Counted from the stretch's first letter, positions 1 through 29,411 are shown. The stretch is 29,411 nt of DNA from a bacterium (GCA_046485285.1 JAWOHE010000027.1:1-29411); one strand, 5' to 3'. Notes: a model not told the origin generated them from the sequence alone. A program made the numbers and translations.

Positions 1-75
1 GATTGAGAAACAACCGCTCAACAATGCAAAACTGAGGATAGCCAAGAGAATGATAATAATGTGTTTCTTATTCAT
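1..75 (-). CDS. Lipoprotein, N-terminal fragment (gene runs off left edge)
   Basis: Not in the ORF track. Minus strand from ATG 75 (alternative ATG 81) reads MNKKHIIIILLAILSFALLSG-CFSI: basic N-region, hydrophobic H-region and lipobox LSGC. AT-rich relative to the window. Confidence 0.75.
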   Translation of the reverse strand, partial: MNKKHIIIILLAILSFALLSGCFSI

Positions 76-115
76 GTGCATGACTTCACAATTTTCATTA
101 ACCCAATCTCCTCCC

Positions 116-323
116 CCTACCGTTCCCCCAACCGTCTGCCCTACCGTTCCCCCTACCGTTACCCCAACCGTATTCCCTACGGCTACCCCTACCGCTACCC
201 CTACCGTAGGGCTAACGGTTACCCCAACTGTAGGGCTAACCGTTCCCCCTACCGTTCCCCCTACCGTTCCCCGTACGGTACCCCCTAGGGTAGGGGGTAC
301 GGTAGGGGGTATGGGGGAGGGGG
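116..323. repeat. Degenerate 12-bp tandem array (consensus CCTACCGTTCCC, about 16-17 units) ending in an inverted, G-rich segment
   Basis: In-phase units from 116: cctaccgttccc, ccaaccgtctgc, cctaccgttccc, cctaccgttacc, ccaaccgtattc, cctacggctacc, cctaccgctacc, cctaccgtaggg, ctaacggttacc, ccaactgtaggg, ctaaccgttccc, cctaccgttccc x2, cgtacggtaccc, cctagggtaggg, ggtacggtaggg, ggtatgggggag. Confidence 0.95.
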
Positions 324-379
324 TAAATTCAGAGGTGAATGAAGTGCTGATTTTTCAACCGATTGCAACGATTCCCTGA

Positions 380-408
380 TTGACCGAGTCGTTAGTTTCT
401 ACTAACAT
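380..408 (+). promoter_or_regulatory. Putative sigma70 promoter, leaderless, for the HTH ORF
   Basis: TTGACC (380-385), 17 bp, TAACAT (403-408), 5 nt, ATG 414. Confidence 0.6.
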
Positions 409-413
409 AGGTT

Positions 414-704
414 ATGGACAGTAATGCGAAGGTGGCCGGCTTTGGACCGGGAGAGATGGTTGCGCCGGGTGCGGCGTTATGCGGGTTGCGGCGGCGGGCC
501 GGGCTGAGTCTCGTCGAGCTGGCGCACCTGGTGGGCCGCGAGCTTGGCTTCTGTTCGCACCTCAGCCGGCTTGAGCACGGCCGGTTGCGGCGCCCGACGC
601 CGGGGCTGATTGCCGATTACCTGCGGGCCTGCGGCGCGCTGCGCGCAGGCGGCCCGGCGGCATCTAACAGGCGTGAGCCGAGCACCGACGCGGGGAGAGG
701 TTGA
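414..704 (+). CDS. XRE-family helix-turn-helix protein, possibly truncated
   Basis: GAALCGLRRRAGLSLVELAHLVG...SHLSRLEHGRLRRPT...IADYLRACG matches the Cro/C1 XRE pattern (L..LR...GLS..ELA...G......SRLE.G...P). The tail after about 640 is low-complexity. Confidence 0.7.
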   Translation: MDSNAKVAGFGPGEMVAPGAALCGLRRRAGLSLVELAHLVGRELGFCSHLSRLEHGRLRRPTPGLIADYLRACGALRAGGPAASNRREPSTDAGRG

Positions 705-784
705 AACACCGAGACGCGGAGTGGGGGCGGTGGGCATTCCCGTTTCGCGCTGACGCATACGAGGTCCGGGCCACCGGCCGTGCC

Positions 785-813
785 TTGCCTTGTCCCGGCC
801 GCGGGGATATACT
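785..813 (+). promoter_or_regulatory. Putative sigma70 promoter, leaderless, for the rmlA-polA-wecB chain
   Basis: TTGCCT (785-790), 17 bp, TATACT (808-813), 7 nt, ATG 821; no SD sequence. Confidence 0.7.
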
Positions 814-820
814 GACCGCT

Positions 821-1555
821 ATGAAAGGTATAGTGCTGGCCGGCGGGATGGGGACGCGACTCCTGCCGCTGACGAAGATAACCAACAAGCATCTCCTACC
901 GGTGTACGACCGGCCGATGGTCTACTACCCGATTGAGAAGCTGGTCGAGGCCGGGGTGAGCGAGCTGATGCTGGTGACCGGCGGCGAGAGCGCCGGCGAT
1001 TTCCTGCGCCTGCTCGGGAACGGCCGGGAGTTCGGCCTGCGGCGCATCCACTACACCTACCAGGAGGGCTCGGGTGGGATCGCCGCGGCGCTGGCGCTGG
1101 CCGAGGATTTCGCCGAGGGCGACCGGGTGATGGTCGTGCTGGGCGACAACCTGTTCGAGGACAGCCTCGCGCCGTTCGCGGAGCGGTTCGCCGCCCAGGC
1201 GCGGGGCGCGCGGATCCTGCTCAAGGAGGTGCCGGACCCGGAGCGGTTCGGCGTCGCGACGGTGCAGGACGGGCGGGTTGTCCGAATCGTCGAGAAGCCG
1301 GAGAAGCCGGCGAGCCGGCTCGCGGTGACCGGCTGTTACGCCTACGACGCCCGGGTCTTCGACATCGTCAGCAGGCTCAGGCCCTCGGCGCGTGGCGAGC
1401 TGGAAATCACCGACGTCAACAACGCGTACCTCGACGAGGGCACACTCGAGTACGACGTCCTGTCGGGCTGGTGGCAGGACGCCGGTTCCTCATTCGAGGC
1501 CTACGCCCGGGCCCAGAGGCTGGCCCGGGAACTGCGGCGCGGCGCCGGGGCGTGA
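821..1555 (+). CDS. rmlA: Glucose-1-phosphate thymidylyltransferase (short RmlA/SpsI type), 244 aa
   Basis: MKGIVLAGGMGTRLLPLT..TNKHLLPVYDRPM, LGDN, EKP and PSARGELEITD motifs. Start moved from 701 to ATG 821. Confidence 0.88.
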   Translation: MKGIVLAGGMGTRLLPLTKITNKHLLPVYDRPMVYYPIEKLVEAGVSELMLVTGGESAGDFLRLLGNGREFGLRRIHYTYQEGSGGIAAALALAEDFAEGDRVMVVLGDNLFEDSLAPFAERFAAQARGARILLKEVPDPERFGVATVQDGRVVRIVEKPEKPASRLAVTGCYAYDARVFDIVSRLRPSARGELEITDVNNAYLDEGTLEYDVLSGWWQDAGSSFEAYARAQRLARELRRGAGA

Positions 1556-4014
1556 AGCCGCGGCTGCTGCTCGTTGACGGCCACTCGGTGGCCTACCGGA
1601 GCTATTTCGCGTTCGTCCGCGACCCCCTGCGCAACTCCCGCGGCCAGAACACCTCGGCAGTGTTCGGGTTCGCCAACACCCTGCGCAAGCTGCTCGACGA
1701 GCTCGCGCCGACGCACTGCGCGGTCGCCTTCGACGCGCCCGGGCCGACGTTCCGTCACGAGCGGTTCGGCGACTACAAGCTCCAGCGGCCGCCGACGCCG
1801 GCCGAGCTGGCCGAGCAGTTGCCGATCGTCAAGCGGATGGTCGCGGCGTGGGGAATCCGGGCCTGCGAGGTGCCGGGCGTGGAGGCGGACGACGTGCTCG
1901 GGACACTGGCGCGGTCCGCGGCCGGGCAGGGCCTCGAGGTCACGATCGCCAGTTCGGACAAGGACCTGCTTCAGCTCGTCGGCCCGGGCATCACGGTCCT
2001 TGACCCGTGGTCGGGGAAGGCCTACGGGCCGGCCGAGGTGCGCGAGAAGCTCGGGGTCGGGCCGGAGCAGGTGGCCGACTACCTGGCGCTGGCCGGCGAC
2101 TCGAGCGACAACGTGCCCGGGGTGCCGGGCATCGGGCCGAAGCGGGCGAGGGTCCTGCTCGAACGGCACGGCGGGCTCGATTGCGTCCTTGCCGGCGAGC
2201 CGAAGCTGGCCGGGCACCGCGAGCTGGCCGAGCTGAGCCGCGAGTTGGTCCGGATTGACGACCGGGTCCGGCTCGACGTCACGGTCGGCGACCTCGCGCT
2301 GGGCGAGCGGGATGTCGATGCCCTGCGCGGGTTGTTCGAGGAACTGGAGTTCCGGAAGCTGGTCCAGGAGCTGAGCCCGGTCGCGGCGGCGACCACCGTC
2401 GAGCCGCTGGACAGGGTGCGGGTCGAGTCGGCGGCGAAGGTCGCGGTCGCCCGGGACGCGGAGGGCGGCTGGGCGGTCGCGGTCGGCACAGGCGGCGCGA
2501 TGGCGGTGCCGGCCGACGCCGGGGCCTGGCTCGCCGGGGTGCTGGCGCGGCCCGGGGCGCTGAAGGTCGGCTGGGGGCTCAAGGAGTTGCTGCGCGAGGC
2601 CGAGCTGGCCGGGCCGCTGTTCGACGCCGGCGTCGCGGCGTGGCTCGCGGACCCGAACCGAGGGAGCTACGACCCCGCGGCGGTCGCCGAGCAGGCACTG
2701 GGCCGGGCGGCCGGCGGCGCGGCCGCGGCCGAGCTGGCCCGGACCGCGTTCGACGTCGAGGCGGCGCTCGGGCCGGAGATTGACGCGGCCGGCCTGCGCG
2801 CGGTCCTCGACGAGATCGAGATGCCGCTCCTGCCGGTGCTCGCGCGGATGGAGCGGCGCGGGGTGAGGATCGACATCGACCATTTCCGGGAGCTCGAGGC
2901 GGAACTGGGCACGGAGATCGCCGGGCTCGAGCGCGAAATCCACGAGCTCGCCGGGGCCGGGTTCAACGTCGCCTCTCCGCGCCAGCTCGGCGAGGTGCTG
3001 TTCGAGCGGCTGGGGCTGGCGCGGGGCCGGCGGACGAAGACCGGGTTCTCGACGAACTCGGCGGTGCTGGCCGGGCTGGCCGACGCGCATCCGGTCGTGC
3101 CGAAGGTGCTCCGGTTCCGGGAGTTGAGCAAGCTCAAGGGGACCTACCTGAGCCCGCTCATCGAGTGCGCGGACCCGGCCAGCCACCGGATTCACACGAC
3201 ATTCAACCAGACCGGTGCAGCCACCGGCCGGCTTTCGTCGTCGAACCCGAATCTGCAGAGCATACCGATCCGGAGCGAGCTCGGGCACCGGATCCGGGCC
3301 GGCTTCGTCGCCGACGCGGGGATGGCGCTGGTCTCGGCCGACTACTCGCAGGTCGAGCTGCGGGTGCTCGCGCACCTGTCGGGCGACGAGGCGCTCCGGC
3401 GGGCGTTCGCGGCGGGCGAGGACATCCACGTCCAGACCGCGGCGACGGTCTTCCACCTCGAACCGGGCGAAGTCACCCCGGAGCATCGCCGGCTGGCGAA
3501 GGTCGTCAATTACGGGCTGATCTACGGAATGGGCGACTATGGACTCGCTTCGCGGATGGGAATGCCGCTCGAGGAGGCCCGGGCATTCCTCGACTCGTAC
3601 ATGGCGAGCTTTGCGGGCGTCGCGGACTGGCGGGAGCGGGTCGTCGCCGAGGCGCTAGAGCGCGGGCAGGTGCGGACCATCGCCGGCCGGGTACGGCCGG
3701 TCGCCGCCATCGCGAGCCGGAACCGGAACGTCGCGGACGCGGCGAGCCGGGCGGCAATCAACGCGCCGGTCCAGGGGTCGGCGGCGGACATCATCAAACG
3801 GGCGATGGTCAGGGTTGACGAGCGCCTTGAAAGCGAGAGAATCGAACCCGGCATGCTGCTCCAGGTTCACGACGAGCTGCTCTTCGAGGTCGCCGAGCGC
3901 GACGTCGAACGGGCCCGCGCGCTCGTCCGCGATGAGATGGAGTCGGCGTGGCGGCTCGACGTCCCGCTGGTCGCCGAGGTCGGCAGCGGCAGGAACTGGG
4001 ATGAGGCGCACTAG
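1552..4014 (+). CDS. polA: DNA polymerase I, 820 aa
   Basis: 5'-3' exonuclease motifs (LVDGHS..YR, EADD, SDKDL, GDSSDNVPGVPGIGPK); motif A SADYSQVELR, motif B RRLAKVVNYGLIYG, motif C QVHDELLFE. GTG 1552 overlaps the rmlA stop (GTGA). Confidence 0.97.
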   Translation: MKPRLLLVDGHSVAYRSYFAFVRDPLRNSRGQNTSAVFGFANTLRKLLDELAPTHCAVAFDAPGPTFRHERFGDYKLQRPPTPAELAEQLPIVKRMVAAWGIRACEVPGVEADDVLGTLARSAAGQGLEVTIASSDKDLLQLVGPGITVLDPWSGKAYGPAEVREKLGVGPEQVADYLALAGDSSDNVPGVPGIGPKRARVLLERHGGLDCVLAGEPKLAGHRELAELSRELVRIDDRVRLDVTVGDLALGERDVDALRGLFEELEFRKLVQELSPVAAATTVEPLDRVRVESAAKVAVARDAEGGWAVAVGTGGAMAVPADAGAWLAGVLARPGALKVGWGLKELLREAELAGPLFDAGVAAWLADPNRGSYDPAAVAEQALGRAAGGAAAAELARTAFDVEAALGPEIDAAGLRAVLDEIEMPLLPVLARMERRGVRIDIDHFRELEAELGTEIAGLEREIHELAGAGFNVASPRQLGEVLFERLGLARGRRTKTGFSTNSAVLAGLADAHPVVPKVLRFRELSKLKGTYLSPLIECADPASHRIHTTFNQTGAATGRLSSSNPNLQSIPIRSELGHRIRAGFVADAGMALVSADYSQVELRVLAHLSGDEALRRAFAAGEDIHVQTAATVFHLEPGEVTPEHRRLAKVVNYGLIYGMGDYGLASRMGMPLEEARAFLDSYMASFAGVADWRERVVAEALERGQVRTIAGRVRPVAAIASRNRNVADAASRAAINAPVQGSAADIIKRAMVRVDERLESERIEPGMLLQVHDELLFEVAERDVERARALVRDEMESAWRLDVPLVAEVGSGRNWDEAH

Positions 4015-5137
4015 CCGGCGGAAGGTCCTGCTTGCGTTCGGGACGCGGCCGGAGGCGATCAAGCTAGCGCCGGTCATCAAGGAACTCGAGCGGCAGGCGG
4101 ACCGGTTTCGGCCGGTCGTGCTCGTGACCGCCCAGCACCGCGGGATGCTCGACCAGGTGCTGGACGTGTTCGACATCCGGCCGGACCACGACCTCGACGT
4201 GATGAAGCCTGGGCAGACCCTCGCCGACGTGACCGTCCGCGTGCTCGCGGGCGTCGAGGCGGTGCTCGTGAAGGAGCGGCCCGACATCGTCCTGGTCCAG
4301 GGCGACACGACGAGCGCGTTCGTCTCGGCGCTGGCGGCGTACTACCAGCGCATCGCGGTCGGGCACGTCGAGGCCGGGCTCCGGACCGCCGACAAGTACT
4401 CGCCCTACCCGGAGGAGATGAACCGGCGGCTCGTCGGCGGGCTGGCCGACGTCCACTTCGCGCCGACGCCCCGGGCCCGGGACAACCTCCTGCGCGAGAA
4501 CGTCCCGGCCCGGAGCATCCGCGTCACCGGCAACACCGTCATCGATGCCCTGCTGATGACGCTCCGGAGTCCGAAGCCCTGGAGCGTCCCGGTCCTCGAC
4601 CGGATACCCGACGGGCAGCGGGTCGTGCTCGTGACCGCGCACCGGCGCGAGAGCTTCGGGCCCGGCTTCGAGCGGATCTGCCGGGCGCTGGCGAGGCTGG
4701 TCGAGCGGAACCCGGACGTCGAGGTCGTCTACCCGGTGCACCTGAACCCCAACGTCCGCGGCCCGGTGATGCGCCTGCTCGGCCGCCGGGCGCGGGTTCA
4801 CCTCATCGAGCCGGTCGAGTACCTGCCGTTCGCGCACCTGATGGAGCGCGCGTACATCATCCTGACCGATTCGGGCGGCATCCAGGAGGAGGCACCGGCG
4901 ATTGGCAAGCCGGTGCTGGTGATGCGGGACAAGACCGAGCGTCCCGAGGCGGTCGCGGCCGGGACCGCGCGGCTGGTCGGAACCGACGTCGACCGCATCG
5001 TCGGCGAGGCCGAGCGGCTGCTCAACTCCCCGCGCGCCCACGCCCGGATGGCCCGCGCCGCGAACCCGTTCGGCGACGGCCGGGCGGCGAGGCGGGTTGT
5101 CGTCACACTCGGACAGGCCGGGGGCGGTCGCCGATGA
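4001..5137 (+). CDS. wecB: UDP-N-acetylglucosamine 2-epimerase (non-hydrolysing), 378 aa
   Basis: FGTRPEAIK, VQGDT, HVEAGLRT, PEEMNR, TAHRRE, TDSGGIQEEAP, TERPE and NPFGDG motifs. ATG 4001 with AGGA upstream; overlaps polA by 14 nt. Confidence 0.95.
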   Translation: MRRTSRRKVLLAFGTRPEAIKLAPVIKELERQADRFRPVVLVTAQHRGMLDQVLDVFDIRPDHDLDVMKPGQTLADVTVRVLAGVEAVLVKERPDIVLVQGDTTSAFVSALAAYYQRIAVGHVEAGLRTADKYSPYPEEMNRRLVGGLADVHFAPTPRARDNLLRENVPARSIRVTGNTVIDALLMTLRSPKPWSVPVLDRIPDGQRVVLVTAHRRESFGPGFERICRALARLVERNPDVEVVYPVHLNPNVRGPVMRLLGRRARVHLIEPVEYLPFAHLMERAYIILTDSGGIQEEAPAIGKPVLVMRDKTERPEAVAAGTARLVGTDVDRIVGEAERLLNSPRAHARMARAANPFGDGRAARRVVVTLGQAGGGRR

Positions 5138-6657
5138 CTCGGGCCGGGCCGCGCCGGCCGCCCGCGCACCCGTTCCTAGTTGCGCTAGTCCCGGTGCTGG
5201 CGCTCTACCTCAACAACCTGGACCAGGTTGCGTTGGCCGACGTGCTCCTGCCGGGACTCTCGGCGCTGGCCATTGCGGCACTGGTCTACCTTGCCTGCGG
5301 GTTCGCCGTCAAGCCCGTGACGAAGGCTGCCGTGCTGGCGTCGGTGCTGATCTTCCTGTTTTTCACCTACGGGCACGTACGGATTGCCCTGAAGACGGCC
5401 TGGCCCCGACAGAGCAACCTGTCCGGCATTGTCCTCCTCGGGGCCGTCGTCGCGCTGATGGCCCTGGCTTTCTACGTCATCCGGCGGCAGGGGCGAACCA
5501 TGAAGCTGGCGAGCTCGGTGATGGATGTGGTCGCCGTGGTGATGGCGCTGACGCTGGTCGTGCCGGCCGTGTTCAGTGAGGTTCGGGCCACGGCGCTGTC
5601 GCGCGGGCACTCCGCGCCGCATCCGGAGCGGAGCGTCGCGATGCCCGGCACTGCGGGCGCCGGGGAGTTGCCGGACATCTACTTCGTCGTGCTTGACCGT
5701 TACCCGGGCCTCGAGACTGCTCGGGCGATATATGGCTTCGACAACCGGCCGTTCCTTGATTTCCTGCGCGAACGCGGGTTCTATGTTGCGGAGTCGAGCA
5801 GGTGCAACTACGCCCGTACTGATATGTCTCTCGCCACGACCCTGAACGCCGAGTATGTCGGCCCGGCGTATGACAGCATCGAGCCCCGCCTGCGCCGGAG
5901 ACTGCTGTACGAGCGCATCCAGGAGGGGTCGGTCTGGCGCCGCCTGAGGGAGGCCGGTTACCGCACACACCACCTAGGGACGTGGTGGCGGCCCACCCGG
6001 GCAAACCGCAGTGCCGATGTGAACGTCAACCACGGTCTGCTGTCCGAGTTCTTCATGGAGCTCTACAAGACGACACTGCTGTACCCGGTCGGGGCGATGC
6101 TCGACCTGGACTCGCACCGCGAGCAGTGGGTGCGCGAGCAGGTCAAGTTTGCATACCTGGACACTGCGGTGCTGACCAACGGCCCGGTCTTCGTGTTCGC
6201 CCACTTCCTGCTGCCGCACGAGCCCTACGTGTTCGCCCGGGACGGCAGCTACCAGGGAAGGCTCCGGCAGATGAAGGTCGGCGTCGAGGACGGGTTTGCC
6301 GGCCAGCTGGAGTACACCAACACGAGGCTGCGGAAATGGATCGGCCTCGTGCTCGACGATACCTCCCGGAAGTCCGTGATAGTCCTGCAGGCGGACGAAG
6401 GCCCTCACCCGCCGGAAAACTTCGCGGCGCGGGAGAGCTCGGTGACGCTCCGTGCGCGGCTCGAGATTCTCACGGCTTACCACTTCCCTGACTCCGACTA
6501 CTCGGCACTCTACCAGAGCATCAGCCCGGTCAACACATTCAGGGTATTGCTCGCGAAGCTGCTTGGAGACAGCACTCAACTGGTGCCTGACGCGTCGTTT
6601 GAGTGCGTTCGCGGACGATGGACTGCAGCGAACCAACAGGACATGGACCCGAACTGA
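5134..6657 (+). CDS. Membrane-anchored sulfatase-like / alkaline-phosphatase-superfamily protein
   Basis: About five N-terminal hydrophobic segments, then PDIYFVVLDRY, NYARTDMSL, FVFAHFLLPHEPY and IVLQADEG motifs. ATGA overlap with wecB. Confidence 0.65.
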   Translation: MTRAGPRRPPAHPFLVALVPVLALYLNNLDQVALADVLLPGLSALAIAALVYLACGFAVKPVTKAAVLASVLIFLFFTYGHVRIALKTAWPRQSNLSGIVLLGAVVALMALAFYVIRRQGRTMKLASSVMDVVAVVMALTLVVPAVFSEVRATALSRGHSAPHPERSVAMPGTAGAGELPDIYFVVLDRYPGLETARAIYGFDNRPFLDFLRERGFYVAESSRCNYARTDMSLATTLNAEYVGPAYDSIEPRLRRRLLYERIQEGSVWRRLREAGYRTHHLGTWWRPTRANRSADVNVNHGLLSEFFMELYKTTLLYPVGAMLDLDSHREQWVREQVKFAYLDTAVLTNGPVFVFAHFLLPHEPYVFARDGSYQGRLRQMKVGVEDGFAGQLEYTNTRLRKWIGLVLDDTSRKSVIVLQADEGPHPPENFAARESSVTLRARLEILTAYHFPDSDYSALYQSISPVNTFRVLLAKLLGDSTQLVPDASFECVRGRWTAANQQDMDPN

Positions 6658-6666
6658 GGGCGGGTA

Positions 6667-6694
6667 TTGACTCCATCGGGCGTCTCTCTAGACT
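6667..6694 (+). promoter_or_regulatory. Putative sigma70 promoter, near-leaderless, for the wzz-like operon
   Basis: TTGACT (6667-6672), 16 bp, TAGACT (6689-6694), 9 nt, ATG 6704. Confidence 0.55.
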
Positions 6695-6703
6695 GACTCC
6701 GTC

Positions 6704-7978
6704 ATGAGTCTGCCGGATGCCCTCGCAGTCTTGTTGCGCAGGAGGAAACTCATCCTGCTCAATACCGCAGTGCTTACAATCCTGGCGGTGATTGTGAGCC
6801 TCGTGCTTCCCCACAAGTATGCGGCTACCGCGCGTTTGCTACCCCCGCCCGAGGATGACCCTCTGGGCCTGACTGCCCAGCTCAGCCTCGGACTCAGCGG
6901 CCAGCTGGGCAGGCTGGGATCGACCATGCTGGGAGGGGGGACGTCGTCTGACCTGATGCTCGGGATACTGTCGAGCAACACGGTGATGGAGTCGGTTGCG
7001 GTTAAGTGCAGCGTCATCTCCAGGTACAGGATCAAGCGTGGGAGCCGGGAGGAGGCAGTCAGGGAACTGACGCGGATGACCGACCTGTCGGTCGGGGACG
7101 AGGGCATCGTTGCCATCACGGTCGAGGCGCGCAGGCCGGAGTGGGCCGCCGAGATGGCCAACTGCTATGTGAGCCAGCTCGACTTCTTCCTTCGAAACTC
7201 GAATATGAGTCGGGGAAGGAACATGCGGGTTTTTATGGAAGGCCGGCTTGCGGAAGTCATTCGAGGGGTGAGTAGCGCGCGCGAGTCACTGACTGCCTAT
7301 CAGACCCGAAGTGGCTTGGTGGCACCTGACGAGCAGCTGAGAGGCATGGTTGCCTCCTACGCTGAGTTGTATGCGGGGCTCCTGGCCAAACAAGTCGGTG
7401 TTCGCGTTTTCGAGACCCGGAGCTCGTCCGCGAATCCCTTCCTTGACGGGTTCCGCGCCGAGATAGCAACCTACGAGCGGCAGTTGGCCCGTCTGCATAA
7501 TGGCCGGCGAGCCGATGACAGGGGGTTGTTCGGTCTAACCCTCGACAGCCTGCCTGCTGTCACGGCCGAGTATCTGCGACGGTATGGCGAGTTCACGCTG
7601 CTTGAGGCAACACATGCAATGCTCAGCCAGCAACTTGAGCACGCCCGCATACTGGAGGCTAGGGATACACCGACAATCACGGTGTTGGATCATGCTGCTC
7701 CTCCCGAGCGTCGAAGCTTCCCCCGACGCTTCATCATCGTACTCGCTGCGCTGCTGTTCGGCCTTGTCGGGGGAGTCGCCTTTGCGCTCGTCGCCGAGTA
7801 CTTCGACCGGGTCAGAGACCTTCATCCCGATGAACACAGAGCTTGGGAGGATCTGCGTCGTCAGTGGGCAGTGGCTTGGGAGAATGTGACCCGTGTCCTG
7901 TCACTCCACAAGTGCCGCGGGGCAGACTTGGGCTCTCTCCCTCCTCGAGGGGGAGCAGACGACAAGAACAGCGACTGA
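6704..7978 (+). CDS. Polysaccharide co-polymerase / chain-length determinant (Wzz/GumC-like, no kinase domain)
   Basis: N-terminal TM with LP..YAATA.LLPP, a coiled-coil periplasmic region, and C-terminal VLDHAAPPERRSFPRR plus TM. No Walker motifs. Confidence 0.85.
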   Translation: MSLPDALAVLLRRRKLILLNTAVLTILAVIVSLVLPHKYAATARLLPPPEDDPLGLTAQLSLGLSGQLGRLGSTMLGGGTSSDLMLGILSSNTVMESVAVKCSVISRYRIKRGSREEAVRELTRMTDLSVGDEGIVAITVEARRPEWAAEMANCYVSQLDFFLRNSNMSRGRNMRVFMEGRLAEVIRGVSSARESLTAYQTRSGLVAPDEQLRGMVASYAELYAGLLAKQVGVRVFETRSSSANPFLDGFRAEIATYERQLARLHNGRRADDRGLFGLTLDSLPAVTAEYLRRYGEFTLLEATHAMLSQQLEHARILEARDTPTITVLDHAAPPERRSFPRRFIIVLAALLFGLVGGVAFALVAEYFDRVRDLHPDEHRAWEDLRRQWAVAWENVTRVLSLHKCRGADLGSLPPRGGADDKNSD

Positions 7979-9513
7979 TGCCTCCGGGTCCGCGGCAGGG
8001 CGGGACGTTGCCTCCCATTGCCCTGCCTCAGGGAGCCGAAGATGAACGAAGTGATCGCGACCATCCTGCCCGGACCGCCCGCAGAGTAGCTCGAAACACG
8101 GCACACCTGACCGTGTCCGACGCGGCCGGGAAGCTGCTGATGTTCGTTTTCTTCGTAGTTGCTGCTCGGCATCTCGGGGTCGAGCGCTTCGGGTTGTTGT
8201 CATTCGCCCTGGCATACGTGGCGATGTTCGCCGTCTTCGCTGAGTTCGGGTTGGGAGCAGTGGTAGCCCGGGAGATCGCCCGTGACGACCGGGCGGTACG
8301 CCGGCTGGTAAACAACGCGCTGACCATCAAGTTGCTCGCCAGCGCGCTGCTGATGGCGGCGGCCTCCTTGTCGGTGATCGCGCTCCGCTACCCGCCTCGG
8401 ACAGTCGCGGTCACGGCAATCTCGAGCTGCTACATTCTCGTGAGCGCGGTGGCGCTGCTCTATCACTTCGTCTTCCAAGGATTCGAGAAAACCGTGTTTG
8501 CCGCGGTCGCCCGCGTGCTCCAGACCGTGGTCTTGACAGTCGGCGCGGTGATGCTCGCCCGCGGAACGGCAAGCGTGATCGGCTATGCCTGGCTGTACGT
8601 TGTCGCCGGCGCCGTCGGGGCGTTGACCGCCTGGATAATCGCCTCCGGCGCCTTCGTTCGTCCCGGCTTGGGCTTTGATCTGTCGGTGTGGGGTAGCCTC
8701 TTGCGCCGGTCATTGCCGATAGGATTGGCGTCGGTTTTCGCGATGCTCTACTACTGGAATGGCTCGGCTCTCCTTTCGCGGATGAACGGCGATGCCGCCG
8801 TCGGCCTCTATAACGCGCCCTTCCGGCTGGTGATGGGACTCGGCTTTCTCGCCCAGGGCTTCTCGGGTGCCGTCTACCCGGTGATGTCACGACTGCATCT
8901 GTCTGACCACGCGCGACTCCATGAAGTGTTTGCCCGTTCCTTTCGCTATATCGCGATGCTCGCGGTCGGGTTCATCGTGATCGGCAGTTGCCTGGCGCGG
9001 CCCGCAATACTGCTGCTCTACGGCGCTGACTACGTCGGTTCGGTGCCAGTCATGGCGGTGTTGGTTTGGTGGGGCGGATTCACCAGTCTCAACGCGCTCC
9101 TCAGTCTGAGCCTCTATGCCGTCGACCGGCCGCAGGTGGTAGCAGTCCAGGCCGCGGTCGCGCTTGTGTTGAGCGTCGGGCTGAATTTGCTGATGATTCC
9201 CCGCTACGGGGCGAGCGGTGTAGCAGTGGCGATCGTCGTCGCCGAGGCGGCGGGGTTCGGTTGGCTAATGGCCGCCCTGTCGACAGGTGTGTTCGCCCGG
9301 GCCTGGCGTCGGGCACTGCGTTCTCTGCCCAGGGTTCTCGCCGCCGCGGTGGTCGCGGGTGGCGCGGGCCTGTTGATTGCGCGCTGGAATGTCCTCGCCG
9401 GAGTCTCCGTCGGGGTGGCCGGGTATCCTCTTCTGCTTTTTGGCCTGCGGGCGCTAGTCAGAGACGATGCCGAGTTGCTGAGGCTCGTACTCAGCCGGGA
9501 AGATGATCACTAG
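7978..9513 (+). CDS. wzx: Wzx-type polysaccharide flippase (MATE-like)
   Basis: VARNT, ARHLGVERFGLLSFA, EFGL..VVAREIA, AVGLYNAPFRL and LN.LMIPRYG..G.A.A motifs with many TMs. TGATG coupling at 7976-7980 (start inferred). Confidence 0.88.
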   Translation: MPPGPRQGGTLPPIALPQGAEDERSDRDHPARTARRVARNTAHLTVSDAAGKLLMFVFFVVAARHLGVERFGLLSFALAYVAMFAVFAEFGLGAVVAREIARDDRAVRRLVNNALTIKLLASALLMAAASLSVIALRYPPRTVAVTAISSCYILVSAVALLYHFVFQGFEKTVFAAVARVLQTVVLTVGAVMLARGTASVIGYAWLYVVAGAVGALTAWIIASGAFVRPGLGFDLSVWGSLLRRSLPIGLASVFAMLYYWNGSALLSRMNGDAAVGLYNAPFRLVMGLGFLAQGFSGAVYPVMSRLHLSDHARLHEVFARSFRYIAMLAVGFIVIGSCLARPAILLLYGADYVGSVPVMAVLVWWGGFTSLNALLSLSLYAVDRPQVVAVQAAVALVLSVGLNLLMIPRYGASGVAVAIVVAEAAGFGWLMAALSTGVFARAWRRALRSLPRVLAAAVVAGGAGLLIARWNVLAGVSVGVAGYPLLLFGLRALVRDDAELLRLVLSREDDH

Positions 9514-10918
9514 CGACTGCCCGGTTACCTCCCGGCCCGGGCGACGAAGCTGGGTGTTCTGGGCTGTCCTCGAACTGCTAGCTATCGGTGGGAGCATCGT
9601 CGGTCTCGTCCGCGGAGAGTCCACGCTCGCGTTGGTGTCGTTGATGCTCCCCCTGCATCTCCTGCTGGTTGGCTTGGTGTTGCGCAACAGCTTCCTCCTG
9701 CTGGCGTTCTTCTCAGTGCTTTTCCCGCTCTCCAGCATGGAATTCCTGCCCCACAGCTACCGCGACCTTGGTCTGTTCATCGGTATACTCGGGCTCCTGC
9801 TTTTCGTCGTGGTTGCCGAGTCGCTGGTTGGCCACCGAGGGGCGCGGCGAGGCCCCGGCCGTGTTGTTGCCGGATTGCTGATATTGGTCGCACTGGCTGC
9901 AGTTACCGCTAATGCTGTTGCGTACCTGCGTGGCTACCCGGGCAGGACAGCGGACCTTGCTGCCCTGCTCGTCGTCCTGCTGACACTATGGCTCTACGCG
10001 GTAGTGCCGGCAACAGCCAAACAGGTTAGGCGACTGGCCTTCCTGGTCGTCGGGGCGTACACCGTCAGCTACTTGGTCCTTCCCTTCCTCCTCGGACCTG
10101 CCGGGTTTCTTGTGACACAGAAGACCTTCGATTCGCTCTTCGGCAGGCTCAACTTCAACCTGATCGGCATGACTGCCGCCGCCTGCACTGGCATTATGTT
10201 GGGGAGCGTTCTTGATGCGCGAGGCTGGCTTCGAGTCGTGCAACTGCTGGCGATTGCCGTCCTGCTGACGGTTGTGCTTTACTCGAAGTCACGCGGAGCG
10301 TGGCTGGGCGTTGGGATGGCGTTTCTTTATGTTCTTGCTCGGTCGAGATCGTTTGCGTTGTTACCAGTGGTCGTTGTCCTTGTCGGGATCCTGCTTTCCT
10401 TCGATGTGTTTCAGTTCGCATTTCGTGTACGAGCCGAGCAGACCGGCACAGACGACCCGGCCCTGCTGGGACGACTTCTGCTCTGGCGCAGCGCGTGGAA
10501 CGCCTTCAGGTCGAACTGGCTCTTTGGGATCGGCGTCGAGAACTTCCGCTACCTCAAGTATGGGTATGGGTTTCCGGTTCTGATCGACCCGAAGCGGTGG
10601 TTCAACACCCACCACCTATTCCTGGAGCAGTTCGTGAGCCTGGGAGCTGCTGGCGGGACGGCCTTTCTACTGCTGCCTGTGCTGGCCTTGGCACGCGTTG
10701 ACAGAGTCGTACGTCAACTGGCAATTGGTCCTTCTCGTGGGTTCGCGATCGGAGTGAACGCCGGGCTGATCGCCCACGCGAGTCACTGTCTCCTCGACAC
10801 TCCCAGTTGGCACGCTTCCACTTTCGTGCTGTGGGGAGCCCTTATCGGACTGGCCCTCGCAACAGCCAATGTCGCGGGTGGTGGGGGGGACGAGGCGGTG
10901 CCGGCTTCGGCGCGGTAG
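9503..10918 (+). CDS. O-antigen ligase / Wzy polymerase family membrane protein
   Basis: Polytopic; SKSRGAWLG, R.LLW..AW..F..N.LFGIG..NF and NTHHLFLE motifs typical of Wzy_C/WaaL. Confidence 0.82.
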   Translation: MITSDCPVTSRPGRRSWVFWAVLELLAIGGSIVGLVRGESTLALVSLMLPLHLLLVGLVLRNSFLLLAFFSVLFPLSSMEFLPHSYRDLGLFIGILGLLLFVVVAESLVGHRGARRGPGRVVAGLLILVALAAVTANAVAYLRGYPGRTADLAALLVVLLTLWLYAVVPATAKQVRRLAFLVVGAYTVSYLVLPFLLGPAGFLVTQKTFDSLFGRLNFNLIGMTAAACTGIMLGSVLDARGWLRVVQLLAIAVLLTVVLYSKSRGAWLGVGMAFLYVLARSRSFALLPVVVVLVGILLSFDVFQFAFRVRAEQTGTDDPALLGRLLLWRSAWNAFRSNWLFGIGVENFRYLKYGYGFPVLIDPKRWFNTHHLFLEQFVSLGAAGGTAFLLLPVLALARVDRVVRQLAIGPSRGFAIGVNAGLIAHASHCLLDTPSWHASTFVLWGALIGLALATANVAGGGGDEAVPASAR

Positions 10919-10924
10919 TCAAGA

Positions 10925-12070
10925 GTGCGCGTAGGTGTTGACGTCAGCGTTCTTGCCTGGCCTCACACAGGCATCGCTCGGTATCTAGGCAACATGCTCA
11001 CCCAGATGCTCCCGCGTAGCAGCGGGCTTGAGTTCTTCCTGTATTCGGCCAGGCCAGTGGGCGTCGGATTCGATGGGAGGTGGCGCCTCCGGGCACACGA
11101 GGGTGTGGGGGGTACAGTGGCCAGCTACTGGATTCAGCAAATCTGTCCCCGCTGGATGAGCGAGGATGGCATTGATGTCTTCTGGGGTCAGAACTACATG
11201 CTGCCGTTGCGGCTTCGTCGTCCGTGTCGTCGAGTGCTGACCCTTCACGACTTAACCGGCCTGCTTATGCCTTGGACCATGCCGGCGCGGCGCCGGTTGA
11301 ACTTCAGGCTGTTCCAGCAGCGCGCGGCGTCAGCCAGTGATTGCCTCGTAGCTGTATCACAGGCGACTGCGCGTCTGGCGAGGGTATGTCTTGGCGTCCC
11401 ACCGTCGAAGCTGCGCGTCGTGCTGGAGGGCTGCGATGCCAGCTTCGCCGTTCCCCCGGGCGGTCGCGTCAAGCCTCGCGCGACGGAGAATGCCCGTGAG
11501 GCCGTGCGGAGGAGGTTTGCGCTTGAGCCGGGCTTCCTTCTGGCGGTCGGGACGATCGAACCGCGAAAGGGTCATGCGACTCTCTTTGGGGCACTCCGGT
11601 CGCTGCCCGATGCGCCAGTGCTTGCAGTCGCAGGCGGCCTGGGCTGGCGGTATAGGGAGATTCTCGGCGAGATGAAGGAACTCGAGGCGACTGGGAGGGT
11701 TCGCTACCTGGGTCGTGTGGACGATGAAGAACTGGTTGATCTGTGCCGTGCGGCAGGCTTGCTCGTCTATCCCTCACTCTACGAGGGATTCGGACTTCCT
11801 GTGCTCGAGGCTATGGCGTGCGGCTGTCCCGTGGTCTGCAGCCGCTCGTCGAGCCTGCCGGAAGTGGGTGGTGATGCCGTGCGGTACTTCACGCCGGGAG
11901 ATGGTGCAGATCTGGCCCGGATTCTCCAAGAGGTGCTCGGCAGGCCTGCCGAGCTCGAGGAGATGCGGACGGCCGGACTCCGGCGTGCCCAGTCCTTCAG
12001 CTTCGGTCGGGCGGCCGATGAGATGATGACCATACTACGGGAGCTGAGTGCCCGAGACTCAAAGGACTGA
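10925..12070 (+). CDS. Glycosyltransferase family 4
   Basis: TGIARY, TLHDL, VGTIEPRKG and YPSLYEGFGLPVLEAMACG motifs. Confidence 0.92.
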   Translation: MRVGVDVSVLAWPHTGIARYLGNMLTQMLPRSSGLEFFLYSARPVGVGFDGRWRLRAHEGVGGTVASYWIQQICPRWMSEDGIDVFWGQNYMLPLRLRRPCRRVLTLHDLTGLLMPWTMPARRRLNFRLFQQRAASASDCLVAVSQATARLARVCLGVPPSKLRVVLEGCDASFAVPPGGRVKPRATENAREAVRRRFALEPGFLLAVGTIEPRKGHATLFGALRSLPDAPVLAVAGGLGWRYREILGEMKELEATGRVRYLGRVDDEELVDLCRAAGLLVYPSLYEGFGLPVLEAMACGCPVVCSRSSSLPEVGGDAVRYFTPGDGADLARILQEVLGRPAELEEMRTAGLRRAQSFSFGRAADEMMTILRELSARDSKD

Positions 12071-12102
12071 TGCAGGTCTGCGCCCCACGTCCCCGCATCC
12101 GG

Positions 12103-12130
12103 TTGACAGCGCTCACGGTGCGAATAGTAT
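12103..12130 (+). promoter_or_regulatory. Putative sigma70 promoter upstream of the porin gene
   Basis: TTGACA (12103-12108), 16 bp, TAGTAT (12125-12130). Confidence 0.55.
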
Positions 12131-12206
12131 CAACCTAGAGGTGTTTACTGCTTGTCTCGTCCGTCGGCAGGGCCGCCGTAAGACGGGCTTGTTCTGCACA
12201 GAGGCA

Positions 12207-13220
12207 ATGGCGTGTCTCTCCCGTGTGGTGTTGACACTCGCGATCCTCGCTGGCACTGCTTTGGCCGACATCGAGCTTGCTGATGGACGTTTGGCGCTTG
12301 ACGCCCTTGGGTCGGCTAATGCCAAGTGGCAGCGGACCGAGAGATTGGGGCTTTCTGCCGGTCGCTTCGACTTCTACCGCTTGAGGGCTCCTGTTGGACT
12401 GATCGGAGTTGTCAACAGGACAGCCCTCTTTCGTGTCAGTTTCGACGCCGGCTTGTACGAAGGGGTCTACGACCTGCATATTAATCTCGGCTGGCCTAAC
12501 GGGTTCGGGCTTAGAGCGGGTCAGTTCCTTCTGCCGGTCGGGCTTGAGGCTATGACGCAGCCGAAGCATGTGAGTTTCGTCGAGCACTCCATCGTGAGGG
12601 CAAACTGGCGGCCTTGGAGTTCCCGTGACGTGGACATCTGGGATCCTCGCGACGTTGGCGTGATGCTGACCTTCGGCAAGGAACACGAGGGGCGACAGTT
12701 TCCCGTCTCCCACGTCGAAGTCGCAGTAGCTGTGGTCAACGGGAGCGGGAAGGGCCAATGGCTTCGTGATGATAATGATTGGAAGGACGTGTGCGGGCGA
12801 GTCGCCGTTAGGCCGATGAGTGGAGTCGACGCGCTCATAGCGGCAAGAGGTTACTACGGCAGGATGGGTACCGAGGGGACGATCTTCCGCAATTCCGCCG
12901 CGGAGTTCAGCGTTAGGTTGGGAAGACTACGACTTGTGGGTGAGGGGCAGCATGCGGTTGCCGGAACGAATACACGAATCACCCTCTACCTGCAGGGCGT
13001 CTACTCAGCGCGTCCGTGGCTGGAGCCAGTTATCCGAACCGACGCGAGCTTCAGACCCAACGAAACGGACCTGGGGCTGACCCCGGGGCTGAACGTAATC
13101 TTCGGAGGTGACCGGCTGAGGCTGATGCTGAACTACGGTTATCGACGACGAATGTCTTCGGACCCCGGCTTGCGCCTAGCTGAGCAGAGACTCCTAGCGC
13201 AACTGCAAGCTTGGCTGTAG
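12207..13220 (+). CDS. Outer-membrane beta-barrel protein, OprO/P porin-like
   Basis: Signal peptide MACLSRVVLTLAILAGTALA; LRAGQF..P.GLE, RDVGVM, VVNGSG and NDWKD..GRV motifs; amphipathic C-terminus LLAQLQAWL. Start uncertain (GTG 12141 is an alternative). Confidence 0.65.
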   Translation: MACLSRVVLTLAILAGTALADIELADGRLALDALGSANAKWQRTERLGLSAGRFDFYRLRAPVGLIGVVNRTALFRVSFDAGLYEGVYDLHINLGWPNGFGLRAGQFLLPVGLEAMTQPKHVSFVEHSIVRANWRPWSSRDVDIWDPRDVGVMLTFGKEHEGRQFPVSHVEVAVAVVNGSGKGQWLRDDNDWKDVCGRVAVRPMSGVDALIAARGYYGRMGTEGTIFRNSAAEFSVRLGRLRLVGEGQHAVAGTNTRITLYLQGVYSARPWLEPVIRTDASFRPNETDLGLTPGLNVIFGGDRLRLMLNYGYRRRMSSDPGLRLAEQRLLAQLQAWL

Positions 13221-13258
13221 CAGGTTCTCAGTATTCGGACCGATAGCCGGGCGACCAA

Positions 13259-14161
13259 CTAGACCGTCAGGTTCCGAAGTGCCCGCGATTCCATCAGGTC
13301 TACCGCTCGGCGGATGAGGCATGTCACGATGGCAGAATGCCGATGCTGAAGGTGCTTCTGGTAGAAGATGCGCATCGCGTCGTAGAATGCGCGCAGCGCC
13401 CGCTCTCGCTCCTCCAAGCTGGCCAGCGAGCTGCCGGCAGTGGTTCCTTTGATGCCGGACGACATCCCTTTGAGATGGGTGATCGACACCCGCGGGTGGT
13501 ACATCACGTGCCAGCCGTCCTGTTTGATGCGGTAGGACCAGTCGAGGTCTTCACCGTAGAGAAAGAACGTCTCGTCGAGCAAACCAACCCGGTCTACCAC
13601 CTTGCGTCGGGTCAGAAAGAAGCAACCGCTTGGCGAGTCGATTTCATGAGTCGTGTCGAGTGACTCGTAGGTCAGATGGTATCGTCCGAACAGCCTAGAT
13701 CGCGGGAACAGGCGGTCCAGCTTCAGGAAGTAACTGAGTGACGCCCAGGGCGTCGGGAATCCGCGGTGGCAGGCGCCGTCCATCTCTCCACTGCCGAGCA
13801 GTACCCGGCAGGTGGCTGCGCCAACCCGAGGGTGGGCGTCCATGAACGCGAGCATCTCCGCGAGGGTCCCCTGCGGCACCGTGGTGTCGGGATTCAGCAG
13901 CAGCAGGTACTCGCCAACTGCATGGCGCAGTCCGATGTTGTTGCCGGCCGCGAAGCCATCGTTGGCCATGGCCTCGATGAACCGAAGCCAGGGAAACTGA
14001 CCGCGTAGCTCCGACCCTGCGAAGGAAGGGTAGGCGTTGTTCACGAGGATGACCTCGACGAGACCGGACGCTGCATCTGGCGTGAGAGACTCGAGACACG
14101 GGCGGACCGCGTCAGCGGTTCCGTAGCTGAGGATGATGACGGACAGCCGCGGGGTGGTCAT
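13259..14161 (-). CDS. Glycosyltransferase family 2 (WbbL-like, candidate rhamnosyltransferase), 300 aa
   Basis: LSVIILSY, NDGFAAGNN.G, LLLNPDT and LLDETFFLYGEDLDW motifs. ATG 14161 overlaps the upstream GT4 stop (ATGA). Confidence 0.88.
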   Translation of the reverse strand: MTTPRLSVIILSYGTADAVRPCLESLTPDAASGLVEVILVNNAYPSFAGSELRGQFPWLRFIEAMANDGFAAGNNIGLRHAVGEYLLLLNPDTTVPQGTLAEMLAFMDAHPRVGAATCRVLLGSGEMDGACHRGFPTPWASLSYFLKLDRLFPRSRLFGRYHLTYESLDTTHEIDSPSGCFFLTRRKVVDRVGLLDETFFLYGEDLDWSYRIKQDGWHVMYHPRVSITHLKGMSSGIKGTTAGSSLASLEERERALRAFYDAMRIFYQKHLQHRHSAIVTCLIRRAVDLMESRALRNLTV

Positions 14162-15288
14162 TGCCCGGCTACCTCGTGGAAGACATCCAGCAGCCTCCGA
14201 GCCGAGTCGTCCCACTGCCAGCGGGCGGCCCGGGCGATGCCGCGGGCGCTCAACTCGGCGCGTAGCACCGCGTCACTGAGAAGCCGGCTGACTGCGGTGG
14301 CAAGGCCCGCGACATCGCTCGGCTCAACCAGCAACCCGGCGTCACCGATTACCTCGGGCATCGACGCTGCATTGGAGACGATAACCGGCGTCCCGCAAGC
14401 CATCGCTTCGAGCGGGGGCAGGCCAAAGCCCTCGTAGAACGACGGGAAAACGAAGCAATCGGCCAGGGAGTAGACGGCCGGCAGGTCACTCACGGTAATG
14501 AAGTCGGTGGTTAGCACGCGGTCCCCGAGTTCGGCGACGGCCCGGTAGATGTCTCGGTTCTGCCAGCCGTAGCTGCGTCCGCCGCCCACAACGAGCACAG
14601 GCGGTTTTCGACCCTGCTGTTCGAGTAGCCGCCAGGCGGCGAGTATGCCGAGCAGGTTCTTCTTGGGTTCCGGTACGCCCACCGTCAAGACGAAGCGGTT
14701 GGGGAGCGAGTACCTTGCCCTTGCAGCGGCGATCCGATCAGGGCTGCGTACCGGGCAGAAGTGCTTGCTCACTCCGTTGGCCACGACCCGAATGCGGGCA
14801 GGCGGGACCTTAAGCCGGTTTTCGAGCTCATTGGCGGTGAATCGCGAAACCGGGAGGACCATGTCGGCAGTCGCAACAGCTTGGCTGAGCGCGCGGCGAA
14901 AGTAGACGGCTTTTAAAGCAGGGTAGTATCGAGGAACCGCGAAGACGCCCAAGTCGTGGACCGTTACGACTCGCGGAATACAGTGCGAGCGCGGCAGGCT
15001 GTTGTGACAGCCCCAGATGACGTCTGCGCCACGCCGTCGGGCGTCGGCGGCCATCAGGTACTGCTCCCACAGGATGCGCAGCGGCCGCCAACCAGTCACT
15101 GGTGTAACCCGTAGACGGCCAGGGGCCAACCGCCCAAGGTTGGTGTTGGTGAGACCGGTCCGGGTCATGTAGACGTGGTAGCGATTAGCTCGCTCCGTCC
15201 GGACGAGCGACTCGAGGATGTTGGCGACATAGGTGCCAACGCCGTGATGGTGCGAGCGCACCGCCGTCGCGTCTACAGCAACGAACAT
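14158..15288 (-). CDS. Glycosyltransferase family 4
   Basis: GVGTY, VTVHDL, VG..EPKKNL and FPSFYEGFGLPPLEAMACG motifs. Confidence 0.92.
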   Translation of the reverse strand: MFVAVDATAVRSHHHGVGTYVANILESLVRTERANRYHVYMTRTGLTNTNLGRLAPGRLRVTPVTGWRPLRILWEQYLMAADARRRGADVIWGCHNSLPRSHCIPRVVTVHDLGVFAVPRYYPALKAVYFRRALSQAVATADMVLPVSRFTANELENRLKVPPARIRVVANGVSKHFCPVRSPDRIAAARARYSLPNRFVLTVGVPEPKKNLLGILAAWRLLEQQGRKPPVLVVGGGRSYGWQNRDIYRAVAELGDRVLTTDFITVSDLPAVYSLADCFVFPSFYEGFGLPPLEAMACGTPVIVSNAASMPEVIGDAGLLVEPSDVAGLATAVSRLLSDAVLRAELSARGIARAARWQWDDSARRLLDVFHEVAGQ

Positions 15289-15340
15289 TGCCTAGAGATT
15301 CTAGCTTCCTGTGCGCGGCGTAATTCGCCGAGAACGAACC

Positions 15341-15368
15341 AGTGTAGCTCAAGCGATGGTCGAGTCAA
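15341..15368 (-). promoter_or_regulatory. Putative sigma70 promoter for the GT4-GT2 pair
   Basis: Minus strand TTGACT (15368-15363), 16 bp, TACACT (15346-15341), about 50 nt upstream of ATG 15288. Confidence 0.55.
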
Positions 15369-15408
15369 ACTGGTACGGTGTTCTGCAACGAGTGCGGAGA
15401 CTGGATGG

Positions 15409-15436
15409 TTGACACCTGTGCGGAATCCATTAGCTT
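15409..15436 (+). promoter_or_regulatory. Putative sigma70 promoter for rmlC-rmlB
   Basis: TTGACA (15409-15414), 16 bp, TAGCTT (15431-15436), 5 nt, ATG 15442 of a 15-codon ORF. Confidence 0.55.
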
Positions 15437-15478
15437 CTAGCATGACTATAGAGTTCCAGCTAAGTGAAGAGCGACTCT

Positions 15479-15976
15479 ATGAGCGATGATACGAGAGGAT
15501 GTGTCGCGGGGGTGCTGCTGCGCGAAGTTGGTGGGCACGAGGATTGCCGCGGGTGGCTCGCGGAGTTGTTTCGGCAGGATGCGCTGGCCGAGGTTGGGCT
15601 TGGGGACGCGCAGCCGGTCATGGGCTACCTGTCGATGACCCGGCCGGGCGTGGCGCGCGGGCCGCACGAGCACCGCGAACAGACCGACTTCTTCGCCTTC
15701 GTCGGCCCGTCGGATTTCGAGGTCACGCTTTGGGACAACCGGCCGGGCTCGTCAACCTTCGGCCGGCGCGAGCGGTTCGTGCTGGGCGCCAGCCGGCCGG
15801 CGACGCTCATCGTCCCGCCAGGCGTGGTCCATGCCTACCGAAATGTCGGCGAGGTCGAGGGCTGGGTGCTCAATTTCCCCAACCGGCTTTACAGGGGGCC
15901 GGGCCGGAAGGCCGTGGTGGATGAGACCCGATACGAGGACGATCCTGACAGTCCGTTCAGACTGGAGGAGAGGTGA
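15479..15976 (+). CDS. rmlC: dTDP-4-dehydrorhamnose 3,5-epimerase family cupin
   Basis: HEDCRGWLAELF, ARGPH, WDNRPGSSTFG and IVPPGVVHAY motifs; overlaps rmlB. Start ATG 15479 or GTG 15464. Confidence 0.85.
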   Translation: MSDDTRGCVAGVLLREVGGHEDCRGWLAELFRQDALAEVGLGDAQPVMGYLSMTRPGVARGPHEHREQTDFFAFVGPSDFEVTLWDNRPGSSTFGRRERFVLGASRPATLIVPPGVVHAYRNVGEVEGWVLNFPNRLYRGPGRKAVVDETRYEDDPDSPFRLEER

Positions 15977-16962
15977 GACTTCTCGTGACCGGGGGCTGCG
16001 GGTTCATCGGCTCGAATTTCATCCGATACCGGCTGGCCGGCACCGATGACTCGATCATCAACCTTGATGCAATGACCTACGCGGCGAACCCGGCCAACTT
16101 GGCTGACATTCCGGGCGCCCGTTACCGGCTGGTCGAGGGCCGGGTCGAGGATGCCGGAGCGGTCGATGTCGCACTGGATGGCGTCGACGCAGTTGTGCAC
16201 TTCGCGGCCGAGAGCCACGTTGATCGGTCGATCGCCGATGCGGCTCCGTTCATCAACACCAACGTGCTGGGGACACAGGTCTTGCTCGACGCCGCCCGCC
16301 GCGCCGGGGTCAGGCGTCTGGTCCACGTCTCGACCGACGAGGTCTACGGAGCACTTGGCAGGGATGGCAGGTTCACCGAGGCAACACCGTTTCGACCTCG
16401 ATCGCCCTACGCGGCGTCCAAGGCGGCGGGCGACCTGCTGGCACAGGCGTACTGGGAGACCCACCGGCTGCCGGTGATAGTCGTGCGGCCATCGAACAAC
16501 TACGGGCCGTACCAGTTCCCGGAGAAGCTCATCCCGGTGATGGTTACGAACCTCGTCGAGGGCCGCAAGGTGCCGGTCTACGGCCGCGGTGAGAATGTTC
16601 GAGACTGGCTGCATGTCGACGACTGCTGCCGGGCGATTGGCCTCGTGCTTGACCGCGGCCGGCCGGGCGAGGCCTACAACATAGGCGGCGCTGCGGAGCG
16701 GCGCAACATCGATGTCGTCAGGCTGGTCGTCGGGCAGATGGGCCTGGGCGAGGATGCGATCGAGTACGTGCCCGACCGGCCTGGCCACGACTTCCGCTAT
16801 GCGCTCGACAACACCAAGATCGAGCACGAACTCGGGTGGCGGCCCGAAACCAGGTTCGAGGATGGCCTGCGCGATACCGTTGCCTGGTATCGTGAGAACC
16901 CCGGCTGGTGGCGGCCGATCAAGGAGCGGCTCGAGCGCTCGACGCGCGGATTCTGGACCTGA
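15973..16962 (+). CDS. rmlB: dTDP-glucose 4,6-dehydratase
   Basis: GGCGFIGSNF, HFAAESHVDRS, STDEVYG, YAASK, NNYGPYQFPEKLIP and DRPGHDFRY motifs; SD GGAGGAG. Confidence 0.95.
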   Translation: MRLLVTGGCGFIGSNFIRYRLAGTDDSIINLDAMTYAANPANLADIPGARYRLVEGRVEDAGAVDVALDGVDAVVHFAAESHVDRSIADAAPFINTNVLGTQVLLDAARRAGVRRLVHVSTDEVYGALGRDGRFTEATPFRPRSPYAASKAAGDLLAQAYWETHRLPVIVVRPSNNYGPYQFPEKLIPVMVTNLVEGRKVPVYGRGENVRDWLHVDDCCRAIGLVLDRGRPGEAYNIGGAAERRNIDVVRLVVGQMGLGEDAIEYVPDRPGHDFRYALDNTKIEHELGWRPETRFEDGLRDTVAWYRENPGWWRPIKERLERSTRGFWT

Positions 16963-17035
16963 GCGCAGGATCCGAGGCACGCGTCCTTCATCAGAGGTTC
17001 GTCGCGCGTGTGGCGGTGGTCGGCGTCCTTTCTCC

Positions 17036-17063
17036 TTGACCACTGACCGGCCGAATCTATAAT
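17036..17063 (+). promoter_or_regulatory. Putative sigma70 promoter, leaderless
   Basis: TTGACC (17036-17041), 16 bp, TATAAT (17058-17063), 5 nt, GTG 17069. Confidence 0.75.
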
Positions 17064-17068
17064 CCCGC

Positions 17069-17926
17069 GTGCACCCGGAGAAGGTCCATCCGGACCTTGG
17101 TTTTCCGCTTCGACACCGACTCGGTCTACAGGTCCTGTTCGACTTCGACGACATCGCGGATGCACTGAGGTTCGCGGCCGGTAACGGCTTCGGCGCACTC
17201 GAGCTGAACATGGGTAACCTCGACTTCTGCCGCCAGCTCGCGGACGGCCGGCGGCGCCGGCAGGTGCGCATGCTGGCCAGGCAACTGGGCATTCGGCTTG
17301 CGGTTCACGCCATCGAGGGGCCGTCGCTCTTCGTTCCCGACCGGACGGTCATGCGTACCACGGTGCGAAGCATCAGGCGCCTGCTCGACGAGGCCGAGTC
17401 GGCGGGTATCGAGAACGTAGTGATGCACCTCGGGTTCGAGATGTACTACGCCTGCGAGGGCCGCGGCCGGTATCCCCACGAGCGCTACCCGGACTTCTAC
17501 GAGGCGCTGGTCGGGGATGCGCTGTCCGGCCTGAGGGAGTACGCGCGCGGGCGCGCCCGGCTCTGCATCGAGAACGTCGGTGGGTTCCGGTTCGACTTCG
17601 TGCATCGCCTGCTCAGCCGGCTGTTGAGTGCTGACCTCGGGCTCTGCTATGATGTCGGGCACAACGCCATCCTGCCCGCCACGCCGCGCCGGGCAGAGGC
17701 CACCTTCTACCGCCGCCATGCGCGGCGGGTCTATCACAGCCACCTGCACGACAACCACGGCGAGCGCGACGAGCACCTCGCGCTGGGCCAAGGCGGGGTG
17801 CGGTTCGGACCCTACCTCCGGTTCCTGGCCGGGACGCCCGCCCTGCTCTGCCTCGAGGTTCGGCCGCGGGCCGCTGCGGTCCTGAGTCGCGACTACCTGG
17901 TCCGAGAGGTCCTGGCGCGGCTGTGA
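17069..17926 (+). CDS. Xylose-isomerase-like / AP endonuclease 2 TIM-barrel protein
   Basis: Metal-ligand motifs LCIENV, LCYDVGH, HSHLHDN, DEHLALGQG and CLEV. Confidence 0.85.
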   Translation: MHPEKVHPDLGFPLRHRLGLQVLFDFDDIADALRFAAGNGFGALELNMGNLDFCRQLADGRRRRQVRMLARQLGIRLAVHAIEGPSLFVPDRTVMRTTVRSIRRLLDEAESAGIENVVMHLGFEMYYACEGRGRYPHERYPDFYEALVGDALSGLREYARGRARLCIENVGGFRFDFVHRLLSRLLSADLGLCYDVGHNAILPATPRRAEATFYRRHARRVYHSHLHDNHGERDEHLALGQGGVRFGPYLRFLAGTPALLCLEVRPRAAAVLSRDYLVREVLARL

Positions 17927-17929
17927 GCG

Positions 17930-18907
17930 GTGCGGGCACTCGTTACCGGCGCCAATGGTTTCATCGGATCGCACCTGTGCGAGCATCTGCTCGAACAGGG
18001 ACACCCGGTGCGGGCCATGGTGCGGCAGACAAGCGACCTGCGCTGGCTCGCGGGCCTTCCGGTCGAGCTGGCCCGGGGAAGCCTGGAGGACTCCGGATCG
18101 CTCGGCGCGGCGGTTCGGGGCGTCGACTGGGTGTTTCACACCGCCGCCAGCCTGCGTCCGCGGCGACGCGAAGACTACTTCCGCGTCAACACCGAAGGAA
18201 CGCGAATGCTGGCTGAAGCCTGCATCGAGGCCGGGGTCGGCCGGTTCGTGCTGTTCTCGAGCGTGGCGGCAGCGGGCCCGGCCGCGGCGGCGGACCGTCC
18301 GGCGCGCGAGAGCGACGAGCCGCGGCCGGTCAGCCGTTACGGCGAAGGCAAACTCCGGGCCGAGCGCGTGCTCGGCGAGTTGGGGAATCGACTGGCCTCG
18401 GTCATCCTGCGGTTTCCGGCGGTCTACGGCCCGCGCGACCGCGACGGTCTTACGCTGTTTGCGGCGATGAAGCGCGGGCTGGCGGTCGAGATCGCCCTCC
18501 ACCTGTCACTGGTCTACGTGAAGGACGCGGTCCGGGCCGCGCTTCTGGCGGCAGAGCGGGCAACCCGGCCGGCCGCATTGTACTACGTGTCGGACGGGCA
18601 GTGCTACGAGTTCGGGGAGCTCGTCCGCGTCGCAGGCCGCCAACTGGGTTGCCGGCCGGTAAGCGTCCGGCTGCCGCGCTGGGCGCTGCGGGTCGCCGCC
18701 GCCATTGGCGAACGACTGGGCCGGGGAGGTTCGATTCTGAACCGGGACAAGGTTCGCGAACTCGAGCAGGGCTGCTGGGTTTGCGACCCGGCGGCGGCGT
18801 GCGCCGAACTCGGGTTCGTTCCGGCGTATTCCCTTGAGCGGGGTCTTGCCGAGACCATCGAGTGGTACGAGGAGCACGGATGGCTGACAAAGACAAGGAC
18901 CGTCTGA
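17930..18907 (+). CDS. NAD-dependent epimerase/dehydratase (extended SDR)
   Basis: TGANGFIG, VFHTAA, SSVAAAG, catalytic YGEGK and AVYGPRD motifs. Confidence 0.9.
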   Translation: MRALVTGANGFIGSHLCEHLLEQGHPVRAMVRQTSDLRWLAGLPVELARGSLEDSGSLGAAVRGVDWVFHTAASLRPRRREDYFRVNTEGTRMLAEACIEAGVGRFVLFSSVAAAGPAAAADRPARESDEPRPVSRYGEGKLRAERVLGELGNRLASVILRFPAVYGPRDRDGLTLFAAMKRGLAVEIALHLSLVYVKDAVRAALLAAERATRPAALYYVSDGQCYEFGELVRVAGRQLGCRPVSVRLPRWALRVAAAIGERLGRGGSILNRDKVRELEQGCWVCDPAAACAELGFVPAYSLERGLAETIEWYEEHGWLTKTRTV

Positions 18908-19167
18908 GCCGGCTCGAGGAACAGTGCCGCGAGCGCGGCATTCAACTCGTCTACGACGAACTCCAGACCGAGGGCGGGTACTGCCGCCTGCGCGACAGCC
19001 ACTACATCATCATCAACCGCCGGGCGGCGACAGGGACGCGGGCGCGGATAATCGTCGACGTCCTTGCCCGACTCGAGGTCCCGAGCGCGCCGCAACTCGC
19101 GCCGGCCGCAACCGCCACCGCGCCCGGCGAACTTCCCGCAGAACTGCAGGCCGAAGGCCGGCCGTAG
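18880..19167 (+). CDS. Small hypothetical protein, 95 aa
   Basis: ATG 18880 with SD GAGGAG; typical GC3 codon usage; protein-like sequence GIQLVYDELQTEGGYCRL...IIINRRA. Confidence 0.7.
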   Translation: MADKDKDRLSRLEEQCRERGIQLVYDELQTEGGYCRLRDSHYIIINRRAATGTRARIIVDVLARLEVPSAPQLAPAATATAPGELPAELQAEGRP

Positions 19168-19193
19168 CGGCCGGCCTTCGTACTCTGTTTTCT
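19152..19193. terminator. Hairpin at a convergent gene junction, probable terminator
   Basis: Perfect 13-bp stem CGAAGGCCGGCCG (19152-19164) / CGGCCGGCCTTCG (19168-19180) with TAG loop, followed by TACTCTGTTTTCT. Confidence 0.6.
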
Positions 19194-19197
19194 CGCG

Positions 19198-19701
19198 CTA
19201 GCCGACCTCGACGAAGCTGGTCCCGGCTGCGTTGCAGATCGGGCACTTGTCCGGCGCCTGATCGTAGACGGTGTTGCCGCATACCAGGCACACATAGATC
19301 TTTCGCTCTGGCAGGTCACCGCCCGACTCAACCGCCTTGAGCGCCCCGGCGTAGAGTTCGTGGTGGATCTTCTCGACCGCCAGCGCGAACCGGAAGGAGA
19401 TCTCGGCCGGCTTGTGTCCGTCTTTCATGGCTTGGTCAAGAAACCCCGGGTACATCGTGACGAACTCGTGGTTCTCGCCGGCCAGCGCGACCCGGAGGTT
19501 GTCGGCCGTGGTATTGACCGCGCCAAGCGCACGCAGGTGGGCGTGGGCGTGGATGGTCTCAGCCTCGGCCGCGGCACGGAAGAGCCGTGCGACGCCCGGC
19601 TGGCCTTCCTGGTCGGCCCGGCGGGCGAACGCGAGGTACTTGCGGTTGGCCTGGCTCTCGCCGGCGAAGGCGGCCTCGAGATTCTCGATGGTCTTGGACA
19701 C
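19198..19701 (-). CDS. rbr: Rubrerythrin, 167 aa
   Basis: GTG 19701 with SD GGAGGA; T.ENL.AAFAGESQANRKY, EAETIHA, GENHE...MYP and VEKIH motifs; rubredoxin-like CLVCG...CPIC. Confidence 0.93.
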   Translation of the reverse strand: MSKTIENLEAAFAGESQANRKYLAFARRADQEGQPGVARLFRAAAEAETIHAHAHLRALGAVNTTADNLRVALAGENHEFVTMYPGFLDQAMKDGHKPAEISFRFALAVEKIHHELYAGALKAVESGGDLPERKIYVCLVCGNTVYDQAPDKCPICNAAGTSFVEVG

Positions 19702-19712
19702 GTTTCCTCCAG

Positions 19713-20444
19713 TTATCTGTCCTTGATCTGTGCGAGCAGGACACGCGCCTCGGGCTTGTCGTCGAGCTCGAAGTCGGCAGGGTATTTCGGGTTGGCGGTC
19801 GCGATGAGACGGTTGAGCTCGGCCCGAGCCTCGGCCCAGCGCTTCTGCTTGACGAGTACGTGGGCGAGGTCGAGCCTGATGACGGTGTAGTCGGGGTCGA
19901 GATCGAGCCCGCGGCGGAGGTATTGCTCGGACCTGCCGAGATCGCCGCCAACGAAACCGGGCAGTTCGTAGTAGAGGACCCCGAGCGCGTCGTAGGCGGT
20001 GGAGTGCCCCGGGTCGAGTTCGAGCACCCGACTGAACGCCGCCTTGAGCGAAGGCACCATGAACAGCGAGTTGAGGACGCCCCTGGTCTGGCCGATGCGT
20101 CCCTGGGCGACACCCCACCACATGTGGCCGAGCGGGTTCTGGTCATTGCGGACTCGGAGCGTGTCGGCGATGGCCTGGGCGCGGGCGTAAAGAGCCAGCT
20201 TACGGTTCTTGCCCTTCGCGTCGTCGCCGAGCTGGATGTGGATTCGCGACCAGAGGTAGAGGCAGCGTTCGTGGGCGGGCTCGAGCCGGCGACCGCGGGC
20301 AAGCAGTGCCTTCGCCGAGTCGAGCCGGCCGACGCCCTCGTGGCGATTGAAGAGCTGCCACTCGGCGCGGTCACACAGCGCGTCGACGGCGCTGCCGGCC
20401 GTCGTGAGGGTGCAGAGCGCGAGCAGGATTGTCAGTGTTCTCAC
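19713..20444 (-). CDS. Secreted TPR-repeat protein (RMDN / TatT-like helical repeat)
   Basis: Signal peptide MRTLTILLALCTLTTAGS; GHMWWGVAQGRIG..RGVL.SL, LELDP...AY.ALG.LY.ELPG..GGD and LDLDP..IRL.LA motifs. GTGA overlap with the ligase. Confidence 0.75.
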   Translation of the reverse strand: MRTLTILLALCTLTTAGSAVDALCDRAEWQLFNRHEGVGRLDSAKALLARGRRLEPAHERCLYLWSRIHIQLGDDAKGKNRKLALYARAQAIADTLRVRNDQNPLGHMWWGVAQGRIGQTRGVLNSLFMVPSLKAAFSRVLELDPGHSTAYDALGVLYYELPGFVGGDLGRSEQYLRRGLDLDPDYTVIRLDLAHVLVKQKRWAEARAELNRLIATANPKYPADFELDDKPEARVLLAQIKDR

Positions 20445-22242
20445 AGCTGTTTCTCCCCGTACATTCGTTCGATCTCGTCGCGGTAGGCGAGTTCGACGCG
20501 TGGCCGGCGCAGCTTCAGCGTCGGGGTCATCAGCCCGTTCTCGACCGTGAAGGGCTCGGGAATCAGCCGGAACGCGCGGACCTGCTCGTACTGGGCAAAG
20601 CCGGCGAGGATGTGCCGGATTTCGTCGTCGTAGAGCGACCGGACGCGCGGGTTGTCGAGCAGTCGCCCGGATGGGTCGGCGGCGATGCCCTGCTCGCGGA
20701 CATACTCATCGAGCACGAGCCGGCTCGGCACGATGAGGGCGGTGAGATGCGGCCGGCGGTCGCCAATGACCATCGCCTGCTCGATATACTTCGAACCGGT
20801 CAGGGCCTGTTCGATTGGCACCGGCGCGATGTTCTTGCCGTAGGAGTTGACGATTATCTCCTTGATCCGGCCGGTGATGATGAGATTGCCGTGATCATCG
20901 AACCGCCCCAAATCACCGGTGTGGAACCAGCCTTCAGCGTCGATGACCTCGGCGGTCTCCTTCGGCTTGTTGAGGTAGCCCTTCATCACGTTCGGGCCCC
21001 GGACAAGGATCTCGCCCGAGTCGGCGATGCGCACCTCGACGCCCGGAAAAGGCTTGCCGACGGTGCCGACGCGGACGTCGTCGGGCAGGCCGGCGCAGAC
21101 GACCGGCGCCGTCTCGGTCAGGCCGTAGCCTTCGAGGATCGTGAAGCCGAGGTTGCTGAAGATCCGGGCGAGTTTGCGGTCGAGCGGCGCCCCGCCGGAG
21201 ACGATCAGCCTGATGCGGCCGCCGCCGAGCTTGTGGAGCTTGCGAACGACGAGCAGGCCGAGCAGCCAGTGCTTGAGCCGCAGTCCGAGCCCGGGCCGCT
21301 GTTTCTTCGCCGCGAGCCGGGCCCAGCGGCCGTAGGTGCGCAGGGCCGCGAGCATCAGCTTGCGCGGCAGTGCCGGGCCGGCGAGGACCTTCTCGGTGAC
21401 GGTGTTGTAGACCTTCTCGAGTACCCGGGGAACGAGGATCACCAGTGTCGGCTTGACCTCGCGGACGTCCTGGGCAATGGTCTGGAGGGATTCGGCGTAG
21501 GCGATCGTCGCCCCGGAGAGCAGCATGCTGTAGTAGCCGCAGGTGCGTTCGAACATGTGACAGAGCGGGAGGAAGCTGACCAGCGAGTCCGCGGGCCCGA
21601 GCTTGAACATCCGGATCGCGGCGTGGACGTTCGACAGGATGTTGGCGTGCGTGAGCATCGTTCCCTTGGGCTCGCCGGTCGTGCCCGAGGTGTAGACGAC
21701 GGTGACGAGGTCGTCGGGCGCAGATTCGTGTGACGCGCGGAGGCCGGGGTCGCGGGCGAGCGCCTCGGCCCCGGATGCCCGCAGCAGTTCGAACGAGAAC
21801 AGCGTCTTGCCGGCCCGGCTTTCGGGGCCATGGCTGAAGAGGACGATGACGTCCTTGAGCAGGGGGGCGGACTCGAGCACCGAGAGCACGACGGTGAACA
21901 ACTCCGGCGTCTCGACGACGAGATGGGTGACCTCGGCATCGCGCAGGATGTAGCCGACCGCCTCCGCGGGCAGAGTGTGGTAGACCGGGACGACGACCGC
22001 GCCGAGCTTCATGATCGCGAGATCGGCGACGACCCATTCCGGCCGGTTGTAGGAGTAGATGCCGACCCGGTCGCCGGGCCGGACACCGCGCGCGGAAAGC
22101 CCGGCCGCGACCTCGTCGATCATCCGTGCGAGCGCCGCGAAGGTTGTTGGGCGGTAGCGACCGTCAACCCGGTTCATCAGTGCGGCCTGCTGCGGATAGC
22201 GGGCCGCGGTTTCGGCGAAGCTGGCGTAGATTGTGTCGGCCA

Positions 22243-22243
<1 letters not shown>
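20441..22243 (-). CDS. Long-chain fatty-acid--CoA ligase (FadD15/ACSL type)
   Basis: YTSGTTGEPKG, SFLPLCHMFER, GYGLTE, FHTGDLG, GRIKEIIV..GKNIAP and TPTLKLRR motifs. Confidence 0.92.
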
Positions 22244-23448
<1,205 letters not shown>

Positions 23449-23455
23449 CCCGGTG

Positions 23456-23484
23456 AAAATAGCGGTCGGGCGGCGGCAAGTCAA
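23456..23484 (-). promoter_or_regulatory. Putative sigma70 promoter, leaderless, for the lipid operon
   Basis: Minus strand TTGACT (23484-23479), 17 bp, TATTTT (23461-23456), 7 nt, ATG 23448. Confidence 0.6.
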
Positions 23485-23520
23485 GGGCGGCGGGCGTCGT
23501 GGGCGGCAGGCGCGTTGGAC

Positions 23521-23548
23521 TTGAACCCGGATGAGGTTTGCCTAGCAT
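23521..23548 (+). promoter_or_regulatory. Putative sigma70 promoter, leaderless, for the OFOR operon
   Basis: TTGAAC (23521-23526), 16 bp, TAGCAT (23543-23548), 6 nt, GTG 23555. Confidence 0.6.
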
Positions 23549-23554
23549 CAGGGC

Positions 23555-25276
23555 GTGCCCGACGTGACGGTGACGATCGCCGGCGAGGCCGGCCAGGGAA
23601 TCCGGCTGGCCGGACAGACACTGACGCGGCTGTTCGCGCGCGACGGCTACCATGTGTTTGCCTGGCCGGACGTGATGTCGCGGATCCGCGGCGGCCACAA
23701 CCTGACCCAGATCCGGGTCAGCGACCGGCCGGTCCAGTGCGTCGGCCCGGACGTCAACCTGCTGCTGGCGCTCGACGAGTTCTCGGCCGGCGCGCATCTC
23801 GACGAGATCGTCGCGGACGGGGTCGTCGTCGCCGAGGGCGACGGCGAGGTCGAGACGCACGGCCGGGCGCAGGTCGTGCGGGTGCCGTTCGTGAGGCTGG
23901 CCGAGGAGCAGGGCGGGGCGAAGGTGTACTCGAGCGCGGTGGCGCTGGGCGCGATGGTCGCGCTGGTCGGCCAGCCGCTCGATTCGCTCGGCGCGCTGCT
24001 CCGGGCGAGCTTCGAGCACAAGGGCGACGAGGTCGTCGGCGCCAACCTCAGGTGCGCGAAAGCCGGGTTCGATGCGGTCGAGGCCAGGTACCACCGGCAG
24101 TGCCCGTGCCGGGTGCCCCGTCTGGGCGGGCGGCCGAAACTGCTGCTCACCGGGAACGAGGCGGTCGGCTACGGCACGCTCTGTGCCGGGGTCCGGGTGT
24201 ATTCCGGCTACCCGATGTCGCCGGCCACCGGCGTGATGGAGTACCTCGCCGGGCGCCAGGCCGGGTTCGACCTCGTGGTGGAGCAGGCCGAGGACGAAAT
24301 CGCGGCAATCAACATCGCGCTGGGGGCGAGCTGGGCCGGGGCCCGGGCGATGACCGCGACCTCGGGCGGCGGGTTCGCGTTGATGGTCGAGGCGCTCGGG
24401 CTGGCCGGGATCGCCGAGCTGCCGGTCGTTGTCGTGATTGCCCAGCGGCCCGGCCCGGCGACCGGGTTCCCGACCCGGCACGAGCAGGCGGAACTGCTCT
24501 ACGCGCTGAACGCCTCGCAGGACGAGTTCCCGCGCTTCGTGCTCGCGCCAGCCGGCGCGGAGGAGGCGGCTTACGCCACCTGCCGCGCGTTCGAGCTCGC
24601 CGGCCGGTTTCAGGTGCCGGCGATCGTGCTGTCCGACCAGCAGCTGGCCGACTCCTCCTGGACGCTTGACGAGTTCGACCGCGACCGGCTCCAGGCCTCG
24701 GACGACTTCGCGCACGACCCGGCGGCCGGTGTTGAGCCCCGGGCGTTTCGTCGCTACGAGCTGACCGTGAGCGGGGTATCGCCCCGGATCCGGCCCGGCC
24801 GCCCGGGCCAGTTCGTCCGGTCGATGGGCTCCGAGCACGACGAGGCCGGGTTCGCGACCGAGAACGCGGCCAACCGGCGCCGGATGCACGCAAAGCGCCT
24901 GCGCAAGGCGGCGGCGATGGCCCGGGAGTTCGGCGCGGTCGAGGCCTTCCCGAGCGAGCCGGCCCGGGTTCTTGTCGCCTGTTTCGGCTCGACGCGGGGA
25001 GCGGTGCGCGAGGCCGTCGCGGCGCTCCGACAGGATGGAGTCGAGGTCGCGATGCTGTTCCTGCCCGAACTCTGGCCGTTCCCGGCCGCCGAGGTCGAGG
25101 CGCGGCTCGCGAACTGCCGGCGACTGGTGACGGTCGAACAGAACTCGACCGGCCAGCTCGGCCGGCTCTTCACGCGGATGACCCGGCGCCGGCCTGACGC
25201 GGAGATTCTCAAGTACGACGGCCGGCCATTCAGCGGCGCGGCGCTGGTCGAGCGCATCGGCGAGGTCGCGGGATGA
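23555..25276 (+). CDS. 2-oxoacid:ferredoxin oxidoreductase alpha subunit (gamma-alpha fusion), copy 1
   Basis: AGEAGQG, SRIRGGH, GYPMSP, EQAEDEIAA, TATSGGGF and QRPGPATG.PT..EQ motifs. Confidence 0.93.
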   Translation: MPDVTVTIAGEAGQGIRLAGQTLTRLFARDGYHVFAWPDVMSRIRGGHNLTQIRVSDRPVQCVGPDVNLLLALDEFSAGAHLDEIVADGVVVAEGDGEVETHGRAQVVRVPFVRLAEEQGGAKVYSSAVALGAMVALVGQPLDSLGALLRASFEHKGDEVVGANLRCAKAGFDAVEARYHRQCPCRVPRLGGRPKLLLTGNEAVGYGTLCAGVRVYSGYPMSPATGVMEYLAGRQAGFDLVVEQAEDEIAAINIALGASWAGARAMTATSGGGFALMVEALGLAGIAELPVVVVIAQRPGPATGFPTRHEQAELLYALNASQDEFPRFVLAPAGAEEAAYATCRAFELAGRFQVPAIVLSDQQLADSSWTLDEFDRDRLQASDDFAHDPAAGVEPRAFRRYELTVSGVSPRIRPGRPGQFVRSMGSEHDEAGFATENAANRRRMHAKRLRKAAAMAREFGAVEAFPSEPARVLVACFGSTRGAVREAVAALRQDGVEVAMLFLPELWPFPAAEVEARLANCRRLVTVEQNSTGQLGRLFTRMTRRRPDAEILKYDGRPFSGAALVERIGEVAG

Positions 25277-26178
25277 GCGGACGGCTGAACGAGGTCGAGC
25301 GGACCTGGTGCCCGGGTTGCGGCGATTTCGCGATCCTCGATGCGGTCGCGGCAGCGCTTGACGAGCTCGGACTTGAGCCAGAGCAGGTCGCGGTCGTCTC
25401 CGGCATCGGCCAGGCCGGCAAGCTGCCCCACTACCTGCACTGCAACTTCCTGCACGGGCTCCACGGCCGGGCCCTGGCCCACGCGCTCGGCGTCCGGCTG
25501 GCCAGCCCGGAGCTCACCGTCATCGCGGTCGGCGGTGACGGCGACATCTACGGAGAGGGCGGCAACCACCTCCTGCACGCCTTCCGCCGCAACCCGGACA
25601 TCGCCTGCGTCGTCCACAACAACGGCGTCTACGGGCTGACCAAGGGCCAGCCCGCGCCGACCGGCGCGCAGGGCGCGGTGACCCGGCTCAGCCCGCACGG
25701 CACCGCCGCACCCGCATTCAACCCGCTCGCGGCCGCGCTCGCGGCCGGCGCGACGTTTGTCGCCCGGGGCTTCGCCGGCGCGGCGGAACAGCTTGCCGGA
25801 ATCATCGCGGCCGCGGTCCGGCACCGGGGCTTCGGGTTCGTGGACGTGCTCCAGCCCTGCGTGAGCTTTAACCGCGTCAACACCTGGCAGTGGTACCGCG
25901 AGCGGGTCGAGCCGCTCGCGGACGGGCACGACCCGGTCGACCTCGACGCGGCCTTCCGGGTCGCGCTCGAATGGCCGGGCGGCGAGCGCATCCCGACCGG
26001 CATCATCTACCGGGTCGAACGGGCGGTATTCGAGGACGGCTTCCCGGCCCTGCGCGACCGCCCAGGTCGCGGACCGGGTCCGGACCACCCTCATCCTTCC
26101 CTCCCCCTCAAGGGGGAGGGAATTGAAGGGAGGGGGCGGCCAGCTCGGCTGAACCGGCTGGCCGAGGAGTTCCGCTGA
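25273..26178 (+). CDS. 2-oxoacid:ferredoxin oxidoreductase beta subunit, copy 1
   Basis: WCPGCG, HGLHGR, TPP motif GGDGD...NN.VYGLTKGQ, LQPCVSFN. Confidence 0.93.
   Translation: MSGRLNEVERTWCPGCGDFAILDAVAAALDELGLEPEQVAVVSGIGQAGKLPHYLHCNFLHGLHGRALAHALGVRLASPELTVIAVGGDGDIYGEGGNHLLHAFRRNPDIACVVHNNGVYGLTKGQPAPTGAQGAVTRLSPHGTAAPAFNPLAAALAAGATFVARGFAGAAEQLAGIIAAAVRHRGFGFVDVLQPCVSFNRVNTWQWYRERVEPLADGHDPVDLDAAFRVALEWPGGERIPTGIIYRVERAVFEDGFPALRDRPGRGPGPDHPHPSLPLKGEGIEGRGRPARLNRLAEEFR
26088..26136. repeat. REP-like palindrome inside the beta-1 coding sequence
   Basis: Perfect 11-bp stem TTCCCTCCCCC (26097-26107), loop TCAA, GGGGGAGGGAA (26112-26122), flanked by CCCTCATCC and GGGAGGGGG. Confidence 0.75.
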
Positions 26179-27875
26179 TGGAACTGCGCATCATCATCTC
26201 GGCCGCGGCCGGCCAGGGCCTGCAGGTCGCCTCGCGCCTGCTGGGCCGGGCGCTGGTCGCCGCGGGCTGGCACGCGCTCGCGACGATGGACACCGAGTCG
26301 CGGATCCGGGGCGGGCACAACTTCTGCCGCCTGCGGGTGAGCGGCCGGCCGGTCTCGGCCGAGCCGGACCGGGCCGACCTGCTCGTCGCGCTCGCGCCCG
26401 GGCTGGTCCGGCCCCACACCCACGAGCTGGCAGGGCGCGCGGTCGTACTGGTCGACGACGAGCACGGCAGTCTGCCCCGGGGCGGCTTCCGGGTCGTCCA
26501 CCTGCCGCTGCACGCGCTCGCGGTCGAGCACGGCGGCGAGCGGACCTCGAACTCGGTCGCGCTCGGCGCGGTCGTGGCGATGCTCGACCTCGAATTCGGG
26601 TTCCTCGAGCAGGAGCTCTGGGCCGGTTTCGCCGGACGCGGCGGGATGGTGGAGAAGAACATTGACAGTGCCCGGGGCGGGTACGAGGCCTGCCGCCGGG
26701 CGACCGCGCCGATCGCCCGGCTCCGGCCGGTCCCGGGCGCGCCCCGGCGTCGGTTTGTCACCGGCGCGGACGCGCTCGCGCTGGGCGCGATCGCGGCTGG
26801 CGCGCGCTACTGCGCCGGGTATCCGATGTCGCCCGGGACCGGGGTGCTCGAGGCCTGTGCGAGGTTCGCGGACCGGGCCGGGATGGTCGTCGAGCAGGCC
26901 GAGGACGAGGTCGCGGCGGTCAACCAGGCCTGCGGTGCGTCGTTTGGCGGCGCGCCCGCCATCGTCGCGACCGCGGGCGGCGGGCTGTGCCTGATGAACG
27001 AGGGCCTGAGTCTGGCCGGAGCCACCGAGACGGGCGTCGTCGTGATGTCCGGGATGCGGCCCGGCCCGGCGACCGGCCTCGCCACCCGGACCGCCCAGGC
27101 CGACCTGCTGTTCGCGCTGTCCTGCGGGCACGGCGAGTTTCCCCGGGCGGTGCTCTGCCCGGCCGACGGCGAGGCGGCGTTCCGGGCCGCGTCCCGCGCG
27201 GTCCGGCTCGCCGTGCAGTACCAGGTCCCGGTCATCCTGCTCTTTGACCAGTGGCTGGCGGACGCGCGCTGGACGGTCGAGAAGTTCAAGTTCGAGACCG
27301 CGCCCGGGCCGGACCGCCACGAGGGGCCGGTCGGCGGCTACCGGCGCTACGCGTTCACCGCGAGCGGCATCTCGCCGCGCATCCTGCCCGGTACACCCGG
27401 CGAGCTGGTCTACGTCGACTCGGACGAACACACCGAGGCCGGCCACATCACCGAGTCGGCCGAAGTCCGCAACGAGATGGTCGGCAAGCGCGCGCGCAAG
27501 GCCGCGCTCCTCGCACGGGAGATCGCGCTGCCCGAGCGGTGGCCGGACGAGGACGCGGACGCGCTGGTCGCCTGCTTCGGCTCGACGCGGGGCACGGTGG
27601 CCGAGTCGGTTACCCGCCTGCGCCGGGCCGGCCGGTCGGTCGCGATGCTCCACTTCGGCGAAATCTGGCCGTTCCCGGCCGCGGCGACCATCGCGCTCGC
27701 CCGGCACAGCCGGCGGCTGTTCACGGTCGAGGGCAATGCCACCGCCCAGCTCGGCCAGCTCATCGCGCAGGAGTGCGGGCTCCGGGCCGCAGGCTCGGTG
27801 CTCCACTACGACGGCCGGCAGTTCGGGGTCGAGGAGGTCCGCGGGGCGCTCGAGCGCCGGTTGCGGGAGGACTAG
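26178..27875 (+). CDS. 2-oxoacid:ferredoxin oxidoreductase alpha subunit, copy 2
   Basis: AAAGQG, ESRIRGGH, GYPMSP, EQAEDEVAA, RPGPATG and DSDEH motifs; TGATG coupling. Confidence 0.92.
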   Translation: MELRIIISAAAGQGLQVASRLLGRALVAAGWHALATMDTESRIRGGHNFCRLRVSGRPVSAEPDRADLLVALAPGLVRPHTHELAGRAVVLVDDEHGSLPRGGFRVVHLPLHALAVEHGGERTSNSVALGAVVAMLDLEFGFLEQELWAGFAGRGGMVEKNIDSARGGYEACRRATAPIARLRPVPGAPRRRFVTGADALALGAIAAGARYCAGYPMSPGTGVLEACARFADRAGMVVEQAEDEVAAVNQACGASFGGAPAIVATAGGGLCLMNEGLSLAGATETGVVVMSGMRPGPATGLATRTAQADLLFALSCGHGEFPRAVLCPADGEAAFRAASRAVRLAVQYQVPVILLFDQWLADARWTVEKFKFETAPGPDRHEGPVGGYRRYAFTASGISPRILPGTPGELVYVDSDEHTEAGHITESAEVRNEMVGKRARKAALLAREIALPERWPDEDADALVACFGSTRGTVAESVTRLRRAGRSVAMLHFGEIWPFPAAATIALARHSRRLFTVEGNATAQLGQLIAQECGLRAAGSVLHYDGRQFGVEEVRGALERRLRED

Positions 27876-28708
27876 TGCCGGCGAAGCGCTGGAACTCGGA
27901 CGACCCGCCGGCCTGGTGCCCGGGCTGCGGCAACTTCGGTATCCGCGAGGGCGTCAAGCTCGCGCTAGAGAAGCTCGGCCTTGAGCCGCACCAGCTCGCG
28001 TTCGTGTCCGGCATCGGCCAGGCCGCCAAGGCCCCGCACTACCTTCGCTGCAACCTGTTCAACGGCCTCCACGGCCGGACGATGCCGGTCGCGACCGGGC
28101 TCAAGCTTGCCCGGCCCGACCTCACTGTCATCTGCGAGGGCGGCGACGGCGACGGCTATGCCGAGGGCGGTAACCACTTCCTCCACGCCCTGCGCCGGAA
28201 CCTCGACCTGACCTACCTCGTCCACGACAACCAGATTTACGGCCTGACCAAGGGCCAGGCCTCGCCGACCAGCGACCTCGGGATGAAGACCGCGACGACG
28301 CCGTTCGGCGTCCGGTCGGTCGCGTTCAACCCGCTCGCGCTGGCGGTTGCGCTCGACGCCGGGTTCGTCGCGCGCGGGTTCGCGGGCAATCCCGGGCACC
28401 TCGCCGGGCTCATCGTTGAGGCGGTGCGGCACCCCGGGTTCGCGCTGGTCGAGATACTCCAGAACTGCGTCAGCTTCAACAAGGTCAACACCGCGCAGTG
28501 GTACCGCGAGCGGGTCTACGAGCTCGACCGCGCGGCCGACGCACCGCAGGACCGGGCGGCGGCGTTCAGGCTCGCGCGGGAGTGGGGTGACAGGATACCC
28601 ATCGGCATCATCTACCGCTCCGGCCGACCGGCCTATCCCGCGCCCGTGCGCGACCGGCCCGCAGACCCGGACGAGCTCCTCGCCCGGCTTCTCGACGACC
28701 TCGACTGA
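27875..28708 (+). CDS. 2-oxoacid:ferredoxin oxidoreductase beta subunit, copy 2, 277 aa
   Basis: GTG 27875 (TAGTG overlap, SD GGGAGG); WCPGCGNF, GLHGR, GGDGD, DNQIYGLTKGQ and LQNCVSFN motifs. Confidence 0.93.
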   Translation: MPAKRWNSDDPPAWCPGCGNFGIREGVKLALEKLGLEPHQLAFVSGIGQAAKAPHYLRCNLFNGLHGRTMPVATGLKLARPDLTVICEGGDGDGYAEGGNHFLHALRRNLDLTYLVHDNQIYGLTKGQASPTSDLGMKTATTPFGVRSVAFNPLALAVALDAGFVARGFAGNPGHLAGLIVEAVRHPGFALVEILQNCVSFNKVNTAQWYRERVYELDRAADAPQDRAAAFRLAREWGDRIPIGIIYRSGRPAYPAPVRDRPADPDELLARLLDDLD

Positions 28709-28801
28709 CCGGGCCGACGCCCGCCGGCATCGGCCGCCCTGACTGCTGTTCGGGCTCCACGCCGGGTACTGCCCTTCCCGGGTGTCCCGGCCGGCGACCA
28801 G

Positions 28802-28907
28802 CCTCCCCGCCTTCCCCGCTCCGGGGGATATCCCCGGGGGTATCCCCGTAGCGGTTCCCGGGGCCGTTCCAAGGGCCGCTGGGGGAGGGCGGCTGGGGGT
28901 GGGGTAC
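28802..28907. repeat. Short degenerate 12-bp-period element with C-rich head and G-rich tail
   Basis: Units from 28824: ggggatatcccc, gggggtatcccc, gtagcggttccc, ggggccgttcca, agggccgctggg. Preceded by cctccccgccttcccc and followed by ggagggcggctgggggtgggg. Confidence 0.65.
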
Positions 28908-29060
28908 CGGACGCGGTCGGAACCTCGGGTCACTCGGGTCAAGTGCCGGGCAGTCCGCGAGATAAGCCCTCTCGGCCGCGCTCATCGGGGCCCGGGGCTT
29001 CGACCAGCCCGCCGTCGGCACTCCGCCGCCGCCCTGCCCGGGGCCCGGGTCAATACCGCA

Positions 29061-29089
29061 TTGACATCATCTTGAACAGCGCCTACAAT
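29061..29089 (+). promoter_or_regulatory. Near-consensus sigma70 promoter
   Basis: TTGACA (29061-29066), 17 bp, TACAAT (29084-29089). Confidence 0.75.
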
Positions 29090-29220
29090 CCCGCTGGTGC
29101 TGGAACGATACGCGGCGGAGGCAGGGCGGTTATGAGAACCTCCTCCCGGGTAGCGCATATGGCCGTCCGCGCCAATGATGTGCCCGCTTCTCCCTTGACG
29201 GCCATGGAGTTAAGTAATGT

Positions 29221-29411
29221 GGAGCTTGTCCAGAAACCTCGGCGGGTTGCAGTGCTGACTGACGAGATGGATTGATGTTCGAAGTCCGTGCTGCGATTGA
29301 CTGAGGTCCGGCCCGGGCTATGTGGACCAGGCCAGCTTGGCGGTGCCGCCTGCCACCAGCCGGCTGAGCTTCAGTAGGTTGTGTGCAATTGTCGCCCACT
29401 TCCATTCGATC
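29221..29411 (-). mobile_element. End of an IS1182-like insertion sequence (continues beyond the right edge)
   Basis: Transposase-like C-terminus on the minus strand, plus candidate terminal IR GGAGCTTGTCCAGAA at 29221, about 100 nt beyond the stop. The partner IR is not visible. Confidence 0.55.
29318..29410 (-). CDS. Transposase C-terminal fragment (IS1182/IS5-like DDE)
   Basis: Not in the ORF track. Reads IEWKWATIAHNLLKLSRLVAGGTAKLAWST*; EW....IAHNL.KL is the usual IS1182-family C-terminal signature. Confidence 0.65.
   Translation of the reverse strand: MEWKWATIAHNLLKLSRLVAGGTAKLAWST

Follow-up and report, generated by a model that had tools for sequence, protein, structure and literature searches.

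Cyanobacterial STRR heptamers are dispersed intergenic short tandem repeats, the BIMEs/REP sequences of E. coli are mosaic intergenic repeats, and the units of the pBtoxis centromere tubC are 12 bp long. The centromeres of TubR systems are invariably located upstream of tubR; they are built of direct repeats arranged in blocks and, once bound, repress the promoter of the operon (PMC6009700). In R1 parC, ParR binds iterons arranged as two sets of five (PMC2241845).

The locus described here lies in a stretch of 29,411 nucleotides (GCA_046485285.1 JAWOHE010000027.1:1-29411, hereafter the window) which is the start of contig 20 in a WOR-3 genome of 2.34 Mb (102 contigs, 88% complete). Like tubC-TubR and parC-ParR it has a row of short direct repeats of about one helical turn directly upstream of, or around, the promoter of a gene for a small DNA-binding protein, and direct repeats directly upstream of such a gene, the arrangement used to recognize partition centromeres, were found both in this genome and in another genus. 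A dual role as platform and operator may be shared with the partition systems; here a separate palindrome is the likely operator. The WOR-3 arrays also differ in lying on the chromosome at many loci (1 to at least 18 family genes per genome), in having 15-30 units rather than 7-10, and in a unit sequence which is not tied to the orthology of the neighbouring protein; in the window, moreover, no motor gene (ParM, TubZ, ParA) is adjacent and NTP_transferase and DNA_pol_A genes are found instead. With STRRs the arrays share a lineage-specific, non-coding, multi-copy intergenic character and a conserved core beside variable letters, but they have a period of 12 in strict phase, C-rich left and G-run right boundaries, a polarity flip and a place 104-137 nt upstream of one protein family. 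As with BIMEs/REP and MITEs, the array is one module of mosaics in this genome, but a promoter and part of a gene belong to its modules, and no transposase or REP-associated gene was linked to them. The strict link of 12-nt arrays to one HTH protein family, their boundary motifs and the swarm of pseudogenes are new here. Our search of the literature outside subscription journals found no description of such intergenic tandem repeats in WOR-3, in keeping with an earlier note, made from the sequence alone, which had proposed the element as a candidate for an undescribed one.

The features of the window that bear on this comparison are as follows, each with the evidence used.

1 to 111, no strand: AT-rich unique flank, 34-45% GC (composition; BLAST of 1-700 against the genome; nine-copy type-A alignment).
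112 to 287, plus strand: C-rich phased array of ~15 units of 12 nt, consensus TCCCCCTACCGT (Tandem Repeats Finder; unit list; per-position entropy; alignment with eight other copies).
269 to 309, no strand: polarity flip, an inverted repeat centred at 289 and capable of a hairpin or cruciform (sequence; inverted-repeat search; ssDNA fold).
288 to 325, plus strand: G-rich flipped units and terminal G-run (sequence; G4 scan; 24-copy comparison).
326 to 379, plus strand: AT/purine-rich spacer with conserved blocks 338-345 and 352-358 (per-site diversity, 24 copies).
380 to 408, plus strand: sigma-70-like promoter, TTGACC-17-TAACAT (promoter scan).
414 to 704, plus strand: truncated gene remnant of the WOR-3 HTH_31 regulator family, 96 aa (Pfam; translations of all copies; full-length relatives).

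The array starts only 111 nt from the contig start. Tandem Repeats Finder (TRF) reported a period of 12, 14.7 copies, 0% indels and a score of 121 for 112-287, and in register from 112 a total of 17 in-phase 12-mers could be followed to 315 in the assembled sequence, in agreement with the 16-17 units without indels counted in the earlier note. The exchange of C-triplets for G-triplets noticed there was located in the units AGGGCTAACGGT at 208, AGGGCTAACCGT at 232, AGGGGGTACGGT at 292 and AGGGGGTATGGG at 304; those at 208 and 232 read AGGGCT.. and those at 292 and 304 AGGGGGTA... CRISPR was ruled out, the window array being made of contiguous 12-mers without spacers where CRISPR has 21-48-nt repeats and unique spacers of similar length, and the terminal polarity flip likewise sets the array apart from an ordinary VNTR, as had been argued. 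Positions 1-110 matched nowhere but the window itself when 1-700 was searched against the genome by BLAST, and the flank 1-111 stands where the other type-A copies carry a C-rich left boundary motif (..CCCCACCCGCACTCCC) and their first units.

The two arms of the flip, 269-287 and 291-309, are complementary at 17 of 19 positions about the centre at 289, exactly as first described, and the repeat search also returned a wider inverted pair, 257-287/291-321, with 77% complementarity over 31 nt. The five G-runs of three or more in 288-323 were counted again, and a canonical G-quadruplex motif (four G-tracts of at least 3, loops of 1-7 nt), as defined by sequence, occupies 288-317 on the plus strand. 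The folding and G4Hunter-type checks proposed in the earlier note gave -53.3 kcal/mol for the ssDNA fold of 100-335 against -39.7 +/- 3.1 in 200 dinucleotide shuffles (z -4.35) and a G4Hunter-type score of 2.4-2.5 across 293-329. The segment 316-330 (GGAGGGGGTAAATTC) is invariant across the 24 copies compared. An Rfam search of 1-1200 gave no family at the gathering score, only 12 sub-threshold rows of microRNA hairpins on 235-324 (19.5-30.7 bits against 68-107), and no terminator-like site was found in 1-900.

Promoter-like sites numbered three in 1-900 against 0.2 expected in shuffles. The spacer and -10 hexamer of the one at 380-408 are overlapped by a palindrome, GTTAGT-TTCT-ACTAAC at 391-406, which is likely to be an operator as predicted from the sequence, and positions 388-397 are almost invariant among 24 copies. 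The ORF at 414-704 matched Pfam HTH_31 with 29.1 bits (cut-off 27) over residues 20-77; its homology to the family stops near residue 76, with divergence after ..DYLRACGA, and at 96 aa it falls short of the full-length members, taken as proteins of 250-390 aa with ADYLRAC..SF...LD.YT and YD.KT motifs. The sigma70 promoter and XRE HTH gene which the earlier note had placed downstream were thus both recovered, but the gene is a remnant. It is followed by an NTP_transferase (nucleotidyltransferase) gene with its own promoter-like site at 785-813 and then by the gene for DNA polymerase I (DNA_pol_A).

The array is not a single special element. The block 111-661 recurs at eight to nine further places with 85-92% identity, while 307-661 is found at ~31 places in all, as composite copies whose right ends are ragged (503, 615, 651, 661). 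Whole-genome TRF gave 578 rows, with 106, 101 and 44 of period 12, 24 and 36, which merged into 64 arrays of at least 60 bp. These copy counts are lower bounds, since 33 of the 64 arrays stand at most 700 nt from a contig end, in sequence that makes up only 6% of the genome, indicating that the repeats break the assembly. Flavour classes, assigned by reading the consensus units, comprised type A (CCCCCTACCGTT; 9 arrays, window included), type B (CCCCCGGAGTAA; 16 arrays), type C (GGTGACCGGNCG; 3 arrays), type D (CCCCCGGAGCGG; 31 arrays) and 5 arrays of other flavours. One C-rich left motif (..ATCCCCACCCGCAC/T..) opens arrays of all four flavours, and the right end GGGGAGGGGG(T/G)AAATTC with its AT-rich core is found in types A, B and C and in two type-D arrays; 13 of 17 positions agree between the left motif and the G-run read as its reverse complement. 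Among the nine type-A copies every unit can be matched with its counterpart, both internal G-triplet units and the flip at the end included, and the alignment is interrupted only by indels of 24 or 36 nt and a single 1-nt deletion (C90). The claim that the array runs into its own reverse complement was therefore kept for the flip at 269-309 and given up as regards a gradient, because a unit order shared by all nine type-A copies makes the apparent drift an inherited order and not a local one.

The arrays were found within mosaics of more than one kind. One joins the last 45 nt of a T9SS cargo gene, ~70 nt, an array, a core and an HTH remnant, and another a D2 array, a D1 array and a conserved non-coding module of ~170 nt. 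A T9SS-tail-like ORF end precedes 8 of the 53 arrays of at least 100 bp, with 99 such ends genome-wide (regex test), and an IS-like end abuts the array or the G-run in 7 of 9 copies. Two cores stand head to head on C65, and the array at C95:223-369 has the G-run motif, in inverted orientation, at both of its sides. Canonical G4 motifs were present in 14 of 29 core copies, and 50 of the 434 such motifs in the genome lie in or near arrays, which make up 0.7% of it. Three congeners were compared at the orthologous site upstream of the nucleotidyltransferase gene: two lack an array there, and the third has one which shares the left motif but is of another flavour and comes without an HTH gene. The G-run followed by AAATTC also occurs in two congeneric genomes and, as locus L042, in a further genome record. 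Scanning 185,579 species genomes with the G-run motif gave 27 loci, six of them singletons taken as chance and 21 in three related records (15 in one MAG record, 5 in a candidate division WOR-3 MAG and L042 in the third); arrays were present at the loci of the three related records wherever the contig reached far enough upstream, and absent at the six singletons. In a metagenome scan the 30-nt type-A junction had 0 matches and the 20-nt G-run motif a single match without an array, taken as chance.

Decay is evident in the HTH ORFs of this genome. Translated in the frame of the window, the sister copies C18, C22, C37, C65, C90 and C93 have in-frame stops, some copies have lost their start codons or carry an inserted palindromic segment after ..LRAC, and eight switch to unrelated sequence past window position 503. 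Diversity by codon phase was 0.094/0.139/0.137 over the HTH ORF in 24 copies, showing no codon phase. Only C19 (291 aa) and C4 (268 aa) are clearly full-length in this genome; downstream of the C19 copy, ORFs judged by eye alone look heterodisulfide-reductase-like. The 291-aa protein has only 9 relatives at E of 0.001 or below among 5.8 billion proteins, and six-frame genome searches found the family in 43 of 43 genomes of the same WOR-3 family, with 1 to at least 18 matches in each, and in 51 of 132 genomes of the class. Its members have ~230-400 aa, with an N-terminal HTH and conserved ADYLRAC..SF and YD.KT motifs. A GRPRK loop, which we take to be AT-hook-like, was considered as a general feature and rejected, being present in only 4 of 45 members (a wider basic loop in 11 of 45) and thus clade-specific.

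To the link with XRE HTH genes suspected in the earlier note we can now attach numbers. Three genomes of another genus were sampled as 20 chunks around one family gene each, 371,264 bp in total, and here TRF detected 15 arrays with a period of 12, 24 or 36. Every one of them lies 104-316 nt upstream of a family gene and in the gene's orientation, with 10 at 104-137 nt; arrays of 12-nt period were absent from the ~350 kb of flanks in these chunks. Fourteen of the 20 family genes have an array, the other six having none that TRF could detect. In this genome an array lies 105-162 nt upstream of 18 of the 23 family matches, and 46 of the 64 arrays, including nearly all 31 of type D, have no detectable HTH match within 500 nt downstream. 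When only the best hit per genome was considered, 14 of 30 genomes had a TRF row with period 12, 24 or 36 in the 700 nt upstream, with four weak cases (at most 2.2 copies). By eye, further loci share one order of parts, from array to G-run or C-run/G-run turn, ~100 nt of AT/purine-rich DNA, a perfect palindrome at the promoter and the gene, with a unit sequence which differs at each. At -101 to -118, 6 of 20 loci have a C4+..G4+ turn-around, compared with 28 of 5,189 background windows, which shows that the window is not alone in its polarity flip.

What reads the units was approached through their evolution. In most flavours the unit has a contiguous conserved core of 5-7 nt beside one contiguous variable block. 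Orthologous arrays of three loci aligned gap-free over 276 nt with the 12-bp phase strictly kept, and diverged by 18-25% against 17-33% at four-fold codon sites of neighbouring genes, from which the average sequence constraint appears low, with the cores bearing most of it. Between orthologues, 60 variable columns fell on the six unit positions with the most variation and 27 on the six with the least (23 columns per position; 9-11 against 2-6 variable columns per unit position), an excess in 12-phase which did not reach significance (hand-computed chi-square ~16 on 11 df). Flavour is decoupled from HTH orthology: units of the GAGACCTTGCCA type stand in front of members of three orthogroups, three flavours are found within a single orthogroup, and flavour differs between orthologues that share 79% aa identity. 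Flavours change between orthologues at 28% neutral divergence, so that concerted evolution or exchange of arrays is required. The near-identical HTH remnants of this genome stand behind four flavours, making a paralogue-specific reader unlikely.

The earlier note had proposed that the adjacent HTH protein recognizes the array. A role for the HTH domain of the neighbouring gene as sequence-specific reader of the units now looks unlikely, because flavour is decoupled from orthology and because the perfect palindromes at the promoters in other genera are particular to each paralogue and do not resemble the array cores; for the latter reason we assign the palindrome to the HTH dimer as a probable autoregulatory operator. 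The array would then have a reader of low sequence specificity. Several narrower readings of the units were tried and rejected. A likeness of cores to operator half-sites (type B AGTAAC against ACTAAC, 5/6) was not seen at the other loci inspected. CsrA-type GGA sponges and Rho rut sites did not apply in general, type A having no GGA and type D a G-C skew of -0.09 to +0.12, and a sigma-54-like reading, TGGCA-N5-TTGC, in the flavour of L110 did not fit other flavours.

The full-length protein was modelled as all-helical (pLDDT 83.9), and in the model the N-terminal part (~residues 7-105) resembles XRE-type HTH regulators such as ClgR (Z 10-12) and restriction-modification controller proteins. 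The C-terminal 200 aa had no confident structural match in the search with the full-length model, Foldseek of that model against the PDB gave nothing at E of 0.001 or below beyond the HTH domain, a PDB sequence profile search returned HTH domains only, and residues 95-291 had no usable match in the ESM Atlas. Folded alone (predicted at pLDDT 84.1, pTM 0.74) and compared with 48,161 chains, the C-terminal domain had only three matches at Z of 8 or more, all capsid proteins of the archaeal filamentous viruses AFV1, SIRV2 and SSRV1: 3fbz_A (Z 9.4, rmsd 4.9, 109 aligned), 5w7g_B (Z 9.4, rmsd 3.8, 124 of 126 aligned) and 6wq0_A (Z 8.4, rmsd 2.2, 90 aligned), Z scores which all lie below ~13, the level where helical-bundle matches stop being generic. 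Three more capsid relatives followed at Z 6.3-7.4, sequence identity to the capsid proteins was 9-16%, and Foldseek of the domain model against BFVD gave nothing significant (best E 1.9). The capsid dimers wrap A-form DNA with 12 bp per repeat or dimer (PMC5517147). The likeness of the modelled domain to these four-helix-bundle proteins is thus treated as a lead and not as membership. That the domain might be a cellular relative or convergent copy of the capsid proteins, and that the 12-bp arrays might nucleate a short nucleoprotein filament with one dimer per unit beside the gene's own promoter, is a speculative extension of the models which we consider improbable.

Our preferred reading, held with a little less than even confidence, is that the array provides a cis platform of phased units within the control region of regulator genes under autoregulation, and that in this genome the platform has been amplified and is in decay. 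The module would open with 15-30 units spaced at exactly 12 bp, in each of which a conserved core of 5-7 nt is joined to a variable spacer; next would come a G-run or a turn-around from C-run to G-run, then AT- or purine-rich DNA over ~100 nt, then a promoter with a perfect palindrome overlapping it, and last the gene of a 250-390-aa protein with an XRE/HTH_31 N-terminus and an all-helical C-terminus, and it appears specific to one family of WOR-3 bacteria. The palindrome would serve as autoregulatory operator of the HTH dimer and the phased row as a platform where a DNA-binding factor lines up, one per 12 bp, a factor most plausibly sought in the non-HTH portion of the family proteins or in a partner common to them. 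By analogy with the ParR-parC or TubR-tubC arrays, the platform would either determine how active the neighbouring promoter is or insulate it. The 5' part of the module (array, promoter and first 30-80 codons) would have been copied to ~31 places in this genome, probably by recombination between arrays, and be decaying there, and the window copy would be one of these ~31, cut at its left end and left with the 96-aa HTH remnant.

We have to admit that several observations sit badly with such a platform: flavours are decoupled from HTH orthology, with near-identical remnants behind four of them; the average rate of array evolution is close to that of four-fold sites (0.18-0.25 against 0.17-0.33); variable columns show no significant excess in 12-phase (~16 on 11 df); no HTH match was detected in the 500 nt downstream of 46 of the 64 arrays here; in the other genus TRF detects no array for 6 of 20 genes; and at the nucleotidyltransferase locus congeners have an array without the HTH gene (one) or no array (two). 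Some of these points count in favour of the main rival, which we regard as rather unlikely, namely a functionless, self-propagating minisatellite whose periodicity is maintained by slippage, unequal exchange and gene conversion, which is co-duplicated with the HTH genes it is carried along with, and which in this genome acts as a recombination substrate spreading the DNA next to it. It would account for the closeness of array divergence to that of four-fold sites, for a flavour change at 28% neutral divergence which needs concerted evolution, for ~31 copies with ragged right ends and decayed ORFs, for the 33 of 64 arrays within 700 nt of a contig end, for the IS-like ends at array or G-run in 7 of 9 copies, and for the head-to-head cores on C65. 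It leaves unexplained, however, why paralogues at 30-40% aa identity all keep a 12-nt array, a G-run or turn-around and a near-constant distance (104-137 nt in 10 of 15) with the array sequence replaced, why contiguous variable blocks lie beside conserved cores, and why arrays are absent from ~350 kb of flanks. The remaining readings rank lower. A structure formed by DNA or RNA (cruciform, i-motif, G-quadruplex or RNA stem), insulating the promoter from upstream read-through or sensing supercoiling, is considered distinctly unlikely, although the ssDNA fold (z -4.35), the G4 motifs at 288-317, in 14 of 29 cores and in or near arrays (50 of 434, on 0.7% of the genome), the enrichment of the C4+..G4+ turn-around at a fixed place, the arrays behind T9SS-tail-like ORF ends (8 of 53, against 99 such ends genome-wide) and the imperfect inverted repeats of left motif and G-run (13/17) all speak for it. 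No terminator-like site was found in 1-900 and no Rfam family matched, flavours in other genera (GACAAAC, GAGACCTTGCCA, AGCAAC) are neither C-rich nor G4-prone, and the C-run/G-run motif is missing in 14 of 20 loci, so that structure cannot be a shared property of the row itself. The gene upstream of arrays was often seen to be a T9SS cargo gene.

The same imperfect terminal inverted repeat (13/17), the inverted G-run motifs on both sides of C95:223-369, the multiplicity of copies and their presence or absence at an orthologous locus among congeners could also suggest a MITE-like element with C-rich left and G-run right ends, moved in trans by a transposase. This appears improbable to us given copies that are 85-92% identical and not near-identical, ragged right ends, no target-site duplication where copies were inspected by eye, and arrays in other genera that are single, paralogue-specific and fixed in place. 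We give very little credence to translation of the array as a tetrapeptide repeat (PPTV in the window), whether as a PT-rich linker, a possibility raised in the earlier note, or as a small repeat protein. Twelve nt make four codons, frame +2 is open from 2 to 379 with an ATG at 50 and then a hydrophobic stretch, three of the four codons of type A vary mainly at the third base, and at 7 of 14 loci of the other genus an open frame continues from the array until at most 18 nt before the HTH start. Two of the three plus-strand frames are open across most arrays, however, as expected for GC-rich periodic DNA, and the ORF starts are scattered (-174 to -902) and run into unrelated upstream DNA or genes. 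There is a stop directly before the array in L101 and a 1-nt deletion in the C90 array, variable positions are contiguous in most flavours, and the minus strand of 1-400 has no ORF of 30 aa or more. Codon phase was likewise lacking, with variable columns of 24/30/33 in orthologous arrays and diversities of 0.157/0.128/0.129 in the putative tail 308-379 and 0.196/0.158/0.159 in the spacer 326-379 (24 copies). A small leader peptide after the G-run (an MKC or a 14-mer) was also rejected, its starts and stops not being conserved among copies by eye. Judged by these tests, the window array is non-coding. An assembly artefact at the contig end, finally, is barely credible: the window copy does lie 111 nt from that end with a left boundary unlike all other copies, but eight further copies repeat its unit order, of which four (C101, C89, C95, C90) lie over 4 kb inside their contigs, and the architecture recurs in other genomes.

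Short phased rows of intergenic repeats recur in uncultured bacteria and had lacked a partner; one class of them is now tied to a defined protein family. What were unexplained repeats become a testable module of regulator plus platform, with two intact proteins available in this genome. The position of half of the arrays at contig ends accounts for the poor assembly of the genome, and many of its small 'XRE regulators' are gene remnants, a warning for annotation. If the capsid-like fold is real, a family of bacterial regulators would be linked to the DNA-wrapping proteins of archaeal viruses, and if the filament reading built on it were also true, the arrays would represent a chromosomal 'mini-capsid' type of gene control.

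The open frame that crosses the type A array of the window begins at an ATG followed by hydrophobic residues (MIIMCFLFMCM..), both of which derive from the unique AT-rich flank and are found in the window copy only; this start was not conserved in other array copies. Two other repeats were located in the window.

Window 50-379, + strand: open frame crossing the array
Window 652-700: separate repeat of ~50 nt (..GGCGTGAGCCGAGCACCGACGCGGGGAGAGGTTGAAACACC)
Window 28790-28905, intergenic, right end of the window: short D-type element

The D-type element runs from a C-rich start through the GGGGATATCCCC palindrome to a G-rich end and has no linked HTH gene. The ~50-nt repeat has matches on six further contigs of the same genome (C10, C44, C57, C75, C84 and C91), independently of the array family.

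Elsewhere in the genome, arrays of the D1 subtype were followed at 16 places by a conserved non-coding module of ~170 nt (CCCTGCCGTCAAAGCTC..GTGACTTACGTTT..), and REP-like hairpins (GGATGTAGGAGCGG..CCGCGACATCC) come after the module. The stretch of module and hairpins behind these arrays showed no conserved ORF. Two further loci are listed with examples of the D1 arrangement and of an IS-like end.

C40:30500-30674: D1 array with ~170-nt module
C88:34050-34240: D1 array with ~170-nt module
C69:25800-26640: type B array abruptly fused to mid-ORF
C65:3064-3647 (locus L013): head-to-head pair of cores carrying HTH remnants
C95:1-189: IS-like end
C98:1-189: IS-like end

The ORF at the C69 join, identified by eye only, reads like elongation factor Ts and is lower in GC than the rest of the genome; the join is possibly that of a chimeric contig or a contaminant. 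The two C65 cores are separated solely by a perfect palindrome built from flipped type A units, and the locus looks like an inverted duplication with the polarity flip at its centre.

Among 45 members of the HTH family a strongly basic loop (..RGRPRK..R.QRL), which resembles an AT-hook, was present in 11 and its GRP core in 4, the form in this genus being a degenerate GRRRK.

L064, residues 197-211: strongly basic loop
L066, residues 190-204: strongly basic loop
P0001, residues 234-251: strongly basic loop

The IS-like element end (..TTGCAGACATTAYGGCACGCAAC) occurs in nine copies in the genome, on contigs C7, C11, C39, C94, C95, C96 and C98, and is absent from the window. Seven of the nine copies either adjoin a 12-nt array or have the G-run at most 10 nt away, and three of these seven sit immediately at GGGGGAGGGGG. 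The 12-nt arrays look like the preferred landing site of this IS-like element.
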